Origin: Escherichia coli
GTDB taxonomy: Bacteria > Pseudomonadota > Gammaproteobacteria > Enterobacterales > Enterobacteriaceae
Reading direction: 5' to 3' (one strand)
Length of the DNA: 64,000 bases
NCBI RefSeq assembly: GCF_050920415.1
Contig: NZ_CP169309.1
Shown: positions 1-64,000 of the stretch, piece after piece
Position numbering within the stretch: position 1 is the first letter of the stretch
Layout: the number at the start of each line of letters is the position of its first letter
Made by a program: the position numbers and the translations under genes
The notes under the pieces: generated by a model
Told to the model about the DNA's origin: nothing
The model's database searches: none
What the model saw: the letters and a program-made list of their open reading frames with translations, nothing else

Positions 1-132
1 TATCTTCCGATACGGTTGACGCGTTTTTCACGCCTTTCCCCTGTGTGTCTTTTTTGTTGAGGGGCACCTTTTAACATTTAGTGCCCATCGTCGCAAGACA
101 CAATCCACACGGTTAAACCGGGTATCCTGCTT

Positions 133-3100
133 TTATTTCCGTACCCGATGTCGGTGCAGCCACATCAGCTTATACGCCGCCGGGATAATAAACAGCGACA
201 GCAAAGGTGCGGTGATCATGCCGCCAATCATCGGCGCGGCAATCCGGCTCATCACCTCTGAACCTGCCCCCGTTCCCCACAGAATCGGCAGCAGACCCGC
301 GATAATCACCGCCACAGTCATCGCTTTCGGGCGCACACGCAGCACCGCGCCGTGATATAACGCTTCATCCAGCTTCTGCTCGCTGAATGTTTGCGGATTA
401 TCCAGGGATGGCTCTGCCTCTATGGCGTGACGTAAATACATCAGCATCACCACGCCAAATTCGGCGGCGACTCCCGCGAGGGCGATAAAGCCAGTGCCCG
501 TTGCCACGGAAAGATGAAAGTCCATCCACCACAGTAACCAGATGCCACCCACCAGCGCAAACGGTACGCTGCTGATAATCAGCAACGCTTCGCCCACCCG
601 ACGGAACGCCAGATACAACAGCACGAAGATGATCATCAACGTCATCGGCACCATGAGTTTCAGCTTGTGGTTGGCACGCTCCAGCAACTCGAACTGCCCG
701 GAGAATGCCACGCTGGTACCCGGTTTTAACTGCACTTTTTCAGCTATCGCTTTTTGCAAATCGTGAACTACCGACACCATGTCACGATCGCGGGCATCGA
801 TATAAATCCAGCTTGTCGGGCGCGCATTCTCGGTTTTCAGCATCGACGGTCCGGTAGAGACTTTAACGTCGGCCACATCCGCCAGGGTGATTTGCTGCTT
901 CATCGGCGTCAGGATCGGTAGCTGGCGCAGCGCCTGTGGGCTATCGCGCCAGCTTTGCGGATAACGCAGATTAATTGGATAACGGGCAATCCCTTCCACC
1001 GTTTCACCAACCATCGCCCCGCCCACCGCAGATGTCACAAACAACTGCACATCCGCCACCGTCATACCGTAACGGGCGGCTTTTTCACGGTTGATCTCAA
1101 CGTTGATATAGCGCCCACCTTCCAGACGTTCAGCAAGGGCTGAGGCCACGCCTGGCACCGTTCGCGCCACTTCTTCAATTTGCTCCGCCATCGCGTCGAT
1201 ATCCGCCAGCACAGTGCCGGAAACTTTAATGCCGATAGGGCTTTTAATGCCGGTCGAGAGCATATCGATACGGTTACGGATTGGCGGCACCCACAGATTC
1301 GCCAGCCCCGGCAGACGCACGGTGTTATCCAGTTCCTCAATAATTTTTTCCATGGTCATGCCAGGCCGCCACTGATCCTGTGGCTTAAGCTGGATGGTCG
1401 TTTCTACCATCTCCAGCGGTGCGGAGTCGGTGGCGGTTTCCGCTTTCCCGGTTTTGCCAAACACCCGCGCCACTTCAGGTACGCTCATAATCAGCTTGTC
1501 GGTTTTTTGCAGCATACTCGCCGCCTCCGCTGCGGAAATCCCCGGCAGTGTCGATGGCATATACAACAAGTCGCCTTCATTGATCTGCGGTAAAAATTCT
1601 CCGCCAACTTTATTGAGCGGCCAGAGAACCGTCAGTACCGAAAGCGCCGCCACCAACAGCGTGGTTTTAGGCCAGTGCAGTACTTTCAGCAACAGCGGAT
1701 GATAAACACGAATCAAAAAGCGATTGAGCGGATTACTGCTTTCCGGTGGAATTTTTCCACGGATCCAGTAGCCCATCAGGATGGGGATCACTACGATCGC
1801 CAGCAGCGCCGCGCCCGCCATCGCATACGTTTTGGTGAACGCCAGCGGGCCAAACAGACGCCCTTCCTGCCCTTCCAGAGTGAAGATCGGGATAAACGAC
1901 AGCGTGATAATCAGCAAGCTGATAAACAGCGCCGGCCCCACTTCAACAGATGCATCGGTGATCACCTGCCAGCGCGTTTTATTATCCAGCGTGGCGTCAG
2001 GATGCTGGTGCTGCCACTCTTCCAGCCGTTTATGCGCATTCTCGATCATGACGATAGCGGCATCGACCATCGCCCCGACGGCAATCGCAATACCGCCCAG
2101 CGACATAATATTGGCATTCAGTCCCTGGAAGTGCATGACAATAAAAGCAATACACAACCCCAGCGGCAACGAAATAATCGCCACCAGCGCCGAGCGCACA
2201 TGCCAGAGAAACAGCGCGCAGACAACCGCCACCACAATAAACTCTTCCAGCAACTTGCCGCTGAGGTTGTCGATGGCTCGGTCAATAAGCTGGCTGCGAT
2301 CGTATGTTGTAACTATCTCCACGCCTTCCGGCAGACTGCTTTTCAGCGTTTCCAGTTTGTCCTTCACGGCGGCGATCACTTCACGGGCGTTTTTGCCGGA
2401 GCGCAGGATCACCACCCCGCCCGCCACTTCGCCTTCACCATTGAGTTCGGCAATGCCCCGGCGCATCTCCGGGCCAATCTGGACCTTCGCAACATCACGC
2501 AGATAAACGGGCACGCCATTTTCGCTGGCTTTTAAAACGATGTGATTAAAGTCGTCGAGCGTTTGCAGATAGCCGCTGGCGCGCACCATATATTCCGCTT
2601 CCGCCAGTTCGATCGACGAACCGCCCGCTTCCTGGTTTGAAGCATCCAGCGCATTTTTCACTTCGGCGAGACTGATGCCATACTGCGCCAGGCGCTGAGG
2701 ATCGATAACCACCTGATACTCTTTCACCACACCGCCCACCGACGCCACTTCCGCAACGTCAGGGATGGTTTTCAGCTCATATTTGAGAAACCAGTCCTGC
2801 AATGAACGTAAATCGGCCAGATCGTGCTTACCGCTGCGATCCACCAGCGCGTATTCATAGATCCAGCCAACACCCGTGGCATCTGGCCCCAACTCGGCGC
2901 TGACTCCCGCAGGCAGCTTACCCTGTACCTGGTTGAGGTACTCCAGCACCCGCGAGCGCGCCCAGTACGGATCGGTGCCATCTTCGAAAATGACATATAC
3001 ATAAGAGTCGCCAAACTGCGAGAAACCGCGCACAGTCTTCGCGCCAGGTACTGACAACATGGTGGTGGTTAGCGGATAAGTCACCTGATTTTCAACGATT

Positions 3101-3276
3101 TGCGGAGCCTGACCGGGATAGCTGGTTTTAATAATCACCTGCACATCGGAGAGATCCGGCAGCGCATCCACTGGCGTGTTAATGATAGTCCAGGTGCCCC
3201 AGATACTCAGAAACAACGCGCCCATCAGCACCAGAAAACGGTTCGCCACCGAGCGACGAATAATCCATTCAATCAT
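133..3276 (-). CDS. cusA: RND copper/silver efflux pump inner-membrane transporter CusA
   Basis: 1047-aa ORF; translation matches E. coli CusA along its length ([24 protein letters not shown]...), same length, first gene position of cusCFBA. Confidence 0.97.
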
Positions 3277-3287
3277 TGGTTATTCCC

Positions 3288-4511
3288 TCAATGCGCATGG
3301 GTAGCACTTTCAGAGCGCATCCGCTCCAGTGCGCCAGAAATATTGGCTTCAGAATCAATCAGGAACAGGCCGCTGGAAACCACCTTTTCACCTTCCGCCA
3401 GACCAGAACGTAGCGCGGTGACGCCTTGCGACGCCTGGAAAACAGCAACGCGTTTCGGTACAAAGCGCCCGTCGGCATCAACGGTAATCACCCGCTGTTC
3501 GTTACCAGTATCAATCAGTGCCTGTGACGGAATGAGCAGCATCGGTTCGCTGGCGGTGTTGAGTTGCAACCAGGCGTTCATTCCCGGTTTTAGCGCCTCG
3601 TCGGCGTTGTCGACTTCCAGACGCAGTTGTAGCGTGCGGGTCGCGGCATCCACGCCAGGTAGCAGCGTCCATTTGCGGATGGTGAGTGTTTTATCCGGTC
3701 GTGCCGGAACGGTGAGCGTAAACTGCGAGGCATCTTTCACCAGCCAGGCGATGGACTCCGGGATCGCAGCAGTGACCCACACCGGGTCCATACCCTGAAT
3801 TTTCGCTACCACGTTATCTTTGGCGATATTCATTCCCGCGCGCAGATCAAACGCAGTGATCACGCCATCAATAGGGGCTTTGAGCGTAAAGCGAGTCTGG
3901 ATTTTTTGCGTGGTAATCAGGCGGCGAATATCGGCCTCCGGCATTCCCGCCAGTCTCAGCCGCTCAAGAATGCCTTCAGTCTGGGTCGCCGTCCCGCCGG
4001 TTTCGCGCAGCAGTAAATACTCACTCTGCGCTTCCACCCAGTCGGGAATGGTCAGGTCGAGAAGCGGTGTGCCCTTTTGCACTTTATCGCCCACGGTGAG
4101 CGGATACACCTTGTCGATAAACCCGGCGGCGCGGGCCTGCACAATGGCAAACTGATACTCGTTGTAACTCACATTCGCTGGGAAACTCTGGGCAAAAGTC
4201 AGCGGCCCGCGCGTGACGGTCGCCGTTTTCACCCCCAGATTTTGCGTCTGGGTCGGGTCAATGCGCACACCAGACGCAGAACTCTCTTCATCGGCATATT
4301 TCGGCACCAGATCCATATCCATAAACGGCGATTTACCTGGTTTATCGAACCGCGTATTGGGATACATTGGGTCGTACCAGAATAAGACTTTACGTTCTGC
4401 GGTCGACGTTTTTTCTGCGGGCGGTTCAGCCTTTGCAAACCAGGTAAAACCTGCCGCAGAAATAATACCGCCCGCGATCATGCTGCCGATAATAAGCGCG
4501 ATTTTTTTCAT
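3288..4511 (-). CDS. cusB: Copper/silver efflux membrane fusion protein CusB
   Basis: 407-aa ORF, signal-anchor N-terminus, between cusF and cusA as in the known operon. Confidence 0.95.
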   Translation of the reverse strand: MKKIALIIGSMIAGGIISAAGFTWFAKAEPPAEKTSTAERKVLFWYDPMYPNTRFDKPGKSPFMDMDLVPKYADEESSASGVRIDPTQTQNLGVKTATVTRGPLTFAQSFPANVSYNEYQFAIVQARAAGFIDKVYPLTVGDKVQKGTPLLDLTIPDWVEAQSEYLLLRETGGTATQTEGILERLRLAGMPEADIRRLITTQKIQTRFTLKAPIDGVITAFDLRAGMNIAKDNVVAKIQGMDPVWVTAAIPESIAWLVKDASQFTLTVPARPDKTLTIRKWTLLPGVDAATRTLQLRLEVDNADEALKPGMNAWLQLNTASEPMLLIPSQALIDTGNEQRVITVDADGRFVPKRVAVFQASQGVTALRSGLAEGEKVVSSGLFLIDSEANISGALERMRSESATHAH

Positions 4512-4526
4512 CTCATTAAACCTGGG

Positions 4527-4859
4527 TTACTGGCTGACTTTAATATCCTGTAATAAAGAAAGGTTGCCCTGCTGGACAAAATTAAACGCTACTTTGTCGC
4601 CAGTTTTAATTTCACTCATTTTCGTCTGCGGGGTGATGGTAAAGCGCATGGTCATCTCCGGCCAGTTCACTGCGGCAATCGGATCGTGGTGGATGGTGAT
4701 TTTTTTGCTTTCCAGATCAACACCTTTTACCACACCGGTGGCGCTAATAACCTGTGGTTGTGCTTCGCTCATGGTTTCATGATGATGTTCGTTAGCCTGA
4801 GCATTAAAGCCAATAACAGTAAACAGACTGAACATTGCAACTTGCAGTGCTTTTTTCAT
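4527..4859 (-). CDS. cusF: Periplasmic copper/silver chaperone CusF
   Basis: 110-aa ORF with signal peptide (MKKALQVAMFSLFTVIGFNAQA), His/Met-rich metal-binding region; operon position. Confidence 0.95.
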   Translation of the reverse strand: MKKALQVAMFSLFTVIGFNAQANEHHHETMSEAQPQVISATGVVKGVDLESKKITIHHDPIAAVNWPEMTMRFTITPQTKMSEIKTGDKVAFNFVQQGNLSLLQDIKVSQ

Positions 4860-4882
4860 TTATTCTCTCCTGGAGTTAAAAA

Positions 4883-6265
4883 TTATTGCTGCCAACCGCC
4901 ACCCAGGGCGGTATATAAGGAAACTTCGTTAACCTGACGGGCATAATTCAGGTCGAGTAAAGTTTGTCGGGTTGCAAATAAGGAACGCTCGGCATCCAGC
5001 ACTTCCAGATAACTTACCGCGCCGTGCTGATATAATGCCCGCGCCCGTTGCAAAGTAATTTGCAGCGACGCCAGATAACGCTGCTGGGCGCTGATTTGAT
5101 CGTTCAGGCTTTGACGTAATGCAAGCGCATCTGCCACTTCTTTAAAGGCGTTCTGAATTTTCTGTTCATAATTCACCACCGACTGCTGCTGGCGAATTTC
5201 GGCGATATCCAGATTGGCCTGGTTGCGTCCGGCATTAAAAATGGGGATCTCAATTTTGGGAATAAAATTCCACATCCCGCTGCTGGCGTTAAATAATGAT
5301 GACAGATCGCTGCTGGCGGTTGATATTCCACTGGTCAGGCTTATAGACGGGAAAAATGCCGCACGCGCAGCACCAATATTGGCATTAGCCGCCATTAACG
5401 CGTGTTCAGCTTCCATAATATCCGGGCGCTGCAATAAGATTTGCGACGACAAGCCCGCCGGTAATTTAACGCTTTGCAGGCTGTCGCTGTTTACTGTCTG
5501 CGCTTGCGGCAGCTTGCCGTAGTTTCCCAATAACAGTTGCAATGCATTATTCGCCTGCGCCAGTTCCCCCTGACGTTTAGCGATATCACTGCGGGTACTT
5601 TCTATCACCCCGCGAGCCTGTTCCAGCGCCAGAACATTGCTGCTACCGGTCAACAGTTGTTTTTCAACAAACGCATATGACTGCTGATAATTACGCAGCG
5701 TTTCTTCTGCTATTTGTAATTGCGCATAAGCCAGCTGCTGATTGAAATAGCTTTGCGCGACATTAGAAACCAGCAGAATATGCACCGCACGCTGAGCTTC
5801 CTCAGTGGCTAAATAATTTTGTCGCTCGGCTTCGCTCATGTTCTTTAAGCGACCGAAAAAATCGAGATCAAAGCTGGCGTTAAGGCCAGTCGAGAACTCC
5901 CGCGTCGTGGCTGAATCGCCTTTAAGATTGCCGCTCCAGCTGCCGCTACCCTCGCCATTGAGCTGCGGGTAGCGGTCGGCATCGGTCAGACGATATTGCG
6001 CCCGTGCCTCCTGCACTTTCAGCGTCGCCATGCGCAAATCCCGATTATTCACCAGCGCCTCGCTAATCAGCGTCTTCACCTGATTATCAACAAAAAAGGT
6101 GCGCCAGCCCGCGTTCTGGTAGTTATCTACCGCGTTAACCAGGCCGTTCTGGCTGAGTGAGAACTGCTGCGGCACGGGCATTGCCGGACGCTGATATTCC
6201 GGTGCCAGTGAACAACCGGTTAGCGCAAGGGCCACACAAAATGGCAGAAGTTTACAAGGAGACAT
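4883..6265 (-). CDS. cusC: Outer-membrane efflux channel CusC (TolC family lipoprotein)
   Basis: 460-aa ORF with lipobox (LALTGCSL); first gene of cusCFBA, divergent from cusRS. Confidence 0.93.
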   Translation of the reverse strand: MSPCKLLPFCVALALTGCSLAPEYQRPAMPVPQQFSLSQNGLVNAVDNYQNAGWRTFFVDNQVKTLISEALVNNRDLRMATLKVQEARAQYRLTDADRYPQLNGEGSGSWSGNLKGDSATTREFSTGLNASFDLDFFGRLKNMSEAERQNYLATEEAQRAVHILLVSNVAQSYFNQQLAYAQLQIAEETLRNYQQSYAFVEKQLLTGSSNVLALEQARGVIESTRSDIAKRQGELAQANNALQLLLGNYGKLPQAQTVNSDSLQSVKLPAGLSSQILLQRPDIMEAEHALMAANANIGAARAAFFPSISLTSGISTASSDLSSLFNASSGMWNFIPKIEIPIFNAGRNQANLDIAEIRQQQSVVNYEQKIQNAFKEVADALALRQSLNDQISAQQRYLASLQITLQRARALYQHGAVSYLEVLDAERSLFATRQTLLDLNYARQVNEVSLYTALGGGWQQ

Positions 6266-6334
6266 AGGCTCATAATTTCTGGTGATTTTATGCCGCCAAC
6301 TTTACTCGCCAGGCTCTGATTTTCCGGTGACAGG

Positions 6335-6356
6335 AAAATGACAAAATTGTCATTTT
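6335..6356. promoter_or_regulatory. CusR box: perfect 22-bp palindrome AAAATGACAA-AA-TTGTCATTTT in the cusC/cusR divergent promoter region
   Basis: Perfect inverted repeat read directly in the 156-bp intergenic region between divergent cusC and cusR; matches the known CusR operator. Confidence 0.85.
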
Positions 6357-6421
6357 GCCAATAAGCGATTGCCATCTGATCCCGCTACTCTAGAATTGCC
6401 CGGGCAACATGCGGAGGAAAT

Positions 6422-7105
6422 ATGAAACTGTTGATTGTCGAAGATGAAAAGAAAACCGGCGAATACTTAACCAAAGGGTTAACCGAGGCCGGTTTTGTGG
6501 TTGATTTGGCCGATAACGGGCTGAATGGATACCATCTGGCGATGACAGGTGATTATGACCTGATAATCCTAGATATTATGCTGCCGGACGTGAACGGCTG
6601 GGATATCGTGCGTATGTTGCGTTCCGCCAATAAAGGGATGCCGATTCTGTTGCTTACCGCGCTTGGCACCATTGAACATCGCGTCAAGGGGCTGGAGCTG
6701 GGAGCGGATGACTATCTGGTGAAGCCGTTCGCTTTTGCTGAACTGCTGGCGCGGGTGCGCACTCTACTGCGTCGCGGGGCGGCGGTGATTATCGAAAGTC
6801 AGTTTCAGGTTGCCGATTTAATGGTTGATCTGGTCAGCCGCAAAGTCACCCGCAGCGGCACGCGCATCACTTTGACCAGTAAAGAGTTTACTCTGCTGGA
6901 GTTTTTCCTTCGCCATCAGGGCGAAGTGCTGCCCCGCTCGCTTATCGCCTCGCAGGTGTGGGACATGAATTTCGACAGCGACACTAACGCCATTGATGTG
7001 GCGGTGAAGCGGCTGCGCGGCAAAATCGACAACGACTTTGAGCCGAAGCTGATTCAAACCGTGCGCGGCGTGGGTTACATGCTTGAGGTGCCGGATGGTC
7101 AGTAA
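6422..7105 (+). CDS. cusR: Two-component response regulator CusR (OmpR family)
   Basis: 227-aa ORF; receiver-domain N-terminus ([16 protein letters not shown]), winged-helix C-terminus; precedes and overlaps cusS. Confidence 0.97.
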
Positions 7106-8543
7106 GCCGTTTCAGCGCCCGTTTTCGCTGGCAACCCGCCTGACCTTTTTTATTAGCCTGGCCACCATCGCGGCGTTTTTCGCCTTTGCATGGATCATGA
7201 TCCACTCAGTAAAAGTGCATTTTGCCGAGCAGGATATTAATGATTTAAAAGAGATTAGCGCCACACTTGAACGGGTACTTAATCACCCTGACGAAACGCA
7301 AGCCCGACGCTTAATGACGCTGGAAGATATTGTCAGTGGTTATTCCAATGTGTTGATTTCTCTGGCAGATAGCCACGGTAAAACGGTGTATCACTCCCCC
7401 GGCGCGCCGGATATCCGCGAGTTTGCACGTGATGCCATACCCGATAAAGACGCTCGGGGCGGCGAGGTGTATCTCCTTTCCGGCCCGACAATGATGATGC
7501 CAGGCCACGGTCACGGGCATATGGAACACAGCAACTGGCGGATGATTAACTTGCCGGTTGGCCCGCTGGTGGACGGCAAACCGATTTATACGCTCTACAT
7601 CGCGCTGTCTATTGATTTTCATCTTCATTACATTAATGATTTGATGAATAAACTTATTATGACCGCATCGATCATCAGCATCCTGATCGTCTTTATCGTG
7701 CTGTTGGCGGTACATAAAGGCCACGCGCCAATTCGCAGCGTCAGCCGTCAAATCCAGAACATTACCTCGAAAGATCTCGACGTTCGCCTCGATCCACAGA
7801 CCGTGCCCATTGAACTGGAACAACTGGTGCTGTCGTTCAACCATATGATCGAGCGTATCGAGGATGTCTTTACCCGCCAGTCCAATTTCTGTGCGGATAT
7901 CGCCCACGAAATTCGCACGCCGATTACGAATCTCATAACGCAAACGGAAATCGCCCTCAGCCAGTCGCGCAGCCAGAAGGAGCTGGAAGATGTGCTCTAC
8001 TCTAATCTCGAAGAGCTGACGCGAATGGCGAAAATGGTCAGCGATATGCTGTTTCTCGCTCAGGCCGATAACAACCAGTTAATCCCCGAAAAGAAAATGC
8101 TCAACCTGGCGGATGAAGTTGGTAAAGTGTTCGATTTTTTCGAGGCGTTAGCGGAAGATCGCGGCGTAGCACTACGGTTTGTTGGCGACAAATGTCAGGT
8201 TGCGGGCGATCCGCTGATGCTGCGTCGGGCGCTAAGCAACCTGCTTTCTAACGCCCTGCGTTATACGCCGCCCGGAGAGGCAATTGTAGTGCGCTGTCAA
8301 ACGGTCGATCACCAGGTGCAAGTTACCGTCGAAAACCCCGGTACGCCCATTGCGCCCGAGCACTTACCGCGTTTGTTTGACCGTTTCTACCGCGTTGATC
8401 CTTCCCGCCAGCGAAAAGGTGAAGGTAGCGGTATTGGTCTGGCGATAGTGAAATCAATTGTTGTCGCGCATAAAGGCACGGTTGCGGTAACGTCAGATGC
8501 GCGGGGGACAAGGTTTGTTATCGGGCTACCGGAGAGGGAGTGA
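7095..8543 (+). CDS. cusS: Copper/silver sensor histidine kinase CusS
   Basis: ORF track starts at 7083; the start matching CusS ([10 protein letters not shown]..., 482 aa) is the ATG at 7095, overlapping the cusR stop. H-box [10 protein letters not shown] present. Confidence 0.95.
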
Positions 8544-8758
8544 TTGGTCAGATAATGCAGTGGATGTTAATTGAATTGAGAATTAGCTATTTCGTCACGA
8601 GAAAAAGCGTAAAATCCGTTTCGTGCAGATGGTGAGTTTTATCAGGGTATGGCGGTAGCGCAACTGCCTTCGGATAATATATATAGTGTGAATGTATACC
8701 CCAGATAACTTCACCATCCAAATATATTCTTGAGATTAAAATATCGTATATTAATCGT

Positions 8759-9238
8759 ATGGGTGAAAATCCTGTTAATATTTTAACGAATCATGAGTAC
8801 TATAAAGTGGAAAAAATCATAGAACAGATAAAACCATTTTGGACAAAATATGATTCTTTGTCAGAAAAAGATATGATGTTGTTAGAGTCCAATTTCACGC
8901 ATCGTTTTCCAGAAGATATGAAAGAGTTTTTTCTGTGGTCTAACGGTGGAGCAGGTAAATTTCACAATATTTACATTTCCTTGTGGCCATTAGACGAAAT
9001 CAAGGAATTAAATGATGGTTATTTAATCAATCATTATCTAGGTGAACAGTTCATGGCTTTTGGTTCTGATGGTGGGCCGATATGTTTTTTACTGGATTAT
9101 CGTAATCCAGAACACACCAGAATATCTTCCGTAAATTTTGGTGACCTGGATATAGCTGAAGTAAAACAAATAGCAATTTCATTCGATGTTTTTTTAGAGT
9201 TGGCAGGAAATGGAGAAATTATAAGTAATAATTTATAA
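8759..9238 (+). CDS. Hypothetical protein with SUKH-1 (SMI1/KNR4)-like immunity-protein motifs
   Basis: 159-aa ORF in AT-rich DNA; motifs FPEDMKEFFLWSNGG and AFGSDGGPICFLLD resemble the SMI1/KNR4 family. No convincing Shine-Dalgarno upstream. Confidence 0.45.
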   Translation: MGENPVNILTNHEYYKVEKIIEQIKPFWTKYDSLSEKDMMLLESNFTHRFPEDMKEFFLWSNGGAGKFHNIYISLWPLDEIKELNDGYLINHYLGEQFMAFGSDGGPICFLLDYRNPEHTRISSVNFGDLDIAEVKQIAISFDVFLELAGNGEIISNNL

Positions 9239-9367
9239 TCAAGTAATTTCCCCTCACGCTGGCGATTGTCGTGGAATGCAGCGAAATTAATTTTATGAAT
9301 AATAAAGTATTAGGGCAGGATTAAGACATAAGATACGGATAAAATTCTCATATACAAAGGATTACGA

Positions 9368-9914
9368 ATGGCAACTGCAAGGATAAATGTTTTTTGCACG
9401 AATGAAGAGCTGTCTGATTGGCTCGCTATTATAGCCTCAAAGTATCAATTACATTCGATTTGGTTTGCGCTACAAGATGAATACTCTCAACAACTAAATA
9501 TTTTAACAGAAAAAAATCCCTGTTGTAGCATATCGAATTTATCTTATGCCCAGCATTAAATCTAACAATAGAAAAATAAAGTTTAGTAGCATTGATCGTT
9601 GTTGTGGTTGGATTGAAATAAAACCGGGGCATTTAGTTGAGCATAACGGGGCAAAGATGTTACAACTTACTGAAATTAACACTACTGATTCTGAGAATAA
9701 ATTAATATGTTTATGCAAAGCCATTAACTGGCTTAAACGACAGATTAAAACCAATGAATTTTCCGGTGTAACGGGAAAGAATAAAATTTATGGTGGAGAA
9801 ACTATTCACCCTCATATTTTCTATACGCATCAAGCCAAATCTCTTTTTTATGATAAAGTAATATGGAAACAAGACTTCCTATTCAATTCTGTATATGAGC
9901 CATTTATTTCATAG
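9368..9914 (+). pseudogene. Two overlapping small ORFs (63 aa and 122 aa) in different frames; possibly one frameshifted gene
   Basis: ORFs 9368-9559 and 9546-9914 overlap by 14 nt in different frames within the AT-rich islet; no recognisable domain. Confidence 0.25.
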
Positions 9915-10386
9915 TTTTCAGCAAACAATATTAACCACGATGAATATGACTAAAAAAGAAGCATTAGCATTCCTTGCTCTAAATCACCCTATGCCTAATG
10001 ATTATGACATCACACAGGAACTTATCAATAAATATGACGACGTAAGACTTTATTTTTGTGCAAATCCTGCTGAAGAGGCTATCCCATTATTTTTACAATC
10101 CTTTGGGGAAGGTGATGGCTTAGGAGTATATCAGTTGGTTGAAGATTTTTTGTTTAAATGTGATGAAAATATTGTAGTATCCAATATAGCCAGCATACTG
10201 GAAAATCCTCTGACAATAAAAAGCGTCCGATATTGGTGTACATTATTGGCAATGGCTTTCCCGGATAACATCTTAATTAAAGGATTAAATATTTCTCTAC
10301 ATTCTGATGATGAGGATACTCGAGACATGGCTATGTTAAGTTTAAAGATGATTACAGAGGAATATAAAACATTTGAATTCCAATAA
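9895..10386 (+). CDS. Hypothetical protein in AT-rich islet (163 aa; alternative start at 9940)
   Basis: Open frame, same strand as neighbouring small ORFs, low GC; no recognised domain. Confidence 0.4.
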   Translation: MSHLFHSFQQTILTTMNMTKKEALAFLALNHPMPNDYDITQELINKYDDVRLYFCANPAEEAIPLFLQSFGEGDGLGVYQLVEDFLFKCDENIVVSNIASILENPLTIKSVRYWCTLLAMAFPDNILIKGLNISLHSDDEDTRDMAMLSLKMITEEYKTFEFQ

Positions 10387-10827
10387 TTCCCCCTTGCATA
10401 AAAGATCACCATCATGACAAAAACACAAGCAAAGTTGCTTATTTATAAAGCATTTGTTATTTTAACGTTCTTTATTTCCTGGTTGAATATTAAACTTAAT
10501 TAATCTAAAGAGAAATGAAGTTAGCCTTCCTGTACCCACAGCAACGCCGTCTTTTTGTTCAGCACGGGGAAAATGTTCTCCCCTGCTCACCTCCTCCAGG
10601 CACTTCCACAACATGATGACCTGATCGGTTGCCGCCTATCCTCCTCACTATGACCTTCACCTCCGCGCTTTTGTCTACATTCTACACAATCGGCAACTTT
10701 TATAACCAGTGTAAAAATAACGTGCCGCAATAATCCTACCTATTAATGATAAAAAGCTGTCACAATTCATAAAAAACTTTAATATACGCCACCCTAAACA
10801 TAACCAGCGTTAATGTAAGGTTTTTGT

Positions 10828-13065
10828 GTGGACTGGCTTCTTGATGTTTTTGCAACCTGGCTCTACGGCTTAAAAGTAATCGCGATAACGTTAGCGGTCA
10901 TCATGTTCATCAGCGGGCTGGACGATTTTTTTATTGATGTCGTCTACTGGGTACGCCGCATTAAACGCAAGTTGAGTGTTTATCGCCGCTACCCGCGAAT
11001 GAGTTACCGCGAACTGTATAAACCAGATGAAAAACCGTTAGCGATTATGGTTCCGGCGTGGAATGAAACGGGCGTCATCGGCAATATGGCCGAGCTGGCG
11101 GCGACCACGCTCGACTATGAAAACTATCATATCTTTGTTGGCACCTACCCCAACGACCCAGATACTCAGCGTGATGTTGACGAAGTGTGCGCTCGCTTCC
11201 CAAACGTGCATAAGGTAGTCTGCGCGCGTCCTGGCCCCACCAGTAAAGCCGACTGCCTGAACAATGTGCTGGACGCCATCACCCAGTTTGAGCGTAGCGC
11301 CAATTTCGCTTTTGCTGGTTTTATTCTGCATGACGCCGAAGACGTAATTTCACCGATGGAATTGCGTCTGTTCAACTATCTGGTCGAGCGTAAAGATCTG
11401 ATTCAGATCCCGGTATACCCATTCGAACGCGAATGGACGCACTTCACCAGCATGACTTACATTGATGAGTTTTCAGAACTGCATGGCAAAGATGTTCCGG
11501 TGCGTGAAGCCCTCGCCGGACAAGTGCCCAGCGCAGGCGTCGGCACCTGTTTCAGCCGCCGCGCCGTGACTGCACTGTTAGCTGACGGTGACGGTATCGC
11601 TTTCGACGTGCAGAGTCTGACTGAAGATTACGACATTGGTTTCCGCCTGAAAGAAAAAGGTATGACGGAAATTTTTGTCCGTTTTCCGGTGGTGGACGAA
11701 GCCAAAGAACGCGAGCAGCGTAAATTTTTACAGCACGCGCGGACATCAAACATGATCTGCGTGCGCGAATATTTCCCCGATACCTTTTCAACGGCGGTTC
11801 GGCAAAAGTCTCGCTGGATTATCGGCATTGTTTTCCAGGGCTTTAAAACCCATAAATGGACCTCCAGCCTGACACTCAACTACTTTCTCTGGCGTGACCG
11901 CAAAGGGGCAATCAGTAACTTTGTCAGCTTCCTCGCGATGCTGGTGATGATCCAGCTTTTGCTGTTGCTGGCGTATGAAAGTTTCTGGCCCGATGCCTGG
12001 CATTTCCTTTCTATTTTTAGCGGCAGCGCATGGTTAATGACCCTGCTGTGGCTAAACTTTGGCCTGATGGTTAACCGTATCGTACAGCGGGTGATTTTCG
12101 TCACTGGCTACTATGGCCTGACGCAGGGGCTGTTATCTGTCCTGCGTCTTTTCTGGGGCAACCTGATTAACTTCATGGCCAACTGGCGCGCGTTAAAACA
12201 GGTACTTCAACACGGCGATCCACGTCGTGTCGCGTGGGATAAAACAACGCATGACTTCCCCAGCGTGACTGGCGATACCCGCTCGTTGCGTCCGTTAGGT
12301 CAAATCCTGCTGGAAAATCAGGTCATCACTGAAGAACAACTCGATACAGCACTGCGTAATCGCGTCGAAGGTCTACGCCTGGGCGGTTCAATGCTGATGC
12401 AGGGGCTGATTAGCGCCGAGCAGCTGGCACAGGCGCTAGCAGAGCAAAACGGCGTGGCGTGGGAGTCCATCGATGCCTGGCAGATCCCTTCTTCGCTGAT
12501 TGCCGCGATGCCGGCCTCCGTGGCGCTGCATTATGCGGTGCTACCGCTGCGTCTGGAAAATGATGAGTTAATTGTCGGCAGTGAAGATGGTATTGACCCG
12601 GTTTCGCTGGCAGCCCTGACGCGTAAAGTCGGACGCAAAGTGCGTTACGTCATTGTTCTGCGTGGACAAATTGTCACGGGGTTACGTCACTGGTATGCAC
12701 GCCGACGCGGTCACGATCCGCGGGCAATGTTGTACAATGCGGTTCAGCATCAGTGGCTCACGGAACAGCAGGCCGGTGAAATCTGGCGGCAATATGTGCC
12801 GCATCAGTTCCTGTTCGCCGAAATACTGACCACGCTCGGTCATATTAATCGTTCAGCAATTAACGTGTTGTTATTGCGCCATGAACGCAGTTCTCTGCCG
12901 CTCGGCAAGTTTTTGGTCACCGAAGGCGTTATCAGCCAGGAAACGTTGGATCGCGTCCTGACAATTCAACGCGAATTACAAGTTTCGATGCAATCACTAT
13001 TACTCAAAGCAGGTTTAAACACAGAACAGGTTGCGCAACTGGAGTCCGAAAATGAAGGAGAATAA
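10828..13065 (+). CDS. nfrB: NfrB, inner-membrane family-2 glycosyltransferase (phage N4 adsorption protein B)
   Basis: 745-aa ORF with GTG start; translation matches E. coli NfrB (MDWLLDVFATWLYGLKVIAITLAV...). Confidence 0.95.
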   Translation: MDWLLDVFATWLYGLKVIAITLAVIMFISGLDDFFIDVVYWVRRIKRKLSVYRRYPRMSYRELYKPDEKPLAIMVPAWNETGVIGNMAELAATTLDYENYHIFVGTYPNDPDTQRDVDEVCARFPNVHKVVCARPGPTSKADCLNNVLDAITQFERSANFAFAGFILHDAEDVISPMELRLFNYLVERKDLIQIPVYPFEREWTHFTSMTYIDEFSELHGKDVPVREALAGQVPSAGVGTCFSRRAVTALLADGDGIAFDVQSLTEDYDIGFRLKEKGMTEIFVRFPVVDEAKEREQRKFLQHARTSNMICVREYFPDTFSTAVRQKSRWIIGIVFQGFKTHKWTSSLTLNYFLWRDRKGAISNFVSFLAMLVMIQLLLLLAYESFWPDAWHFLSIFSGSAWLMTLLWLNFGLMVNRIVQRVIFVTGYYGLTQGLLSVLRLFWGNLINFMANWRALKQVLQHGDPRRVAWDKTTHDFPSVTGDTRSLRPLGQILLENQVITEEQLDTALRNRVEGLRLGGSMLMQGLISAEQLAQALAEQNGVAWESIDAWQIPSSLIAAMPASVALHYAVLPLRLENDELIVGSEDGIDPVSLAALTRKVGRKVRYVIVLRGQIVTGLRHWYARRRGHDPRAMLYNAVQHQWLTEQQAGEIWRQYVPHQFLFAEILTTLGHINRSAINVLLLRHERSSLPLGKFLVTEGVISQETLDRVLTIQRELQVSMQSLLLKAGLNTEQVAQLESENEGE

Positions 13066-16024
13066 CCTTAATCGCGTCATCGGATGGTCTGGTTTACTGC
13101 TGACGTCTTTATTGAGTACCAGCGCACTCGCAGACAATATCGGCACCAGCGCAGAAGAGCTGGGGCTGAGCGATTATCGCCATTTTGTTATTTATCCCCG
13201 TCTCGATAAGGCGCTGAAGGCACAGAAAAATAACGACGAAGCAACCGCCATCCGCGAATTTGAATATATACACCAGCAGGTGCCGGATAATATTCCGCTG
13301 ACTTTATACCTTGCGGAAGCCTATCGCCATTTTGGTCATGATGACCGGGCGCGGCTGTTGCTTGAGGATCAACTGAAACGTCACCCAGGAGATGCCCGAC
13401 TTGAGCGCAGTCTGGCGGCTATTCCAGTTGAAGTGAAAAGCGTTACGACTGTTGAAGAACTGCTTGCCCAGCAAAAAGCGTGCGACGCTGCGCCGACCCT
13501 GCGTTGTCGCAGTGAAGTCGGGCAGAATGCCCTGCGGCTGGCACAATTACCTGTCGCCAGAGCGCAACTGAACGATGCGACGTTTGCTGCATCGCCGGAA
13601 GGAAAAACGCTGCGAACCGATCTGCTGCAACGGGCAATCTACCTCAAGCAGTGGTCGCTGGCAGAAACGTTGTTCAGTGAATCACGGCAACAAAATACAT
13701 TAAACGCAGCTGAGCGCCGTCAGTGGTTTGATGTTCTGCTCGCAGGCCAGCTGGATGATCGGATCCTGGCGCTGCAATCAGAGGGGATCTTCACCGATCC
13801 ACAGTCGTACATTACTTACGCGACCGCGCTGGCTTATCGTGGCGAAAAAGCACGCCTTCAGCGTTATCTCGCTGAAAATAAGCCGCTGTTTACCACGGAC
13901 GCACAAGAGAAAAGTTGGCTCTATCTGTTATCTAAATACAGCGCCAACCCCGTTCAGGCGTTGGCGAATTATACGGTACAGTTTGCCGATAACCGCCAGT
14001 ATGTTGTTGGCGCGACGCTACCGGTGCTGTTAAAAGAAGGTCAGTACGACGCAGCGCAAAAACTGCTTGCCACCCTCCCCGCCAATGAAATGCTTGAGGA
14101 GCGTTATACCGTTAGCGTGGCGACTCATAACAAGGCTGAAGCTCTGCGTCTGGCACGATTGCTGTATCAGCAAGAACCGGCAAATCTTACCCGCCTGGAT
14201 CAACTGACCTGGCAACTGATGCAGAACGAGCAGTCACGCGAAGCTGCCGATTTATTGCTGCAACGCTATCCTTTCCAGGGCGATGCGCGTGTCAGCCAGA
14301 CTTTAATGGCGCGACTGGCGTCTCTGCTGGAAAGTCATCCTTACCTGGCAACTCCGGCGAAGGTGGCGATTTTATCGAAACCCTTACCGCTGGCGGAGCA
14401 ACGTCAGTGGCAAAGTCAGTTGCCGGGTATTGCAGATAATTGCCCGGCAATAGTTCGCTTGCTGGGCGATATGTCGCCTTCCTACGATGCCGCCGCCTGG
14501 AACCGTCTGGCAAAGTGTTATCGGGACACGCTACCCGGTGTGGCGTTGTATGCATGGCTTCAGGCCGAACAACGGCAACCGAACGCCTGGCAACATCGTG
14601 CGGTAGCCTATCAGGCGTATCAGGTTGAGGATTACGCCACCGCACTGGCGGCCTGGCAGAAAATCAGTCTTCACGACATGAGCAATGAGGATCTGCTTGC
14701 TGCTGCCAATACCGCCCAGGCGGCAGGAAATGGTGCGGCTCGCGATCGCTGGCTTCAGCAGGCAGAACAACGTGGGCTGGGAAACAATGCCCTCTACTGG
14801 TGGCTGCATGCGCAACGTTACATTCCTGGTCAGCCGGAACTCGCACTGAACGATCTCACGCGCTCAATCAATATTGCGCCTTCTGCCAACGCTTACGTTG
14901 CGCGGGCGACAATTTATCGCCAACGTCATAATGTCCCGGCGGCGGTGAGTGATTTGCGCGCCGCTCTGGAACTGGAACCGAATAATAGCAACACCCAGGC
15001 AGCGCTCGGTTACGCCTTGTGGGATAGCGGTGATATCGCACAGTCGCGGGAAATGCTCGAACAGGCGCATAAAGGGCTACCGGACGATCCGGCACTTATC
15101 CGACAACTGGCCTACGTGAACCAGCGTCTGGATGATATGCCTGCGACGCAGCACTACGCCCGGCTGGTGATTGATGACATTGATAATCAGGCGCTGATAA
15201 CCCCACTGACCCCAGAGCAAAATCAGCAACGCTTCAATTTCCGCCGTCTGCATGAGGAGGTCGGTCGCCGCTGGACGTTCAGTTTCGATTCTTCTATCGG
15301 CTTGCGTTCCGGCGCAATGAGTACCGCTAACAATAATGTCGGCGGCGCAGCGCCAGGGAAAAGCTATCGTAGCTACGGGCAACTGGAAGCCGAGTACCGC
15401 ATCGGACGCAATATGCTGCTGGAAGGCGACCTGCTCTCGGTTTACAGCCGTGTATTTGCCGATACCGGAGAAAACGGGGTGATGATGCCGGTGAAAAATC
15501 CGATGTCCGGCACCGGTCTGCGCTGGAAGCCGCTGCGCGATCAGATCTTTTTCCTCGCCGTCGAACAGCAGTTGCCGCTGAACGGGCAAAATGGCGCATC
15601 CGATACCATGCTGCGCGCCAGCGCCTCATTCTTTAATGGCGGCAAATACAGCGACGAATGGCACCCGAACGGTTCAGGCTGGTTTGCCCAAAACCTGTAC
15701 CTCGATGCGGCGCAATATGTCCGCCAGGATATTCAGGCGTGGACGGCAGATTATCGCTTAAGCTGGCATCAGAAGGTGGCGAACGGACAGACTATTGAGC
15801 CTTACGCTCACGTTCAGGACAACGGTTATCGTGATAAAGGCACTCAGGGCGCGCAGCTTGGCGGTGTCGGGGTCCGCTGGAATATCTGGACCGGCGAGAC
15901 GCACTACGACGCCTGGCCGCACAAAGTCAGTCTCGGCGTCGAATATCAACATACCTTTAAGGCGATTAATCAACGTAACGGAGAGCGCAACAACGCGTTT
16001 CTCACCATTGGAGTGCACTGGTAA
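13052..16024 (+). CDS. nfrA: NfrA, outer-membrane TPR/beta-barrel protein (phage N4 adsorption protein A)
   Basis: Start chosen at MKENNLNRVIGWSGLLL (signal peptide), overlapping the nfrB stop; 990 aa; matches NfrA. Confidence 0.95.
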   Translation: MKENNLNRVIGWSGLLLTSLLSTSALADNIGTSAEELGLSDYRHFVIYPRLDKALKAQKNNDEATAIREFEYIHQQVPDNIPLTLYLAEAYRHFGHDDRARLLLEDQLKRHPGDARLERSLAAIPVEVKSVTTVEELLAQQKACDAAPTLRCRSEVGQNALRLAQLPVARAQLNDATFAASPEGKTLRTDLLQRAIYLKQWSLAETLFSESRQQNTLNAAERRQWFDVLLAGQLDDRILALQSEGIFTDPQSYITYATALAYRGEKARLQRYLAENKPLFTTDAQEKSWLYLLSKYSANPVQALANYTVQFADNRQYVVGATLPVLLKEGQYDAAQKLLATLPANEMLEERYTVSVATHNKAEALRLARLLYQQEPANLTRLDQLTWQLMQNEQSREAADLLLQRYPFQGDARVSQTLMARLASLLESHPYLATPAKVAILSKPLPLAEQRQWQSQLPGIADNCPAIVRLLGDMSPSYDAAAWNRLAKCYRDTLPGVALYAWLQAEQRQPNAWQHRAVAYQAYQVEDYATALAAWQKISLHDMSNEDLLAAANTAQAAGNGAARDRWLQQAEQRGLGNNALYWWLHAQRYIPGQPELALNDLTRSINIAPSANAYVARATIYRQRHNVPAAVSDLRAALELEPNNSNTQAALGYALWDSGDIAQSREMLEQAHKGLPDDPALIRQLAYVNQRLDDMPATQHYARLVIDDIDNQALITPLTPEQNQQRFNFRRLHEEVGRRWTFSFDSSIGLRSGAMSTANNNVGGAAPGKSYRSYGQLEAEYRIGRNMLLEGDLLSVYSRVFADTGENGVMMPVKNPMSGTGLRWKPLRDQIFFLAVEQQLPLNGQNGASDTMLRASASFFNGGKYSDEWHPNGSGWFAQNLYLDAAQYVRQDIQAWTADYRLSWHQKVANGQTIEPYAHVQDNGYRDKGTQGAQLGGVGVRWNIWTGETHYDAWPHKVSLGVEYQHTFKAINQRNGERNNAFLTIGVHW

Positions 16025-16915
16025 ATGCGTAAGTTCATTTTCGTATTGCTGACACTGCTTTTGGTCAGCCCTTTTTCCTTTGCGATGAAAGGTATTATCT
16101 GGCAACCACAAAACCGTGATAGTCAGGTTACCGATACCCAGTGGCAGGGGCTGATGAGTCAGTTACGTTTGCAAGGCTTCGATACCCTGGTTTTGCAATG
16201 GACCCGTTACGGCGATGCATTCACCCAGCCAGAACAGCGCGCATTATTGTTTAAGCGTGCCGCAGCTGCGCAACAGGCTGGCCTGAAGCTGATTGTCGGA
16301 CTGAACGCCGATCCGGAATTTTTTCTGCATCAGAAACAATCATCCGCGGCGCTGGAAAGCTATCTTAATCGCCTGCTGGCAGCCGATCTCCAGCAAGCCA
16401 GATTATGGAGCGCTGCGCCTGGCGTAACGCCGGATGGCTGGTACATCAGCGCGGAAATTGACGACCTGAACTGGCGCAGCGAAGCCGCCCGTCAGCCTTT
16501 GCTAACATGGTTAAACAACGCGCAGCGGTTGATTAGCGATGTTTCGGCAAAACCGGTTTATATCAGTAGTTTTTTCGCCGGAAATATGTCGCCCGATGGC
16601 TATCGCCAACTGCTGGAACACGTTAAAGCAACCGGCGTTAATGTCTGGGTACAGGATGGCAGCGGCGTTGATAAACTCACCGCTGAACAGCGTGAACGTT
16701 ATCTACAGGCCAGCGCCGATTGCCAAAGCTCCGCCCCAGCAAGCGGCATTGTTTATGAACTGTTTGTCGCCGGTAAAGGCAAAACCTTTACAGCGAAACC
16801 GAAACCGGATGCTGAGATCGCCTCGCTGTTAGCGAAACGTTCCTCTTGCGGTAAAGACACGCTCTATTTCTCTCTGCGCTATTTGCCCGTCGCACACGGC
16901 ATTCTCGAGTATTAA
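16025..16915 (+). CDS. ybcH: YbcH, periplasmic protein of the nfr locus
   Basis: 296-aa ORF with signal peptide, ATG immediately after the nfrA stop; position and length as ybcH. Confidence 0.9.
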   Translation: MRKFIFVLLTLLLVSPFSFAMKGIIWQPQNRDSQVTDTQWQGLMSQLRLQGFDTLVLQWTRYGDAFTQPEQRALLFKRAAAAQQAGLKLIVGLNADPEFFLHQKQSSAALESYLNRLLAADLQQARLWSAAPGVTPDGWYISAEIDDLNWRSEAARQPLLTWLNNAQRLISDVSAKPVYISSFFAGNMSPDGYRQLLEHVKATGVNVWVQDGSGVDKLTAEQRERYLQASADCQSSAPASGIVYELFVAGKGKTFTAKPKPDAEIASLLAKRSSCGKDTLYFSLRYLPVAHGILEY

Positions 16916-17097
16916 ATCCCCTCCAGGTAAGTCGGGTACGACCTGACTTACCACTTTCGCTCTCGTCAGAATTCCATCAAGATTAATTGCTAAAAAGCGT
17001 GCTAAAGAAAGAAGATCGTTATCGGCGAACGGGCCGATCACTCATGCAGGAAGCATAGATCCTTTGAGCGGAGTTTCTGATATCTGAGGAGTGCGAA

Positions 17098-17859
17098 ATG
17101 CAATTGAGCAGCAGTGAACCTTGCGTGGTGATCCTGACCGAAAAAGAAGTAGAGGTAAGCGTCAATAACCATGCCACGTTTACCCTTCCGAAAAACTACC
17201 TGGCCGCCTTCGCGTGCAACAATAACGTCATTGAACTCTCAACGTTAAATCACGTATTAATCACCCACATCAACCGTAACATCATCAACGATTATCTGTT
17301 GTTTTTAAATAAGAACTTAACCTGTGTAAAGCCCTGGTCGCGGCTGGCAACCCCGGTTATCGCTTGTCATAGCCGTACACCGGAAGTGTTCCGGCTAGCC
17401 GCCAACCACAGCAAGCAGCAACCCAGCAAACCCTGCGAAGCGGAGTTGACGCGCGCATTGCTTTTTACCGTATTGTCTAACTTTCTTGAGCAATCGCGGT
17501 TTATTGCCCTACTGATGTATATCTTACGCAGCAGCGTCCGCGACAGCGTCTGCCGCATTATTCAAAGCGATATTCAGCATTACTGGAATCTGCGAATTGT
17601 CGCCAGTTCGCTCTGTTTAAGCCCCAGCCTGCTCAAAAAGAAATTAAAAAACGAAAATACCAGCTATAGCCAGATTGTCACAGAGTGTCGTATGCGTTAC
17701 GCCGTACAGATGTTATTGATGGATAACAAAAATATCACTCAGGTAGCGCAATTATGTGGCTATAGCAGCACGTCGTACTTTATCTCTGTTTTTAAGGCGT
17801 TTTACGGCCTGACACCGTTGAATTATCTCGCCAAACAGCGACAAAAAGTGATGTGGTGA
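17098..17859 (+). CDS. envY: AraC-family transcriptional regulator EnvY
   Basis: 253-aa ORF; C-terminal AraC-type HTH (QVAQLCGYSSTSYFISVFKAFYGLTP); matches EnvY. Confidence 0.93.
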   Translation: MQLSSSEPCVVILTEKEVEVSVNNHATFTLPKNYLAAFACNNNVIELSTLNHVLITHINRNIINDYLLFLNKNLTCVKPWSRLATPVIACHSRTPEVFRLAANHSKQQPSKPCEAELTRALLFTVLSNFLEQSRFIALLMYILRSSVRDSVCRIIQSDIQHYWNLRIVASSLCLSPSLLKKKLKNENTSYSQIVTECRMRYAVQMLLMDNKNITQVAQLCGYSSTSYFISVFKAFYGLTPLNYLAKQRQKVMW

Positions 17860-17904
17860 AGGGCAAAGCGGAAACAGATAAGACTGGCATAAATGAAGAA
17901 GAAA

Positions 17905-17949
17905 TGGCGCGCCCTGCAGGATTCGAACCTGCGGCCCACGACTTAGAAG
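17905..17949 (-). other. 45-nt 3' fragment of tRNA-Arg (argU): prophage attachment-site core (distal att)
   Basis: TGGCGCGCCCTGCAGGATTCGAACCTGCGGCCCACGACTTAGAAG is the reverse complement of the argU 3' end (T-arm, acceptor stem, CCA); identity stops after the anticodon-stem region, so it is a fragment, not a gene. Confidence 0.85.
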
Positions 17950-18371
17950 TTCCTAGAACGACATTTTAAGTCAACAAATTACCGCGCCATCTCTGCGCTC
18001 ACACGTCCCACTACCTCAAAACATGTAAAGCCTTGCAAGCCATTGTGAGGCCTTATGTGTCTCAGTTTTGTCCCTCTTTTTTGTACTAAAAAACATAGCA
18101 ATTGAGGATAAACCTCATGCTATTTTCGCTTATATGCCTTTAAAGGCATGGCGTTTAAATAGATAAAAACACCACAAAAGCATAAAAAACCACACAGTAA
18201 AACCGCAACATAAAACAATAACAGATAATTAAACCAAAAACAGATAGCGCATTGTGATAATCATTCAATACTAAACAAAATATAAACAGTGGAGCAATAT
18301 GTGATTGACTCATTAAGTTAGATATAAAAAATACATATTCAATCATTAAAACGATTGAATGGAGAACTTTT

Positions 18372-19325
18372 ATGCGGGCGAAACTTCTGGGAATAGTTCT
18401 GACAACCCCTATTGCGATCAGCTCTTTTGCTTCTACCGAGACTATATCGTTTACTCCTGACAACATAAATGCGGACATTAGTCTTGGAACTCTGAGCGGA
18501 AAAACAAAAGAGCGCGTTTATCTAGCTGAAGAAGGAGGCCGAAAAGTCAGTCAACTCGACTGGAAATTCAATAACGCTGCAATTATTAAAGGTGCAATTA
18601 ATTGGGATTTGATGCCCCAGATATCTATTGGGGCTGCGGGCTGGACTACTCTCGGCAGCCGAGGTGGCAATATGGTCGATCAGGACTGGATGGATTCCAG
18701 TAACCCCGGAACCTGGACAGATGAAAGTAGGCACCCTGATACACAACTCAATTATGCCAACGAATTTGATCTGAATATCAAAGGCTGGCTCCTCAACGAA
18801 CCCAATTACCGCCTGGGACTCATGGCCGGATATCAGGAAAGCCGTTATAGCTTTACAGCCAGAGGTGGTTCCTATATCTACAGTTCTGAGGAGGGATTCA
18901 GAGATGATATCGGCTCCTTCCCGAATGGAGAAAGAGCAATCGGCTACAAACAACGTTTTAAAATGCCCTACATTGGCTTGACTGGAAGTTATCGTTATGA
19001 AGATTTTGAGCTAGGTGGCACATTTAAATACAGCGGCTGGGTGGAAGCATCTGATAACGATGAGCACTATGACCCAGGAAAAAGAATCACTTATCGCAGT
19101 AAAGTCAAAGACCAAAATTACTATTCTGTTGCAGTCAATGCAGGTTATTACGTAACACCTAACGCAAAAGTTTATGTTGAAGGCGCATGGAATCGGGTTA
19201 CGAATAAAAAAGGTAATACTTCACTTTATGATCACAATGATAACACTTCAGACTACAGCAAAAATGGTGCAGGCATAGAAAACTATAACTTCATCACTAC
19301 TGCTGGTCTTAAGTACACCTTTTAA
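18372..19325 (+). CDS. ompT: Outer-membrane protease OmpT (omptin)
   Basis: 317-aa ORF matching OmpT (MRAKLLGIVLTTPIAISSFASTE...); lies between the att fragment and the tail-fibre remnants, i.e. inside the prophage. Confidence 0.96.
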   Translation: MRAKLLGIVLTTPIAISSFASTETISFTPDNINADISLGTLSGKTKERVYLAEEGGRKVSQLDWKFNNAAIIKGAINWDLMPQISIGAAGWTTLGSRGGNMVDQDWMDSSNPGTWTDESRHPDTQLNYANEFDLNIKGWLLNEPNYRLGLMAGYQESRYSFTARGGSYIYSSEEGFRDDIGSFPNGERAIGYKQRFKMPYIGLTGSYRYEDFELGGTFKYSGWVEASDNDEHYDPGKRITYRSKVKDQNYYSVAVNAGYYVTPNAKVYVEGAWNRVTNKKGNTSLYDHNDNTSDYSKNGAGIENYNFITTAGLKYTF

Positions 19326-19344
19326 CGAAGTTAACCAGATTTTC

Positions 19345-19381
19345 TCCCCGGTGGTATTGTATAACCCCGGGGAATTTGTTT
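19345..19381 (+). terminator. Intrinsic terminator after ompT
   Basis: Stem TCCCCGG / CCGGGGA with 16-nt loop followed by ATTTGTTT, 20 nt after the ompT stop. Confidence 0.55.
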
Positions 19382-19511
19382 ACAGTTACAAGTAGGCAAT
19401 ATCCACTAATTTTGTAAGCATTTAACCTATGTCATAACGTGTAATCTCTTACCGCAACACAAGACCTCAATATATTCAAATCTTATCTTTATTCCGATAT
19501 TCAGAGACACA

Positions 19512-20996
19512 ATGCGAAAAATAATCACTCATTTCAAAGTTGTTTTAACGTTACTTCTACCAGTAACCGTATCTGCCCAGCAGATACAGTGGCAATCCTG
19601 TATGGCCAGTCAATTCAACCACTGGTTTGGTGAGGAAAAACCGTCTCCTGACTTACTATGTGGTTATTTGTCTGTTCCATTAAAATATACAGACACAGGC
19701 GGAGATGCTTCTTATGAAAAAAAATCACAAGTCAAACTAGCGTTGACAAAATTGCCGGCAAAAAGCAAGCATAAAGGAAGTATCCTGATAATAAGTGGTG
19801 GTCCCGGGTTACCAGGCATAAATCCTTATATTAACTTTGACTGGCCAGTCACAAATCTTCGTGAGTCATGGGATATTATTGGATTTGATCCTCGAGGCGT
19901 CGGACAGTCCACTCCGACAATAAACTGCCGGCAATCAGATACAGAGACTCAGGAAAACATAACCGAAAAGCAACAAGTATTAAATAAAATTAATGCCTGT
20001 ATCCATAATACCGGAGCCGAAGTCATTCGCCATATCGGCTCTAACGAGGCTGTATACGATATTGATCGTATTAGGCAAGCCTTGGGGGATAAACAACTGA
20101 CAGCCGTGGCGTATTCGTATGGAACTCAAATTGCAGCCTTATATGCAGAACGTTTTCCCTACAACGTAAGATCTATCGTTCTTGATGGAGTCGTCGATAT
20201 CGATGACCTGGAGGACAACTTCACATGGCAACTCAAACAGGCACAGAGTTATCAGGAAACGTTTGATCGCTTTGCATCCTGGTGTGCGCGTACAAAAAGT
20301 TGCCCGCTTTCTTCAGACAGAGATAAGGCAATAACTCAGTTCCATGAGCTATTATCAAAATTACATCACAAACCTTTATTAGACAGTAAGGGAGAAAATA
20401 TATCTTCAGATGAACTCATATCATTAACAACAGACCTTCTGCTATGGCGTTCATCATGGCCAACCCTTGCAACTGCCATACGCCAGTTCTCTCAGGGGAT
20501 TGTCAGTAATGAAATTGAAACTGCGCTCAGTGCTCCGATAGCCTCAGAAGAGTCAAGCGATGCTTCGGGGGTAATCCTCTGTGTAGATCAGGGGGATGAG
20601 CAATTAACACCAGAAGAGCGAAAATCCCGAAAAGACGCTCTTGCGAATGCCTTCCCGGCTATTAACTTTGACAATGGACGTTCCGATTCACCTGATTTTT
20701 GTGAATTATGGCCAATACATAGCGACCTGAACAAAACTCGCCTGAAAAATACTGTTCTGCCCTCTGGTTTACTGTTTGTAGCACACAAATACGACCCAAC
20801 AACGCCCTGGATTAATGCCCGTAAGATGGCAGAGAAATTTTCCAGCCCGTTACTAACAATAAATGGTGATGGGCATACATTAGCTCTCACCGGAGTTAAT
20901 TTATGTGTAGATAAAGCAGTTGTACATTACCTGATCACTCCACAAAAAATAGAAAATATATACTGCCCAGGAAATTCTGAAGCAGAAATACAATAA
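19512..20996 (+). CDS. Secreted alpha/beta-hydrolase, TAP-like / S33 peptidase-like
   Basis: 494-aa ORF with signal peptide, GGPG motif (ISGGPGLPG) and nucleophile elbow AYSYGT; occupies the position where K-12 DLP12 carries appY. Confidence 0.6.
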   Translation: MRKIITHFKVVLTLLLPVTVSAQQIQWQSCMASQFNHWFGEEKPSPDLLCGYLSVPLKYTDTGGDASYEKKSQVKLALTKLPAKSKHKGSILIISGGPGLPGINPYINFDWPVTNLRESWDIIGFDPRGVGQSTPTINCRQSDTETQENITEKQQVLNKINACIHNTGAEVIRHIGSNEAVYDIDRIRQALGDKQLTAVAYSYGTQIAALYAERFPYNVRSIVLDGVVDIDDLEDNFTWQLKQAQSYQETFDRFASWCARTKSCPLSSDRDKAITQFHELLSKLHHKPLLDSKGENISSDELISLTTDLLLWRSSWPTLATAIRQFSQGIVSNEIETALSAPIASEESSDASGVILCVDQGDEQLTPEERKSRKDALANAFPAINFDNGRSDSPDFCELWPIHSDLNKTRLKNTVLPSGLLFVAHKYDPTTPWINARKMAEKFSSPLLTINGDGHTLALTGVNLCVDKAVVHYLITPQKIENIYCPGNSEAEIQ

Positions 20997-21018
20997 TTTC
21001 AAAATATTCCGCTATTTG

Positions 21019-21066
21019 CTCCCAATGCAAAACATATATTGCATTGGGAGCATATTCATATTTTTG
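21019..21066 (+). terminator. Candidate intrinsic terminator after the hydrolase gene
   Basis: Perfect 12-bp stem CTCCCAATGCAA / TTGCATTGGGAG with 8-nt loop, T-run 10 nt downstream. Confidence 0.4.
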
Positions 21067-21179
21067 TTATTATTGTATGAAATCGTCTCATGTACACGGT
21101 CCTTTTTTCGCCGAAAACTGATATTACTTTAATCAAAAGTTGACGTGCCAGATTCGAAGTAAATTTATAAAATATCAAA

Positions 21180-21485
21180 TCAATATACATTTTGCACCTT
21201 CGAGATAGTAATGACTGTTACTGTAACATGAGTTACAAACAGCTTCATACCCAGAGCTACTGATGTATCAACTCGATTCAACAATACCCGATATTTATTC
21301 CATGCCTCCAGCAACGATCTTTCTTCCTCCGTTGCGATTTCCAGATCTACAGCATCCTGCAGTGGCGCAATATACTCACTGAATTCCTGGATGTAGAACT
21401 GTGTGGTGACGGTCTTCCAGCCATTCGGCTCCTGCTGTATCGAAGCATACCAGGCTATTTCAATATCGCTATGCTGCGGCAGCAT
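21180..21485 (-). pseudogene. tfaX: Tail fibre assembly protein remnant (tfaX-like, C-terminal part only)
   Basis: 101-aa ORF whose middle ([38 protein letters not shown]) matches the C-terminus of the intact Tfa at 23996-24571; N-terminus unrelated. Confidence 0.7.
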
Positions 21486-21541
21486 TTAACCCCTTGTAAT
21501 TCATCGCCATAATTGATTTAATTCACAAATAAAACTATAAC

Positions 21542-22210
21542 ATGGTGAAATTAATGAAAAAAAACACAGATGATGGGGCTAAAATTTACACACCACTTAC
21601 CCTAAAGCTTTATGACTGGTGGGTTTTGGGAGTATCAAATCGGCTTGCATGGGGATGTCCTACAAAGGAACACCTTCTTCCACACTTTCTGGAACATTTA
21701 GGTAACAACCATCTGGATATTGGTGTTGGAACTGGGTTTTACCTTACTCACGTACCTGAGAGTAGTCTGATATCTTTAATGGATTTGAACGAAGCTAGCC
21801 TGAACGCGGCATCTACAAGGGCTGGGGAATCAAAAATTAAACATAAAATTAACCATGATGTTTTTGAACCTTATCCCGCGGCGTTACATGGTCAATTTGA
21901 TTCCATTTCCATGTTTTACCTTCTTCACTGCCTGCCTGGAAATATATCTACAAAAAGCTGTGTAATACGCAATGCGGCGCAGGCCTTAACTGACGATGGA
22001 ACTCTATACGGAGCCACAATTCTTGGCGATGGAGTTGTGCACAATAGCTTCGGTCAAAAACTGATGCGCATTTACAATCAGAAAGGCATCTTTTCAAACA
22101 CAAAAGATTCCGAAGAAGGCTTAACACATATACTCTCAGAGCATTTCGAGAATGTTAAAACCAAGGTTCAAGGTACTGTAGTAATGTTTTCCGCTTCAGG
22201 GAAAAAATAG
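21542..22210 (+). CDS. Class I SAM-dependent methyltransferase (ybcY-like)
   Basis: 222-aa ORF with SAM-binding motif I (LDIGVGTGFY); sits between two tfa homologues as ybcY does in DLP12. Confidence 0.6.
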   Translation: MVKLMKKNTDDGAKIYTPLTLKLYDWWVLGVSNRLAWGCPTKEHLLPHFLEHLGNNHLDIGVGTGFYLTHVPESSLISLMDLNEASLNAASTRAGESKIKHKINHDVFEPYPAALHGQFDSISMFYLLHCLPGNISTKSCVIRNAAQALTDDGTLYGATILGDGVVHNSFGQKLMRIYNQKGIFSNTKDSEEGLTHILSEHFENVKTKVQGTVVMFSASGKK

Positions 22211-22575
22211 CATCCAACCGCAGCACGTTCTTGCATAAGGCGTGTCTGCGGTTTTTCAACTATTCAGATACATCACTCCCATCACATTCATTCCTCCGCA
22301 TCATAGGCATATAGGCTATATCACCTTGATATTTTTCTTCTTCAGATAAAAACTGTTATCTATGTATACTTTTAAACCCAATCCGTGTAGAGTCTCTGCA
22401 TAAGATAGTTTGCAGTTGCCACTTCAGCTTGCGCCATAAACCGCCTGATTTTTGCCGCCACCTGTTAGCATTCCTGTATACCTGAAACGACAATGTTTAT
22501 CTACGAACTTTAAGAACACCCAGGATAAAAATTGTCAACTATATCATATATAACACATTACTAATTCGAGGCTAT

Positions 22576-22689
22576 ATGAACAGCATACTGATAATCACTT
22601 CTCTCCTTATCATATTCAGCATTTTTAGTCATGCCCTAATAAAATTAGGGATTGGCATATCCAATAACCCAGACAAAACCGATGTATAA
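22576..22689 (+). CDS. Candidate 37-aa hydrophobic membrane peptide ([37 protein letters not shown])
   Basis: Hand-translated small ORF with GAGG 4 nt upstream of the ATG; single predicted TM helix plus polar tail; AT-rich context. Confidence 0.3.
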
Positions 22690-22724
22690 GTCAACATATC
22701 CTGAATCAGACATACAATATCGCA

Positions 22725-22991
22725 ATGAAAATCAATAATATTTTAAGGAATATCTTCATGAAATCAAAAGACACCCTAAAGTGGTTCCCTGCGCAGCTTC
22801 CTGAAGTAAGAATTATCCTAGGGGATGCTGTAGTGGAAGTAGCAAAACAGGGAAGACCTATCAATACCAGAACATTGCTTGATTACATTGAAGGAAACAT
22901 AAAGAAAAAATCATGGCTGGATAACAAAGAATTATTACAAACAGCGATATCAGTTCTTAAAGACAACCAAAATTTAAATGGTAAAATGTAA
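22725..22991 (+). CDS. Hypothetical 88-aa protein
   Basis: Open frame in AT-rich cargo DNA upstream of the recombinase; no recognised domain. Confidence 0.35.
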   Translation: MKINNILRNIFMKSKDTLKWFPAQLPEVRIILGDAVVEVAKQGRPINTRTLLDYIEGNIKKKSWLDNKELLQTAISVLKDNQNLNGKM

Positions 22992-23307
22992 TATAATAAA
23001 CTTACTTTTTTATCATTTTTCCACTTTAACAACATTTTGCTCCACTTTTCCACGATCAAACAACTTGAAATCTGGTTAAAATAACACGCAACACTATTCT
23101 TCTTCCTTGAGTCCGCCCGGAACTCGAAAAACAAACCGAGTTAAAGCCATTTTTCACAAAATCGATTTTGGGTCTCACCAAAATTACGGGGTTGCATACG
23201 CATTCGTTTATTTTCGAACGTGTACATACAAATATGCACAAAAATAATCAAAATTATTTTCTGAGATGCATTATGATATGAACACCAATTTCGTATAGAG
23301 TCTCACT

Positions 23308-23898
23308 ATGTCTCGAATTTTTGCTTACTGTCGGATATCAACGCTGGATCAGACCATCGAAAATCAACGCCGGGAAATCGAAAGTGCAGGTTTTAAAATC
23401 AAACCTCAGCAAATAATCGAAGAACACATTAGCGGCTCAGCAGCAACCAGTGAGCGTCCTGGTTTTAACCGGTTGCTTGCTCGCCTGAAATGTGGTGATC
23501 AATTGATTGTGACAAAACTGGATCGCCTTGGTTGTAATGCAATGGATATCAGGAAAACAGTGGAACAACTGACCGAAACAGGTATCAGAGTGCATTGCTT
23601 AGCATTGGGGGGCATTGACCTGACCAGTCCAACAGGAAAAATGATGATGCACGTAATTTCAGCAGTCGCTGAATTTGAACGAGACCTTTTACTTGAACGC
23701 ACTCATTCCGGGATAGTAAGAGCCCGCGGCGCAGGGAAACGTTTTGGTCGACCACCTGTGTTAAATGAAGAACAGAAACAGGTGGTATTCGAACGAATTA
23801 AGTCAGGTGTAAGTATAAGTGCCATTGCCCGGGAATTCAAAACCTCGCGGCAAACCATTTTAAGAGCCAAAGCAAAACTTCAGACACCTGACATATAA
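23308..23898 (+). CDS. Small serine recombinase (resolvase/invertase family)
   Basis: 196-aa ORF; N-terminal catalytic motif YCRISTLDQ (Ser nucleophile), resolvase-type core and C-terminal HTH. Confidence 0.85.
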
Positions 23899-23995
23899 AA
23901 AATAATCTCGGTGTGAGATGCTTTACGTCTTCCAAGCCCCCTTCCTTGCCGTAAATGGAAAGATACATCTAATTATAGAATTTATATGTTTTACC

Positions 23996-24571
23996 CTACG
24001 GCAGTGCTGGCCATTCAATATCCTGTGCAGTTGACGTATCAACACGGTTCAGCAACACCCGATACTTTTTCCAGGCTTCCAGCAATGAGGTTTCTTCCTC
24101 CGTTGCGATTTCCAGATCTACAGCATCCTGAAGTGGCGCAATATGCTCACTGGCTACCTGCATCAGGCTGTTTTTTGTTTCTTCCGCCTCTCGGATCCGG
24201 AACAGTTTTTCTGCTTCTGCATCTTTCACCCAGGCTGTGCCGTTCCACTTCTGAAACTCCCCTTCCGGCGATAACCAGGTAACATTTTCCGGTAACGGAC
24301 CGAGTTCAGAAATAAATAACGCGTCCCCTGACGCTACGTCATAAACCGTTTTACCCCGATGGTCTTCAACGAGATGCCACGATGCCTTATCACTGTTGAA
24401 AACAGCCACAAAGCCAGCAGGAATATCTGGTGGTGCAATATCGGTACTGTTTGCTGGCAGACCTGTATGAGGCGGAATATATGCGTCACCTTCACCAATA
24501 AATTCATTAGTTCCGGCCAGCAGATTATAAATTTTTATGGTCCGTGGTTGTTCACTCATTCTGAATGCCAT
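23996..24571 (-). CDS. tfa: Tail fibre assembly protein Tfa
   Basis: 191-aa ORF immediately downstream of stf; lambda Tfa-like. Confidence 0.9.
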
Positions 24572-27537
24572 TATGCAAGCCTCACAATATAGTTAAATGC
24601 GATGTTTTTGACGGTGTTTTCCGCGTTACCAGCAGCGTTAACGGTGATGGTGTGTCCATGTGAACCAATCGCAACGGAGTGCGTATGAGCACCAATACCG
24701 ACAGTATGCGCGTGTGCACCTGCAGATGCTGCTGTGCCGGACAGTGAATGGCTATGATTACCATCTGTACTGGTATTCGCTAACCACCCCGTAGACATAC
24801 CTACTGAGCCTTGTACACCCCAGGTATTTTGACCTGAGCTTGTATAACCATATTGATAAGTATCTTTAAAAACACTGGGGTTAAATCGACGGCCATCTCT
24901 ATGGCTGTGATTACCAGCTGCATTCGTGCTGCCACTTAAACTATGGGTATGCGCACCAGTGTTATTCGTGGATTTAGTGCCGTAATCAAACGACGATGTG
25001 GTTTTCGTCCCCAAATCCGTACTGGATGCGCTGGCGCTGTGGGTATGCGATTTAATGCCGTCCTGTTCCTGAGACAATACGGCCCGACCACTGGCAGGTT
25101 TGCCCTTAATCGTCCAGCCACGCATATCAGGGATCACGCCTGACGGATAAGCGGCTGCAAGTTTCGGGTATGCAGATTTGTCAAAAGTCTGCCCCTGCAT
25201 CAGGGCATAGCCAGACGGAACGGTATCTGATGGCCACGGGATTGGTGCGCCAGGCGGATAAAACTGCTCTGATGGCGTATAGAGTGAATAAACTGTACCG
25301 TCCGTTAACCCTTCCGGCTTATTAGCAGAATATGCTGGTGACGTATGAATCGTCACGCTGGCATTACTGGTATAATCCCATTGAATATTTACACCAGTCG
25401 CATAATTTCCGATTGCAACGTAAATATCGTAAGTATCACCAGATGTATTGACCCAGGCAAAATTTGTAAACCCTGTCGATGTGCGCTGCCATAAAGCACC
25501 AGTAATCCCCTTCGGATTACCATTACCTGCACGTAAAACAAGTTCAGATATACCTGCCTGTTGAGGTGACCCCACGTTAAATCCAGCGCCACCAATCAAC
25601 GTAATTGAAACAACAGAACTCGCCTGTGGCATGGTTACCGTTGCTAATTTGAACCAACCAGCACCACCGCTGAATGACATTGTTGTTGAGTTAAGCGTAC
25701 CAATATCTTTCGGCGTCAGTGTTATATCCGCTGAAAGCGCCTTACCATTCACCTTACGGGCAGAAGGTACCCGACCATTCGCATTGTCATTAGCTGCTTT
25801 CACTGCTTTCGGTGTCGCAGCAAGCGTTTCAGATGTGCTGTTGGTTGCACTACTGAGCTGGACAATTCCTTTTTGTGCTGTCGTAGCGTCCTGTGCGGTG
25901 TATTTCCCGTTAGCCAGGTCATACGCGGCCTTAACGGCTTTTGGCGTTGCCGCCTGTGACTCGGAAGTGCTGTTAGTCGCACTGCTGAGCTGAACTATCC
26001 CTTTCTGTGCTGTCGTTGCATCCTGTGCGGTGTATTTCCCGTTAGCCAGGTCATACGCGGCCTTAACGGCTTTTGGCGTTGCCGCCTGTGACTCGGAAGT
26101 GCTGTTGGTCGCACTGCTGAGCTGTACTATCCCCTTTTTCGTCGTGCTCGCATCCTCAAGCGCCACGGCGGATGCAATATCCTCTGCCCGTTTTGCTGCT
26201 GTCTCGGCGCGCGTTGCCGCGGATTCCGCCGTACTTTTGCTCTGTGCTGCCGCTGCCGCACTGCCAGCAGCCTCTGTCGCCTTCGTGGATGCCGTCGTGG
26301 CGCTGCCCCTCGCTGCTGACGCCTGTCTGGTCGCCTCATCTTTTGAAGCAGACGCAGATGATGCCGATGACGCCGCCGAACTGGCGGACGATGCGGCAGC
26401 CGTTTTTGAGGATTCTGCGCTGGTTTCCGACGCTTTCGCGTTCGTTTCGGATGTCTTCGCTGCGGAAGCAGACCTCGCTGCTGCGCTGGCCTGTTCAGTG
26501 GCTTCGCCAGCCTTCGTTGTGGCTGTTGAAGCGGATGATGCGGCGCTTTCTGCCGATTTTCCGGCGGCGGTGGCACTGACTGCTGCCTCCTCTGCCTTAA
26601 TGGACGCCTCACGGGCCGATGATGCAGCTGCTGTCTCAGAGTCTGCCGCAGCTGAGGCGCTCTGTTCCGCTGCCGTTTCAGAAGACCTGGCATTCGTCTC
26701 GGACGTTTTTGCCGCCTTCACGGAATTTCCTGCCGCCGTTGCCGAGGAGGCTGCACTGCTGGCGCTTGTGGAGGCGTTCGTTTCTGATGATTTTGCCGCC
26801 TCTTTGGAGGCCGCCGCATCTCTGGCTGAAGTGGCGGCTTCTGACGCTTTCGTCGTCGCAGTGGATGCAGAAGTGGCTGCTGATTTTTGTGACGCTGCAG
26901 CATTCGTTTCTGACGTTTTCGCCGCACCGGCACTGGTGGCCGCCGCGCTTTTTGAGGACTCTGCAGCGGCAGCACTTTTTGATGCTTCAGTGGCCTTTGT
27001 TGATGCCGTTCCTGCGCTGGAAGACGCCTCCTGAGCCGAAGTCGCGGCCTGTCCGGCTGACGTGCTGGCTGCACGCGCTGAGCCTGCAGCATCAGTCGCA
27101 TGGGTTGCCGCCTCACGGGCAGATGTGCCGGCATCACTGGCTGACTTCTTCGCGGCTGCCGTGTTCTGTGCCACCGCGGACGCGTTACGCGTCACCTCTT
27201 CCACCATCAGTTCAAAACGGCGCAGAGCCTCCGGACGGGCATCATCCTCCGTCATGGCACCGAGAAAATCATTCAGCGTACCGGGTCGGGAATCTTCATA
27301 CACGGTGATGGTCCCGGCATGTGACGGCGGGAATCCTTCCACCAACAGAATAACGCTGTACTGACCGTACTCAACGTCCATGCTGTAACGCCCGGCTTCA
27401 TCCGGATTTTCTGAGGCCAGCGTGTTCACCACCACCGTGGTGCTGTTACGTTTTGCTTTCAGCTGGATTGTGCAGTTCTGTACCGGTTTTCCTGTGCCGT
27501 CTTTCAGTACACCTGAAATCTTTACTGCCATATTCAC
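24571..27537 (-). CDS. stf: Side tail fibre protein Stf (long form, Ala/Ser/Thr-rich repeats)
   Basis: 988-aa ORF after lom; conserved phage tail-fibre N-terminus ([17 protein letters not shown]...), internal 44-aa tandem repeats, C-terminal receptor-binding region. Confidence 0.9.
25795..26165. repeat. Approx. 132-bp tandem direct repeats (about 3 copies) inside stf
   Basis: Near-identical DNA blocks encode repeated [44 protein letters not shown] units; boundaries approximate. Confidence 0.7.
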
Positions 27538-27595
27538 CCCACAAAAAAGCCCGCCTGAACCGGCGGGCTGTCATAACACTGTGTTACCTGGCTAA

Positions 27596-28195
27596 TCAGA
27601 ACTTATAACCGACACCCACGATGAAACCGTCAGTGCGCCAGTCGCCACTGCCGGAGCCTTCATAAGCAATATCAATGGCCACGGATTCGGTCGGGTTAAA
27701 CTGCACGCCAGCTCCCCACGCCAGAGACGTGTTGCTGTGGCGACCGTCATCACTTCCGGTCAGCACGTCGTGCGTTTTCCCCTTGTTGTCAGTTACGCGG
27801 AGATAATCCCCGGAGAAAGTCGACACACGGCTGTAAGCCACACCCGCCATCGCATACGCGCTGAACCATTCATTCACGCGCACAGACGGCCCCGCCATTA
27901 CGCTGAACCAGCGGTTACGAACGGAATCTTCATGCCAGCGAGTATCGCTGTAATGGGTCAGCTGGCGATTCTTGTCTCCTGCATAGCTGAATGACGTCAC
28001 CAGCCCCAGCGTATCCGTAAACTCATAACGGTATTTCACGTTAATCCCGTTCAGATCATCACTGCCGGGAACGTTGGTCCGGGCATGAAGATACCCCGCG
28101 CTCAGCGTGGACTGATGTTCAGACGCCCATGCAGGCGCACCGGATACGGCCAGACAAATGGCTGCGGACAAAATGGCGGCACAAACTTTACGCAT
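27596..28195 (-). CDS. lom: Lom outer-membrane protein (Ail/Lom family)
   Basis: 199-aa ORF with signal peptide, near-identical to lambda Lom; canonical position after J. Confidence 0.92.
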   Translation of the reverse strand: MRKVCAAILSAAICLAVSGAPAWASEHQSTLSAGYLHARTNVPGSDDLNGINVKYRYEFTDTLGLVTSFSYAGDKNRQLTHYSDTRWHEDSVRNRWFSVMAGPSVRVNEWFSAYAMAGVAYSRVSTFSGDYLRVTDNKGKTHDVLTGSDDGRHSNTSLAWGAGVQFNPTESVAIDIAYEGSGSGDWRTDGFIVGVGYKF

Positions 28196-28265
28196 AATTA
28201 CCTCTCGCTTTTCTGCAATAAAAAAGGCGTCATTCCTGACGCCATTTATTGGGGTTATAAATATT

Positions 28266-31200
28266 TCAACGAATACTGATGCCGGAAGCCGCTTTTTTGG
28301 TCACAATCACCGTACAGTCGGTGATATTGCCTGCCCCCTGATTGCCTTTCTGGAAAATCTTAAACTCCAGAGTGACGCTACCACCACCACTAGGCATATC
28401 AATAACTGCACTGTAACTACCGGGAATGGCCCCTTTAGTTTCTCTGGATGCGATTAATACGCCGTTTTTGCGAACTTCAAAACCATAACCCGTGTATCGC
28501 GTGCCTCCTGGGTTATTTCCGCTCCCCGGATCGTCATACGCTATACCGTTAAAAATAATGGGCGGAATAATAATCTGGCGGTCAAAGTTATGATCATCGC
28601 TGATGGTGACTGTAACCGTACCGTTTGGTGTTTCCGTGTTACCCCACGTACCGACTTTTTTCGGGAAGGCTTTTGATACAGCTTTAACGAAATCCCCTCT
28701 GACCTGGGTCGCCTCCAGCATGCCCTTAATCGTACAGTTTTCATTTACCGTGACATTGTTGAGCGTTCCTGAGTTCGCATTCACACTACCACTGATATCC
28801 GCATTTTTAGCGGTCAGCTTTCCGTCTGATGTCAGGGAAAATACCGGAGGACTGCCACCGCTGGTAATGGTGGGGGCTGTCAGGCGCTTCAGGAACACGT
28901 CGTTCATGAATATCTGGTTGCCCTGCGCCACAAACATCGGCGTTTCATTCCCGTTTGCCGGGTCAATAAACGCGATACGATTGGCGGCAACCAGAAACTG
29001 GCTCAGCTTGCCTTCCTCCGTGTCCTCCATGCTGAGGCCAATACCCGCGACATAATGTTTGCCGTCTTTGGTCTGCTCAATTTTGACGCCCCACATAGCA
29101 TTCCATTTATCGTTAGCGTCCTTCCACTCTTTCGAAAACTCATCCAGTCTGCTGGCGTTATCCTCCGTCAGGTCGACTTTTTCCAGCAGCTCTTTACCGA
29201 GATGGGATTCGGTTATCTTGCCTTTGAAAAAATCCAGGTAACCTTCCGCATCATCGCTCGCCCGACCGACGGCCTCCACGAATGCCGATTTGCCAACGGT
29301 GTTCACACTGCGGATATAAAAGTAATAATCATGGCCCGGTTTGATATTGATACTGGCGGCTATCCAGTACAGCCCCGTGCCAAGGTAGCGGGCTGTGGTT
29401 TCAACCTGCCTGATATCGGTAATCCGCGTTTCCGAGAACCAGAACTCAAACTGTACCGTCGGATCATAAACCGCAAGATGCGGCGTGGCGGTTATCTGAA
29501 AATAGCCCGGCGTCAGCTCAATCCGCGACGGCGCTGCCGGGGCGGCAATCCGGAACGATACCGACGCCGGATCGCCCTGCTGTCCCCGGGCATTTACCGC
29601 TCGGACCGTCAGCGTGTAACGCCCCAGCGTCAGTTGCCTGAAGCGGTAAGTGGTTTCCGTCGTCCGGGCCGTGCTGACCAGCCGCTCACTGCCGTCATCG
29701 GCGGCCACGGTCAGGCGAAGCATAAAGCTCACGCCCTTCACCACCTTCGGCGTATCCCAGCGCGCCAGCACCTGGTATTCCCCGCTGTCTGCGGTGACTT
29801 CGGCGGTCAGGTGCTGCACCGCTGGCGGCGTGACACCATTCACCGTGCCGCTCTGGTCGCCGTCAAAGTGCGCCCCGTTATCCACGATGGCTTCTTTTTC
29901 CGGTACATGCTGCACGGCGGTGATGGCATACGTGCCGTCGTCGTTCTCACGGATACTCACGCAGCGGAACAGGCGCTGGCGCAGCGTCGGCAGCTTCAGC
30001 CCCCACACGCTGTATTCAGCAACGCCGTCAGGAACACGGCTCACTTTCACCTTCACGCCGTCGGTGACGGACTGAACCTCCACGCTGACCGGATTGCCAC
30101 TTCCGTCAACCAGGCTTATCAGCGTGGTACCGGAGGATGGCAGCGTGATTTCACGGTCGAGCGTCAGCGTCCGGGTCTGGCTGTTTACCGCCAGCACGCG
30201 ACCACCGGTGCTGATACCGGCATAGTCATCATCGCAGATTTCAATGACATCGCCCGGTACATGGCGAAGCCCTTCAGCACCCACGCTGAAGTCCACGGTC
30301 TGCGTTTCCAGCAGTTCCGTTTTAATCAGCCACAGCCCGGCGCGGTGCGCCTGCCCCCGGCTGGTACAGCCAAAGGCATCCATCTTCGTGACGTTACGAC
30401 CGTAACGGGCAATGGCCTGCGCATCTTCAACAAGCTCTGTCGCCGTCTCCCAGCCGTTATCCGGGTCAATCCAGTTCACCTCAACGGCATTATGGCGGTC
30501 CTTCAGGGCGCTGAAACTGTAGCGGAACGGCGCGCCATCATCCGGCATCACCACATTACTGCGGTTATAGGTCCACACCTTATCTGATGGTCGGTCCTGC
30601 ACGAACGTCAGCGTCTGCCCGTTCCATACCGGCATACAGCGCATCGCCGAGCAGAAATCACTGAGCACATCCCACGCCTTACGCTGCGTGGTCAGGTAGG
30701 CATTACAGGTGATGCGCGGCTCCGTGCCGCCAAAACCGTCCGGCACTGACTGGTCGCAGTACTGGCCGATGACATACAGCGCCCATTTATCCACATCCGC
30801 CGCACCAAGACGTTTCCCCATGCCGTAGCGCGGATGGGTCAGCATATCCCACAGACACCAGGCCATGTTGTTGCTGTATGCCGGTTTAAACGTTCCGTCC
30901 CAGATACCGCTGTATTGCCGCGTCTGCGGGTTATAGTTCGACGGCACCTGCAGAATGCGCCCGCGCAGATGATAATTACGGCTCACCTGCTGGCTGCCGA
31001 ACTGCTCCGAATCCACCTGCACGCCGACCAGTGCCGTGTTCGGGTAGCCCTGTTTCACATCGATGATTTCGGTGTATGACGACCAGAGCGTTTTGTTCTG
31101 CAGCTGGTCTGTGGTGCTGTCCGGCGTCATCCTGCGCATCCGGATATTAAACGGGCGCGGCGGCAGGCTACCCACCACCACCGAGGCCAGATACTGCGAG

Positions 31201-31679
31201 GTGGTTTTGCCCTTAATGGTGATGTCTTTTTCCGTCACCCAGCCACCGTTACGTTGTATCTGAACCAGCAGACGGACTTCCGACGGATTCCTGTCACCCT
31301 TTGAGGTGGTTTCCACCAGTGCCTGTACACCGAAGGTAAAGCGCAGACGGTCGATGTTTGCAGACGTAATGGTGCGGGTGATCGGCGTGTCATATTTCAC
31401 TTCCGTACCCAGCACCGTCTCGGAGCCGGAGGATTCAAACCCCTCCGGCGGTGTCTGCTCCTGCTCACCGGCACGGAACACCACCGTGACACCGGAGATG
31501 TTGGTATTCCCCTCAGTGTCCAGCACCGGCGTACTGTTCAGCAGCACGCTTTTTAATCCATCCACCGGACCTTCAACCGGCCCTTCGCTGATGGCATCGA
31601 TCACACTCAGCAACTGCGTGGACTTCAGGTTGTCCTTCGCTTCGCGCGGGGTATGCCCCTTACTGCTTCCTTTACCCAT
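28266..31679 (-). CDS. J: Tail tip host-specificity protein J
   Basis: 1137-aa ORF matching lambda J ([26 protein letters not shown]...). Confidence 0.95.
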
Positions 31680-31739
31680 TCCTCACGCTCCATAAATGAC
31701 AAAACCGCCCGCAGGCGGTTTCACATAAAACATTTTGCA

Positions 31740-32411
31740 TCAGCGACCAATCACCACAACCTGACCACCGTCCCCTTCGTCTGCCGTGCTGATCTCCTGA
31801 GAAACCACGCGTGACCCCACGCGCATTTCCCCGTACAGAACAGGCAGAACATTGCCCTGGGCAACCATGTTATCCAGTGAGGAGAAATAGGTGTTCTGCT
31901 TACCGTTATCCGTTGTCTGTGTACGGGGAGTTCTGGCTTTCGGTGCCAGCATCTGCGCCACACCACCGAGCACCATACTGGCACCGAGAGAAAACAGGAT
32001 GCCGGTCATACCACCGGCCCCAATGGCTGCCCCCCATGCTGCAAGGGTGGCTCCGGCGGTAAAGAATGATCCGGCAATGGCGGCAGCCCCCAGGACAATC
32101 TGGAATACGCCACCTGACTTGGCCCCGGCGACTCTGGGAACAATATGAATCACAGCGCCATCAGGCAGAGTCTCATGTAACTGCGCCGTTAACCCGGACG
32201 TGCTGACGTCCCGCCCGGCAATCCGTACCTGATACCAGCCGTCGCTCAGTTTCTGACGAAACGCCGGGAGCTGTGTGGCCAGTGCCCGGATGGCTTCAGC
32301 CCCCGTTTTCACACGAAGGTCGATGCGGCGACCAAATCGTTGTAAATCCCCGTAAAGGCAGATGCGCGCCATGCCCGGTGACGCCAGAGGGAGTGTGTGC
32401 GTCGCTGCCAT
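31740..32411 (-). CDS. I: Tail assembly protein I
   Basis: 223-aa ORF, lambda gpI length, overlaps K as in lambda. Confidence 0.9.
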   Translation of the reverse strand: MAATHTLPLASPGMARICLYGDLQRFGRRIDLRVKTGAEAIRALATQLPAFRQKLSDGWYQVRIAGRDVSTSGLTAQLHETLPDGAVIHIVPRVAGAKSGGVFQIVLGAAAIAGSFFTAGATLAAWGAAIGAGGMTGILFSLGASMVLGGVAQMLAPKARTPRTQTTDNGKQNTYFSSLDNMVAQGNVLPVLYGEMRVGSRVVSQEISTADEGDGGQVVVIGR

Positions 32412-33052
32412 TTGTCGGTGTACCTCTCTCGTTTGCTCAGTTGTTCAGGAATATGGTGCAGCAGCTCGCCGTCGCCGCAGTAAATTGCGGCGTGATTCGG
32501 CACCGATGAACCAAAACAGCACAGCAGCACATCGCCCGGCTGTGCCGCTGACAACGGCACCTGATACAGCCCCGTCGCCTCCAGATTATCCAGATAGAGA
32601 TTCTGGCCGTTACGCCACCAGTCATCCTCACGATGAAAGTCCGGCATCTCAATCCCCGCCAGATGATAAGCATCCCGGAACAGTGTGTAACAGTCCGTCA
32701 CACCGTGCTCAAAGCGCCGCCCGGTGAGATGCGGCACACAGCGGAACTTATGAATCGTCCCCCGGCAGACCAGCCACCACGGCAAATCACTCTGCACCTG
32801 CAGCCGCCGGTCGGCCTCACTCAGCCAGGGCAGACCACCGGGGTGGCTGTGGACCAGCGCCACAATCTCACCCTGCATTTCTGCCTGCAGCCAGTCTTCC
32901 GGCGACATACGGAAATACGCCTCCGGCTCACCGGAGATATTCACGCAGGGGAAATATCTTTCCCCCTCCGGCGTGCTTACCACGAAGCCGCACGACTCCG
33001 CTGGCGCACATCGCCGGGCGTGCGCCAGAATCGCTGATTCTGTCTGTGTCAT
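32309..33052 (-). CDS. K: Tail assembly protein K (NlpC/P60-like)
   Basis: ORF directly after L in lambda order; Cys/His peptidase-like motifs. Confidence 0.88.
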   Translation of the reverse strand: MTQTESAILAHARRCAPAESCGFVVSTPEGERYFPCVNISGEPEAYFRMSPEDWLQAEMQGEIVALVHSHPGGLPWLSEADRRLQVQSDLPWWLVCRGTIHKFRCVPHLTGRRFEHGVTDCYTLFRDAYHLAGIEMPDFHREDDWWRNGQNLYLDNLEATGLYQVPLSAAQPGDVLLCCFGSSVPNHAAIYCGDGELLHHIPEQLSKRERYTDKWQRRTHSLWRHRAWRASAFTGIYNDLVAASTFV

Positions 33053-33057
33053 GGGAT

Positions 33058-33756
33058 TTACTGCGAAAGTTTGTTAATGGAAAGGAAGCCGCCAAAGTTG
33101 CCGACGTTATTGCGGAACTTACAACCGCTCAGGCATTTGCTGCATTTATCCTTCGTGATATCGGACGTTGGCTGGTCATATTCATCCGCGACAGCCGGAC
33201 CGCTATAACCGCACTCGTCACCGCGATAGGTCCAGGTGCAGGTGTTGGCCAGCATGATACGTCCCGGAAAAACAGCGCCATCCGTTTCCGTCGGCGTGGA
33301 CAGTACAAAGGAGGCACTCACCGCGCTCAGTTCGCTGCACTGCTCAATGCGCCAGCGGCTGATCACCTCCTGCTCCGGATCGGCATAACTGTTTCCGTTG
33401 ACGAAGTTCACCGCATCCAGAAAACGGGCGTAAACCTTACGCCGGACCACCGTTCCGCCGACCAGACTCTGCATATCTTCCGCCATCCCGGTGACCATAC
33501 CGTACAGGTTAGAAACCGTCAGCGTGGGGCGCGTACTGGTGCCTTTGCCATTCAGTTCAAAACCGCTCCCCTGAATGGGATACGGCTGATACTGTCGCCC
33601 CTGCCAGGTGACCGGCTCACCTTTTTCGTTCTGCTCATTACAGAAAAAATAACGTTCTCCACCGACCTCTGTCAGGTCGATTTCCCAGAGCACCACGCTG
33701 GCCGACTGCTCCGCACGGGTGCATTCATTCAGTGTTTCCTGCCGGATATCCTGCAT
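33058..33756 (-). CDS. L: Minor tail protein L
   Basis: 232-aa ORF, lambda gpL length and order. Confidence 0.9.
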   Translation of the reverse strand: MQDIRQETLNECTRAEQSASVVLWEIDLTEVGGERYFFCNEQNEKGEPVTWQGRQYQPYPIQGSGFELNGKGTSTRPTLTVSNLYGMVTGMAEDMQSLVGGTVVRRKVYARFLDAVNFVNGNSYADPEQEVISRWRIEQCSELSAVSASFVLSTPTETDGAVFPGRIMLANTCTWTYRGDECGYSGPAVADEYDQPTSDITKDKCSKCLSGCKFRNNVGNFGGFLSINKLSQ

Positions 33757-34085
33757 CAGTTCACCACCTGTTCAAACTCTGCGCTGAACTCAACACGCAG
33801 CATACTGACCCGCGACGACCATTTTGCGCAGGTCACCTTTATCTGCCGCCACTCATAAGGCGGCGTCCACAGAAAGGATTTCCAGCCCCCGTGCTCTTCC
33901 AGAAACGACTCCAGTACCGTGGCCTCCTCACGGGGGACAGAAAGCGTCACGCTGTACGTTTTCAGGTTGGCATTCAGCCCGGCAGGCGCTCGCTGAGAAT
34001 AGCCATCACCAAAGCGCACCTTTCTTACAGAAGGGACCGAAGCCACATCCATACCGGGTTTCACTTTCCAGCGGAAGGTCTTCAT
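33756..34085 (-). CDS. M: Minor tail protein M
   Basis: 109-aa ORF, lambda gpM length and order. Confidence 0.9.
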   Translation of the reverse strand: MKTFRWKVKPGMDVASVPSVRKVRFGDGYSQRAPAGLNANLKTYSVTLSVPREEATVLESFLEEHGGWKSFLWTPPYEWRQIKVTCAKWSSRVSMLRVEFSAEFEQVVN

Positions 34086-36643
34086 CGTCCACCTCCGGAG
34101 AACAGGCCACCATCACGCATCTGTGTCTGAATTTCATCACGGGCACCCTTGCGGGCCATGTCATACACCGCCTTCAGAGCAGCCGGACCTATCTGCCCGT
34201 TCGTGCCGTCGTTGTTAATCACCACATGGTTATTCTGCTCAAACGTCCCGGACGCCTGCGACCGGCTGTCTGCCATGCTGCCCGGTGTACCGACATAACC
34301 GCCGGTGGCATAGCCGCGCATCAGCCGGTAAAGATTCCCCACGCCAATCCGGCTGGTTGCCTCCTTCGTGAAGACAAACTCACCACGGTGAACAATCCCC
34401 GCTGGCTCATATTTGCCGCCGGTTCCCGTAAATCCTCCGGTTGCAAAATGGAATTTCGCCGCAGCGGCCTGAATGGCTGTACCGCCTGACGCGGATGCGC
34501 CGCCACCAACAGCCCCGCCAATGGCGCTGCCGATACTCCCGACAATCCCCACCATTGCCTGCTTAAGCAGAATTTCTGTCATCATGGACAGCACGGAACG
34601 GGTGAAGCTGCGCCAGTTCTGCTCACTGCCGGTCAGCATCGCTGCCATATTCTGTGCAATACCATCAAAGGTCTGCGTGGCTGCACTTTTTACCTGCGAC
34701 ATACTGTCCGTGGCGCTCTCTTCCCACTCACTCCAGCCGGACTTCAGGCCTGCCATCCAGCTCCCGCGAAGCTGGTCTTCAGCCGCCCAGGTCTTTTTCT
34801 GCTCTGACATGACGTTATTCAGCGCCAGCGGATTATCGCCATACTGTTCCTTCAGGCGCTGTTCCGTGGCTTCCCGTTCTGCCGGCCGGTCAGTCAGCCC
34901 CCGGCTTTTCGCATCAATGGCGGCCCGTTTTGCCCGTTGCTGCTGTGCGAATTTATCCGCCTGCTGCGCCAGCGCGTTCAGGCGCTCCTGATACGTAACC
35001 TTGTCGCCAAGTGCAGCCAGCTGGCGTTTGTACTCCAGCGTCTCATCTTTATGCGCCAGCAGGGATTTCTCCTGTGCGGACAGCTGGCGACGTTGTGCCG
35101 CCTCCTCCAGTACCGCGAACTGACTTTCTGCCTTCCACAAATCCCGGCGCTGCTGGCTGATTTTCTCATTTGCTCCGGCATGCTTCTCCAGCGTCCGGAG
35201 TTCTGCCTGAAGCGTCAGCAGGGCAGCATGAGCACTGTCTTCCTGACGATCGCCCGCAGACACCTTCACGCCGGACTGTTTCGGCTTTTTCAGCGTCGCT
35301 TCATAATCCTTTTTCGCCGCCGCCATCAGCGTGTTGTAATCCGCCTGCAGGATTTTCCCGTCTTTCAGTGCCTTGTTCAGTTCTTCCTGACGGGCGGTAT
35401 ATTTCTCCAGCGGCGTCTGCAGCCGTTCGTAAGCCTTCTGCGCCTCTTCGGTATATTTCAGCCGTGACGCTTCGGTATCGCTCTGCTGCTGCGCATTTTT
35501 GTCCTGTTGAGTCTGCTGCTCAGCCTTCTTTCGGGCGGCTTCAAGCGCAAGACGGGCCTTTTCACGATCATCCCAGTAACGCGCCCGCGCTTCATCGTTA
35601 ACAAAATAATCATCCTTGCGCAGATTCCAGATGTCGTCTGCTTTCTTAAACGCAGCCTCTGCCTTAATCAGCATCTCCTGCGCGGTATCAGGACGACCAA
35701 TATCCAGCACCGCATCCCACATGGATTTGAAGGCCCGCGCAGTCCTGTCTGCCCAGGTCTCCAGCGTGCCCATGTTCTCTTTCAGGCGGCGGGTCTGGTC
35801 ATCAAACCCTTTCGTTGCGGCCTCGTTCGCCGCCTGCAATGCCCCGGCTTCATCGCCGGAACGCTGCAACTGAGCAACATACGCAATCTGCTCCGCCGTC
35901 ACGTTATGGAACTGGCGTGCCATCGCCGTCAGCCCCGACGTCGGGTCTGTGGTCAGCTTCCCGAAGGCTTCAGCGACCTTGTCCACCTCCACGCCGGATG
36001 CAGAGGAGAAACGCGCCACACTCTGGCTGATGGACGCAATCTGAGCCTCACCGCTTACCCCCGCCTTAACCAGTGCGCTGAGTGACTCGCTGGTCTGGTT
36101 AAACGTCAGCCCTGCCGCCTGCCCGGCTCTGGACAGGACCAGCATGCGATCTGCCGTCAGACCCGACTGATTGCCGGAAAGGACCAGCGTTTTGTTGAAA
36201 TCGGACAGGGTTGAGTTGCCCTGATACCAGGCATACGCCAGCGCACCGGTCGCCACCGCCAGCGAGGTGGCCCCCACCATCGGCAGGGTGATCGCACCGG
36301 CAAGCCCCCTGAACATGGGGATCATCCCGCCGAAGGAGTCCTTCACCTGCCCCCCCTGTTGCAGCAGGATCAGCCACGGACTTTGCCCGCCTGCAAGCTG
36401 CGTGGCCACGTCGGTGAACTGTGCAGGCAGCATACGCATGGCGGCTTTATACTGCCCGACGGAAATCCCCGCTTTCTGTGCAGCCAGCGCCTGTCGGCTC
36501 AGCGACTGTTCAACGACTGCCGCTGTTTTTTTCGCATCACTTTCCGTACCGGAAAAATGACGCCTGACTCTGGCCATCTGCTCGTCAAATCTGGCCGCAT
36601 CCAGACTTAAATCAACGACCAGATCGCCTACCGGTTCAGCCAT
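34082..36643 (-). CDS. H: Tail tape measure protein H
   Basis: 853-aa ORF (lambda gpH length), coiled-coil rich, Gly-rich C-terminal region. Confidence 0.93.
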   Translation of the reverse strand: MAEPVGDLVVDLSLDAARFDEQMARVRRHFSGTESDAKKTAAVVEQSLSRQALAAQKAGISVGQYKAAMRMLPAQFTDVATQLAGGQSPWLILLQQGGQVKDSFGGMIPMFRGLAGAITLPMVGATSLAVATGALAYAWYQGNSTLSDFNKTLVLSGNQSGLTADRMLVLSRAGQAAGLTFNQTSESLSALVKAGVSGEAQIASISQSVARFSSASGVEVDKVAEAFGKLTTDPTSGLTAMARQFHNVTAEQIAYVAQLQRSGDEAGALQAANEAATKGFDDQTRRLKENMGTLETWADRTARAFKSMWDAVLDIGRPDTAQEMLIKAEAAFKKADDIWNLRKDDYFVNDEARARYWDDREKARLALEAARKKAEQQTQQDKNAQQQSDTEASRLKYTEEAQKAYERLQTPLEKYTARQEELNKALKDGKILQADYNTLMAAAKKDYEATLKKPKQSGVKVSAGDRQEDSAHAALLTLQAELRTLEKHAGANEKISQQRRDLWKAESQFAVLEEAAQRRQLSAQEKSLLAHKDETLEYKRQLAALGDKVTYQERLNALAQQADKFAQQQRAKRAAIDAKSRGLTDRPAEREATEQRLKEQYGDNPLALNNVMSEQKKTWAAEDQLRGSWMAGLKSGWSEWEESATDSMSQVKSAATQTFDGIAQNMAAMLTGSEQNWRSFTRSVLSMMTEILLKQAMVGIVGSIGSAIGGAVGGGASASGGTAIQAAAAKFHFATGGFTGTGGKYEPAGIVHRGEFVFTKEATSRIGVGNLYRLMRGYATGGYVGTPGSMADSRSQASGTFEQNNHVVINNDGTNGQIGPAALKAVYDMARKGARDEIQTQMRDGGLFSGGGR

Positions 36644-36685
36644 ACCGGACTCCTCCTGCGATCCCTTCTGATACTGTCATCAGCA

Positions 36686-37066
36686 TTACGTCATCTCCGT
36701 CATGTCCGCCACATCCGGGGAAGCGGGGATAACTTCATTCCCGTCCGGGCCAAAGCGGACACCTCCGGCAAGCCCTGCCGCTTTCTGCATCAGCACATCA
36801 TCTTCAGGCTCTTCGTCAGCCTCGCGCCGGTTCAGCAGACTGAAATCCAGCGGATGCATATCCGGATCGCTGAAAAACAGGCTGAGCACGGTGTACGTCA
36901 GCCCGGAAAAGTGCATATCCAGCAGAACATCATGAAAATAATGGGTACTGTAAAAGCGGTGCCAGTCGGCATACTCCGTGGATGACATCCCGGCAAGCAT
37001 GGCACGCCAGTCAGGTCGCCCCATCTCACGCGCCAGTTTCAGGGCAAAACTCAGCTCACCGTCGAA
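36686..37066 (-). CDS. T: Tail assembly chaperone T frame (normally made only as a G-T fusion by -1 frameshift)
   Basis: Open frame matching lambda T (FDGELSFALKLAREMGRPDWRAMLAG...), no independent start; frame relationship to G is abnormal here (see findings). Confidence 0.7.
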   Translation of the reverse strand, partial: FDGELSFALKLAREMGRPDWRAMLAGMSSTEYADWHRFYSTHYFHDVLLDMHFSGLTYTVLSLFFSDPDMHPLDFSLLNRREADEEPEDDVLMQKAAGLAGGVRFGPDGNEVIPASPDVADMTEMT

Positions 37067-37472
37067 CACTTTCCCGCAGAAACAGGCTCTGCGGGCCCGG
37101 CGTCCTCTGTCTGTTCAGGGCATTATTCACCACAAACTCATACATACCAGACAGCCGGTACACCACGTTTTCAGCATGAGAAATTGCCTCCGTGGGCCAG
37201 GTGGTAAGCACTTCCTGCTCAATCTGTTTAACGGCTTCATTCATGGACGGCAGCTTTGTCTTCTGCGGATGGTTATGCCACAGGGACATCGCCACCAGAA
37301 ACGCGCCGGTTCTGATGGCGTCTTCCACAGTAAACTTCCGGTTGCTGTCTGACTCCGCCTGTTCTGCCTGCCGTTTCATCAGGGCGAGATGCTCAATGCG
37401 CTGCAGGGCTGACAGTTCAGAAAGCGTGACGGTCACACCGTTATGTTCAAATGATTCGGTTTTCAGGAACAT
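37056..37472 (-). CDS. G: Tail assembly chaperone G (C-terminus altered by a 1-nt deletion)
   Basis: 138-aa ORF matching lambda G up to ...EFVVNNA, then a divergent 21-aa tail ending in a different frame; slippery GGGAAAG is present but out of phase. Confidence 0.85.
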   Translation of the reverse strand: MFLKTESFEHNGVTVTLSELSALQRIEHLALMKRQAEQAESDSNRKFTVEDAIRTGAFLVAMSLWHNHPQKTKLPSMNEAVKQIEQEVLTTWPTEAISHAENVVYRLSGMYEFVVNNALNRQRTPGPQSLFLRESVRR

Positions 37473-37487
37473 CGCTGACTCTCCGGA

Positions 37488-37739
37488 TTAACTGTCGGTG
37501 ACAGTGATTTCTGCAACCGCAGCAAGTTCACCATTACCGGATAAAACCGGAATGTTGACCTTACCTGCAGCAACGCCTTTCACGGTGATGGTCATACCAC
37601 TGACCGACACGGTGGCTTTTGTTTTATCCGCTGACACCGCACGGAAGCTCTTGTCAGTTGCGCCCTCCGGCTGGAATGCCACGGTCAGCGTGGTGCTCTG
37701 CCCTTTCACCACCGAGGAGCTGGCAGGCGTCACGGTCAT
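37488..37739 (-). pseudogene. V: Major tail protein V, C-terminal Ig-like domain fragment (out of frame with the N-terminal part)
   Basis: 83-aa ORF matching lambda V C-terminus ([24 protein letters not shown]...). Confidence 0.75.
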
Positions 37740-37753
37740 ACCGGTTGCCGCTG

Positions 37754-38227
37754 TTACCGTGCTGCGATTTCTGCCATTGACGGACGGCCCACATTGGTGA
37801 CCTTCACCGTACGGGTGATCACTTCCTTCGCCGTCACCGCCTTACCGATACTGCTGACCCAGCCACGGAACACATCGACCGTGCCGTTCGGGAAGCGGAT
37901 TTTATAGGCACGGGTATCACCTTCATTAAACCACGCCAGCAGCGCCTGCTGCCCCTGCTCTCCGGGCATCCACGCCAGCGTGAAGCTGGTATCTCCGGCG
38001 GATTTCTGCCCCTGCCCGGTCGCGGTCCAGTCCGCATCTTCATCATCGAGATAACTGTCGTCATAGGACTCAGCGGTCAGTTCGCCGGGCGTCAGGTCTT
38101 TAACTTTAGCCAGACGCGACCAGTCAACGTCTGAAAGCGGGTTCGCATAAGGGTCGCCGCTCCCGTTATAAACCCACAGGGTGGTCCCGGCACCTTTCAC
38201 CGGTATTGCTGGATTTGGTACAGGCAT
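37754..38227 (-). CDS. V: Major tail protein V, N-terminal tube domain (truncated by frameshift)
   Basis: Matches lambda V from MPVPNP... to ...GRPSMAE, then leaves frame and stops after 4 codons. Confidence 0.85.
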
Positions 38228-38234
38228 ATCGTCC

Positions 38235-38630
38235 TCACATTTCATAGGTAATGACATAAGTCAGATCGGCAGAACTCCACAGGCCCGCATCATCGTCGCG
38301 CCGGTAGTCATAGCCACTGGCCACCATACTGGTGATCAAATCTGACAGTGCCGGGATATCGCTCATCACCGGATAAATCCGGGACTCCATCCACGCATCC
38401 AGCTCTGAATCCGGCACCTGAGCAGGCAGGAAAACTTCGATATGCAGTTCCGCCTGCCAGGTATCGCTGTCCAGCTCTTCGCCCGTGTATTCAGCGCCGG
38501 TGAGATAAACGGCAACTGCCGGAAAATCCGCCTCATCAAAAACAGCGGGGCGACCATCAAAAAACGTCGCCCCGGTGTCATGCTTCTCCAGTGCATCCAG
38601 TACGGCTGCACGGAGTTCAGTATGTTTCAT
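38235..38630 (-). CDS. U: Tail terminator protein U
   Basis: 131-aa ORF matching lambda gpU ([26 protein letters not shown]...). Confidence 0.95.
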
Positions 38631-39205
38631 CGCTTTATTACCATCCTCAGTTGATGCTGCAGCGCATAGCCCAGCTCTTTCGGAAGACGCTCACGCCGTA
38701 TCCGCTCAATATTCTGTTTAAACGCCGTGGTCAGCGGCACCGCCATCGGGATTTTCACCACATCAATGGGGTAACGGTTTTTCCCGGCCACACGCTGCAT
38801 GACATGCCAGCGGCCATTTTTCAGTTGCTGAATAAACGCGCCGGGAATACGACGGTTTCCCACCACAAGCACGCTGCCGCCACCTTTCAGGGCTGAACGC
38901 TGCCCCTTTTTACGACGCCTGCGTCGGGACAGGACAATCCGCGCGTTACCCAGCTTTATTACGGGCAAATCCCCCCGGTTAACCTTGATTCTGGCCTGCG
39001 GATTTTTGACCGTGGCCCTTTTCAGCCTGGCCCTTTCCTTTACCAGTTTCCGGCGTACCTTTGTCTCACGGGCAACCTGTGACGCCGACTGCGATATCGC
39101 GGATGAAGCAACGCGGTTAATGGCCATTGCGGCAGCACCGGGCACCGCCGTTCTGCTGATACGGCTGAGGTTTTCAACGGCCTGCTCAAGACCTTTTATG
39201 GCCAT
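38627..39205 (-). CDS. Z: Tail completion protein Z
   Basis: 192-aa ORF matching lambda gpZ. Confidence 0.95.
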   Translation of the reverse strand: MAIKGLEQAVENLSRISRTAVPGAAAMAINRVASSAISQSASQVARETKVRRKLVKERARLKRATVKNPQARIKVNRGDLPVIKLGNARIVLSRRRRRKKGQRSALKGGGSVLVVGNRRIPGAFIQQLKNGRWHVMQRVAGKNRYPIDVVKIPMAVPLTTAFKQNIERIRRERLPKELGYALQHQLRMVIKR

Positions 39206-39216
39206 ACATCCCCCTT

Positions 39217-39570
39217 TCAGCGGCGACGGTTAACGGCAGGCGGTACGCCCCGCCCAAGCCAGAGATGACAGCTTCCGCCATCATCCGGCGAAATCCGGTC
39301 TATCCAGAAGTTTTCCTCACCGATGGTCAGCGTGTCGCCGCGCCGCAGCTGCCGCACATCATCAGTCCGGACAAACATGGACGGGCTGGAGCCTTCAACG
39401 CGCACGCCCGGTCCGGCATAGCTGATATTTTCAGGGTCATCAAAAACACCACGTATCACAGCACCGGACTGCTCACCGGATGTCATGGTGGCTGACGTTC
39501 CCATGTACCCGCGTATCGTTTCATCGGCGCGGGCAATGGCAGCATCGAACAGGTTATCGAAATCAGCCAC
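39217..39570 (-). CDS. FII: Head-tail connector protein FII
   Basis: 117-aa ORF matching lambda gpFII (MADFDNLFDAAIARADETIRGYMG...). Confidence 0.95.
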   Translation of the reverse strand: MADFDNLFDAAIARADETIRGYMGTSATMTSGEQSGAVIRGVFDDPENISYAGPGVRVEGSSPSMFVRTDDVRQLRRGDTLTIGEENFWIDRISPDDGGSCHLWLGRGVPPAVNRRR

Positions 39571-39581
39571 AGCGCCTCCCG

Positions 39582-39977
39582 TTATTGCATTCTGGCCAGG
39601 CCGCGCTCTGTCATTTCGGCTGCCACACCGGCAGAGACACGGAACGCCGTTCCCGGCAGCACAAATGCCACAGGTTCATCCCGCGTGGCGTGAAGTGCAT
39701 CAGTATGCAGCGTCACCAGTGCCACAACCGTGACCAGATCAGCCGTATCAGTCACGGTATCCGGCTGCGCTGATACCACCTCATTTTCATGTCCGGTCAG
39801 CGCATTTTCCGGGCTGACAGATGTGTCCTGACCGGCAGCGTCATCCGTGTCATCAAGCTCCTCTTCCAGCTCTGCCACACGGAGCGCCAGTTCTTCTTTC
39901 GTCCCCGTCAGGCTGACATCACGGTTCAGTTGTTCACCCAGCGAGCGGAGACGGGCAATCAGTTCATCTTTCGTCAT
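39582..39977 (-). CDS. FI: DNA packaging protein FI
   Basis: Start chosen at MTKDELIARLRSLGEQLNRD as in lambda gpFI; ORF track gives a longer frame from 40016. Confidence 0.9.
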   Translation of the reverse strand: MTKDELIARLRSLGEQLNRDVSLTGTKEELALRVAELEEELDDTDDAAGQDTSVSPENALTGHENEVVSAQPDTVTDTADLVTVVALVTLHTDALHATRDEPVAFVLPGTAFRVSAGVAAEMTERGLARMQ

Positions 39978-40018
39978 GGACTCCTCCACAGAGAGAAAAT
40001 GGCCCCGAAGGGCCATGA

Positions 40019-41044
40019 TTACGCCAGTTGTACGGACACGAACTCATCAGGGTCAGCCAGCAGCATCAGCGGTGCTGACTGAATCATGGTGAACTCACGC
40101 GCCGGATCGCCGGTGGTCACCCAGTTTTTCGGGTAACGGGCAGAGGCGTTAATGCCTTCGCGCTGTGCGTCCGCATCCTGAATGCAGCCATAGGTGCGCA
40201 GACCGCGTGCCTGAGTGTTACCCAGCACCATCGTGTTGTCCGGCAGGAAGTTCTTTTTGACGCCGTTTTCCACGTACTGTCCGGAATACACGACGATGGC
40301 CACATCGCCATACATCCCCTTATAGGACACCGCTTTGCCCAGGTCTTTCACCGCTGTCTCCAGCTCGGAATTAGAGCCACGACGGGTATCCAGCTTCTCC
40401 CTGACGGCTTTGAAGGAACGGAACAGCGCCCAGCCTTTCGGATCGAACACGATGATATTCACCACACCGCTGGCGTTCAGCGCGTAGGCTTCGATATCGT
40501 CGGTCGGGTCATACGTGGACTTGTCACGCTTGCTCCACTCCGTGCCGCCGGACTGCGTGATGTTATTCTCCTCACTGCGGCCCATATCCACCTCAACCGG
40601 ATCGAAGGCTTCACCGGTCATGGTGTATTTGCCCTTAAGCACGGCAGAAACTGCCTGCATCTCTTCGACCTGAGCAATGGCCAGCTCTTCGTCACGCATG
40701 TTCTGCATGATGATGCGACGGCGGCGGTAAGCCGGGTCCGCCAGATTCTGCGGATCTTCATCCGGCAGGCGACGCAGGGTCATCTGCGGATTCACTTCAT
40801 GCTTCGGCTTGACATATCCCGGCGTAAATTCAGAGGTGGAGCCGCCACGGGAACGGATAACCTCACCGGAAACAATCGGCGAAACGTACAGCGCCATGTT
40901 TACCAGTCCCGGAATTTGTGAGAGATAGACTTTCTCCGTGGTGAAGGGATAGCTCTCACGGAAAAAGAGACGCAGAAACAGCGGATCAAACTTAAATTTC
41001 TGCTCATTTGCCGCCAGCAGTTGGGCGGTTGTGTACATCGACAT
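40019..41044 (-). CDS. E: Major capsid protein E
   Basis: 341-aa ORF matching lambda gpE (MSMYTTAQLLAANEQKFKFDPLFLRLFF...). Confidence 0.97.
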   Translation of the reverse strand: MSMYTTAQLLAANEQKFKFDPLFLRLFFRESYPFTTEKVYLSQIPGLVNMALYVSPIVSGEVIRSRGGSTSEFTPGYVKPKHEVNPQMTLRRLPDEDPQNLADPAYRRRRIIMQNMRDEELAIAQVEEMQAVSAVLKGKYTMTGEAFDPVEVDMGRSEENNITQSGGTEWSKRDKSTYDPTDDIEAYALNASGVVNIIVFDPKGWALFRSFKAVREKLDTRRGSNSELETAVKDLGKAVSYKGMYGDVAIVVYSGQYVENGVKKNFLPDNTMVLGNTQARGLRTYGCIQDADAQREGINASARYPKNWVTTGDPAREFTMIQSAPLMLLADPDEFVSVQLA

Positions 41045-41100
41045 AAAAAAATCCCGTAAAAAAAAGCCGCACAGGCGGCCTTTAGTGATGAAGGGTAAAG

Positions 41101-41433
41101 TTAAACGATGCTGATTGCCGTTCCGGCAAACGCGGTCCGTTTTTTCGTCTCGTCGCTGGCAGCCTCCGGCCAGAGCACATCCTCATAACGGAACGTGCCG
41201 GACTTGTAGAACGTCAGCGTGGTGCTGGTCTGGTCAGCAGCAACCGCAAGAATGCCAACGGCAGCACCGTCGGTGGTGCCATCCCACGCAACCAGCTTAC
41301 GGCTGGAGGTGTCCAGCATCAGCGGGGTCATTGCAGGCGCTTTCGCACTCAATCCGCCGGGCGCGGTTGCGGTATGAGCCGGGTCACTGTTGCCCAGCGG
41401 CTGGTAATGGGTAAAGGTTTCTTTGCTCGTCAT
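41101..41433 (-). CDS. D: Capsid decoration protein D
   Basis: Matches lambda gpD from [12 protein letters not shown]...; 110 aa. Confidence 0.95.
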
Positions 41434-41442
41434 AAACATCCC

Positions 41443-42742
41443 TTACACTGGTGTGTTCAGCAAATCGTTAACGGCATCAGATGCCGGGTTACCTGCAGCC
41501 AGCGGTGCCGGTGCCCCCTGCATCAGACGATCCAGCGCAGTGTCACTGCGCGCCTGTGCACTCTGTGGTGCTGCGGCCAGAATGCGGCGGGCCGTTTCCA
41601 CGGTCATACCGGGGGTTTCTGCCAGCACGCGTGCCTGTTCTTCGCGTCCGTGAGCCTCCTCACAGTTGAGGATCCCCATAATGCGACTGTTTTCTGCCGC
41701 AACCGCTGCGGTGATCTGCGCGTTCACGTCCGGCTGCGCCGCGCTGGCGTTTTCGCCCTCCGTCGCTGGCACCACGTCAGTAACGTCAGCCTGCGAAGCA
41801 GTGGCTGAAACAGTTGTTGATTGAGTCTCTTTGGTCATTCGCCCTCCTGAGAGACGGGATTTACGTGCATCCAGTGCATCACGCATGACGGTGATCGCAT
41901 CGGTGCTGTTAACAAGTTCATCAGCCAGTCCGGCATCAATGGCCTCCTGACCGCTGTACACTGCAGCCTCGGTATCCAGCACAGCCTGCACGGACAGGCC
42001 GGTATATGCCGACACCTTCTGCGCAAACATCTGGCGGGTTGCGTCCATCCGGGACTGCAGTGTCTCCCGGACGTCATCCGGAAGATGGCTGTAGGGGTTG
42101 CCATCCACCTTATGGCTGCCGCTGTAAATCAGCGTGATTTCCACACCCTGTTTCTCCAGCGCAGCACCGTAATTACTGTGAGCCATCATGACGCCGATGG
42201 AGCCTGTCCGGGCGGTCTGCGTGACCAGACGCCGGGAGGCGGCACTGGCAAGCAGCTGACCTGCACTGCAGTTCATGTCGTTGGCCAGCGCCCATACCGG
42301 TTTTATGTCACGCACACGGGCGATGATGTCAGCGCAGTCAAATGCCCCCGCCACCATCCCGCCGGGCGTGTCCATATCGAGCAGAATGCCGTCCACCATC
42401 GGATCGCTGGCAGCCTGTTGCAGACGGGCGATAATGCCGTTGTAACCGGTCATCCCCGAATACGGCTGCAGCGCCCGCGTCCGGCTGACCAGCGTGCCGG
42501 AAACCGGCAGCACGGCGATGCCGTTCATGACCTGATAACTGCGGGCCTGTCGTGGTCCGTCATCATCACCGGATAACGCCAGCGTCGCGGGTGTCTCCGG
42601 GGCAGTCAGGCTGTCACCGGACACCGCATCTGTCAGGCGGCTGATCCCAAGCTGGCCTGCAAGCGCACAAAAGAAAACCCGCGCATAGGCGGGTTCAAGC
42701 ATCAGCGGCTCATTAAAGGCCATACTGGCAATATGCGGGAGA

Positions 42743-42762
<20 letters not shown>
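41443..42762 (-). CDS. C: Capsid assembly protease C (with nested scaffold Nu3 frame)
   Basis: Matches lambda gpC; start taken at the GTG corresponding to lambda MTAELRNLPHIASMAFNEP (439 aa), overlapping the end of B. Confidence 0.92.
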
Positions 42763-46443
<3,681 letters not shown>

Positions 46444-46469
<26 letters not shown>

Positions 46470-46989
46470 TCAGCAACCCCGGTATCAGTTCATCCAGCGC
46501 GGCTGCTTTGTTCATGGCTTTGATGATATCCCGTTTCAGGAAATCAACATGTCGGTTTTCCAGTTCCGGAAAACGCCGCTGCACCGACAGGGGGATCCCG
46601 TCGAGAATACTGGCAATTTCACCTGCGATCCGCGACAGCACGAAAGTACAGAATGCGGTTTCCACCACTTCAGCGGAGTCTCTGGCATTTTTCAGCTCCT
46701 GTGCGTCGGCCTGCGCACGCGTAAGTCGATGGCGTTCGTACTCAATAGTCCCTGGCTGGAGATCTGTCTCGCTGGCCTGCCGCAGTTCTTCAACTTCCCG
46801 GCGCAGCTTTTCGTTCTCAATTTCAGCATCCCTTTCGGCATACCATTTTATGACGGCGGCAGAATCATAAAGCACCTCATTACCCTTGCCACCGCCTCGC
46901 AGAACGGGCATTCCCTGCTCCTGCCAGTTCTGAATGGTACGGATACTCGCACCGAAAATATCAGCCAGCTGCTTTTTGTTGACTTCCAT
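46444..46989 (-). CDS. Nu1: Terminase small subunit Nu1
   Basis: 181-aa ORF essentially identical to lambda Nu1 (MEVNKKQLADIFGASIRTIQNWQEQGMPVLRGGGKGNEVLYD...). Confidence 0.97.
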
Positions 46990-47166
46990 TGTTCATTCCA
47001 CGGACAAAAACAGAGAAAGGAAACGACAGAGGCCAAAAAGCTCGCTTTCAGCACCTGTCGTTTCCTTTCTTTTCAGAGGGTATTTTAAATAAAAACATTA
47101 AGTTATGACGAAGAAGAACGGAAACGCCTTAAACCGGAAAATTTTCATAAATAGCGAAACCCCGCG

Positions 47167-47178
47167 AGGTCGCCGCCC
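47167..47178. other. cos site cohesive-end sequence (cosN; GGGCGGCGACCT on the minus strand)
   Basis: Plus-strand AGGTCGCCGCCC is the reverse complement of the lambda 12-nt cohesive end; flanking sequence matches both lambda genome ends. Confidence 0.8.
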
Positions 47179-47377
47179 CGTAACCTGTCGGATCGCCGGA
47201 AAGGACCCGCAAAATGATAATAATTATCATCTACATGTCACAACGTGCATCTACGCCATCAAACCACGTCAAATAATCAATTATGACGCAGGTATCGTAT
47301 TAATTGATCCGCATCAACTTAACGTAAAAACAACTTCAGACAATACAAATCAGCGACACTGAATACGGGGCAACCTC

Positions 47378-47572
47378 ATGTCAACGAAGAACAGAACCCG
47401 CAGAACAACAACCCGCAACATCCGCTTTCCTAACCAAATGATTGAACAAATTAACATCGCTCTTGATCAAAAAGGGTCCGGGAATTTCTCAGCCTGGGTC
47501 ATTGAAGCCTGCCGTCGGAGGCTAACGTCAGAAAAGAGAGCATATACATCAATTAAAAGTGATGAAGAATGA
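47378..47572 (+). CDS. Small ribbon-helix-helix-like protein (ylcI-like)
   Basis: 64-aa ORF; IRFPNQMIEQINIALDQKGSGNFSAWVIEACRRRL resembles an Arc/MetJ/CopG RHH fold; same position as an unnamed lambda right-end ORF. Confidence 0.55.
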   Translation: MSTKNRTRRTTTRNIRFPNQMIEQINIALDQKGSGNFSAWVIEACRRRLTSEKRAYTSIKSDEE

Positions 47573-47736
47573 ACATCCCGCGTTCTTCCCTCCGAACAGG
47601 ACGATATTGTAAATTCACTTAATTACGAGGGCATTGCAGTAATTGAGTTGCAGTTTTACCACTTTCCTGACAGTGACAGACTGCGTGTTGGCTCTGTCAC
47701 AGGTTAAGTAGTTTGAATGATTAGCAGTTATGGTGA

Positions 47737-47943
47737 TCAGTCAACCACCAGGGAATAATCCTTCATATTATTATCGTGCTTCACCAACGCTGCCTCAATT
47801 GCCCTGAATGCTTCCAGAGACACCTTATGTTCTATACATGCAATTACAACATCAGGGTAACTCATAGAAATGGTGCTATTAAGCATATTTTTTACACGAA
47901 TCAGATCCACGGAGGGATCATCAGCAGATTGTTCTTTATTCAT
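47737..47943 (-). CDS. Small hypothetical protein (ybcW-like, 68 aa)
   Basis: 68-aa ORF at lambda right end; same size and position as DLP12 ybcW. Confidence 0.5.
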
Positions 47944-48228
47944 TTTGTCGCTCCATGCGCTTGCTCTTCATCTAGCGGTTAAAATATTACTTCAAATCTT
48001 TCTGTATGAAGATTTGAGCACGTTGGCCTTACATACATCTGTCGGTTGTATTTCCCTCCAGAATGCCAGCAGGACCGCACTTTGTTACACAACCAATACT
48101 ATTAATTGAAAACATTCCTAATATTTGACATAAATCATCAACAAAACACAAAGAGGTCAGACCAGATTGAAACGATAAAAACGATAATGCAAACTACGCG
48201 CCCTCGTATCACATGGAAGGTTTTACCA

Positions 48229-48639
48229 ATGGCTCAGGTTGCCATTTTTAAAGAAATATTCGATCAAGTGCGAAAAGATTTAAACTGTGAATTGTTTTAT
48301 TCTGAACTAAAACGTCACAATGTCTCACATTATATTTACTATCTAGCCACAGATAATATTCACATTGTGTTAGAAAACGATAACACTGTGTTAATAAAAG
48401 GACTTAAAAAGGTTGTAAATGTTAAATTCTCAAGAAATACGCATCTTATAGAAACGTCCTTTGATAGGTTGAAATCAAGAGAAATCACATTTCAGCAATA
48501 CAGGGAAAATCTTGCTAAAGCAGGAGTTTTCCGATGGGTTACAAATATCCACGAACATAAAAGATATTACTATACCTTTGATAATTCATTACTATTTACT
48601 GAGAGCATTCAGAACACTACACAAATCTTTCCACGCTAA
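48229..48639 (+). CDS. DUF1398-like protein (ybcV-like)
   Basis: Start chosen at the ATG with GGAAGG 10 nt upstream (136 aa); the ORF-track frame opens earlier at a TTG. Same position as DLP12 ybcV. Confidence 0.55.
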
Positions 48640-48929
48640 ATCATAACGTCCGGTTTCTTCCGTGTCAGCACCGGGGCGTTGGCATAATGCAATACGTGTA
48701 CGCGCTAAACCCTGTGTGCATCGTTTTTAATTATTCCCGGACACTCCCGCAGAGAAGTTCCCCGTCAGGGCTGTGGACATAGTTAATCCGGGAATACAAT
48801 GACGATTCATCGCACCTGACATACATTAATAAATATTAACAATATGAAATTTCAACTCATTGTTTAGGGTTTGTTTAATTTTCTACACATACGATTCTGC
48901 GAACTTCAAAAAGCATCGGGAATAACACC

Positions 48930-49223
48930 ATGAAAAAAATGCTACTCGCTACTGCGCTGGCCCTGCTTATTACAGGATGTGCTCAACAGACGTTTACTGT
49001 TCAAAACAAACAGACAGCAGTAGCACCAAAGGAAACCATCACCCATCATTTCTTCGTTTCTGGAATTGGGCAGAAGAAAACTGTCGATGCAGCCAAAATT
49101 TGTGGCGGCGCAGAAAATGTTGTTAAAACAGAAACCCAGCAAACATTCGTAAATGGATTGCTCGGTTTTATTACTTTAGGCATTTATACTCCGCTGGAAG
49201 CGCGTGTGTATTGCTCAAAATAA
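48930..49223 (+). CDS. bor: Bor lipoprotein (serum-resistance, lysogenic conversion)
   Basis: 97-aa ORF near-identical to lambda Bor (MKKMLLATALALLITGCAQQTFTVQNK...), lipobox LITGC; opposite to late genes as in lambda. Confidence 0.95.
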   Translation: MKKMLLATALALLITGCAQQTFTVQNKQTAVAPKETITHHFFVSGIGQKKTVDAAKICGGAENVVKTETQQTFVNGLLGFITLGIYTPLEARVYCSK

Positions 49224-49254
49224 TTGCATGAGTTGCCCATCGATATGGTCAGCT

Positions 49255-49716
49255 CTATCTGCACTGCTCATTAATATACTTCTGGGTTCCTTCCAGTTGT
49301 TTTTGCATAGTGATCAGCCTCTCTCTGAGGGTGAAATAATCCCGTTCAGCGGTGTCTGCCAGTCGGGGGGAGGCTGCATTATCCACGCCGGAGGCGGTGG
49401 TGGCTTCACGCACTGACTGACAGACTGCTTTGATGTGCAACCGACGACGACCAGCGGCAACATCATCACGCAGAGCATCATTTTCAGCTTTCGCATCAGC
49501 TAACTCCTTCGTGTATTTTGCATCGAGCGCAGCAACATCACGCTGACGCATCTGCATGTCAGTAATTGCCGCGTTCGCCAGCTTCAGTTCTCTGGCATTT
49601 TTGTCGCGCTGGGCTTTGTAGGTAATGGCGTTATCACGGTAATGATTAACAGCCCATGACAGGCAGACGATGATGCAGATAACCAGAGCGGAGATAATCG
49701 CGGTTACTCTGTTCAT
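49255..49716 (-). CDS. Rz: Spanin inner-membrane subunit Rz
   Basis: Matches lambda Rz from [28 protein letters not shown]...; 153 aa. Confidence 0.93.
49314..49496 (-). CDS. Rz1: Spanin outer-membrane lipoprotein Rz1 (embedded in Rz, +1 frame)
   Basis: 60-aa ORF matching lambda Rz1 ([59 protein letters not shown]). Confidence 0.9.
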
Positions 49717-50210
49717 TGCTGACCCCACAAACAGATTTCACGCTCAATCTCACGACGAGTCATGAGACCTTTCCATTGCTTACCGCCAGCATATGTCCAG
49801 CGACGTAGCTGATCACATGCGCCTTTGATATCGCCCTGGTTTATTTTGCGAAGAAGCGTCGATGTTCTGAAATTGCCAGCACCCACGTTGTAAACGAATG
49901 AGTAAAGAGCGCCGCGCATTGTTTCCGGTATATCGACTTTGATGTACGGGTTAATTTGTCTGGCGACCGTGGCAAGGTCTTTATTCAGGAGGGCTTTGCA
50001 TTCTGCTTTGGTATACGTTTTACCGAGCATGATGTCTTTTCCTGTATGCCCGTGACATACAGTCCATACACCAACAATATCTTTGTATGGTATGTAGCTG
50101 ACACCTTCCAGACCATCGTTACCACTTGGGCCAGTGATTAACACTGATGCTATAGCAATTGCTCCGCCACCAATAGCAGCAGCAACGGCTTTTCGTAATG
50201 ATGGAGGCAT
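49713..50210 (-). CDS. R: SAR endolysin (phage 21 R-type lysozyme)
   Basis: 165-aa ORF with N-terminal signal-anchor-release segment ([20 protein letters not shown]) and lysozyme core; rrrD / R21-like. Confidence 0.92.
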
Positions 50211-50425
50211 TATTCACCTCTCGCAGCCTTGCGCTTATCTTCTTTAATCTTGAAATAAAGGTTTGTCAGGTACGTCAGCAGGCCAAATACCAGGCTACCC
50301 AGCACACCTATTGCTGCCCACTGTGAGGGCGTGACTTTATCGAGCAGCTGTAAAAACCAGTAACCGGCACTACCTGCTGAGGTGCCATAGGCGACACCCG
50401 TTGTTAACTTATCCATGGATTTCAT
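50210..50425 (-). CDS. S: Class II holin / pinholin (phage 21 S-type)
   Basis: 71-aa ORF with two TM segments and dual-start N-terminus; essD / S21-like. Confidence 0.9.
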
Positions 50426-50998
50426 AACCCCACCTCGCAGACAAAGCGGGTGTAAATTGAGGGAATACTACGAAACGTAACAGACTCGGAGTCAGTGAAT
50501 AACTCAGGTATTGGGTTATCAGCTAATATCGAGACTCAAAAAATGGAAAAACCCGCTCGACGGCGGGTTTAAGCTGTGTGACGAAGTAACCACTCTTAAC
50601 AGCATAACCAATTTTTTACGTACGTAAACCACTAAATGATATTTGCGAGAATGCTACCGAGTATTGAAAACACCACTACAAATACATAAGCAAATCTCAA
50701 CAAATAACCAACAAATAATTTCCAGTGTTATTTTTAGCCGATTTAAATTGAACCTTCAAATTATAGAGCACTTATAAATAACAGCCGTTAATATAAATTG
50801 GCTAATAGATTTATTTTTATTCAGCCAAGAGCTATAAATAGGATTCGATAGAAAAAAGTTCAGATAAAAATAGAGATCTACTTCACAAATCAAACGAGAA
50901 ACCAAAACTTACATCTTGAAATAATCACATTGATTAGATGAATATTTATCGCGCAGTGACATCATTTTTTAATAATAGTTCAAAAAAAAGGGCTCACG

Positions 50999-52096
50999 AT
51001 GAAAAAATTAACAGTGGCAATTTCTGCTGTAGCTGCATCAGTACTGATGGCGATGTCTGCTCAGGCAGCTGAAATTTATAATAAAGACAGTAACAAGCTG
51101 GATCTGTACGGGAAAGTTAATGCTAAGCACTACTTCTCCTCTAATGATGCAGATGATGGTGATACTACTTATGCCCGTCTTGGCTTCAAAGGTGAAACCC
51201 AAATCAACGATCAGCTGACTGGTTTCGGTCAGTGGGAATATGAATTCAAAGGCAACCGCGCTGAATCTCAAGGTTCCTCCAAAGACAAAACCCGTCTTGC
51301 ATTTGCAGGCCTGAAATTCGGTGACTACGGCTCAATCGATTACGGCCGTAACTACGGTGTAGCATACGACATCGGTGCGTGGACTGACGTTCTGCCAGAA
51401 TTCGGTGGCGATACCTGGACCCAAACAGATGTGTTCATGACTGGTCGTACCACTGGTGTTGCAACCTATCGTAACAACGACTTCTTTGGTCTGGTTGATG
51501 GTCTGAACTTTGCTGCTCAGTACCAAGGCAAAAACGATCGTAGCGATTTCGATAACTACACTGAAGGTAACGGTGATGGCTTCGGTTTCTCTGCTACCTA
51601 TGAATACGAAGGATTCGGTATCGGTGCAACTTATGCGAAATCTGATCGTACCGACACTCAAGTTAATGCAGGGAAAGTTCTTCCTGAAGTATTTGCTTCC
51701 GGTAAAAATGCAGAAGTTTGGGCCGCAGGTCTGAAATATGACGCTAACAACATTTACCTGGCCACTACCTATTCTGAAACCCAGAATATGACTGTATTTG
51801 CTGATCACTTCGTTGCTAATAAAGCTCAAAACTTCGAAGCTGTTGCACAATATCAGTTCGATTTCGGTCTGCGTCCGTCCGTTGCTTACCTGCAATCTAA
51901 AGGTAAGGATCTTGGAGTATGGGGCGATCAGGACTTAGTCAAATATGTTGATGTAGGTGCAACCTATTACTTCAACAAAAATATGTCTACTTTCGTTGAT
52001 TACAAAATCAACCTGCTTGACAAAAATGACTTCACTAAAGCACTCGGTGTAAGCACTGATGACATCGTTGCTGTAGGTCTGGTTTACCAGTTCTAA
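50999..52096 (+). CDS. nmpC: Prophage-encoded general porin NmpC (OmpC/OmpF family)
   Basis: 365-aa ORF with signal peptide, porin beta-barrel signature and C-terminal Phe (VGLVYQF); between Q and the holin as in DLP12. Confidence 0.92.
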
Positions 52097-52234
52097 TCTG
52101 ATTACGAAAAAGATATGTTGCGGGAGGCTTTGCCTCCCCAACATATAAGTGGCTCCCTCAAGCCACTTCCTTTAGGAGCACAACCTTGCTTCTAACTATA
52201 TAAACCTTCTGTTATATATTACCCTTTATTTTTG

Positions 52235-52258
52235 GGGGCGTTGCAACGCCCCATTTTT
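52235..52258 (+). terminator. Intrinsic terminator downstream of nmpC
   Basis: Perfect palindrome GGGGCGTTGCAACGCCCC followed by ATTTTT. Confidence 0.6.
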
Positions 52259-52285
52259 AATAACTTTTAGTAAACAACTGGCATA

Positions 52286-52669
52286 TTAATTAGAGTTATT
52301 AACAACGATATCCATCTCTAACCGGATATCTAATGCCATTAACATCCCTTCAATTATACCCTCAGCCTTCTGTAACCTTTTCCCGATATAACCATCAGAG
52401 CAGCAATGCTTACCTGCCAGTGACATGAATGTCATACCGACTACATAATAATCTACTAATAAATCGTGCAAATCGCTGTTGTTCTTTTTCAGACGGGCCA
52501 TGCACCCGCAAATGATCATCGCGTCATCGTCACAACATTGCGGGCGAGATTTTACTTTTGAAGTAATTAATCCCTTAAAACCGGCGGCAATGGACGACCA
52601 GGTCACATCTTCATGATTATTAGCCGCCCACGCTCCCCAACGCTCAAGAACCATCTGAATATCACGCAT
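52286..52669 (-). CDS. Q: Late-gene antiterminator Q (quuD / phage 82 type)
   Basis: Matches DLP12 QuuD from [26 protein letters not shown]...; 127 aa (ORF-track frame starts 5 codons earlier). Confidence 0.9.
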
Positions 52670-52754
52670 CAACTTACTCCACAAAAATCAGACCAGAACG
52701 CCAATTACAAGCAAAAATCAACAAAATAGTATTAGTTGATTGTTATCTCTGACT

Positions 52755-52895
52755 TCATACTCCTGCTCCTGTCAGGGTTTTGGCGTAATTCTTCAGTATC
52801 CGGTAATCGGTCAAAACAGAACCAGGAAAACGATATAAGCGCAGGCGCACCCAGCGGCGGCGAAGACGCTCTGCCATATAAGACTCAAACATCAT
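52755..52895 (-). CDS. ylcG: Small protein YlcG (46 aa)
   Basis: Hand-translated: [49 protein letters not shown] overlaps the rusA stop (ATGA). Confidence 0.75.
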
Positions 52896-53254
52896 TCATT
52901 CCCCATTTCGGTGATGGTCAGTTCCAGCCTCCCACCTTTGGTAACAGGCATCTTCACAACGCGGTAATCAACGACCTGAGCATCATCCAGCCAGAAACCT
53001 GCTTTGGTGAGTGCGTCAAAAGCGGCCTTTTGCAGATTATCCAGGTCACGGCGACGGCGATCCGGCATGTGGCACTCAATACGGATTTTCACTGGCATAG
53101 CCAGGCCGATATCCAGCATTGCGTTTTTAATGATTCGGGTGACGTTATCGCGGTATGCCTGCCCTTCTGCGCTGATGTGTGTGCGCCCGCGATTATGGCG
53201 GTAATAGCGGTTATTGCTCGGAGGCCAGGGTAGTGTGATGTGGTAAGTATTCAC
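52892..53254 (-). CDS. rusA: Holliday junction resolvase RusA
   Basis: Matches RusA from the GTG start (.[25 protein letters not shown]...); 120 aa. Confidence 0.9.
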
Positions 53255-53541
53255 GCCTTGATTACCCCCTCTTTCAGCCAGATAACCTGCGTTCTCGCCA
53301 TACCTTCCAGCGCGCATTCTTTTGCGTACTCAGCATCGACAAAATGCGTGCGGCGGTCGATTTCGTCGTGACAGGCAGAACAGGCAATGGTGGCAATAAG
53401 GTCTGGCGGTTTAATACCGGTGCCGCACAATCCAGCCAGCCGGATATGTGCCAGTACAGACGTTTCAGGGTTGCCATTACATACGCCAGTGATTCTTACC
53501 TGGCATTCCCGACCACGCGCTGCTTTTCTCAAATCAGCCAT
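53251..53541 (-). CDS. ybcO: YbcO (DUF1364, putative nuclease)
   Basis: Matches YbcO from [17 protein letters not shown]...; 96 aa; Cys-rich. Confidence 0.85.
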
Positions 53542-53704
53542 GATTCCTCCTTGCTGCCAGTCGCAACCATTTTTTATCAACCAGGCTAGCGGTATATCCG
53601 AGCAGTGTTGGTATTTCGGATGGCTTCAGCTCAGGCTTACGCTTACGACGATTTGGTACTCTGTAGATGTGTCCGTTCATGACACGAATAAGCGGTGTAG
53701 CCAT
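53534..53704 (-). CDS. ninE: NinE
   Basis: Hand-translated 56-aa [59 protein letters not shown]; overlaps ybcN stop and ybcO start. Confidence 0.85.
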   Translation of the reverse strand: MATPLIRVMNGHIYRVPNRRKRKPELKPSEIPTLLGYTASLVDKKWLRLAARRNHG

Positions 53705-54159
53705 TACGCCTCCTGCTTGTCGCGCAGCAGCTGGAACTCGCAGCTCTGCGGAATAGTCAGGTGGCAGCCAATATTCATCGCCCAGGCTTCAACCTTACAC
53801 AGGAAGACATACATCTCTCCGGTATCAAGATCGGAAGTATGGCGTAACGACTGGATAGTAGTGATTTCGCCGGTTACGACATCAACCAGGTCCTTGGTTT
53901 CATAACCGAGGTATGTGTGTTTGAGAGCATCTTTTACCCAAGCTGGAGTGGCGAACGTTTTACCCCTGCTGATGAGGTATTCACTGATTTCGCTGTACCA
54001 CATGTGGCTGAGTGCATTCTGGGAAAGACTGCGTTTCTCACGCCACGGTTTAAGCACCATGCGAAAGCATTTGCCTTCCTCCAGATAAGGCTGGATCTGC
54101 TGGCCGATAGCGGTGAAGTTACCACGATGCAATTTGATGCCGTCTTGTGGGAGGTTCAC
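53704..54159 (-). CDS. ybcN: YbcN (NinB-position protein)
   Basis: 151-aa ORF with GTG start, matching DLP12 YbcN length and position. Confidence 0.85.
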
Positions 54160-54189
54160 GCTTCACCTCCGCAGAGGTCAAACGCTGGA

Positions 54190-54277
54190 TGCAAAAAATC
54201 GCAGGTGCATCTCTGCATCTGTGAAGGGAGAAGAGAGTTTGGATTGTATGTGCGCATAAACGTCCCCGTTTAGCGCA
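54190..54277. repeat. 88-bp direct repeat, copy 1 (upstream of ybcN)
   Basis: About 93% identical to 56124-56211; contains hairpin GCGCATAAACG-TCCCC-GTTTAGCGC. Confidence 0.85.
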
Positions 54278-54353
54278 GAAGTCACCGGAGTTGTTCAAGC
54301 TCCAATGGCATGATTATGGCTGGTTGATTATTGGAAATCAAATGTGCTGAAAA

Positions 54354-54863
54354 TTAGTCTGCCAAGTCTTCCTCAGTCGCAACTGGGTAATTCCAAATAT
54401 CAAAAAAAGCTATAGCCTCCTGCCATTTGCTCCATAAGTTATCAAGTACTTGTGTAGGTTCCGTACTTTTAAAAACAGAATCAGCCGCATCACCGTTATG
54501 AACTTCCTCGTACAGTTCCATTATTAGCAGATTAACAAAGTACTGTTTCAACATTAATGCCTGATTACCTTCTTTCTGCTGGCTATCCTGCTTGATGAGC
54601 TCCATCGCCCGTACTAGGCACCTGATGATATCCGCTGCATCATTAACGCTCCATTCAGATCCGCGCTTATCTTTAGCTGATGAATTGGCTCTCTCAGCGC
54701 AAGCCTTTAAAGACTCATAAAGGTAAACTCTATTTTGTAGCTGCAGCGCTTTTTTTGACGTGCACCAACTTGCAAGCGCCGACCCCGCTGCGGCTAATGT
54801 GCCAAACGCAGAAATGCCTGCTGCTATTGCACTTAAGTCGGCACTGTCAAAGTTCCACATCAT
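54354..54863 (-). CDS. Hypothetical 169-aa protein with hydrophobic N-terminal segment
   Basis: Low-GC ORF; N-terminal hydrophobic stretch LSAIAAGISAFGTLAAAGSALASW; no recognised domain. Confidence 0.5.
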   Translation of the reverse strand: MMWNFDSADLSAIAAGISAFGTLAAAGSALASWCTSKKALQLQNRVYLYESLKACAERANSSAKDKRGSEWSVNDAADIIRCLVRAMELIKQDSQQKEGNQALMLKQYFVNLLIMELYEEVHNGDAADSVFKSTEPTQVLDNLWSKWQEAIAFFDIWNYPVATEEDLAD

Positions 54864-55098
54864 CGTTACACCTTATATAAACACCCCTCAGTAATATCCA
54901 ATAAGGTATGTGAACAATCAATATAATTTATATCCGTATCGGCACATAGCGATTTTAATGCTACTGATAATGGTATCTTTTAGATTATATCGTCCAGTTC
55001 CAGTACCCGTATTTTATGAAATGGACTCGCACATTACCAAAAAAAATGCCAGCACTTCCGTCATCGCAGAATGCTGGCAGTATTTCTAACTAGTGACT

Positions 55099-55707
55099 TT
55101 ATTGCAACAGATTCTGACGGAAATATGGTAACACACGACTCCACTTATCATCCTGCCACGGTTGGAATTTTACATGCGCCGTTTCTCTGGCAAGGATTTC
55201 TCGCGCCCTGTTGAGTATCCGAGGATATTCTTGTTCGATTGAAGTGAATCTACCTGCTTCGCGATGCTCTGCGACCTGAAGAAGGGGCGTAACGTTCTGG
55301 CAGGCGGTTAACATCGTATCACTTGCTCGCCATAACCAGGCGAGTGTGCAAAGTTCGTTATCAGTGAATTGTTTTGTGATTGGGGATTGTTGAACTTCTC
55401 GATCGAGAATATCCAGAACCCAGCGGCGGAATTCTTTGGCCACAGGAGTACGAGCAAACATGGCGATCAAATGGGCTCCGCGAAGGCTAAATACTCGAGA
55501 CTCCTGCATTCCACGAGGGGTGGTCACTTTGACCACCCTTGTCATCATATCTGTGAATTCATCTGAGTGCCGAGAGTAAATGCGCTGAACTGCTTTATCG
55601 TCCGCATATTCCAGTGCTAAACCAACTTCAGTGGCAGTAAGCCAAATTCTGTTATTGTGGCAAATCGGGGTAAACGTCGTTTTGTGGAATGCTAATTGAG
55701 TAGTCAT
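55099..55707 (-). CDS. Bro-N domain phage antirepressor-like protein
   Basis: 202-aa ORF; N-terminal region (HNNRIWLTATEVGLALEY...RVFSLRGAHLIAM) resembles Bro-N. Confidence 0.7.
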   Translation of the reverse strand: MTTQLAFHKTTFTPICHNNRIWLTATEVGLALEYADDKAVQRIYSRHSDEFTDMMTRVVKVTTPRGMQESRVFSLRGAHLIAMFARTPVAKEFRRWVLDILDREVQQSPITKQFTDNELCTLAWLWRASDTMLTACQNVTPLLQVAEHREAGRFTSIEQEYPRILNRAREILARETAHVKFQPWQDDKWSRVLPYFRQNLLQ

Positions 55708-56123
55708 AGTATCACCTCATCAGGTTAACCATCACCACCAACGACGCCAATCGACTGGTGGTGAACTGTGTAAGGTTGGCGTAACCGGCTACTCAAACCC
55801 GGCGCTTCCGAAGAAGCCCTCACACAGCCCACCATAATTTGGGCATAGCCGTGCTTAGCGCACAAAAAAACCGCTTAACGCGGTATGCGTTGAGTAGTAT
55901 CCCGGGACGCCAATCCCGTGTGCCGATTTTGCGGCAACGCACAGAATATAGCGCCGGATAAATCATGTCGTCAACCCCAGTAAATGGACACCATGATGAT
56001 CACAGCCATAGCTGCTACAACAGTTACAACTACCTCAGGCCAAAACATAACGATTTCCATATCACCTTTAGCCGCCAGACGAATAGAGACTCCCAATTCT
56101 GGCTGTCGAAGTAAAACACCGAA

Positions 56124-56211
56124 TGTAAAAAATCGTAGGTGCATTTCTGCATCTGTGAATGGAGATGAGAGTTTGGATTGTGTGTGCGCATAAACGTCCC
56201 CGTTTAGCGCA
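56124..56211. repeat. 88-bp direct repeat, copy 2 (upstream of the Bro-N module)
   Basis: Near-identical to 54190-54277 with 6 mismatches. Confidence 0.85.
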
Positions 56212-56519
56212 ACCCCACCACCGGGTGTTCAGGCCGACAGTAACTATATTATTCCCTACTGATTTTTGAAAATCAAAGGTCTTTATACGTCACACGAGAG
56301 CAAATATTTCCGAAGAAGAAACCTTTCGCCTTGAAAGGATAAAGAGTTCATTTCATAAATTGAAATATTCAATAAGAATATTGCAAAAAATGAAATTATT
56401 TACTAGCGAGTCTATCTAACTGATAATTATGAAGATTGTAAGCGGTAGCAATCACCCGCATACACATTGAACAGGATTTAATACAAAACGTCTTAAATTG
56501 TCCGTAAGGAATAGCACGA

Positions 56520-58022
56520 ATGACTCAAACTCCTCTATTACTTGCAATCATATTTTTATTGGTTGTTCTTGTTCTTTATATAGCTGCAATCAAACGCATC
56601 AAAAAAATACAATTAGAATTAAGTGATAGCAATCAAAAAAATGAAGAATACAAATCTCGCTTTGCAGATTATTTTAATGTAGAAGAAGAATGTAAGAAGC
56701 TTATTGAGAAAACAGAGCAAGAATGCTCCATAATAAAAGAAGAATCCCTAAAAGTAAAAGAAAATGCCAATAATGAACTAACAAACACCATTGAAAAAAT
56801 GGATGGTATCAATAAACAAATCCAAGAGCTAAGAAGAACTTATAAAGAGAAGAAAGAAATATATGATAAACTAGTAAGGCAAATTTCTATTTATTCAGAA
56901 GATGTTGAGCTAGCCGAACTAGGATTTTACGAACCTCATTTTAATTTTGAAGATTCAGAGCAATTTAAAAACAAAATAAAATCCATCAGGGATGAACAGA
57001 AATTAATGCTGCGGGATAAAACCCACTCTGGCGCAGTATATTGTACAACCCAATGGACTGTTGAAGGCTCTCGAGCAGAGGGTAAAAAAATGACAGACAG
57101 AAATATCAGGCTAACTACTAGAGCATTTAATAATGAATGTGATGCTGCAATTAGCAATTGCACGTGGAAAAACATCACTAAAATGGAAGAACGCATCACA
57201 AAGGCATTTGAGGCCATAAATAAACTAAACGAGCAAAATCACATATATATAAACACTAAATACCTCAATAAAAAACTTGAGGAATTGTGGCTTACCCATG
57301 AATATCGTGAGCAAAAACAGAAAGAAAAAGAAGAACAGGCAGAAATAAGGGCACAAATGAGAGAGGAGGAGCGTGCACAACGAGAAATAGAAAAGGCCAT
57401 GCAAGACGCAGAGGCAGAAGAGCGCCGTTATAAAAAAGCAATTGAAGCTGCAAGAAAGGAAATGGAAAAAGTTACTGGTGACATGAAGCAGCGCCTCGAA
57501 AATCGCATTGCCGAACTAGAACAGAGTTTGTCGCAGGCTGAATCAAAGCATCAAAGAGCATTATCCATGGCACAACAAACCAAACAAGGTCATGTTTATA
57601 TTATTTCGAACATAGGTTCTTTTGGGGAGAATGTTTATAAAATAGGCATGACACGACGTCTTGATCCGCAAGACCGTGTAAATGAGCTCGGTGATGCATC
57701 TGTTCCTTTTATTTTTGATGTACATGCCATGATTTATTCGGAGGACGCTCCATCATTAGAAAAAAAACTACATGATGTCTTCGATAAAAAGAGAGTCAAT
57801 CTTGTAAATCGTAGAAAAGAGTTTTTCTATGTTACTCTGGATGAGATCAAAGAAGCTGTTAAAAAACACTCTGATTCAGAAATTGAATTTATTGAGACAG
57901 CAGTCGCAAAAGACTTTAATGAGTCATTGGCTATTCGTAATCATGAAAATAAAAAAAGTGACAACAGCAACTCATCAATTATACCTGAGCGAAAAACCCC
58001 AGAGTTTGCAGATGCAATTTAA
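56520..58022 (+). CDS. Membrane-anchored coiled-coil protein with C-terminal T5orf172 (GIY-YIG-like) domain; DUF4041-like architecture
   Basis: 500-aa ORF, AAGGA 8 nt before the ATG; N-terminal TM helix (LLLAIIFLLVVLVLYIAAI), long K/E/Q-rich coiled-coil, C-terminal block VYIISNIGSFGENVYKIGMTRRLDPQDRVNELGDASVPF...LEKKLHDVFDKKRVN. Opposite strand to all neighbours. Confidence 0.7.
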   Translation: MTQTPLLLAIIFLLVVLVLYIAAIKRIKKIQLELSDSNQKNEEYKSRFADYFNVEEECKKLIEKTEQECSIIKEESLKVKENANNELTNTIEKMDGINKQIQELRRTYKEKKEIYDKLVRQISIYSEDVELAELGFYEPHFNFEDSEQFKNKIKSIRDEQKLMLRDKTHSGAVYCTTQWTVEGSRAEGKKMTDRNIRLTTRAFNNECDAAISNCTWKNITKMEERITKAFEAINKLNEQNHIYINTKYLNKKLEELWLTHEYREQKQKEKEEQAEIRAQMREEERAQREIEKAMQDAEAEERRYKKAIEAARKEMEKVTGDMKQRLENRIAELEQSLSQAESKHQRALSMAQQTKQGHVYIISNIGSFGENVYKIGMTRRLDPQDRVNELGDASVPFIFDVHAMIYSEDAPSLEKKLHDVFDKKRVNLVNRRKEFFYVTLDEIKEAVKKHSDSEIEFIETAVAKDFNESLAIRNHENKKSDNSNSSIIPERKTPEFADAI

Positions 58023-58270
58023 TTAATTTGTAGTAGCAATAAAGCAGGCATCGTTGAGAATATTTTGTCAGCGATGCTTACTTCTCTAACAAAAACGGTG
58101 ATTACCAACGAACTAACGGACTTCAGGTAATCATAAGACAAATGGAACGACTCTCCGGTGATTAGATCCCTGCAATAACAGTAATTTTCTACTAACTGAA
58201 AAATCTTTAACTGCCGCTCCTATTTCTAAGCTGACTGCTAGATTACATGGTGTGTTACCGATGAAAACCG

Positions 58271-58573
58271 TCACAGCAAGTTTAAGTTCATATCTCCATA
58301 CACTGCCAACACTCGTTTCATCGCGGCACTCTGGCGACACTCCTTGAAAATCAGATTCGTGCTCACCTTTCCTTCCCGTTCTTCCCTGGTAGCGAACCGG
58401 TAATACACCGTTCGCCAGACCTTACCATCAACGACCAAGATTCCTGCCCGTGCCATTTTAGCCGCAGCCTGATTTATACTGGTTACTGTTGCGCCTGTTA
58501 CCGCAGCAACGTCCTGCGCACAGAAGCTCTTATGCGTCCCCAGGTAATGAATAATTGCCTCTTTGCCCGTCAT
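58271..58573 (-). CDS. ren: Ren
   Basis: 100-aa ORF matching lambda Ren (MTGKEAIIHYLGTH.SFCA.DVAA.TGATVTSINQAAAKMARAG...). Confidence 0.9.
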   Translation of the reverse strand: MTGKEAIIHYLGTHKSFCAQDVAAVTGATVTSINQAAAKMARAGILVVDGKVWRTVYYRFATREEREGKVSTNLIFKECRQSAAMKRVLAVYGDMNLNLL

Positions 58574-59271
58574 ACAGTTGCTCCTTTCAGTCCGAACTTC
58601 GCTTTGATTTCTGCGATCTTCGCCAGAGCCTGTGCACGATTTAGAGGTCTACCGCCCATGACAGGAAGTTGTTTTACTGGTTCAGGTATCGCCTCACCAC
58701 GGTTAATTCGCGCGGTCATACAAGTCAGTTCATCGGCAGCCTTGCGCCGTAATTCCGCATCAGTAAGCGCATTGGCCCGCATGTTCTGATACAGGTTGGT
58801 AACCAGCCAGTAGTGCGCGTTTGATTTCCACGGATAAGACTCTGCATCTGGATACAGGCCACGTTTCCGGCAATACTCGTAAACCATATCAACCAGCTCG
58901 CTGGCGTTTGGCAGCCCGGCGGTAACGGATGCTTCTTCCCGGCACCAGGCAACAAACTGCCCGGGTGATGGCAGGAATGGTCGATTCTGCCGACGGGCTA
59001 CGCGCATTCCTGCGTCAACCTGTTCCATCGTGGTGATCCCGTTTTCCCGGAAAGCCAGAACCCACTGGCGGCGGATTTCGTTCAGTTCGTTCTGGTCCCG
59101 GTTAGCCAGGCTCGCCGGGAAAGTTGCCAGTAACTGGCTGAACACACCATTGATGATCTGCGCTACCTGTTGTACCTGCGGCTTTTCGTCGTACTGTTCC
59201 GGCATGTTGTTGGCGATCCGGCGCATCTGCTCACGGTCAAAGTTAACCATCTGTGCGGCGATGTTTTTCAT
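58570..59271 (-). CDS. P: Replication protein P (helicase loader)
   Basis: 233-aa ORF near-identical to lambda P (MKNIAAQMVNFDREQMRRIANNMPEQYDEKPQVQQ...). Confidence 0.96.
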   Translation of the reverse strand: MKNIAAQMVNFDREQMRRIANNMPEQYDEKPQVQQVAQIINGVFSQLLATFPASLANRDQNELNEIRRQWVLAFRENGITTMEQVDAGMRVARRQNRPFLPSPGQFVAWCREEASVTAGLPNASELVDMVYEYCRKRGLYPDAESYPWKSNAHYWLVTNLYQNMRANALTDAELRRKAADELTCMTARINRGEAIPEPVKQLPVMGGRPLNRAQALAKIAEIKAKFGLKGATV

Positions 59272-60197
59272 AAATCCACCCCGTAAATCCAGTCAGTGTT
59301 TGTCAGGTCGAGTTTTGATTTTCCGGCTATCACGCCAGCCTGTTGCTTGTTACGGTTGATTTCGAGTTGGGTCCACTTGTCGCGGAGTTTGGCCGGACTT
59401 AGCACGTTACCGGACCAGAAGTTGTCCTGGCATGCCCAGCGGAACAGCACGCACATGTCGCGGTGGTTACGGCCGTCACGTTCACGCATCAGGCGGATAT
59501 CGTTAGCCCACCCTGCAAAATTCGGTTTTCTGGCTGATGGCGCGATGGTCTTCACCATGTCAAACATCCACTCTGCGGCGGTCAGGTCTTCTGCTGTCCC
59601 CCACCTGCTGCCGCTCTGAATTGCAGCATCTGGTTTCTCCACAGGAAGATCGTTTTCTGGTTGGTCAGAGGATTCGCCAGAATTCTCGGACGAAAAAGGT
59701 TTTATATTGTCTTTTGTTAGTTTGTCTTTTGTGTTTACCTGATTCGGGTAAGTGCCTTTACCTGATTTGGGTAAACTTTTCTTACCTGATTCAGGTAAAT
59801 TTACCTCTTTCAGGTAAACTTTATTTTTCTTACCTGATTCGGGTAATGTTGACCATTCACTGACCACATTATTAATGCCGATATTCCGCCCGCTCTGAAT
59901 AAAAATCCCACGCTTTACCAGAACACTTTTTGCAGCAGAACACTTGTGCGGCAATATCCCGGTCAACTCGGAAAGTTGCTCGTTGCTCACCCAATCCAGT
60001 TTTTTATTAAAGCCATATGTTTTGCGCATGACAGCCAGGAAGACCAGAAGCTGGTGCTGTGTTAATCCGGCCAGCATCACAGCTTCCAGCAACTCATTTG
60101 CAATGCGCGTATAACCATCATCGAGATCTGCCACGCGCGGCTCCTTTTGTGCCGCATCCGGCACTGGAAAATTGAATATCTCAGCAGTGTTTGCCAT
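59268..60197 (-). CDS. O: Replication initiator O (different iteron specificity from lambda)
   Basis: Start chosen at MANTAEIFNF (GGAGG 5 nt upstream); N-terminal domain lambda O-like (VADLDDGY...LRKTYG.NK), C-terminus P-interacting; iterons inside. Confidence 0.9.
   Translation of the reverse strand: MANTAEIFNFPVPDAAQKEPRVADLDDGYTRIANELLEAVMLAGLTQHQLLVFLAVMRKTYGFNKKLDWVSNEQLSELTGILPHKCSAAKSVLVKRGIFIQSGRNIGINNVVSEWSTLPESGKKNKVYLKEVNLPESGKKSLPKSGKGTYPNQVNTKDKLTKDNIKPFSSENSGESSDQPENDLPVEKPDAAIQSGSRWGTAEDLTAAEWMFDMVKTIAPSARKPNFAGWANDIRLMRERDGRNHRDMCVLFRWACQDNFWSGNVLSPAKLRDKWTQLEINRNKQQAGVIAGKSKLDLTNTDWIYGVDL
59736..59846. repeat. Replication origin iterons: 4 copies of TACCTGATTCGGGTAA spaced 23-24 bp, plus one degenerate copy
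   Basis: Copies at 59736, 59759, 59783 and 59831 with a degenerate copy near 59802; each has internal dyad symmetry; AT-rich block follows; inside the O gene as in ori-lambda. Confidence 0.85.
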
Positions 60198-60283
60198 AAT
60201 TCCTCCCGCAATGAGTGTGTTACGATTTGCACCTGAAAGTCGGTTCTGTTCCCGCAGACCGACTTTCGCCATTTCTGAACCTG

Positions 60284-60823
60284 TCATATTGCCCCCAGCA
60301 TGGTGGTCACCATCGCCATTAATGGACCAGCCAGATCCGGGTCCACACGAAACATCGACACAATACCTTCACTCATTTCCTTCAGTTTCTGGTGGCGTGG
60401 TGCGTTGAGAATGACAGCCTGTTTTGCCTCACTGAGTTCCTTTTCCATTTCAGCCAACCGAGTCATGAAGCTATCCTGCTCAACCAGGTAACCGCGATAT
60501 TCCAGCGGTAGTACCGCCAGAATTGCCGGGGTCAGTTCACGCACGTTATTTCGGTATTTTTCAGAATCGAATTTGTTATCGAGGAAGCGGAACAGCTTCT
60601 GGCGTGCACGGCTGACATCATCAGGGAAATCGATGGTGCCGTCGCCCTGCTCCCGATACTCATTCACAATGAGTGCGGCAACGACATCCTGATTATCTAC
60701 AGCCGACCAGGCGCGGACGGCATCACGGATTTTTTCGTGGCCTGGAGCTTGTTTTGTTTGAGAACGATTTATCACCGCAGTCGGAATAAATCCGCTAGTC
60801 TGTTGGTATGTAAGTGGTTGCAT
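60284..60823 (-). CDS. YdaT-like protein in the cII position
   Basis: 179-aa ORF downstream of cro-like gene; segment LTPAILAVLPLEYRGYL resembles the Rac YdaT motif IPAILAILPRELR (recalled from memory). Confidence 0.5.
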   Translation of the reverse strand: MQPLTYQQTSGFIPTAVINRSQTKQAPGHEKIRDAVRAWSAVDNQDVVAALIVNEYREQGDGTIDFPDDVSRARQKLFRFLDNKFDSEKYRNNVRELTPAILAVLPLEYRGYLVEQDSFMTRLAEMEKELSEAKQAVILNAPRHQKLKEMSEGIVSMFRVDPDLAGPLMAMVTTMLGAI

Positions 60824-60892
60824 AATTGACTCCTTTAGTTTGAATTGACTGTTAAGTTGATTGCTTATTGTTAAAGAGCGTGAAATGGAAAT

Positions 60893-61123
60893 TTAAGCTG
60901 CGTTCTTTTCGGTGTGTGGAAACAACTTCGGAAGATCCGGGCGAATCTGGTATGCCTTCACAACTCCACCAGTAGCCGTAACAATGCTGCCGACATGTTC
61001 AGGGGATACCTTTGCTTTGTTGTGAAGCCACTTATAGACGGCCTGCTGTGAAACTTCGCAGGCATCGCCTAGTTTCTTTTGTGAACCAACGATATTGATC
61101 GCTGTTTTGATTGCTGGGTTCAT
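60893..61123 (-). CDS. cro: Cro-like HTH repressor (YdaS-like)
   Basis: 76-aa ORF divergent from the repressor gene; HTH (GSQKKLGDACEVSQQAVYKW). Confidence 0.8.
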   Translation of the reverse strand: MNPAIKTAINIVGSQKKLGDACEVSQQAVYKWLHNKAKVSPEHVGSIVTATGGVVKAYQIRPDLPKLFPHTEKNAA

Positions 61124-61161
61124 AACAACCTCCGTGGTTAATCCGAATCAAGATTAAAACT

Positions 61162-61186
61162 ATGGTTGTTTTTAGTCAACAACCAT
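61162..61186. promoter_or_regulatory. Candidate right operator: inverted repeat ATGGTTGTT-N7-AACAACCAT between cro-like and repressor genes
   Basis: Perfect 9-bp inverted repeat in the 104-bp divergent intergenic region; a further GGTTGT half-site at about 61210. Confidence 0.6.
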
Positions 61187-61227
61187 TTTCGTTTGATGAA
61201 ATAAAACCTTGGTTGTACATTTGATCT

Positions 61228-61917
61228 ATGAAAACAACACTCTCAGAAAGACTTAAAGAAGCCAGATTAGCGCGAGGCCTTACACAAAAGGCGCTTGGGG
61301 ATTTGGTCGGGGTTAGCCAAGCTGCTATTCAGAAAATCGAAACAGGGAAAGCTAACCAAACAACTAAAATCGTGGAGATCGCGAACGCTTTGGGTGTGCG
61401 CGCAGAATGGTTATCTTCTGGCGTTGGAAATATGTCAGACAGTACAGTGCAACCAATACAATCAACTGTCAGCCATTCCAAATACTTCAAAATTGACGTT
61501 CTTGATATAGAAGTCAGTGCCGGGCCAGGTGTAATCAACCGTGAGTTTGTAGAAGTTCTACGCTCGGTTGAGTACTCGTTTGACGATGCTCGTCACATGT
61601 TCGATGGCAGGAAGGCGGAAAATATCCGCATCATTAACGTGCGAGGTGACAGCATGTCAGGGACGATCGAACCAGGTGACCTGCTGTTCGTTGATATCAC
61701 TGTTAAATCTTTCGACGGTGATGGCATCTATGCGTTTCTGTACGACGACACTGCCCATGTAAAACGTCTTCAAATGATGAAGGATAAGCTGCTGGTTATC
61801 TCTGATAACAAGAGCTACTCGCCGTGGGACCCGATCGAGAAAGACGAGATGAACCGGGTGTTCATATTCGGTAAGGTCATTGGAAGCATGCCGCAGACGT
61901 ACAGGAAGCATGGTTAA
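61228..61917 (+). CDS. cI: Prophage repressor, LexA/CI-like with S24 peptidase domain
   Basis: 229-aa ORF; N-terminal HTH (LTQKALGDLVGVSQAAIQKIETGK), C-terminal autocleavage domain (GDSM Ser, VKR Lys); not lambda immunity. Confidence 0.9.
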   Translation: MKTTLSERLKEARLARGLTQKALGDLVGVSQAAIQKIETGKANQTTKIVEIANALGVRAEWLSSGVGNMSDSTVQPIQSTVSHSKYFKIDVLDIEVSAGPGVINREFVEVLRSVEYSFDDARHMFDGRKAENIRIINVRGDSMSGTIEPGDLLFVDITVKSFDGDGIYAFLYDDTAHVKRLQMMKDKLLVISDNKSYSPWDPIEKDEMNRVFIFGKVIGSMPQTYRKHG

Positions 61918-62146
61918 TTTATCTACGACTTAAGGGAGCGAAGGTTAAGGTTTATACCACTCGGATTAGATATTGCACTAAATTCTCTATAAGAACGCCA
62001 AATCTGTTTGCATATTTCAGTAAATATTCTCGTTGTTAGCTGAGATTTGTTGCTACTGTCAGCAAAATGTCCCCCTATCTCGTAGCGGTTTTTATTTCGA
62101 ATCATTATGTTAAGATGTTTCTGATTATAATGAATGGAAACATAAA

Positions 62147-62527
62147 ATGAGAAAAATCCTAATCGCTGCCATGATGGCATCTGTATTGGCTGGGTGTGCT
62201 TCTTCAGGCAACCAGCAACTCAAAAATGAAACTGAAATTAGTGTCCAGTCTAAACTTCAGGAAGGTAAAACAACCAAGAATGAGGTTAAATCTTACTTTG
62301 GTTCTCCTGATGCTGTTTCATATACTGACAGTGGAAACGAGATCTGGAAGTACGCCTTTGCAAAAGTAAAAGTTAATGGCACCACTTTTATTCCATTCTA
62401 TGGATTATTCCATAATGGAACGAACGGTACGAAAAAAGAACTTACTATTCTTTTTAACGATGACACGATTAAGAAATACACAATGTCAGAAACCCAAATA
62501 AACTCGAAATCAGGTTGGGCTGACTGA
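62147..62527 (+). CDS. Outer-membrane lipoprotein, BamE/SmpA-OmlA-like, in the rex position
   Basis: 126-aa ORF with lipobox (VLAGCASS); KNEVKSYFGSPDAVSYTDSGNEIWKYAF...LTILFNDDTIKKYT resembles the BamE fold family. Confidence 0.6.
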   Translation: MRKILIAAMMASVLAGCASSGNQQLKNETEISVQSKLQEGKTTKNEVKSYFGSPDAVSYTDSGNEIWKYAFAKVKVNGTTFIPFYGLFHNGTNGTKKELTILFNDDTIKKYTMSETQINSKSGWAD

Positions 62528-62534
62528 TAATCAT

Positions 62535-62562
62535 ACCCGGCAACCGCGCCGGGTTTTCTTTT
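62535..62562 (+). terminator. Intrinsic terminator after the repressor-lipoprotein unit
   Basis: Stem CCCGGC / GCCGGG with 6-nt loop followed by TTTTCTTTT, 8 nt after the lipoprotein stop. Confidence 0.65.
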
Positions 62563-62687
62563 CCTCCCCCTCATAACTCATACCGTCCAAAAAACCACCA
62601 CACCTCACTTCAGTTATCGCTATGCGATGCAAGTCACAAAATAAATCCATCCTAAATACAACCAGTTATATTTAAAACAACCGACAA

Positions 62688-62717
62688 AACAACTTTTGTT
62701 GTTGACGATAAAACAAC
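62688..62717. promoter_or_regulatory. Candidate left operator: AACAAC-TTTT-GTTGTT-N8-AACAAC
   Basis: Same GTTGTT/AACAAC half-sites as the right operator, on the other side of the repressor gene. Confidence 0.4.
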
Positions 62718-62923
62718 TATAGTTTTAAATAAATTCATCGCAACGACACAACGATACGGTAACCACCTGTTTCACCGTGGCGATGACCGCTTAGATCCGC
62801 AGTTTGAATTTCAGCAGGCTTCGGGGAGTGCGAGGGGTGAAACGGACGCGTGAACGTCGGTGTGACCAGCTGAAATCAACACAACACTTTATACCTCAGT
62901 CGCTTCAACGAGGCGGCTTAGTT

Positions 62924-63214
62924 ATGACAACCGGCGGCCATCCACCGCCTGAATACGCGCAGAAGTCTCTATATGTTCAGCAGCCCAGCTTACGGGCAGG
63001 AGTTTTTATGGTTCATCAACATTACGGAACGCAGACCGTTAATCGCGGTGCGGTCATGCCAGGAATGCTGGTCAAACACAAAGATGGTACCTGGACTGCA
63101 TCAGCTAATTTACGCGGACGGCTTTATCTGCATCGCGGCATCGAGCGCACTTATACCCGTGATTTGCTCGTGGAAGTTTTTCTCGACGGACGCGGTAACG
63201 GCCTCAATCACTAA
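62924..63214 (+). CDS. Hypothetical early-left-operon protein (97 aa from ATG; frame open upstream to 62804)
   Basis: ATG at 62924 with GAGG upstream; upstream in-frame extension encodes an Arg-rich stretch (RGVKRTRERR) but has only TTG/GTG starts. Confidence 0.3.
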
Positions 63215-63289
63215 TCCCCTTTCCTGTTTTCCTAATCAGCCTGGCATTTCGCGGGCGATATTTTCACAGCCATTTTCAGGAGTTCAGCC

Positions 63290-63586
63290 ATGAACGCTTA
63301 TTACATTCAGGATCGTCTTGAGGCTCAGAGCTGGGCGCGTCACTACCAGCAGATCGCCCGTGAAGAGAAAGAGGCAGAACTGGCAGACGACATGGAAAAA
63401 GGCCTGCCCCAGCACCTGTTTGAATCGCTATGCATCGATCATTTGCAACGCCACGGGGCCAGCAAAAAAGCCATTACCCGTGCGTTTGATGACGATGTTG
63501 AGTTTCAGGAGCGCATGGCAGAACACATCCGGTACATGGTTGAAACCATTGCTCACCACCAGGTTGATATTGATTCAGAGGTATAA
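63290..63586 (+). CDS. gam: Gam (RecBCD inhibitor), short form GamS
   Basis: 98-aa ORF matching lambda GamS ([44 protein letters not shown]...). Confidence 0.95.
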
Positions 63587-63591
63587 AACGG

Positions 63592-64000
63592 ATGAGTACA
63601 GCACTCGCAACGCTGGCAGGGAAGCTGGCTGAACGTGTCGGCATGGATTCTGTCGACCCACAGGAACTGATCACCACTCTTCGCCAGACGGCATTTAAAG
63701 GTGATGCCAGCGATGCGCAGTTCATCGCATTGTTGATCGTCGCCAACCAGTACGGCCTTAATCCGTGGACGAAAGAAATTTACGCCTTCCCTGATAAGCA
63801 GAACGGCATCGTTCCGGTGGTGGGCGTTGATGGCTGGTCCCGCATCATCAATGAAAACCAGCAGTTTGATGGTATGGACTTTGAGCAGGACAATGAATCC
63901 TGCACATGCCGGATTTACCGCAAGGACCGCAATCATCCGATCTGCGTTACCGAGTGGATGGATGAATGCCGCCGCGAACCATTCAAAACCCGCGAAGGCA
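63592..64000 (+). CDS. bet: Bet (Red-beta single-strand annealing protein), 5' partial, runs off window
   Basis: Hand-translated MSTALATLAGKLAERVGMDSVDPQELITTLRQTAFKGDASDAQFIALLIVANQYGLNPWTKEIYAFPDKQNG... matches lambda Bet; not in ORF track because no stop lies within the window. Confidence 0.95.
   Translation, partial: MSTALATLAGKLAERVGMDSVDPQELITTLRQTAFKGDASDAQFIALLIVANQYGLNPWTKEIYAFPDKQNGIVPVVGVDGWSRIINENQQFDGMDFEQDNESCTCRIYRKDRNHPICVTEWMDECRREPFKTREG

What the first reader, a model, noticed from the sequence alone, without database searches (positions are those of the whole stretch)
59736..59846. Replication-origin iterons with different specificity from lambda inside O
Four 16-bp repeats TACCTGATTCGGGTAA, each internally palindromic, plus one degenerate copy, spaced 23-24 bp and followed by an AT-rich stretch. 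The O N-terminal domain diverges from lambda O, consistent with co-evolved iteron recognition.
Basis: seen in the sequence. Interest (0 to 1): 0.3.

Follow-up and report, generated by a model that had tools for sequence, protein, structure and literature searches.

The report
Non-lambda iteron origin in prophage gene O
This is the replication origin of a lambda-like prophage: five palindromic binding sites for the phage's own initiator, inside the initiator gene, with a different sequence from lambda's. It is an ordinary, very common variant of a textbook arrangement.

Summary
The repeats are real. Five 17-bp dyad-symmetric copies of TTACC-N7-GGTAA lie at 59735-59846, and the motif occurs nowhere else in the 64-kb window (0.17 matches expected by chance). 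They sit in the linker of a lambda-O-type gene on the minus strand, exactly where lambda, P22 and phi80 carry their iterons. On the gene strand they are followed by a 45-nt, 27% GC, A-rich tract and a lambda-like inverted repeat.

Spacing is 29/19/24/23 bp, not a uniform 23-24. The last four sites match lambda's 20/24/23.

The O protein is mosaic. Its N-terminal domain, a predicted winged helix, is 47% identical to lambda's. Its C-terminal domain and the neighbouring P protein are about 97% identical.

Across ten O-protein classes, iteron sequence changes together with the predicted recognition helix. Against a Klebsiella relative, the half-sites are conserved (1/50 changes) while the spacers diverge (11/27).

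The element belongs to a full-length DLP12-type prophage that is 99% identical to the isolated phage PhiR26_1. This iteron class occurs in 44% of complete E. coli genomes, against 24% for lambda's.

It is a new or undescribed member of a well-known kind, possibly the classical phage-82 type. Interest is low.

The parts
59268..60197 (-). Gene O, the replication initiator (309 aa from the lambda-equivalent start). Public annotation extends it to 60287 (339 aa).
   Evidence: Pfam Phage_rep_O E 7.5e-34. 66% identical to lambda O overall, aligned from M1. SD GGAGG lies 4 nt upstream of the ATG at 60197.
59850..60197 (-). Coding region of the O N-terminal origin-binding domain (residues 1-116). Predicted winged helix with the recognition helix at residues 83-95.
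   Evidence: AF2 model, pLDDT 76: H47-60, H72-79, H83-95, hairpin 99-108. Weak fold matches, all to winged-helix proteins. 47% identical to lambda, 65% to P22 gp18, 82% to Klebsiella GZ7.
59830..59846 (-). Iteron 1 (distal, extra relative to lambda): TTACCCGAATCAGGTAA
   Evidence: It aligns as an insertion relative to lambda.
59801..59817 (-). Iteron 2: TTACCTGAAAGAGGTAA (degenerate centre, intact half-sites)
59782..59798 (-). Iteron 3: TTACCTGAATCAGGTAA (perfect palindrome)
59758..59774 (-). Iteron 4: TTACCCAAATCAGGTAA
59735..59751 (-). Iteron 5 (next to the AT-rich tract): TTACCCGAATCAGGTAA
59691..59734 (-). AT-rich, strand-asymmetric tract (27% GC, 53% A on the gene strand). It begins ACACAAAAGAC and holds two CAAAAGACAA repeats. 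Presumed unwinding element.
   Evidence: About 77% identical to lambda's AT-rich region. ACACAAAAGA follows the last iteron in 9 of 10 O classes.
59665..59690 (-). Imperfect inverted repeat TCCGAGAATTCTGGCGAATCCTCTGA, homologous to the one on the right side of ori-lambda. From about here the sequence is at least 90% identical to lambda.
59268..59690 (-). Coding region of the O C-terminal domain (P-interacting in lambda), about 97% identical to lambda.
58570..59271 (-). Gene P (DnaB helicase loader), 97% identical to lambda P.
60172..60267 (+). pO/oop-like unit antisense to the upstream gene. The promoter-like site TTGAAT-17-CATAAT overlaps the O start codon, and a hairpin lies at 60235-60267.

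Best explanation
This is the theta-replication origin of a lambdoid, DLP12-family prophage.

Proposed mechanism:
1. Dimers of the phage's own O protein bind the five dyad-symmetric 17-bp iterons (TTACC-N7-GGTAA) through the N-terminal winged-helix domain.
2. The resulting nucleoprotein complex (an 'O-some') destabilises the adjacent A-rich tract at 59691-59734 on supercoiled DNA.
3. The lambda-like C-terminal domain of O recruits the P-DnaB complex to load the host helicase.

The iterons and the N-domain form one specificity module that differs from lambda's. The C-domain, P, and the right-hand ori elements are lambda's. The prediction is that lambda O cannot fire this origin and this O cannot fire ori-lambda.

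Shown here: the anatomy, the homology, DNA-level conservation of the half-sites, and covariation of the iterons with the recognition helix.
Inferred from lambda biochemistry: binding, unwinding, helicase loading and type specificity.
For: 1. The five sites are unique in the window and far above chance.
2. They occupy the same place in gene O as the annotated lambda iterons, the P22 rep_origin and the phi80 gp15 sites. The spacing of the four proximal sites, 19/24/23, mirrors the 20/24/23 of lambda, P22, phage 2851, mEp043 and a Yersinia phage.
3. They are DNA-level repeats, not peptide repeats. The same 17-mer is read in two frames, giving LPESGK in one and YLKEVN / YPNQVN in the other.
4. Against Klebsiella phage GZ7 (same array, N-domain 82% identical) the substitutions are half-sites 1/50, centres 6/35 and spacers 11/27. 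Fisher's test for half-sites against spacers gives p = 1.8e-5.
5. Ten O classes show a distinct iteron for each N-domain class. Residues 82-88, which span the start of the predicted recognition helix, covary with the half-site: PHKCS / PTKCS with TTACC; HTHCS / HTHVC with TTAGC; RQNVN / RQKVN with TGTC(T/A)C; VKRCN with TCCCTC; DTHVS with TTCCCG.
6. The AT-rich tract and the inverted repeat are homologous to lambda's. The O C-domain and P are about 97% identical to lambda's.
7. The O gene and iterons are 100% identical to those of phage PhiR26_1. Its record gives MG1655 as host, and it is 99.2% identical to the window over 24.9 kb.
8. Published work on lambda and Stx-phage O binding to iterons (PMC7466680), on the parts of ori-lambda (PMC3349717) and on type-specific iterons in the O / gp18 family (PMC8022706) establishes the mechanism for the family.
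Against: - No binding, footprint or origin-mapping data exist for this iteron class. None of the 21 phage records that carry it annotates an origin.
- Iteron 2 has a degenerate centre, so it may bind weakly.
- The role of the extra distal iteron, 29 bp from the next one, is unknown.
- The winged-helix assignment rests on a medium-confidence model (pLDDT 76) and weak fold matches (E about 0.01-0.05). No solved relative exists.
- The recognition-helix covariation comes from only ten sequences in about six classes.
Confidence: 0.9

Rival explanations
1. The repeats only reflect a repeated peptide motif (LPESGK) in the flexible linker of O and have no function as DNA sites.
For: Three copies encode LPESGK or LPKSGK. 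The linker region is poorly conserved between O classes.
Against: Two copies are read in another frame and encode unrelated peptides (YLKEVN, YPNQVN) while keeping the DNA motif. Each copy is dyad-symmetric. Half-sites are conserved and spacers are not against GZ7. Unrelated iteron sequences keep the same spacing in other classes.
Confidence: 0.02
2. The sites are real iterons but the origin is an inactive relic, because the prophage is a defective DLP12-type element.
For: The prophage sits at the DLP12 site by argU. In strain Z0117EC0116 the portal gene is interrupted. The K-12 DLP12 is defective (background knowledge, not tested here).
Against: The O/ori sequence is 100% identical to phage PhiR26_1, and the window is 99.2% identical to it over 24.9 kb. 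Phage-record hosts are MG1655 and E. coli C. All O, P and ori parts are intact. 68 of 80 viral contigs carry the identical array.
Confidence: 0.05
3. The palindromes are operators for another regulator (repressor, Cro-like, YdaS/YdaT, or a host factor) and not for O.
For: 17-bp palindromes are typical of dimeric HTH regulators. The immunity region here is of the non-lambda YdaS/YdaT type.
Against: No copy of the motif lies in the cI-cro intergenic region or anywhere else in the window. The array travels with the O N-domain into Klebsiella phages that have a different cII and a different helicase loader. The motif covaries with the O recognition helix.
Confidence: 0.02

Closest known systems
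ori-lambda (four 18-bp iterons ITN1-4, a 38-bp AT-rich region and an inverted repeat, inside gene O; lambda 39034-39160)
   Same: Same gene family, same position in the O linker, and dyad-symmetric iterons. The proximal spacing is 19/24/23 against lambda's 20/24/23. The AT-rich tract is homologous (about 77% identical) and so is the inverted repeat. The O C-domain and P are about 97% identical. A pO/oop-like unit sits at the O start.
   Different: The iteron sequence is unrelated (TTACC-N7-GGTAA against TCCCTC-N6-GAGGGA). There are five iterons rather than four, the extra one lying 29 bp upstream. The O N-domain is only 47% identical. The upstream gene is YdaT-type instead of cII.
Salmonella phage P22 origin in gene 18
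   Same: The nearest classical relative of the N-domain (65% identical). It shares the TTACC / GGTAA half-sites and the ACACAAAAGAC start of the AT-rich tract.
   Different: P22 has four iterons with a 5-bp centre (TTTACC-AGATC-GGTAAA) rather than 7 bp. Its C-domain and right-hand ori element (a G/C-rich palindrome) are different. Its partner is a DnaB-type helicase (gp12), not P.
Origins of Klebsiella phage GZ7 and five related Klebsiella phages
   Same: The same iteron class and an identical 29/19/24/23 five-site array. The N-domain is 82% identical.
   Different: The C-terminal domain is different and the partner is a DnaC/DnaI-type helicase loader. The element to the right of the AT tract is different. 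The host genus is different.
Stx-phage origins (933W, P27) with six lambda-type iterons
   Same: They also carry extra distal iterons upstream of the four core sites, inside a lengthened O gene. In P27 the extra sites are weakly bound but required (PMC7466680).
   Different: Those iterons are of lambda specificity. Here only one extra site is present, and it belongs to a different class.
Phage 82 origin (sequenced in 1979-81). This is a lead from memory, not a test.
   Same: The prophage's nin/rusA region is 95.7% identical to phage 82 record X92588, so the prophage is 82-like. From memory, phage 82 has non-lambda ori repeats, possibly five.
   Different: The phage 82 ori sequence could not be compared. 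It is not in the collections searched, and the original papers are outside the searchable library.

Membership tests
Lambda-O-type initiator with an intragenic iteron origin (lambdoid ori) | The initiator carries the Phage_rep_O N-terminal domain. | tested here: met
   Pfam PF04492, E 7.5e-34, 116.6 bits against a cut-off of 28.7, residues 21-115.
Lambda-O-type initiator with an intragenic iteron origin (lambdoid ori) | An array of at least three dyad-symmetric repeats of about 17-20 bp inside the initiator gene, directly after the N-domain coding part. | tested here: met
   Five sites at 59735-59846, beginning 4 nt after codon 116 (the SEW motif that ends the N-domain alignment).
Lambda-O-type initiator with an intragenic iteron origin (lambdoid ori) | An AT-rich, strand-asymmetric tract directly downstream of the last iteron. 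| tested here: met
   59691-59734, 27% GC, 53% A on the gene strand, homologous to lambda's tract.
Lambda-O-type initiator with an intragenic iteron origin (lambdoid ori) | The iteron sequence is matched to the N-domain (type specificity). | tested here: met
   Comparative only. Ten classes were compared: the same iteron occurs with an 82%-identical N-domain, and different iterons occur at 65% identity or less. The predicted recognition helix covaries with the half-site.
Lambda-O-type initiator with an intragenic iteron origin (lambdoid ori) | The C-terminal domain is coupled to a helicase-loading partner encoded immediately downstream. | tested here: met
   The C-domain is about 97% identical to lambda O, and the adjacent P is 97% identical to lambda P.
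Lambda-O-type initiator with an intragenic iteron origin (lambdoid ori) | O binds the iterons and replication starts there. | not testable with these tools
   This needs EMSA or footprinting, an ori plasmid, or 2D-gel mapping.
Lambda replication-specificity type (rep-lambda) | Iterons of consensus ATCCCTCAAAACGAGGGA, recognised by lambda O. | tested here: not met
   The iterons are TTACC-N7-GGTAA. There is no megablast-level similarity to lambda in the N-domain or iteron part: matches to 933W and other O genes with lambda-type iterons start only at query position 541-554. The N-domain is 47% identical.
Phage 82 replication-specificity type | Iteron sequence identical to the published phage 82 ori. 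| not tested
Only the nin region of phage 82 (X92588) could be compared, at 95.7% identity.

The most novel reading that the evidence does not exclude
TTACC-N7-GGTAA x5 is a replication-specificity class that has not been described, and it is the commonest O-type origin in E. coli (44% of complete genomes against 24% for lambda's class).

Its half-site is shared with P22, but the centre is 2 bp longer, and one extra distal iteron is obligatory.

Together with the pattern seen between residues 82-88 of O and the half-site, this would give a readable recognition code. Such a code could predict, or re-engineer, cross-reactivity and replication interference between co-resident lambdoid prophages.
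Probability: 0.35. Interest if true: 0.3.

Novelty: new member of a known kind. Interest (0 to 1): 0.15.

Why it matters
The principle has been textbook knowledge since about 1980: origin iterons inside gene O, matched to a swappable N-terminal domain. This adds no new kind of system.

Its practical value is in annotation and prediction:
- This class is present in about 44% of complete E. coli genomes, yet no record seen here annotates it as an origin.
- The half-site and recognition-helix table could help predict which co-resident prophages share, compete for, or interfere with each other's initiators.
- It marks a recombination joint inside O that shuffles origin specificity independently of the helicase-loading module.

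Tried and rejected
- Full-text search for the iteron sequence on both strands, plus sub-strings, found nothing. A search for 'phage 82' together with 'iterons' found only the phage L paper. Prior description of this class could therefore be neither confirmed nor excluded.
- Looking for phage 82's O in the 90% protein cluster: 15 of 7825 members were listed and none was named phage 82. Inconclusive.
- A sequence search of solved structures with O gave no hit. Foldseek of the AF2 N-domain model gave only weak matches (E 0.01-0.05). All were winged-helix proteins, so this supports the fold class only.
- The IMG/VR scan with the N-domain returned only relatives 98-100% identical. That was useful for copy-number variation but not for covariation. 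The divergent classes were taken from GenBank phage records instead.
- A search for the PhiR phage names found one preprint that names ΦR47.1 and three sibling ΦR phages as phages a defence system protects against. No paper describing PhiR26_1 itself was found.
Its record annotates lambda-type iterons, and its N-domain has the same 47% identity as lambda's.

Full report
OBSERVATION

The + strand of 59730-59846 holds five copies of a 17-bp motif. Read on the minus strand, which is the strand of the gene that contains them, they are:
- IT1, 59846-59830: TTACCCGAATCAGGTAA
- IT2, 59817-59801: TTACCTGAAAGAGGTAA
- IT3, 59798-59782: TTACCTGAATCAGGTAA
- IT4, 59774-59758: TTACCCAAATCAGGTAA
- IT5, 59751-59735: TTACCCGAATCAGGTAA

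All ten 5-bp half-sites (TTACC / GGTAA) are intact. The 8-bp arms match in 6 to 8 of 8 positions, and IT3 is a perfect palindrome. With up to three mismatches the motif occurs only at these five sites in the 64-kb window. That is 8 strand-matches against 0.17 expected, and none of 100 shuffles reached 8.

Only two copies are exactly the quoted 16-mer. Spacing on the gene strand is 29, 19, 24, 23 bp rather than a uniform 23-24. The AT-rich tract (59691-59734, 27% GC against 50% for the window) precedes the repeats on the + strand and follows them only on the gene strand.

CONTEXT

The repeats lie in an ORF on the minus strand (59268-60287). It carries a Pfam Phage_rep_O domain (E 7.5e-34). Downstream on that strand are a Phage_lambda_P gene (58570-59271) and ren. 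Upstream are YdaT-type and YdaS/Cro-type genes and a divergent S24-peptidase repressor.

The protein aligns with lambda O from the ATG at 60197, giving 309 aa with a GGAGG Shine-Dalgarno sequence 4 nt upstream.

The gene is mosaic against lambda. Over the N-domain and iterons, DNA identity in 30-nt windows mostly lies between 30% and 70%. It rises to about 77% over the AT-rich tract and to 90% or more from about 59700 to the stop codon. At the protein level the N-domain is 47% identical and the C-domain about 97%. P is 97% identical to lambda P.

The global alignment treats IT1 and its spacer as an insertion and lines up IT2-IT5 with lambda ITN1-4.

After the AT tract comes TCCGAGAATTCTGGCGAATCCTCTGA (59690-59665). 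This is the homologue of the inverted repeat on the right side of ori-lambda.

THE ELEMENT THAT CARRIES IT

In an E. coli chromosome with a 100%-identical O gene, the prophage sits next to tRNA-Arg (argU), fimZ and the sfm genes. Its genes are named intD, quuD, essD, rrrD and nohD. It is therefore a full-length relative of DLP12.

Window 36000-60900 is 99.2% identical over its whole length to phage PhiR26_1. The host in that record is MG1655, and its O gene is 100% identical. Sibling ΦR phages are named in a preprint as phages against which a defence system gives some protection. So the origin belongs to a phage type that has been isolated and sequenced as a phage, not only to relics.

The nin/rusA region is 95.7% identical to the phage 82 record X92588.

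IS IT A DNA ELEMENT OR A PEPTIDE REPEAT?

Because the spacings are not multiples of three, the same 17-mer is read in two frames. IT1, IT3 and IT4 encode LPESGK or LPKSGK. IT2 and IT5 encode YLKEVN and YPNQVN. A peptide repeat cannot explain that, nor the dyad symmetry.

Klebsiella phage GZ7 has an N-domain 82% identical and the same array with the same 29/19/24/23 spacing. Substitutions against GZ7 are 1/50 in half-sites, 6/35 in iteron centres and 11/27 in spacers. Fisher's test for half-sites against spacers gives p = 1.8e-5. Selection therefore acts on the DNA half-sites.

COMPARATIVE ANATOMY

Ten O genes were compared. The percentage is N-domain identity to the window's O.
- Window: TTACC-N7-GGTAA, five sites, spacing 29/19/24/23.
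- Klebsiella GZ7, 82%: the same motif and array.
- P22 gp18, 65%: TTTACC-AGATC-GGTAAA, four sites, 20/24/23.
- SEN34, 61%: TTAGC-N7-GCTAA. Three copies were detected (24/23), and a fourth degenerate copy is visible upstream.
- Yersinia 06.16-1, 60%, and phage 2851, 49.5%: TTAGCCAAGTCGGCTAA, four sites, 20/24/23.
- Proteus Pm34, 50%: TGTCTCTAACTTAGAGACA, three copies detected, 24/24.
- Lambda, 47%: ATCCCTCAAAACGAGGGA, four sites, 20/24/23.
- phi80, 40%: TTCCCGAAAACGGGAA, four sites. The record annotates them as gp15 binding sites, and their annotated starts are 20-21 bp apart.
- mEp043, 39%: TGTCACCAAAACGGTGACA, four sites, 20/24/23.

In every case the array starts right after the (S/E)-x-W motif that ends the N-domain. 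In nine of ten it is followed directly by ACACAAAAGA and an A-rich tract.

The sequence beyond that tract tracks the helicase partner, not the iterons. O genes whose record names the downstream gene as replication protein P or lambda-P-like (window, lambda, SEN34, Pm34, phi80) share TCGTCCGAGAATTCTG(G/A)CGAATCCTCTGAC, with small variations. O genes paired with DnaB- or DnaC-type partners (P22, 2851, Yersinia, GZ7) have G/C-rich elements there.

The origin is thus built from two independently assorting modules joined in or near the AT-rich tract.

SPECIFICITY DETERMINANT

An AlphaFold2 model of residues 1-125 (pLDDT 76) predicts a winged helix: helices at 47-60, 72-79 and 83-95 and a hairpin at 99-108. 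Foldseek matches are weak (E 0.01-0.05), but all are to winged-helix proteins, mostly DNA-binding regulators such as CRP, MarR/RovA, IclR and LysR. No solved relative exists by sequence.

In the ten-sequence alignment, residues 82-88, which lead into the third helix, sort exactly with the half-site class:
- LPHKCS / APTKCS with TTACC
- HHTHCS / HHTHVC with TTAGC
- SRQNVN / PRQKVN with TGTC(T/A)C
- PVKRCN with TCCCTC
- SDTHVS with TTCCCG

This is the pattern expected if that helix reads the half-site. It rests on few sequences and is an inference.

DISTRIBUTION

The iteron region (176 nt) is found at 80% coverage or more in 2388 of 5426 complete E. coli genomes, up to three copies per genome. 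The equivalent lambda segment is found in 1317.

Among 50,697 phage records only 21 carry this class: 15 E. coli and 6 Klebsiella phages. None annotates an origin there.

Of 80 IMG/VR contigs with a 98-100% identical N-domain, 68 have the identical five-site array. A few have single-base variants. One has seven sites, through duplication of the 43-bp IT2-IT3 unit.

MECHANISM

By homology with lambda, O dimers bind the iterons, bend the DNA and assemble into an O-some. The adjacent AT-rich tract unwinds on supercoiled DNA. The O C-domain recruits P-DnaB (PMC7466680, PMC3349717).

Type specificity of iterons within this protein family is stated in PMC8022706.

The extra distal iteron resembles the additional, weakly bound but required iterons of Stx phages (PMC7466680). 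Whether it is needed here is unknown.

None of these steps has been tested for this class.

NOVELTY AND VERDICT

The kind is textbook. This particular iteron class was not found in the searchable literature and is not annotated in any record seen.

The prophage is phage-82-like in its nin region. From memory, phage 82's origin was sequenced around 1980 with non-lambda repeats. It could be this same class, which I could not test.

I file it as a new, or at least undocumented, member of a known kind, with low interest.

Noticed in passing
window 60172-60287 (+ strand): A pO/oop-like antisense unit. The promoter-like site TTGAAT-17-CATAAT (with an upstream TG) has its -10 over the lambda-equivalent O start codon, and it is conserved with lambda pO and the phi80 M3-RNA promoter. 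A 14-pair hairpin (10 perfect outer pairs) follows at 60235-60267 (-24.6 kcal/mol, z -2.9), but its T tail is weak. This suggests that the annotated 339-aa O (start 60287, overlapping ydaT) is about 30 codons too long.
   Followed up: partly
window 56520-58022 (+): A 500-aa DUF4041 protein encoded on the opposite strand between ren and the nin region. In the PhiR26_1 record it is annotated as the anti-phage defence gene PD-lambda-1.
   Followed up: no
window 55754-55839 (-) and 55864-55936 (-): Rfam matches above gathering score to C4 antisense RNA (74.8 bits) and the isrK Hfq-binding sRNA (58.7 bits), side by side in the early-right region of the prophage. In related records this region encodes a Rha / P22AR C-terminal-domain protein.
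   Followed up: no
window 24030-24228 (-): Rfam match to IS009 (226.7 bits, full length), close to the end of the prophage that faces the ompT/nfrA side.
   Followed up: no
window about 21000-64000, with host flank 1-21000: The prophage is a full-length relative of the defective K-12 prophage DLP12 (argU site). ORF sizes and order suggest that the flanking host genes in the window are the cus / nfr / ompT side; these ORFs were not searched. Its nin/rusA region (about 52765-53700) is 95.7% identical to phage 82 record X92588.
   Followed up: partly
one of the IMG/VR loci L007-L086 (relatives): One viral contig carries seven iterons instead of five, through tandem duplication of the 43-bp IT2-IT3 unit. 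This shows that iteron number changes by unequal exchange within the array.
   Followed up: partly
L003 (Escherichia phage D2, OM475427) 301-1322: This O gene matches the window's O at both ends but carries lambda-type iterons in the middle, and it is annotated as two CDS. It looks like a recombinant, or a disrupted O, with the exchange near the N-domain / iteron module.
   Followed up: partly
L004 (Klebsiella phage GZ7) 1201-2766: The same N-domain and five-iteron module is joined to a different O C-terminus and a DnaC/DnaI-type helicase loader. This shows exchange of the origin-specificity module across genera and across helicase-loading systems.
   Followed up: partly

Follow-up and report, generated by a model that had tools for sequence, protein, structure and literature searches.

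Do two small phage genes whose Pfam families are still named "Bacterial toxin YdaT" and "Bacterial toxin YdaS" encode a toxin–antitoxin pair, or do they govern the choice between lysis and lysogeny? This question is raised by positions 60284–61227 of a 64-kb stretch of Escherichia coli DNA (hereafter, the window), which take in two small regulators and a cI–cro control region. The original prediction held that this immunity region uses a Cro-like/YdaT-like pair of the Rac type in place of lambda cro/cII and regarded its role as open. We conclude that the locus is very probably the early-right regulatory module of a functional lambdoid, PhiR26_1-like phage, with the 179-residue YdaT-family protein as its CII equivalent. 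This protein shares family and fold with studied YdaT proteins, occupies the genetic context of cII, and is nearly identical to the products of annotated cII genes. The pair itself carries little weight, being a correctly annotated and common module; public databases still mislabel it as a "toxin," and relabeling it as a Cro/CII analogue would be worthwhile. What is new is limited to two leads from sequence comparison, a putative intragenic pRE and candidate YdaT boxes on nin-region promoters.

Gene order and source phage

Both regulators are encoded on the (−) strand. The first, a 76-residue open reading frame at 60893–61123 in the ORF listing, is a Cro-like regulator of the YdaS family. After a 69-bp spacer follows the 179-residue, YdaT-family reading frame (60284–60823, from the ORF listing and sequence), with a Shine–Dalgarno sequence, AAGGAG, 6 nt before its ATG at 60823. 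Next on the same strand are the replication initiator O (59268–60287; Pfam Phage_rep_O, E = 9e-34), whose start and the ydaT stop share 4 nt (ATGA), the helicase loader P (58570–59271; Pfam Phage_lambda_P, E = 2e-61), and a Ren-like gene (58271–58573). A 229-residue CI-type repressor is encoded divergently on the (+) strand (61228–61917). The pair is flanked by a lambda-like CI repressor on one side and O/P on the other, and the YdaT-family gene occupies the slot typical of its family: it follows a Cro-like gene, diverges from the repressor gene, and leads into the replication genes. The reading frames lie where the original prediction had put them, and the gene after the cro-like frame encodes, as it had said, a 179-residue protein of the YdaT family rather than one of the lambda CII type. 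The 104 bp between cI and cro (61124–61227) contain a perfect 9-bp inverted repeat, ATGGTTGTT-N7-AACAACCAT, at 61162–61186, which a repeat search recovered along with related TGGTTGT copies. To judge from its position between divergent cI and cro, this region probably serves as the OR analogue.

Positions 58200–62000 are 100% identical to Escherichia phage PhiR26_1 (PV340555.1) and 95–97% identical to about fifteen other cultured coliphages, including 4A7, Lambda_4C10, 1W, 3W, D2, Perceval, and several PhiR phages. The PhiR26_1 record annotates, in order, cI and then Cro, cII, O, P, and Ren, while RefSeq labels the 179-residue protein "toxin YdaT domain-containing protein." The 944-bp stretch 60284–61227 was matched in 2,223 of 5,426 complete E. 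coli genomes, mostly at 95–99% identity, and protein searches returned thousands of homologues from Escherichia, Klebsiella, Citrobacter, Enterobacter, and related genera. The gene pair is a common, already described phi80-type lysis–lysogeny switch, and its members already carry the names Cro and cII in PhiR26_1.

Protein families and predicted fold

The 179-residue protein matched the Pfam profile YdaT_toxin (PF06254) with E = 4.3e-30 and 104.5 bits (cutoff, 21) and PHROG 163, "CII-like transcriptional activator," with E = 1.4e-66 over residues 17–179. The 76-residue protein matched YdaS_toxin (PF15943; E = 6.6e-17, 61.5 bits, cutoff 30), with weaker, sub-threshold matches to P22_Cro and HTH_3, and fell into PHROG 35, transcriptional repressor. 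Its profile match, its helix-turn-helix (HTH), and its place as the first gene of the rightward operon are those of a YdaS/Cro-like protein. Both Pfam scores are far above chance. The YdaT_toxin search had been named beforehand as the decisive check, and given the match, the observation of a Cro-like/YdaT-like pair instead of lambda cro/cII stands, with the YdaS_toxin match and the PHROG assignments in agreement. NCBIfam gave no model for the 179-residue protein, and its Pfam search gave no match to the lambda CII family (Phage_CII) at E ≤ 0.01; at 179 residues versus about 97, and with a different fold, it falls outside that family. The divergently encoded repressor combines an N-terminal HTH (HTH_3, E = 5e-13) with a C-terminal autopeptidase domain (Peptidase_S24, E = 1e-18) and belongs to PHROGs 4 and 6201, CI-like repressor. 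CI-type repressors owe their SOS cleavability to the S24 domain, and this domain combination therefore marks a lambda-like CI of the SOS-cleavable kind.

A PDB sequence search with the 179-residue protein retrieved only the YdaT structures 8bt1 and 3c4r, with E about 1e-3. An AF2 model built on a 27-sequence family alignment (mean pLDDT, 82) predicted a disordered segment at residues 1–25, helices at 29–43, 45–59, 70–82, 88–104, and 107–113, a long helix at 119–138, and beyond it two extra, confidently modeled C-terminal helices within 143–178. Foldseek comparison of the model with the PDB again gave 8bt1 and 3c4r, with a probability of 1.0 and a TM score of 0.67 on target length, and nothing else significant. 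The predicted architecture is that of the family: an all-alpha DNA-binding domain of the HTH (POU-like) type with a long helix after it. The recognition helix corresponds to residues 70–82 (SRARQKLFRFLD; CP-933P counterpart, ALARNTQKIFRWLD), in which R72, Q75, K76, F78, R79, L81, and D82 align with R53, Q56, K57, F59, R60, L62, and D63 of CP-933P YdaT. R79, at one of just three columns that do not vary across the 27 aligned sequences, aligns with arginines R60 of CP-933P and R57 of Rac YdaT. This recognition-helix arginine is needed for DNA binding in both of those studied homologues. Taken together, the profiles and the model identify the 179-residue protein as a probable YdaT-family, phi80-type CII-like transcription factor.

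Relationship to phi80, CP-933P, Rac, and lambda

In a translated search of phage records, the nearest characterized relative was phi80 CII (PHI80_49, "CII decision making protein"), which is of about equal length and 66% identical over all 179 residues; proteins annotated "CII protein" in mEp237, HK639, and HK225 are 51–66% identical. As here, phi80 cII follows a Cro-like gene and precedes O/P-like replication genes, and phi80 shares both the N-terminal extension and the conserved DNA block GCGATGATAAACCGCGCTCAA discussed below. The two phages differ in that an oop-like M3 RNA separates phi80 cII from its O-like gene, where the present genes overlap by 4 nt, and in that the phi80 Cro-like and CI proteins are essentially unrelated to those encoded here, so immunity specificity differs. 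While phi80 cII encodes 180 residues in the 2012 record JX871397, the 1988 sequence X13065 meets a stop when read from the extended start and, aligned by eye with family sequences, appears to be missing a few bases, which is probably why the older annotation gives phi80 CII 132 residues.

The original prediction called the pair Rac-type, a description that holds in part. Rac YdaS/YdaT belong to the same two Pfam families, in the same order and divergent from a repressor gene, but identity is low (34% over 96 residues for YdaT and 30% over 63 residues for YdaS), RacR is not a CI/S24-type repressor like the one encoded here, and phi80 CII is the closer relative; Rac is also defective and without a nin region. 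On these comparisons, "phi80-type" appears to be the better label. CP-933P YdaT (8bt1; also 3c4r) shares Pfam family, fold, gene slot, and recognition-helix residues, including the essential arginine, with the 179-residue protein; identity is only about 26–28% in the structural alignment. The 179-residue protein has in addition a disordered N terminus of 25–28 residues and the two C-terminal helices (143–178), and CP-933P is a defective prophage whose partner repressor, PaaR2, has no peptidase domain. Lambda CII occupies the same slot, and the logic of its control is probably the same (an unstable-activator-type pRE control, with the site in the gene's own first codons), but it has no sequence or fold relationship with the 179-residue protein. 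The DNA sites of lambda CII and YdaT differ as well: the asymmetric lambda CII tetramer recognizes the direct repeat TTGC-N6-TTGC, and the 222-symmetric YdaT an inverted one (PMC9986795).

Published function and the toxin label

The role of the YdaS/YdaT family is no longer as open as the original prediction proposed, since work on homologues has largely answered it in favor of Cro/CII analogues and against a toxin–antitoxin pair (PMC5917428, PMC8630535, PMC9986795, PMC11879457). Jobling (2018) argued from gene context that Rac YdaS/YdaT are the Cro/CII counterparts (PMC5917428). Jurenas (2021) reported that CP-933P YdaT, stated to be homologous to phi80 CII, turns on an otherwise silent reverse promoter, PRE933P (PMC8630535). 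In the structure described by Prolic-Kalinsek (2023), YdaT forms a 222-symmetric tetramer, for which TTGATT-N6-AATCAA is the main site; defective CP-933P contains only one strong site, though the tetramer is able to bind two (PMC9986795). In Rac, Wons (2025) located the YdaT box, ATGATTCATGAAAATCAA, across the start codon of ydaT and found the reverse promoter for racR activated up to 29-fold; Rac and CP-933P YdaT cross-recognize each other's boxes despite 30% identity (PMC11879457).

If the toxin label were right, the locus would encode a type II toxin–antitoxin system or a repressor-controlled toxin pair, in which the 179-residue protein poisons the host and the 76-residue protein or CI neutralizes it. 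The Pfam names accord with this, as does the toxicity of Rac ydaS/ydaT on derepression or overexpression (PMC5700377, PMC5700373), and expression of Rac YdaT causes filamentation, its toxicity running through activation of host rcsA (PMC11879457). Yet the names go back to a computational prediction for which a 2010 study found no confirmation, and overproduced lambda CII is toxic too (reviewed and cited, respectively, in PMC5917428), whereas CP-933P YdaT showed no toxicity and its pair is not a toxin–antitoxin system (PMC8630535). At the present locus, the predicted fold is an HTH DNA-binding domain with an oligomerization helix, as in a transcription factor, PADLOC gave no match, and the genes occupy the cro/cII slot in a family of phages that can be induced and form plaques. 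Fold, PADLOC result, and homologue literature all speak against a type II system, and we regard the toxin reading in either form as highly improbable; growth toxicity, if any, would more plausibly be a by-product of regulator overexpression than a toxin–antitoxin function.

For a Cro/CII pair, the homologues suggest the following course. After infection, pR would transcribe the Cro-like repressor, the phi80-type CII, and then O/P. The 179-residue protein would, by homology, tetramerize through its long helix and bind inverted repeats resembling TTGATT-N6-AATCAA, for which 60758–60775, 54324–54341, and 56259–56276 are candidate sites. It would then activate an antisense promoter reading back through cro into cI and so establish lysogeny; such activation would make it the functional equivalent of lambda CII on a different fold.

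A candidate pRE analogue within the 5′ end of ydaT

Where such a promoter might lie was approached with 42 loci fetched from species-representative genomes, using a 9-sequence alignment for the locus search. Across these loci, the YdaT homologue is preceded by genes that bear no relationship to one another, right up to the ATG. Given that the upstream cro is exchanged to this point, any cis-elements that travel with ydaT must lie inside it, as in lambda and Rac. Codons 1–22 show a same-residue codon identity of 0.73, compared with 0.52 in the rest of ydaT. Among 58 unique 5′ ends, nucleotides 27, 28, 50–53, 63, and 64 are invariant and nucleotide 30 is 97% conserved; nucleotide 23 is likewise invariant across the family. 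This invariance persists despite residue variety, with up to six residues at codon 9 and four at codon 10. Codons 17, 20, and 21 encode three to five different amino acids, and still nucleotides 50–53 (TGAT) and 63–64 (TC) are 100% conserved. Ile18 is encoded by ATA, which enterobacteria use rarely, in 31 of 36 sequences.

The conserved TGAT...TC core coincides with a putative YdaT box, GTGATA-AATCGT-TCTCAA, on the (−) strand at 60758–60775 (nucleotides 49–66, codons 17–22). Its family pattern, xTGATA-N6-nnTCAA, shares its TGA-N10-TCA register with the mapped YdaT box (PMC9986795, PMC11879457), and some lineages carry ATGATA-N6-AATCAA or ATGATT-N6-AATCGC, although the present copy agrees with the mapped box at only 8 of 12 specified positions. 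The second block may be an antisense −10 element, TAGTCT, on the (+) strand at 60796–60801 (family pattern, GnTAnnnT): its invariant positions are those of a −10 hexamer, and a conserved G stands at −14. Such an element would place the start of cI-directed antisense transcription near 60808 and the center of the box near −41.5, a class-II activator geometry. Thus arranged, codons 1–22 would hold a degenerate YdaT box and an antisense −10-like element, which fits a pRE analogue whose conserved sites would be embedded in the translated yet disordered N-terminal extension.

The homologues offer both precedent and difference. Rac YdaT likewise has its box at the gene's own 5′ end, from which it drives the reverse promoter for the repressor gene, but that box overlaps the ATG, whereas the candidate here lies at +49 to +66, and it is about 190 bp from PracR4, unlike the −41.5 proposed here (PMC11879457). 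CP-933P and Rac have their YdaT boxes at the cro–ydaT junction; at the present junction, a scan for the canonical box gave a best match with three mismatches, at 60857. Direct repeats in the spacer (TTGACT/TTGACT/TTGATT) were considered as a site and rejected for want of conservation, as relatives have unrelated spacers. A generic sigma-70 promoter scan of both strands of 60200–61400 returned nothing convincing and did not call the proposed antisense promoter, as expected of an activator-dependent promoter, though this lends it no support. The 5′ synonymous constraint can alternatively reflect the demands of translation initiation or conserved junctions at which phage modules recombine.

YdaT-box palindromes on nin-region promoters

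A scan of the window for TTGATT-N6-AATCAA, which recovered the mapped Rac YdaT box as a control, gave one perfect match, at 54324–54341, and two matches with one mismatch, at 56259–56276 and 48461–48478. The perfect palindrome, TTGATTTCCAATAATCAA, forms the −35 element and spacer of a (−)-strand nin-region promoter, TTGATT-17-CATAAT (54313–54341), upstream of a 33-residue orf33-like reading frame (54156–54257) and a NinB-like gene. The one-mismatch box at 56259–56276, TTGATTTTCAAAAATCAG, is placed in the same way within a second (−)-strand copy, TTGATT-17-AATAAT (56248–56276), upstream of a 53-residue orf33-like reading frame and facing away from PD-Lambda-1. The promoter cassette is thus present in duplicate, with a GC-rich hairpin and then a small orf33-like reading frame downstream of each copy; the homologous promoter of phage 82 was already annotated in 1996 (X92588).

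At the 42 genome loci we counted 18 boxes that deviate by no more than one mismatch, where about 1 was expected; 15 of them sit downstream of the YdaT gene at a distance of 2.9–6.9 kb. About 100 IMG/VR contigs share invariant half-sites around a variable 6-nt spacer, and phi80 carries a symmetric variant, TTGATA-N6-TATCAA, at the corresponding nin promoter. Counting palindromes in promoter context on the same strand within 8 kb downstream, we found them at 30 of 48 YdaT-type viral loci, 9 of 33 genome loci, and 0 of 47 lambda-CII loci, the last being at least 98% identical to lambda CII and therefore not independent. Five contigs with a diverged lambda-type CII (50–69% identity) carry the palindromic promoter, and neighboring modules are linked genetically. 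The int neighborhood of PhiR26_1 contained no box, and our literature search returned no paper tying the YdaT box to the nin region.

As a lead, phi80-type CII may also act on the nin promoters, by repression, roadblock, or looping. Could this be its main function? The 179-residue protein would then chiefly repress rightward transcription, act as a roadblock to it, or control host genes, rather than activate cI, and the perfect boxes on nin promoters or host promoters such as that of rcsA would be its principal targets. The only perfect or near-perfect boxes cited for this reading in the window (54324 and 56259) overlap a nin-promoter −35 element, where binding is expected to occlude RNA polymerase, and the palindromic promoters accompany YdaT-type rather than lambda-CII genes in the viral counts above. 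Rac YdaT also regulates host rcsA (PMC11879457), and the crystallography paper terms YdaT a repressor (PMC9986795). Each of the two studied homologues nevertheless switches on a reverse promoter driving the repressor gene (PMC8630535, PMC11879457). The phi80 annotation gives cII a decision-making role, and the DNA-level constraint in the 5′ end of ydaT fits a cis-linked pRE. The two roles are, moreover, compatible: lambda CII, too, dampens Q, through paQ. We consider it unlikely that repression or host-gene control is the protein's main role, and retain the CII equivalent that activates cI.

A CII equivalent could still reach further than cI. We suggest tentatively, and with more doubt than confidence, that phi80-type CII has a wider, unreported regulon in functional phages, comprising the intragenic pRE and the nin-promoter palindromes jointly. 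If so, a pRE analogue in the first 22 codons would explain why the N-terminal extension is translated but disordered. Binding to the nin palindromes upstream of orf33/ybcN...Q would downregulate or roadblock transcription toward Q, a protein-based counterpart of lambda paQ, and the second DNA-binding face of the tetramer could bridge the nin sites to the pRE box. The nin palindromes would then supply the "missing second operator" to which the crystallographers drew attention in defective CP-933P. Confirmation would provide a testable CII target map for phi80-type phages, tie the lysogeny decision to Q expression, and explain why a two-faced tetramer has a single strong site in the defective prophages studied.

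A boxA-like sequence in the cro–ydaT spacer

The cro–ydaT spacer also contains, on the (−) strand at 60868–60880, the position of lambda nutR, a sequence CGCTCTTTAACAA that we take to be boxA-like, with a presumed function, from its resemblance to the boxA consensus; it is the sole perfect match in the window. With it, the nucleotides of codons 16–20 could be read as encoding a boxB-like hairpin, GCGAU-GAUAA-AUCGC, so that the conserved 5′ block of ydaT would belong to a nutR antitermination site and not to a pRE. The boxA-like sequence lies 90 nt upstream of the putative hairpin, whose 5-bp stem and GAUAA pentaloop are possible in many YdaT family members and which resembles P22 boxB. Against this, no more than 33 of 71 unique sequences allow all five pairs, pair 49–57 being an A–C mismatch in 25, and the distance between the two elements is about tenfold that of lambda nutR. 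The hairpin at nucleotides 46–60 was rejected on these pair counts and is largely refuted, which leaves the nutR reading scarcely credible. An Rfam search of 58000–64000 at E ≤ 1 matched no family. Downstream of pL, a boxA scan for a nutL twin and a search for an N-like gene found neither; the reading frame after pL encodes Kil (PHROG 294) with an additional upstream part.

YdaT boxes in nin-region promoters

Within the nin region, a duplicated promoter cassette (54313-54341 and 56248-56276, minus strand) carries the YdaT box, TTGATT-N6-AATCAA, a site mapped for the YdaT of CP-933P (PMC9986795). The box is formed by the -35 element together with the spacer; one copy matches perfectly and the other has a single mismatch. 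Both cassettes are followed downstream by a GC-rich hairpin and then an orf33-like small ORF. Among viral loci searched on the same strand up to 8 kb downstream, nin promoters with a YdaT box accompanied YdaT-type cII genes in 30 of 48, and none was found in 47 lambda-CII loci, a set at least 98% identical to lambda CII whose members are not independent.

The YdaT-type protein and its gene in relatives

The C-terminal portion of the YdaT-type protein (residues 139-179, 60284-60410) distinguishes its 179-aa subfamily from the crystallised YdaTs (8bt1, 3c4r). Structure modeling confidently predicts two additional C-terminal helices in this subfamily, which also conserves a hydrophobic tail, GPLMxMVTxMLG; the crystallised proteins lack both. 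One possibility is that these helices or the tail serve as a degradation signal, as does the C-terminal FtsH tag of lambda CII.

The first annotation of phi80 cII as 132 rather than 180 aa probably arose because the 1988 early-region sequence (X13065, L166 in our locus set, 3606-3750) seems to be a few bases shorter than its counterparts in the family and in the 2012 genome.

In many relatives (loci L006-L011, L021, L035-L043, and phi80 L166 at 3570-3590), the cro-like gene upstream has a GCCGCC-(4-5 nt)-GGCGGC hairpin over its stop codon, just 5′ of the YdaT-type gene. This hairpin, which may be a boxB of nutR or else a terminator, has no counterpart in the window.

A putative antitermination signal and accessory genes

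A perfect boxA-like sequence, CGCTCTTTAACAA (60868-60880, minus strand), occupies the cro-cII spacer, the nutR position. Searches near pL for an N-like gene, a boxB, and a nutL partner found none of them. The ORF after pL encodes Kil (62804-63214, plus strand; PHROG 294 match over residues 60-136), and the unassigned 59 codons upstream of the Kil part include an Arg-rich KRTRERR resembling N-protein RNA-binding motifs.

A PD-Lambda-1 anti-phage defence gene (56520-58022, plus strand; PADLOC E=2e-198), encoding a 500-aa DUF4041 and T5orf172 protein, separates ren from the nin region and runs on the strand opposite to both. Among cultured phages, this insertion and the 300 bp upstream of it were found only in Escherichia phage PhiR26_1. 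Directly 3′ of cI, in the rexAB position, a 126-aa lipoprotein-like gene (62147-62527, plus strand; PHROG 3135, with a weak BamE/SmpA-like match) is probably a moron expressed in the lysogen.

What the first reader, a model, noticed from the sequence alone, without database searches (positions are those of the whole stretch)
61918..62562. BamE-like lipoprotein moron in the rex position, co-transcribed with the repressor
In lambda the repressor is followed by rexA/rexB (exclusion genes) and then a terminator. Here a 126-aa outer-membrane lipoprotein occupies that slot, followed by a clean intrinsic terminator, so it should be expressed in the lysogen. It is a candidate superinfection-exclusion or envelope-modifying factor.
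Basis: partly seen in the sequence, partly recalled or inferred. Interest (0 to 1): 0.5.

Follow-up and report, generated by a model that had tools for sequence, protein, structure and literature searches.

The report
Lipoprotein moron downstream of prophage repressor
A small outer-membrane lipoprotein gene with a BamE-like fold sits between the repressor gene and the left operator of a lambda-like E. coli prophage; it is a real, mobile accessory gene ('moron') from a catalogued but functionally untested family, so it is a sensible but unsurprising candidate for a factor that protects or modifies the lysogen.

Summary
A 126-aa lipoprotein ORF (62147-62527, lipobox LAGC) lies on the same strand as a CI-type repressor (61228-61917). 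A strong intrinsic terminator follows it (62535-62562), and it lies inside the OR/OL operator pair, which is the lambda rex slot. It is a genuine moron. Phage Turner has the same cI, terminator and OL but lacks the 0.6-kb insert. GC falls to 35-37%. dN/dS is about 0.05-0.1. Relatives at 77-100% identity occupy three accessory-gene slots: behind cI (64 loci), between the tail genes and the tape measure (25), and behind a Mnt/Arc-like gene (3).

Co-transcription with cI is only partly supported. A 229-nt spacer carries a conserved promoter-like element (TGnTAAGAT) that also matches the RcsB-box consensus. Only a subset of relatives are true cI fusions.

No function has been tested in the literature I searched, and PADLOC finds nothing. 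The best guess is an entry-level superinfection-exclusion factor, based on location and fold only.

Verdict: new member of a known kind, modest interest.

The parts
61154..61172 (.). OR-side operator-like repeat between cro and cI
   Evidence: 19-nt inverted repeat, 95% complementary to 62710-62728
61228..61917 (+). CI-type prophage repressor (HTH + S24 peptidase), the gene upstream of the moron
   Evidence: phrog_4 E 8.7e-73 and phrog_6201 'CI-like repressor' E 2e-46; annotated cI in PhiR26_1
61918..62086 (+). Part of the cI-lipoprotein spacer specific to the E. coli version; AT-rich, origin unknown
   Evidence: Absent from Turner. Not aligned to the Enterobacter, Citrobacter or Salmonella relatives. 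The only phage match is PhiR26_1 itself. No significant hairpin (z -0.48).
62087..62097 (+). T-run (GGTTTTTATTT) that aligns with the T-tract of the upstream terminators of relatives; the hairpin has decayed here
   Evidence: Alignment A2. Terminators are found at this position in L013 and L004, but none in the window.
62108..62116 (+). Conserved extended -10-like element TGTTAAGAT, the candidate promoter of the cassette
   Evidence: The hexamer TA(A/G)GAT lies at about -36 to -41 from the ATG in 46 of 61 unique upstream configurations, in both the immunity slot and the tail slot. It is absent from the 12 direct cI fusions. In Citrobacter it pairs with a TTGACC -35 at 16 nt.
62111..62124 (+). 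Exact match to the RcsB-box consensus TN(G/A)GAN4TC(T/C)NA (TAAGATGTTTCTGA); it overlaps the -10-like hexamer
   Evidence: Pattern search finds 4 matches in 64 kb against 2.67 expected. A strict match is kept at -36 to -40 in 33 of 55 unique upstreams. The consensus is taken from PMC7913699. Binding is untested.
62126..62131 (.). Perfect TATAAT hexamer specific to the E. coli variant (relatives have TTGCAAT); it also reads as a -10 on the minus strand
   Evidence: Sequence; alignment A2; minus-strand promoter-like hit TTCTCA-18-TATAAT
62147..62527 (+). Lipoprotein gene, 126 aa. Signal peptide residues 1-16, lipid-modified Cys17 (codon 62195-62197), flexible tether, then a BamE/SmpA-OmlA-like alpha-alpha-beta-beta-beta domain.
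   Evidence: Cys17 is invariant in 53 family representatives. AlphaFold2 pLDDT 86.4. Fold matches. phrog_3135. The identical protein WP_001226568.1 is named 'SEN1984 family lipoprotein'.
62148..62161 (+). Second RcsB-box consensus match (TGAGAAAAATCCTA), overlapping codons 1-5; specific to the E. coli variant
   Evidence: It is not conserved in relatives, which read ATGAAAAAAATAGC....
62535..62562 (+). Intrinsic terminator of the immunity transcription unit (backbone element)
   Evidence: It is homologous in phage Turner, which lacks the lipoprotein gene.
62682..62728 (.). OL-side operator-like repeats, marking the start of the leftward early operon (kil, gam, bet on + here)
   Evidence: Direct repeats 62682-62700 and 62706-62724, and inverted repeats to the OR region

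Best explanation
This is a horizontally mobile moron cassette inserted between cI and the immunity terminator of a lambda-like prophage.

Shown from sequence and comparison:
- The cassette is about 620 bp (roughly 61911-62530).
- It encodes a protein with a lipoprotein signal peptide.
- The mature protein has a BamE/BLIP-type fold, plus a conserved family-specific loop (residues about 75-92, consensus FIP-V..F..G..G) that E. coli BamE lacks.
- The gene is under strong purifying selection.
- Close relatives recur in three slots that are transcribed, or contain autonomous units, in lysogens.

Inferred:
- After Lgt/LspA/Lnt processing and Lol sorting (Ala at +2), the protein is anchored in the inner leaflet of the outer membrane and faces the periplasm.
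- In the lysogen it is made from read-through of the PRM-cI transcript, from its own extended -10 promoter (TGTTAAGAT), or from both. The backbone terminator ends the transcript.

Most likely function (inference from location and fold only): it acts as a periplasmic protein binder that protects the lysogen against incoming phages at the entry step. It would do so either by binding an outer-membrane receptor from the periplasmic side, as Cor and T5 Llp do with FhuA, or by intercepting an ejected tail or tape-measure component. That would make it a superinfection-exclusion factor, not a BAM subunit.
For: Moron anatomy:
- Turner shares cI, the terminator and OL at about 95% identity but lacks the insert.
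- GC is 0.35-0.375 inside the cassette and about 0.47-0.53 in the flanks.
- The cassette is in only 68 of 5426 E. coli genomes, always at 99% identity or more, and once interrupted by IS1.

Real gene: dN/dS is about 0.05-0.1, and 1332 clusters at 50% identity match at E <= 1e-3.

Lipoprotein: the lipobox is present and the Cys is invariant.

Fold:
- Several of these act by binding other proteins.

Expression logic:
- There are 64 loci behind cI on the same strand, 25 between major-tail/phrog_791 and tape measure, and 3 behind a Mnt/Arc-like gene next to Arc and Ant.
- The promoter-like element is present wherever a terminator or an unrelated gene lies upstream, and absent where the gene is fused 48-49 nt behind cI.

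Slot precedent:
- The interval between cI and N is a known moron site (rexAB, bstA), and cI-bstA is one operon in BTP1 (PMC7067206).
- In Salmonella phage S107 a BstA gene lies between cI and this lipoprotein (PADLOC E 9.4e-100).
- The chaperone-to-tape-measure slot holds the exclusion gene HK97 gp15 (PMC3594210).
- In the related LF82 prophage Perceval, the listed locus LF82_152, close in numbering to the CI repressor LF82_154, is transcribed 81-fold above background (PMC9928086).
Against: - There is no functional evidence at all.
- PADLOC has no model for it, and the six literature searches I aimed at a function found no phenotype.
- The namesake SEN1984 sits on ROD21, an excisable island that is not a prophage. 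The benefit therefore need not be phage-specific.
- Moron slots also carry virulence and fitness genes such as bor and sitABCD.
- The gene is not linked to a receptor-binding protein gene, unlike T5 llp, whose neighbour is the receptor-binding gene (my own knowledge).
- The promoter assignment rests on conservation and consensus only. The window's version has a weak -35.
- Expression in the lysogen has not been measured.
Confidence: 0.45

Rival explanations
1. It is a host-fitness or virulence lipoprotein like lambda Bor. It would change envelope properties such as serum or bile resistance, stress tolerance or adhesion, and would have no role against phages.
Against: No phenotype is reported for SEN1984. 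All three slots used by close relatives hold exclusion or defence genes in the model phages. By my own knowledge, the characterised genes in the cI-N interval (rexAB, nun, stk, bstA) act against phages.
Confidence: 0.27
2. It is a BamE mimic that docks on BamA/BamD or interferes with RcsF handling. It would remodel outer-membrane protein assembly or Rcs signalling, possibly under RcsB control.
Against: Identity to E. coli BamE is only 24%, with 30% gaps. The family profile reaches only E about 0.1 against BamE chains. The protein has a 13-residue insertion and longer strands than BamE. The fold is shared with unrelated binders (BLIP, BtiO). The box overlaps the -10-like hexamer and lies 22 nt from the ATG, which is not the geometry of known RcsB-activated promoters. 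Distant homologs keep a TAGAAT hexamer but not the box.
Confidence: 0.12
3. It is an immunity-type inhibitor of an incoming periplasmic toxin such as a bacteriocin, a T6SS effector or a lysin, acting as BLIP or BtiO do.
Against: No toxin or effector gene is adjacent in any of the inspected loci. Sequence identity to these proteins is 11-19%.
Confidence: 0.1
4. It is a silent passenger: conserved DNA that is not expressed or has no function in this prophage.
For: Compared with relatives, the window's version has lost the -35 and the upstream hairpin. One E. coli genome carries an IS1 insertion in the cassette.
Against: The reading frame is intact at 99% identity or more in 68 genomes. Purifying selection is strong across genera. 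The upstream element is more conserved than synonymous sites.
Confidence: 0.04

Closest known systems
SEN1984 family lipoprotein (NCBI name) / PHROG phrog_3135
   Same: It is the same family. RefSeq names the identical protein WP_001226568.1 this way, and phrog_3135 matches at E 2.9e-48 over the full length. SEN1984 is a 378-bp gene predicted to be BamE-like by Phyre2.
   Different: SEN1984 itself lies on the ROD21 excisable island, not in a prophage immunity region. Neither entry has a tested function.
Lambda rexAB, BTP1 bstA and other cargo of the cI-N interval
   Same: Same slot and strand: downstream of cI, upstream of OL/PL, ended by the immunity terminator. It is expected to be on in the lysogen. 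In phage S107, bstA and this lipoprotein share the slot.
   Different: There is no sequence or fold relation. Rex and BstA act from the cytoplasm or inner membrane as abortive-infection systems, whereas this is an exported lipoprotein. Here a 229-nt spacer with a promoter-like element separates the gene from cI.
HK97 gp15 moron
   Same: It is a textbook moron by presence/absence, and 25 close relatives of this gene sit in the same slot, between the tail-chaperone position and the tape measure.
   Different: gp15 is an inner-membrane protein, unrelated in sequence, and its exclusion activity has been demonstrated.
Cor (phi80/N15/HK022) and T5 Llp
   Same: These are small phage-encoded outer-membrane lipoproteins made to block re-infection by inactivating a receptor (FhuA). 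This is my own knowledge and was not tested here. They are the mechanistic model for the best explanation.
   Different: No detectable homology: they do not appear in any search. The fold differs, the genomic positions differ, and the target here is unknown.
Lambda Bor lipoprotein
   Same: A prophage-encoded outer-membrane lipoprotein expressed in lysogens.
   Different: Unrelated in sequence, located in the late region, and its role is serum resistance, not phage exclusion.
BamE (SmpA/OmlA), subunit of the BAM complex
   Same: It shares the alpha-alpha-beta-beta-beta fold, the lipoprotein anchor and the FG-P...W-Y motif.
   Different: Identity is 24%. It has a conserved 13-residue insertion. 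It is accessory and phage-borne, not a core chromosomal gene. The 'BamE' label in many RefSeq records is an over-annotation that NCBI has begun to replace.
TP-J34 Ltp (Streptococcus thermophilus)
   Same: A lipoprotein encoded by a temperate phage that mediates superinfection exclusion in the lysogen (PMC3952083, abstract).
   Different: It is from a Gram-positive host, is surface-exposed and has an unrelated fold.

Membership tests
Moron (Juhala/Hendrix sense) | Extra DNA absent from otherwise collinear relatives | tested here: met
   Turner and PhiR34_1 share the cI, terminator and OL flanks at about 95% identity but lack 61911-62530
Moron (Juhala/Hendrix sense) | Base composition different from neighbouring genes | tested here: met
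   GC 0.35-0.375 across 61900-62500 against about 0.47-0.53 in cI and the kil-bet region
Moron (Juhala/Hendrix sense) | Own promoter | tested here: inconclusive
   A conserved TGnTA(A/G)GAT element is found in 46 of 61 upstream configurations and is missing only where the gene is fused to cI or lies in the immI-like context. It has a canonical -35 in Citrobacter but a weak -35 in the window. No transcription-start data.
Moron (Juhala/Hendrix sense) | Own terminator | tested here: inconclusive
   A strong terminator follows the gene, but it belongs to the backbone. Tail-slot relatives carry their own terminator, AACCTCACTTCGGTGAGGTT plus a T-run.
Moron (Juhala/Hendrix sense) | Expression from the repressed prophage | not testable with these tools
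   Needs RNA-seq or a reporter in a lysogen
SEN1984 family lipoprotein / phrog_3135 | Full-length sequence match to the family | tested here: met
   phrog_3135 E 2.9e-48, residues 1-124 on profile positions 1-114 of 114. RefSeq naming of the identical protein. No NCBIfam HMM for this family appeared in release 20.0.
Bacterial lipoprotein (Lgt/LspA substrate) | Signal peptide with lipobox [LVI][ASTVI][GAS]C | tested here: met
   MRK + ILIAAMMASV + LAGC. Cys17 is invariant in 53 representatives.
Bacterial lipoprotein (Lgt/LspA substrate) | Outer-membrane sorting (no Asp at +2) | tested here: met
   +2 is Ala and +3 is Ser. Localisation itself is inferred from the E. coli +2 rule.
Bacterial lipoprotein (Lgt/LspA substrate) | Acylation and globomycin sensitivity | not testable with these tools
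   Experimental
BamE (BAM complex subunit) | BamE/SmpA-OmlA domain and fold | tested here: met
BamE (BAM complex subunit) | Orthology-level similarity to BamE | tested here: not met
   24% identity with 30% gaps, pairwise E 0.016. The family profile against PDB BamE chains reaches E about 0.1. No BamE model among the NCBIfam hits.
BamE (BAM complex subunit) | Core, single-copy chromosomal gene | tested here: not met
   Found in 68 of 5426 E. coli genomes, always in this cassette; all inspected copies lie in the lambdoid immunity region. Relatives lie in prophage immunity, tail or immI regions.
BamE (BAM complex subunit) | Binds BamA POTRA5 and BamD | not testable with these tools
   No complex prediction or biochemistry available here
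Rex-like member of the cI operon | Same strand, between cI and OL/PL | tested here: met
Rex-like member of the cI operon | No terminator between cI and the gene | tested here: met
   No terminator-like site on the + strand in 61918-62146. The best local fold is not better than shuffles (z -0.48). Rho-dependent termination in the 229-nt untranslated gap cannot be excluded.
Rex-like member of the cI operon | Tight coupling to cI without its own promoter | tested here: not met
   229-nt gap containing the conserved promoter-like element. The feature is met in 12 relatives with a 48-49-nt gap.
Known anti-phage defence or superinfection-exclusion families | Match to a curated defence model | tested here: not met
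   PADLOC gives 0 families at E <= 1
Known anti-phage defence or superinfection-exclusion families | Protection phenotype | not testable with these tools
   Needs plating assays
RcsB regulon | RcsB box TN(G/A)GAN4TC(T/C)NA near the start of the gene | tested here: met
   62111-62124 and 62148-62161. Strict match in 33 of 55 unique upstreams. Consensus from PMC7913699.
RcsB regulon | RcsB binding and Rcs-dependent expression | not testable with these tools
   Needs EMSA or reporter assays. The box position, overlapping the -10-like hexamer, resembles the repressive gadA site (PMC2887963) more than activating sites.

The most novel reading that the evidence does not exclude
The conserved 14-nt dyad upstream of the gene would be a working RcsB operator, and the protein a phage-borne BamE mimic. 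The prophage would then wire an outer-membrane lipoprotein into the host's Rcs envelope-stress circuit. The lipoprotein would act on BAM, RcsF or an outer-membrane protein, changing receptor assembly or envelope signalling and thereby excluding other phages. That would be a new exclusion mechanism, acting through outer-membrane biogenesis and not by masking a receptor.
Probability: 0.1. Interest if true: 0.7.

Novelty: new member of a known kind. Interest (0 to 1): 0.35.

Why it matters
Prophage accessory genes expressed in lysogens shape phage resistance and envelope properties of E. coli, Salmonella, Citrobacter and Enterobacter. This family is widespread, with 1332 clusters at 50% identity. 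It is strongly conserved. It recurs in the three slots where the model phages lambda, HK97 and P22 keep exclusion genes. Yet it has no assigned function and is still labelled 'BamE' in many RefSeq records.

The comparative map made here gives a small, well-defined cassette that can be tested directly. It covers the cassette boundaries, a conserved promoter/operator candidate, the cI-fused and autonomous versions, and a family-specific loop. If the gene proves to be an entry-level exclusion factor, it adds a new fold to the Cor/Llp type of defence. If it acts on BAM or Rcs, it would be more unusual.

Tried and rejected
1. The upstream hairpin as a terminator in the window. The fold of 62030-62095 is no better than shuffles (z -0.48). 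Only the T-run survives, so I cannot claim that cI transcripts stop there.
2. Reading the element as a sigma-54 or sigma-E promoter, or as a Fur, PhoP or CpxR site. Checked by eye against consensus sequences from memory; spacing or key bases fail. Dropped.
3. A hairpin that sequesters the Shine-Dalgarno sequence (GTTTCY...GGAAAC), present only in read-through transcripts. The pairing is not maintained in the Citrobacter and tail-slot variants (sequences). Not pursued.
4. The antisense 85-aa ORF 61923-62180. It has no PHROG hit and only a chance-level NCBIfam hit. Its spacer occurs nowhere else in the phage collection. Treated as spurious.
5. An HK022-like put RNA between PL and kil, considered because no N gene is called there. 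There are no Rfam matches in 60800-63300, the fold z-score is +1.36, and HK022 is not among the similar phages. Rejected.
6. PADLOC for the lipoprotein and for neighbouring cargo. Only BstA in phage S107 was recognised.
7. A profile-based locus search with alignment A3 failed because no stretch was conserved enough. I used the single protein instead.
8. Literature searches for SEN1984, SmpA/OmlA with prophage, moron with BamE, and lipoprotein with tape measure found no functional study. A search for 'PhiR26' only returned an unrelated Pseudomonas phage.
9. The other two RcsB-box matches in the window (21757 and 22807) lie inside ORFs of another mobile region and look like chance.

Full report
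**What is there.**
[quoted passage not shown] The minus strand carries ren, P, O, a CII-like (YdaT-type) gene and cro. The plus strand carries cI (61228-61917), the ORF in question (62147-62527), then kil, gam and bet.

The ORF encodes 126 aa starting MRKILIAAMMASVLAGC. That is a positively charged N-terminus, a hydrophobic core and the lipobox L-A-G-C, with Ala at +2. A hairpin plus T-tract at 62535-62562 is a strong terminator (dG -14 kcal/mol, z -3.1). Operator-like repeats at 61154-61172 and 62710-62728 are 95% complementary and bracket cI plus the ORF. The gene therefore lies where lambda has rexAB.

**It is a real gene and a real moron.**
- Phage Turner, and PhiR34_1, share cI, the terminator and the OL region at about 95% identity.
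- Between the last codons of cI and the terminator stem, Turner has about 110 unrelated bases where the window has about 620.
- The terminator is therefore part of the backbone, not of the insert.
- GC falls to 0.35-0.375 across the insert, against roughly 0.47-0.53 on either side.
- The cassette is present in 68 of 5426 complete E. coli genomes, always at 99% identity or more, and once split by IS1.
- Parts of the surrounding immunity region occur in 2212 genomes.
- Against relatives from Citrobacter, Enterobacter, Salmonella and viral contigs, the mature part has dN 0.09 and saturated dS (1.75). Where dS is measurable, dN/dS is 0.05-0.1.

**Family and fold.**
- The protein matches phrog_3135 (function unknown) at E 2.9e-48.
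- It has 228 homologs in the 90%-clustered database. Most are 126 aa, from Enterobacteriaceae, and labelled hypothetical or 'BamE'.
- It has 1332 relatives among 50%-identity representatives.
- RefSeq records name the identical protein either 'outer membrane protein assembly factor BamE' or, in newer annotations, 'SEN1984 family lipoprotein'.
- SEN1984 is an uncharacterised gene of the excisable island ROD21 of S. Enteritidis. Phyre2 predicted it to be BamE-like (PMC10655114, PMC3198454).
- Pfam's BamE domain matches weakly (E 3.1e-4), but it matches 28 of 53 diverse family members, the best at 8.6e-9.

It is nevertheless not BamE:
- Identity is 24% with 30% gaps.
- The family profile reaches only E about 0.1 against BamE chains.
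- There is a conserved insertion of about 13 residues (consensus A..FIP.V..F..G..G, with Pro83 nearly invariant).
- The gene is accessory and phage-borne.

**Where relatives sit.**
I fetched 92 loci that encode relatives at 77-100% identity. They fall into three groups.
- In 64 loci the gene lies downstream of a CI-type repressor on the same strand, 48 to 1514 nt from its stop codon. In some cases other cargo lies in between. One example is a BstA defence gene, split into two ORFs, in Salmonella phage S107 (PADLOC E 9.4e-100). Another is a 302-aa phrog_4506 ORF in Citrobacter.
- In 25 loci it lies in the tail operon. A major tail protein and a phrog_791 ORF are upstream and the tape measure gene is downstream. 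This is the slot of the first described moron, HK97 gene 15 (PMC3594210).
- In 3 loci it follows a Mnt/Arc-like ribbon-helix-helix gene, next to Arc, Ant and a tail-spike gene.

More distant relatives (30-47% identity) show the same pattern. In Klebsiella, Alteromonas and Pseudomonas phages they sit in the tail slot, and in one Pseudomonas phage next to the integrase. One gene moving between classical moron slots is strong support for the moron reading.

**How it is likely expressed.**
In the window no terminator is detectable in the 229-nt gap, so PRM read-through is possible. The comparison adds a second route.

In 46 of 61 unique upstream configurations, a hexamer TA(A/G)GAT sits about 36-41 nt upstream of the ATG. 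It usually takes the extended -10 form TGnTA(A/G)GAT, and in the window it is TGTTAAGAT at 62108-62116. It is commonly preceded by a hairpin plus T-run, which ends the upstream unit. In Citrobacter the scan pairs it with TTGACC at 16 nt.

The element is missing in the 12 configurations where the gene starts 48-49 nt after the cI stop with no terminator. These are true operon fusions. It is also missing in the three immI-type loci. This complementarity is what one expects of a promoter.

The segment is nearly invariant while synonymous sites are saturated. The E. coli version keeps the T-run but has lost the hairpin and the -35, and it has gained a perfect TATAAT at 62126-62131. 'Co-transcribed with the repressor' is therefore plausible here, certain only in a subset of relatives, and not the whole story.

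**An overlapping regulatory reading.**
The conserved segment continues beyond the hexamer as TAAGA-TGTT-TCTGA (62111-62124). This is a dyad that matches the RcsB box TN(G/A)GAN4TC(T/C)NA, defined structurally and by EMSA in Salmonella (PMC7913699).

The pattern occurs four times in the 64-kb window, against 2.67 expected. Two of the four lie within 51 nt at the start of this gene. A strict match is kept at the same position in 33 of 55 unique upstream sequences. Among those matches, variation falls only at the consensus's degenerate positions: position 3 (A/G), the middle of N4, and position 12 (C/T). This restriction follows partly from selecting strict matches.

Three points argue against over-reading it. 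The consensus is weak. The box overlaps the -10-like hexamer and lies 22 nt from the ATG, a geometry closer to the repressive gadA site (PMC2887963) than to activating sites. A 43%-identical homolog keeps TAGAAT but not the box. I record it as a testable hypothesis, not a finding.

**Function.**
Nothing has been tested. PADLOC has no model for the protein, and the literature searches found no phenotype.

What bears on function is indirect:
- The predicted location is the periplasmic face of the outer membrane.
- The fold is used both by a BAM subunit and by protein-binding inhibitors (BLIP, BtiO).
- The gene occupies slots that carry anti-phage genes in well-studied phages. The cI-N interval is described as a common moron site holding rexAB and bstA, with cI-bstA transcribed as one operon (PMC7067206). 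HK97 gp15 occupies the tail slot.
- By my own knowledge, nun, stk and sieB also lie in the cI-N region, and Cor and Llp are outer-membrane lipoproteins that inactivate FhuA.

I therefore rank an entry-level superinfection-exclusion role first, at about 0.45. Next come a Bor-like envelope-fitness role (0.27), which would fit the ROD21 copy. After that come a BAM/Rcs-directed role (0.12) and an immunity-type inhibitor of an incoming toxin (0.10).

**Novelty and score.**
The gene, its family and its BamE-like fold are already in public annotation. Lysogen-expressed lipoprotein morons are a known kind. What this analysis adds:
- the cassette boundaries;
- the demonstration that close relatives move between three exclusion-gene slots;
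- the conserved promoter/operator candidate;
- the correction that the terminator belongs to the backbone and that the 'BamE' label is an over-annotation.

This makes a good experimental target, but it would not surprise a specialist. Interest 0.35; new member of a known kind.

Noticed in passing
window 62111-62124 and 62148-62161: Two exact matches to the RcsB-box consensus lie within 51 nt at the 5' end of the lipoprotein gene; there are only 4 in the whole 64-kb window. The first is conserved in relatives and the second is specific to the E. coli variant.
   Followed up: partly
window 61923-62180 (minus strand) and 62124-62153: An 85-aa antisense ORF covers the E. coli-specific spacer, and a minus-strand promoter-like site (TTCTCA-18-TATAAT) uses the palindromic TATAAT. 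The ORF has no homologs and is probably spurious, but antisense transcription toward the 3' end of cI is not excluded.
   Followed up: partly
window 62740-63214: No N-like antiterminator ORF is recognisable between the OL/PL region and kil. PhiR26_1's annotation also goes straight from the lipoprotein to Kil. A put-RNA-like element was considered and not supported (fold z +1.36, no Rfam match, no HK022 similarity).
   Followed up: partly
L004 (Salmonella phage S107) 1489-2411: The BstA defence gene between cI and the lipoprotein is split into two overlapping ORFs (255 aa and 62 aa). Both match the BstA model, which suggests a frameshift or pseudogene.
   Followed up: partly
L071 5486-5815, L090 5438-5815, L075 5399-5794, L098 5487-5858: In the tail slot, a second small exported protein or lipoprotein ORF often follows the lipoprotein (for example phrog_13843, or MKK...SGC/TGC lipoboxes). 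This hotspot collects envelope-targeted cargo.
   Followed up: no
L010-L012 5003-5911 (Citrobacter prophages): A 302-aa ORF of unknown function (phrog_4506, E 1.3e-143; no PADLOC hit) sits between cI and the lipoprotein. It is another uncharacterised occupant of the cI-N slot.
   Followed up: partly
H63, E. coli ET201 NZ_CP100994.1 3597643-3599034: The cassette is interrupted by an IS1 element in one genome, so the prophage can survive without it.
   Followed up: no
window 21000-24600: This is a second mobile or prophage-like region, with tail-fibre-assembly-like ORFs, a Pin/Hin-type invertase (23308-23898) and a methyltransferase-like ORF. The other two RcsB-box pattern matches fall inside ORFs here and look like chance.
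   Followed up: no
window 62049-62062 and 62325-62338: A 14-nt inverted repeat, 86% complementary, links the spacer and the coding region of the lipoprotein gene. It is probably chance.
   Followed up: no

Follow-up and report, generated by a model that had tools for sequence, protein, structure and literature searches.

RESULTS

Layout of the immunity and early-left region

The window analyzed here is the whole 64,000-nt stretch of E. coli DNA. Its part from 60.2 to 64.0 kb belongs to a lambdoid prophage and comprises the immunity and early-left region, PL being directed along the + strand (Table 1). Positions 62530-63295 are 100% identical in phage PhiR26_1, and fourteen further phage records (Perceval, 4A7 and Lambda_4C10 among them) are 90-96% identical to this interval at 98-100% coverage. 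In one inspected relative the prophage adjoins ybhC, a flank of the lambda attachment site. Apart from kil, gam, bet and exo, the window-type PL operon has only small lambda-like ORFs.

Table 1. Features of the immunity and early-left region, with positions counted from the first nucleotide of the window
Feature	Position	Strand	Basis or remarks
cII	60284-60823	-	
Exact rrn-type boxA, GCUCUUUAACAA (also GCTCTTTAACAA), in the PR transcript	60868-60879	-	12-nt consensus match
cro	60893-61123	-	
OR	~61150-61225		
cI	61228-61917	+	
Lipoprotein gene	62147-62527	+	Downstream of cI
Intrinsic terminator closing the cI-lipoprotein (immunity) unit	62535-62554	+	7-pair stem (6 G-C), then T tail TTTCTTTTCC
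OL operators overlapping the PL promoter	62653-62735	.	AAAACAAC repeats and inverted repeats
Predicted PL	-35 TTGACG 62702-62707; -10 TTAAAT 62725-62730; start ~62737		17-nt spacer
Untranslated 5' leader of the early-left (PL) operon, 271 nt	62737-63007	+	Conservation, no codon periodicity
segA, two adjacent stem-loops, candidate cis-acting put-like antiterminator RNA	62788-62871	+	RNAalifold, covariance model
segA stem-loop I	62788-62832	+	
segA stem-loop II	62833-62871	+	
Arg-rich reading frame, not a gene	62804-63007	+	No N, PHROG, Pfam or PDB match; TAG and frameshifts; TAA in L064 type
HP1, long hairpin	62889-62927	+	Conserved basal stem, variable covarying apical stem
HP2, GGCGG-CCAUCCA-CCGCC	62933-62949	+	Within near-invariant 28-mer TTATGACAACCGGCGGCCATCCACCGCC (62922-62949)
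Small hairpin GCCC-AGCUUAC-GGGC, then Shine-Dalgarno AGGAG	62983-62997; 62998-63002	+	Read from sequence; weak
kil, 68 aa, predicted inhibitor of FtsZ and cell division (Rac KilR/phi80 Kil type); first PL-operon gene	63008-63214	+	Profile matches
gam (RecBCD inhibitor)	63290-63586	+	Annotated in all relatives
bet	from 63593	+	After gam

The earlier note had proposed candidate operators in 62563-63289, and this is plausible: the cI-unit terminator is followed by an AT-rich operator/promoter stretch. The repeat AAAACAAC has three copies in 62674-62717 and another in OR (61165-61172, minus strand); the window as a whole has 13, versus 3.5 expected, and the repeat builds inverted repeats such as AACAAC/GTTGTT. 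Among phages of differing immunity, homology begins at ~62737-62741, 6-7 nt 3' of the TTGACG-17-TTAAAT promoter, and the geometry of this predicted PL (-10, 6 nt, ATCG...) is as in phi80/HK639-type PL. Promoter and start site (62737) are predictions made from sequence.

The lipoprotein has 126 aa and a signal peptide with a Cys lipobox (phrog_3135), and its gene takes the position of rexAB, between cI and OL. A clearly similar 126-aa lipoprotein is encoded at the equivalent position in a phage with unrelated immunity (L064, 2722-3102). Elsewhere in the prophage, a 500-aa gene (56520-58022, + strand) for the anti-phage defence protein PD-lambda-1, annotated in the identical PhiR26_1, is inserted between ren and nin/Q and is opposed to PR transcription.

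The arginine-rich reading frame is not a gene

A long frame of 136 codons (62804-63214; TTG start; translation MNFSRLRGVRGVKRTRERRC...) includes the stretch RGVKRTRERR. The earlier note had likened this stretch to the arginine-rich motif of N proteins and described it as open to GTG or TTG starts only. The layout and string are as it stated: TTG 62804 and GTG 62837 are the only starts that give access to the Arg-rich part, and ATG occurs in frame at 62924 and 63008. The ten codons of the stretch (62831-62860; CGA GGG GTG AAA CGG ACG CGT GAA CGT CGG) span the 3' end of stem-loop I, which is G+C-rich, and the greater part of stem-loop II of segA, an RNA module described below.

An alternative reading would make this frame the gene of a divergent N or a Nun-like protein, translated from TTG or GTG and equipped with an arginine-rich motif. 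RGVKRTRERR does sit in an open frame of 136 codons, and some phage annotations stretch 'Kil' upstream. Yet searches of PHROGs, Pfam and the PDB with the frame and with its Arg-rich 68 residues gave no N-family match; Kil alone was found, in the C-terminal part, and all homology begins at M69. Among 30 distinct close variants, the upstream frame is broken in 14, nine times by an in-frame TAG (C62897T) and five times by a frameshifting indel (+5, -2 twice, +37 and -1). All five indels lie between the Arg-rich stretch and ATG 63008, and none of the 30 variants has an indel within kil. Variable sites at codon positions 1/2/3 number 9/6/11 in the upstream frame versus 2/5/16 in kil, and codon periodicity and third-position bias are absent upstream of 63008 across the same variants. 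In a sister lineage (L064 type), the K codon of the motif (AAA) is TAA. Neither the TTG nor the GTG is preceded by a Shine-Dalgarno (SD) sequence, whereas AGGAG precedes ATG 63008. By this comparison the divergent-N reading is already refuted, and we give it practically no weight. A structured RNA of high G+C content gives rise to the Arg-rich frame as a by-product.

The operon between the cI-unit terminator and gam has no N gene. No N-like first ORF of the PL operon with its own start and ribosome-binding site (RBS) is conserved, the sole good SD plus ATG being that of kil at 63008, and PHROGs, Pfam and PDB reveal no member of N or of an arginine-rich-motif family. Annotations of PhiR26_1 and its relatives confirm the absence, since they list cI, lipoprotein, Kil and Gam, and the genes from cI to gam are morons and 'Kil', never N. 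With no N match in the interval and no N in relatives, the claim that no lambda-N-like ATG ORF lies between the repressor-unit terminator and gam holds, and no ORF of an N family turned up that could be a conventional N gene overlooked earlier.

kil is the first gene of the PL operon

The last 68 codons of the long frame correspond to kil, with AGGAG 5 nt before ATG 63008. The profile of phrog_294 aligns with residues 60-136 of the long frame (E = 2e-38), and NCBIfam NF008465 (FtsZ inhibitor) aligns over positions 1-70 of 73 with kil residues 1-68 (E = 1.8e-17). The latter score, 63 bits, is below the curated cutoff of 92, so the protein would be a divergent subfamily member. In size (68 aa against the ~70 aa typical of Rac KilR and phi80 Kil) and in its full-length profile match, it nevertheless resembles that family. 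A 207-nt kil CDS is annotated in HK225, HK639 and KO-TP1 and, by RefSeq, in one relative. As in HK225, HK639, KO-TP1 and phi80, kil stands upstream of gam-bet-exo; the difference is that in the window it is the first gene after PL. The first gene of the operon is kil, starting at ATG 63008, followed by gam, bet and exo. We are highly confident of this kil assignment and of the untranslated leader before it. Phage records extend 'Kil' over the leader RNA, to 96, 125 or 139 codons, and the assignment corrects this recurrent annotation error.

Two structured modules in the PL leader

The leader is ~96% conserved among phages with other immunity regions and carries two conserved structured modules: segA, 84 nt long and located at ~+52 to +135 counted from the predicted PL start, and HP1/HP2 (62889-62949). 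A second segA lineage, the L064 type, is ~80% identical (nhmmer); an exclusion-pattern search for a third gave the L064 type alone. L064-type segA is found behind 8 different PL/operator types, at a constant distance from the start.

For 15 segA variants, the RNAalifold consensus has 22 pairs in two adjacent stem-loops, and compensatory changes affect 3 of these pairs. Pairing holds in 99.7% of cells, versus 26-39% with the partners slid. Differences between the lineages are confined to loops, wobble pairs or compensatory changes (A-U to C-G, G-C to A-U, A-U to G-C), and one variant turns a G.G mismatch into a G-C pair at a position unpaired in the consensus structure. The minimum-energy fold of each lineage alone equals the consensus, with ordinary thermodynamic stability (z = 0.1 and -0.25). 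Since there are just two deep lineages, the three compensatory pairs amount effectively to one evolutionary comparison, and covariation lends the two adjacent stem-loops modest support.

A segA covariance model (R2) matched the window once, at 122.7 bits. It found no second copy on the PR side and no match in 95 put-type or boxA-type loci. A candidate second copy at 26776-26854 (minus strand; 22 bits, rough E = 0.004) was taken as chance because it is missing stem-loop I and is sited among structural genes. Searching 60000-64000 against Rfam with cmscan, at E up to 10, gave chance-level matches only, none on segA or HP1/HP2.

Other structures were considered for the leader and set aside. The whole-leader minimum-energy fold had z = +0.8. 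Its long-range pairing of CUGUUUCACC with GGUGAAACGG was dropped because it is unconserved in the L064 lineage, and an outer helix UUUCAGCAGG/CCAGCUGAAA, our first guess, was superseded by the RNAalifold structure with its compensatory changes. A 5' terminal hairpin (AUCG...CGAU, 62737-62760) was too weak, at -0.9 kcal/mol. Chance matches dominated a 16-mer scan of genome contigs, in which none of the 120 matches listed was genuine. The Pas sRNAs of a preprint have no bearing on the leader, as they adjoin capsid and tail genes.

segA occupies the position of put

The put RNAs of HK022 and HK639 are cis-acting, protein-independent antiterminators that bind the beta' zinc-binding domain. Their hallmark is factor-independent terminator readthrough that is blocked by rpoC mutations in the zinc-binding domain, for example Y75N; put has also been studied by cryo-EM (PDB 7XUE). 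King et al. are said to have described further antiterminator RNAs in 2011. We built a put covariance model (R1) from 21 putL variants and HK022 putR; it gave HK022 putL and HK639 putL 90-98 bits and putR 39.7 bits. With filters off, its best match in window positions 40000-64000 reached 7.7 bits and was sited elsewhere than segA. The phage is therefore without an HK022-type put, and the model does not recognise segA. Of the HK022-like Nun/put-type RNA mechanism that the earlier note had considered, the HK022-type put thus falls away, while an RNA-based solution is a live possibility and the general idea is probably right, with another RNA in the put slot. The nut elements that the note suggested looking for did not turn up in the PL leader: it contains no boxA within 2 mismatches, and no boxB was seen.

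Comparison of PL leaders placed segA and put between shared flanks in two contexts. L064-type phages and HK639 share ~58 nt upstream and ~55 nt downstream; between these, the L064 type has segA and HK639 has put, annotated in its record as 'putL-like antiterminator RNA'. Only three modules follow the leader common to HK639 and L064, namely put, segA, or a hairpin plus the boxA-like GCUUUUUAACAA, the last of these in phi80, HK225, ENT1 and KO-TP1. In the other context, three loci (L075, L200, L217) have PL, leader, put, AATCAAAC..TTCATACCTCAG and then HP1/HP2, and the window has PL, leader, segA, AATCAAC..TTTATACCTCAG and then HP1/HP2. Because segA replaces putL between shared flanks in two independent contexts, we infer that it is a put-like cis-acting antiterminator, a function that this positional argument makes about an even bet.

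The likeness to put extends further. segA lies in the early leader 3' of PL of an N-less lambdoid phage, in the putL slot of HK639-type phages, and, purine/G-rich like put, it forms two adjacent stem-loops that contain internal loops. It is single-copy and confined to PL, as is the one put of the HK639 genome, so that a PL-only antiterminator RNA would not be unusual. The differences are that no sequence or structure homology is detectable (7.7 bits at most in the window versus 90-98 for true puts) and that the likening is by position, antitermination and rpoC dependence belonging to put. segA is also longer, at 84 nt versus ~70 nt for put, of which ten sequences have been aligned (PMC9378689).

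Between PL and the kil/recombination genes, L064-type phages carry a strong intrinsic terminator; they have no put by model R1 and no N-like early ORF. Something must carry polymerase through that terminator. In the window-type PL operon, an intrinsic terminator-like site lies downstream (L001, 7183-7197).

A hybrid PL leader was seen in one IMG/VR contig (L057), where a put ending after GTCGAACGGCGC is joined to the consensus boxA GCTCTTTAACAA and a phi80-type leader; recombination therefore occurs inside the put/segA slot. The phi80/HK225-type PL leader itself (L236 3279-3690, the phi80 prophage of DH5alpha; L005, HK225; L006; L007) is roughly 300-400 nt long. Its 5' sequence is as in HK639; then come a hairpin, the boxA-like GCTTTTTAACAA and G-rich repeats that are conserved, GAGAACGGCGTGAGAACGG. 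The early ORFs of phi80, HK225 and L064 yielded no N-like protein, and early antitermination of the phi80/HK225 type also looks unexplained.

The HP1/HP2 module accompanies different leaders

The basal stem of HP1 (UUAUA/UAUGA in the window, UCAUA/UAUGA elsewhere) contains ATG 62924 and appears in the minimum-energy fold of 12 of the 13 variants tested. Its apical stem has at least 8 different sequences, all of which pair, and the folding z of HP1 plus HP2 is -3.6. The 28-mer around HP2 is present exactly in at least 120 IMG/VR contigs. Rare variants of the HP2 stem include five that pair by wobble, one compensatory change (AGCGG/CCGCU) and two that are disruptive.

We found the module in 147 distinct contexts, downstream of put (39), segA (28) or boxA-type leaders (55); it is not tied to one antitermination type, since it occurs with all three. 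Further copies lie at loci L005-L127, in HK639 (L128; 33115-33170, minus strand) and in phi80 (L236; 4008-4062). As a rule it stands directly behind the PL operon's first intrinsic terminator, and on its 3' side lies a conserved RBS leader that is joined to very different genes. In 116 of 126 non-window-type contexts it directly follows an intrinsic terminator tail. Records leave it unannotated or call it 'terminator'. For HP2 we set aside the terminator annotation of HK639, as most copies are without a U tail. An ORF from ATG 62924 that would encode a proline-stalling leader peptide is also unlikely. This ATG sits in the HP1 basal stem, and its frame and stop vary between variants. Selection on the peptide is not evident, because single-nucleotide variants of the 28-mer more often change an amino acid than remain silent (tally). 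HP1/HP2 might be a processing, stability or translation leader. Being located 3' of put in other phages as well, it might be another functional RNA of these operons that has escaped recognition.

The small hairpin before the SD has different counterparts at this place in other leaders. We rejected it as a boxB: GCCC/GGGC is as in lambda boxB, but the 7-nt loop is non-GNRA and differs in other leaders.

A boxA after cro in the right operon

The boxA in the PR transcript is the sole exact match in the window, with ~0.008 expected by chance (our own estimate for a 12-mer on both strands). It lies 14 nt after the cro stop, the nutR position, and 45 nt before the cII start. It is thus, by sequence, a candidate site for NusB-NusE loading of the rrn type. 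By eye, no GNRA-like hairpin that could serve as boxB lies beside it. The arrangement recalls lambda N/nut in that the PL region occupies the same place, between OL/PL and the recombination genes, and in that boxA follows cro, where lambda has nutR. It differs in that the window phage has no N gene, no boxB and, in the PL leader, no boxA, so that nut sites with boxA and boxB are not found in both early transcripts. A boxA after cro is present at 17 of 41 segA loci versus 0 of 69 put loci. Judged from these loci, it is linked to the cro/immunity type, not to segA.

Nus factors can oppose Rho without N, and translation can be repressed by a boxA close to the start codon, suhB being an example (PMC5725501). 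The boxA in the window could equally repress cII translation, because the cII start follows 45 nt later. Further along the right operon, terminator-like sites lie between ren and Q, with Q beyond them. In the HK639 record (L128, 37910-37969), an 'M3-like RNA' is annotated just after cII.

DISCUSSION

A model for early-left expression and its alternatives

We interpret the region as the OL/PL control region and 271-nt leader of an N-less lambda-like prophage, in which segA serves as a put-like antiterminator. To this explanation as a whole we assign a probability of roughly 0.55. Transcription from PL (start ~62737) would first yield the two adjacent stem-loops of segA. These would fold on the nascent transcript and, like put of HK022 and HK639, act in cis on the RNA polymerase that is transcribing them, no phage protein being needed. 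The modified polymerase would then pass downstream terminators. For the window phage, these may be the intrinsic terminator that follows orf61 and Rho-dependent sites; for the sister lineage, the terminator passed would be the strong intrinsic one preceding HP1/HP2. On the PR transcript, boxA alone could load NusB/NusE and oppose Rho without N. What counts against a function of segA in antitermination is its single copy at PL, with none in the PR operon, and the location of Q past terminator-like sites.

Early expression might also proceed with no antitermination, segA, HP1/HP2 and the small hairpin serving instead in mRNA stabilisation, RNase III processing or translation control of the toxic kil or of downstream genes. 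From segA to kil, gam, bet and exo, the window phage has no strong intrinsic terminator, and its need for antitermination is for this reason weaker than that of the sister lineage. The segA fold is not unusually stable, HP1/HP2 accompanies put, segA and boxA leaders alike, and HP1 is a long, near-perfect hairpin of the kind cut by RNase III. The lambda N leader is a known precedent for such a hairpin. Set against this, segA is not bound to kil: its L064-lineage copies stand ahead of a strong terminator and unrelated genes, 1.5 kb away from kil. Moreover, segA precisely replaces a known antiterminator RNA in two contexts, and the third module of that slot has a boxA, also associated with antitermination. 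On balance we find this explanation unlikely. The exchange of segA for put also makes it less likely that early antitermination has been lost, as the earlier note had allowed.

Still less probable, in our view, is that segA and/or HP1/HP2 are nut-like sites for an unrecognised trans-acting protein, either a phage product or the host Nus factors. To judge by the exact boxA after cro, the phage uses at least one Nus-factor signal, and many early genes of these phages are without known function. Yet the PL leader has no boxA within 2 mismatches, and the PL operon of the phage and its relatives encodes no N-like protein or protein with an arginine-rich motif; the window operon holds nothing beyond kil, gam, bet, exo and the small lambda-like ORFs. 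segA, furthermore, travels with many immunity and early-gene sets, which argues against a dedicated partner gene.

Prevalence and implications

put is the classic RNA that alone makes RNA polymerase termination-resistant, and to our knowledge the RNAs aligned with it form one sequence family. We tentatively propose, at slightly less than even odds, that segA represents a second class of antiterminator acting as nascent RNA, without sequence relationship to put, that would bind and reprogram E. coli RNA polymerase without a phage protein, with HP1/HP2 perhaps a further functional RNA. If so, a second, unrelated RNA in the put slot would provide an independent solution for comparison, and would raise the questions of which polymerase surface segA uses and which RNA features matter. 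It would also explain N-independent early expression in a very common group of E. coli prophages.

The leader (62737-62890) was detected in 2200 of 5426 complete E. coli genomes (about 40%), in 2023 of them at a coverage of at least 80%. RefSeq left it unannotated in 11 of 12 sampled matches. The HP1/HP2 module with its 28-mer was present in 2274 of the 5426 genomes. segA and HP1/HP2 are thus two abundant, unannotated structured RNA modules, which we flag for Rfam curation.

Follow-up and report, generated by a model that had tools for sequence, protein, structure and literature searches.

Whether a gam gene can give rise to the long form of its product, GamL, or only to the short form, GamS, is a question raised by a locus at the end of a 64,000-nucleotide stretch of Escherichia coli DNA (contig NZ_CP169309.1; hereafter the window). 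According to an initial annotation, only the short form can be made here. The lambda Gam protein has been described in two isoforms, GamL and GamS, the latter being composed of residues 41-138 and representing the form that was solved in complex with RecBCD, which it binds and inhibits (PMC5218532). Both forms are active when expressed, as seen by quinolone potentiation from plasmids (PMC5218532). Since lambda GamL is treated as a real isoform (PMC5218532, PMC11610958), the extension may have a function in lambda-type phages. Nothing was found in the literature that settles which form lambda makes in vivo, and a text search for ribosome-profiling evidence on the lambda gam start yielded nothing specific.

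The open reading frame list, Pfam, PHROG, the lambda identity and a PDB match all assign gam (63290..63586, + strand) to a 98-aa RecBCD inhibitor of the GamS type. Its product is identical to lambda Gam residues 41-138 at 96 of 98 positions, and it is a full-length member of the Gam family (PF06064 / PHROG 259), above the curated cut-off: the PF06064 profile, which has 98 positions, matches residues 1-98 with 216.8 bits (cut-off 25; E=3.4e-65), and the PHROG 259 match covers 1-98/98 (1.2e-60). The same residues 1-98 match the PDB chains 5mbv_A and 2uuz_A (E about 2.5e-61), which are 98-99 residues long; the Gam entries in the PDB (5mbv, 2uuz/2uv1) represent the 98-99-residue form. Given the 98% identity to the characterised protein (PMC5218532), the window Gam may be expected to inhibit RecBCD. 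A Shine-Dalgarno (SD) sequence, AGGAG, can be read at 63278..63282 (+), 7 nt before the gam ATG. It is kept in 15/15 related loci as well as in Salmonella phage SEN34, and the records of phage 434 and phage 21 annotate the gam SD as a ribosome binding site. Judging from the SD sequence, its conservation and the family length, translation would start at 63290. The Gam proteins of Shigella phage 75/02 Stx (85% identical) and SEN34 (72% identical) are also 98 aa long from the same Met, in both cases behind a strong SD. In 75/02 Stx a stop lies one codon upstream and there is no usable upstream frame; in SEN34 the 21 open codons upstream of the gam Met hold no start codon. From the family profiles and the divergent homologues the family length of 98 is settled, and the 98-residue protein is the conserved unit.

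Between kil and gam lies a leader of 75 nt (63215..63289, +), the lambda homologue of which is the portion of the GamL extension not overlapped by kil. An alignment of the window with lambda NC_001416 revealed near-identity from TCACTAA (about 63208) on, with a single gap. The two leaders are about 95% identical, and the match is one of DNA homology, not of chance. When CCATTTTCAGG of the window is compared with CTATTTCAGG of lambda, it becomes clear that the window run 63273-63276 is longer by one T and that a T>C exchange is present at 63271. The polymorphic site (63271..63276, +) accordingly reads C + TTTT in the window (C at 63271, TTTT at 63273-63276) and T + TTT in lambda; 63215 and 63242 are the sites of the other substitutions. 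The T-run is immediately 5' to the SD of gam, and the spacing between SD and ATG is unaffected. The comparison with lambda DNA had been set beforehand as the check on a proposed 1-nt insertion in this run, and the indel is indeed present (TTTT vs TTT). The length difference is real, but the term insertion presumes that lambda has the ancestral state. Homology with the leader of the SEN34 outgroup is limited to about 24 nt (the SD region) and gives no polarity to the change.

As a consequence of the extra T relative to lambda, the frame that encodes the GamL-like peptide is out of phase with gam. In the frame-1 translation of 63130-63330, the peptide at 63217..63270 agrees with residues 17-34 of lambda GamL in 17 of 18 positions, the exception being P>L. 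The end of the leader translation in the gam frame, FRSSAM, agrees with lambda again, which places the change of frame between HS and FRSS. The peptide frame is open only from 63199, after a TAA at 63196-98, and is devoid of ATG, GTG and TTG. TAA codons interrupt the gam frame at 63212-14, where the upstream kil also terminates, and at 63233-35; the 18 open codons between the second stop and ATG 63290 are equally free of ATG, GTG and TTG. Neither a stop-free run of leader codons 17-40 in the phase of gam nor, within kil, an ATG in frame with the GamS Met and 40 codons ahead of it is found in the window. Since the gam frame is stopped and has no start codon after the second stop, only the 98-aa form is possible. 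The initial annotation had pointed out a peptide upstream of the gam ATG that resembles the N-terminal part of lambda GamL in another frame, and translation and alignment agree with it; the in-frame stop it reported is there, in fact twice, and its view that GamS alone is encoded is borne out by a GamL extension that is both out of frame and stopped relative to lambda. Its placement of the extension at 63199-63292 was accurate.

The indel is not the only barrier to GamL. The gene upstream of the leader, kil (63008..63214, +; stop TAA 63212-14), encodes a Rac KilR-type FtsZ/cell-division inhibitor (NF008465, PHROG 294). It sits in the kil position, and NF008465 (FtsZ inhibitor protein) aligns to residues 58-125 of a 125-aa open reading frame over profile positions 1-70 of 73. 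As the score of 61 bits is below the NCBIfam cut-off of 92, the product is a relative of KilR, not an equivalog; PHROG 294 (Kil) matches the upstream reading frame with 1.8e-38. Because the KilR profile aligns only to residues 58-125, kil probably starts at ATG 63008 behind AGGAG and encodes 68 aa. Related records annotate the Kil CDS from GTG 62837 with 125 aa (62837-63214), and in phages 1W and SEN34 genes of 207 nt are annotated at the kil position. A 106-codon reading frame at 62973..63293, the TGA of which overlaps the gam ATG, was rejected as spurious, being wholly inside kil in another frame. Upstream of 63208 the lambda alignment shows no homology to lambda kil, and the kil stop TAA at 63212-14 is the mosaic junction with lambda-like DNA. 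In lambda coordinates, kil occupies 33187..33330 and gam 32816..33232, the GamL ATG and the first 16 codons being located inside lambda kil. Since lambda homology begins only at the stop of the KilR-type kil, the GamL ATG and codons 1-16 are absent from the window, and a start for GamL is missing whatever the length of the T-run. PhiR5_1, which has the same kil type as the window and the lambda TTT allele, is still without an upstream start.

A comparison with named phages places the locus among its relatives. Lambda (gam, NP_040618, PDB 2UUZ/5MBV; GamL 138 aa / GamS 98 aa) shares with the window the order kil-gam-bet-exo, the SD and the ATG, but combines T + TTT with a lambda-type kil that supplies an in-frame ATG 40 codons upstream, whereas the window has neither. 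933W (AF125520) and Stx2 phage 86 (AB255436) share the C + TTTT allele of the window exactly, and their gam encodes 98 aa with 100% protein identity; they have a lambda-type kil and cIII upstream, in contrast to the KilR-type kil of the window. In both phages the GamL ATG is present but opens a 50-codon out-of-frame reading frame. In the record of Stx2 phage 86 the interrupted long frame appears as a pair of 'gam' CDSs (50 and 98 aa), and in the 933W record only the 98-aa gam is annotated. In PhiR26_1 (PV340555) and in prophages such as that of E. coli Z0117EC0116, the order cI-lipoprotein-Kil-Gam-Bet-Exo is the same and the region 63150-63600 (451 nt) is 100% identical. The PhiR26_1 record annotates the identical region as Gam-Bet-exonuclease; PhiR26_1 and the window prophage are the same phage type.

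The end of the window, in which a cI-type repressor gene, a lipoprotein gene, kil, gam and the start of bet follow each other on the + strand, constitutes the early leftward operon of a lambdoid prophage, seen in the direction of transcription. As in the lambdoid Red module, gam is followed by bet, from 63593 on the same strand and downstream of the putative pL; the window ends inside bet. The repressor gene (61228..61917, +) has Peptidase_S24 and HTH_3 domains. Directly downstream, at the rexAB position, lies the lipoprotein gene (62147..62527, +; 126 aa), which encodes a signal peptide plus Cys, belongs to PHROG 3135, has a weak BamE-like match and is followed by a strong intrinsic terminator at 62535-62564; it is probably a moron expressed in the lysogen. 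In the interval that separates the putative pL/operator (TTGACG...TATAGT, about 62700-62725) from kil (62690-63008), a gene for an N-like antiterminator is lacking, and PhiR26_1 is likewise annotated without N. The leader of about 270 nt before kil has no Rfam match and no distinctive fold (z = +0.2). Elsewhere in the prophage, a C4 antisense RNA (55754-55839) and an isrK RNA (55864-55936), both on the - strand, are found immediately upstream of a Bro-N/P22_AR_C antirepressor gene (55099..55707, -), a region reminiscent of the immunity cassettes of P1/P7, here within a lambdoid prophage. Two cargo genes are oriented opposite to the neighbouring large reading frames, namely a full-length Gram-negative porin gene (Porin_1, E=1e-156; 50999-52096, +) and a gene for a 500-aa DUF4041 + T5orf172/MUG113 protein (56520-58022, +). 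A Pin/Hin-type resolvase-invertase gene (23308..23898, +) abuts a tail-fibre assembly gene (23996..24571, -), and there is an Rfam IS009 match at 24030-24228 (-). This arrangement points to a tail-fibre segment that may be invertible, at the end of the prophage (23308-24571); the DNA before about 23.3 kb is assumed to be host chromosome.

The allele of the window is by no means restricted to this prophage. In all 15 loci examined (15/15), the C/T and the TTTT/TTT differences are linked. C + TTTT is carried by the window, PhiR26_1, 933W, Stx2-86, Chlobot, 1W and PhiR68_2, and T + TTT by lambda, 434, 21, SfI, VT2-Sakai, ev099, PhiR5_1 and PhiR11_1*. Within this set, the 138-codon frame occurs only in TTT phages that also have the lambda-type kil; it is intact in lambda, 434, 21, SfI, VT2-Sakai and ev099. 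For larger counts, an exact 62-mer stood for the window allele and an exact 61-mer for the lambda allele, and a 33-nt core was sought in 5,426 complete E. coli genomes. Among 180 phage records with the region, the window allele was found in 79 and the lambda allele in 81. In complete E. coli genomes, the respective oligomer was the exact best match in 1,421 records (window) and 745 records (lambda). The 33-nt core was present at 2,537 places in 2,235 genomes for the window allele and at 821 places in 782 genomes for the lambda allele. C + TTTT is thus a widespread haplotype and the majority state in E. coli prophages, not a private lesion. In PhiR11_1* (L011, 302-943), the kil stop has changed from TAA to TAC, the gam frame extends without a stop through the preceding 122 codons, and a 'Gam' of 213 aa is annotated. 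This, too, indicates that the DNA ahead of the GamS Met is free to vary.

We regard it as very probable that the leader is untranslated, that gam is expressed from its own ribosome binding site as a 98-aa protein, and that the haplotype and the kil module together preclude GamL in this phage. The segment 63215-63289 of this lambdoid prophage would be a leader that separates the KilR-type kil from gam and is not translated, and the 98-residue Gam would be produced from a strong ribosome binding site of its own (AGGAG, 7 nt, ATG 63290). In some phages, lambda among them, this leader happens to share the phase of gam and of an ATG within the lambda-type kil, thus yielding the 138-codon GamL frame, whereas in the window and most E. 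coli prophages the C + TTTT haplotype puts it out of phase. The kil module of the window, moreover, offers no start codon, so that GamL does not occur in this phage. The likeness of the leader to the GamL extension reflects DNA homology by way of a shared gam-bet-exo module, with the mosaic junction at the kil stop.

Alternatively, GamL could be an ancestral functional isoform that was lost here by frameshift, the leader being a decaying pseudo-extension. This scenario is in line with the intact 138-codon frame of several independent natural phages and with the fact that GamL has been reported as an isoform that is active when expressed. It is nonetheless unlikely. The family profiles and the divergent members lack the extension, the out-of-phase allele outnumbers the other about threefold in E. 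coli genomes, and the lambda GamL ATG has no SD in the preceding sequence (TATAAAAAATG; TATAAAAA). In addition, the P>L exchange and the further indels or stop loss in PhiR5_1 and PhiR11_1* leave the 98-aa gene intact, and in the window the first 16 codons were never there together with this kil type. On the weight of evidence, the extension is not under selection, since it is absent in distant relatives, out of phase in the majority of cases, and marked by nonsynonymous changes and by the indels and stop loss of PhiR5_1 and PhiR11_1*. We infer that loss of the GamL frame costs the phage nothing.

It is even conceivable that the TTT/TTTT dimorphism is a maintained switch for an extra long Gam in phages with the lambda-type kil, or that the conserved leader contains a cis-regulatory element, but we consider this very improbable. 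No RNA family was detected in the leader by Rfam, either when the whole window was scanned at gathering thresholds or when 62500-63320 was scanned at E<=1, and the RNA fold of 63205-63310 is not distinctive (z = -1.0). The record of lambda J02459 lists no regulatory features in the corresponding interval. A consensus scan gave three terminator-like sites in the region, with 1.3 expected by chance, but no convincing terminator in the leader. Only a weak terminator-like hairpin (scan site 63239-63256) was picked up there; at 63239-63266 it is composed of GCCTGG-CATTTCGC-GGGC followed by GATATTTTCA and is conserved in lambda, and it may correspond to one of the leftward tL2 terminators of lambda. 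If there were a switch, a long Gam with a distinct role would be implied, e.g. a different nuclease or defence-system target. Neither the switch nor the cis-element would alter the conclusion for the window, where GamL is impossible anyway.

A T-run is a classic site of errors, and the extra T might have arisen in sequencing or assembly of a homopolymer, the real phage carrying the lambda allele. This is scarcely credible, as the identical 62-mer is present in the 79 phage records, including that of the Sanger-era 933W (AF125520), and is the best match in the 1,421 E. coli records, the 33-nt core occurs at the 2,537 places, and PhiR26_1 and E. coli Z0117EC0116 agree with the window at 100% over all 451 nt of the region. 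Furthermore, TTTT always appears together with the neighbouring C (15/15 loci), which an indel error would not give. Finally, U-runs can promote slippage and the 50-codon reading frame that starts at the GamL ATG of 933W-type phages overlaps the gam start, but the idea that the T-run is a recoding site, at which ribosomal frameshifting or transcriptional slippage restores a long Gam, has practically no chance of being right. The upstream frame in the window has no start codon and is open only from 63199, so that ribosomes would have no frame from which to shift. A stimulatory structure is lacking (fold z-score -1.0), and the known sites of transcriptional slippage are much longer than four U.

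That gam of this prophage encodes GamS only is an ordinary finding, already recorded in existing phage records and of little consequence for the biology. For annotation, it means that gam is to be called from ATG 63290, and the allele counts are possibly of use to those working with GamL or GamS constructs. Most E. coli prophages do not share the 138-codon gam frame of the lambda reference, and differences from that reference should not be taken for lesions without caution.
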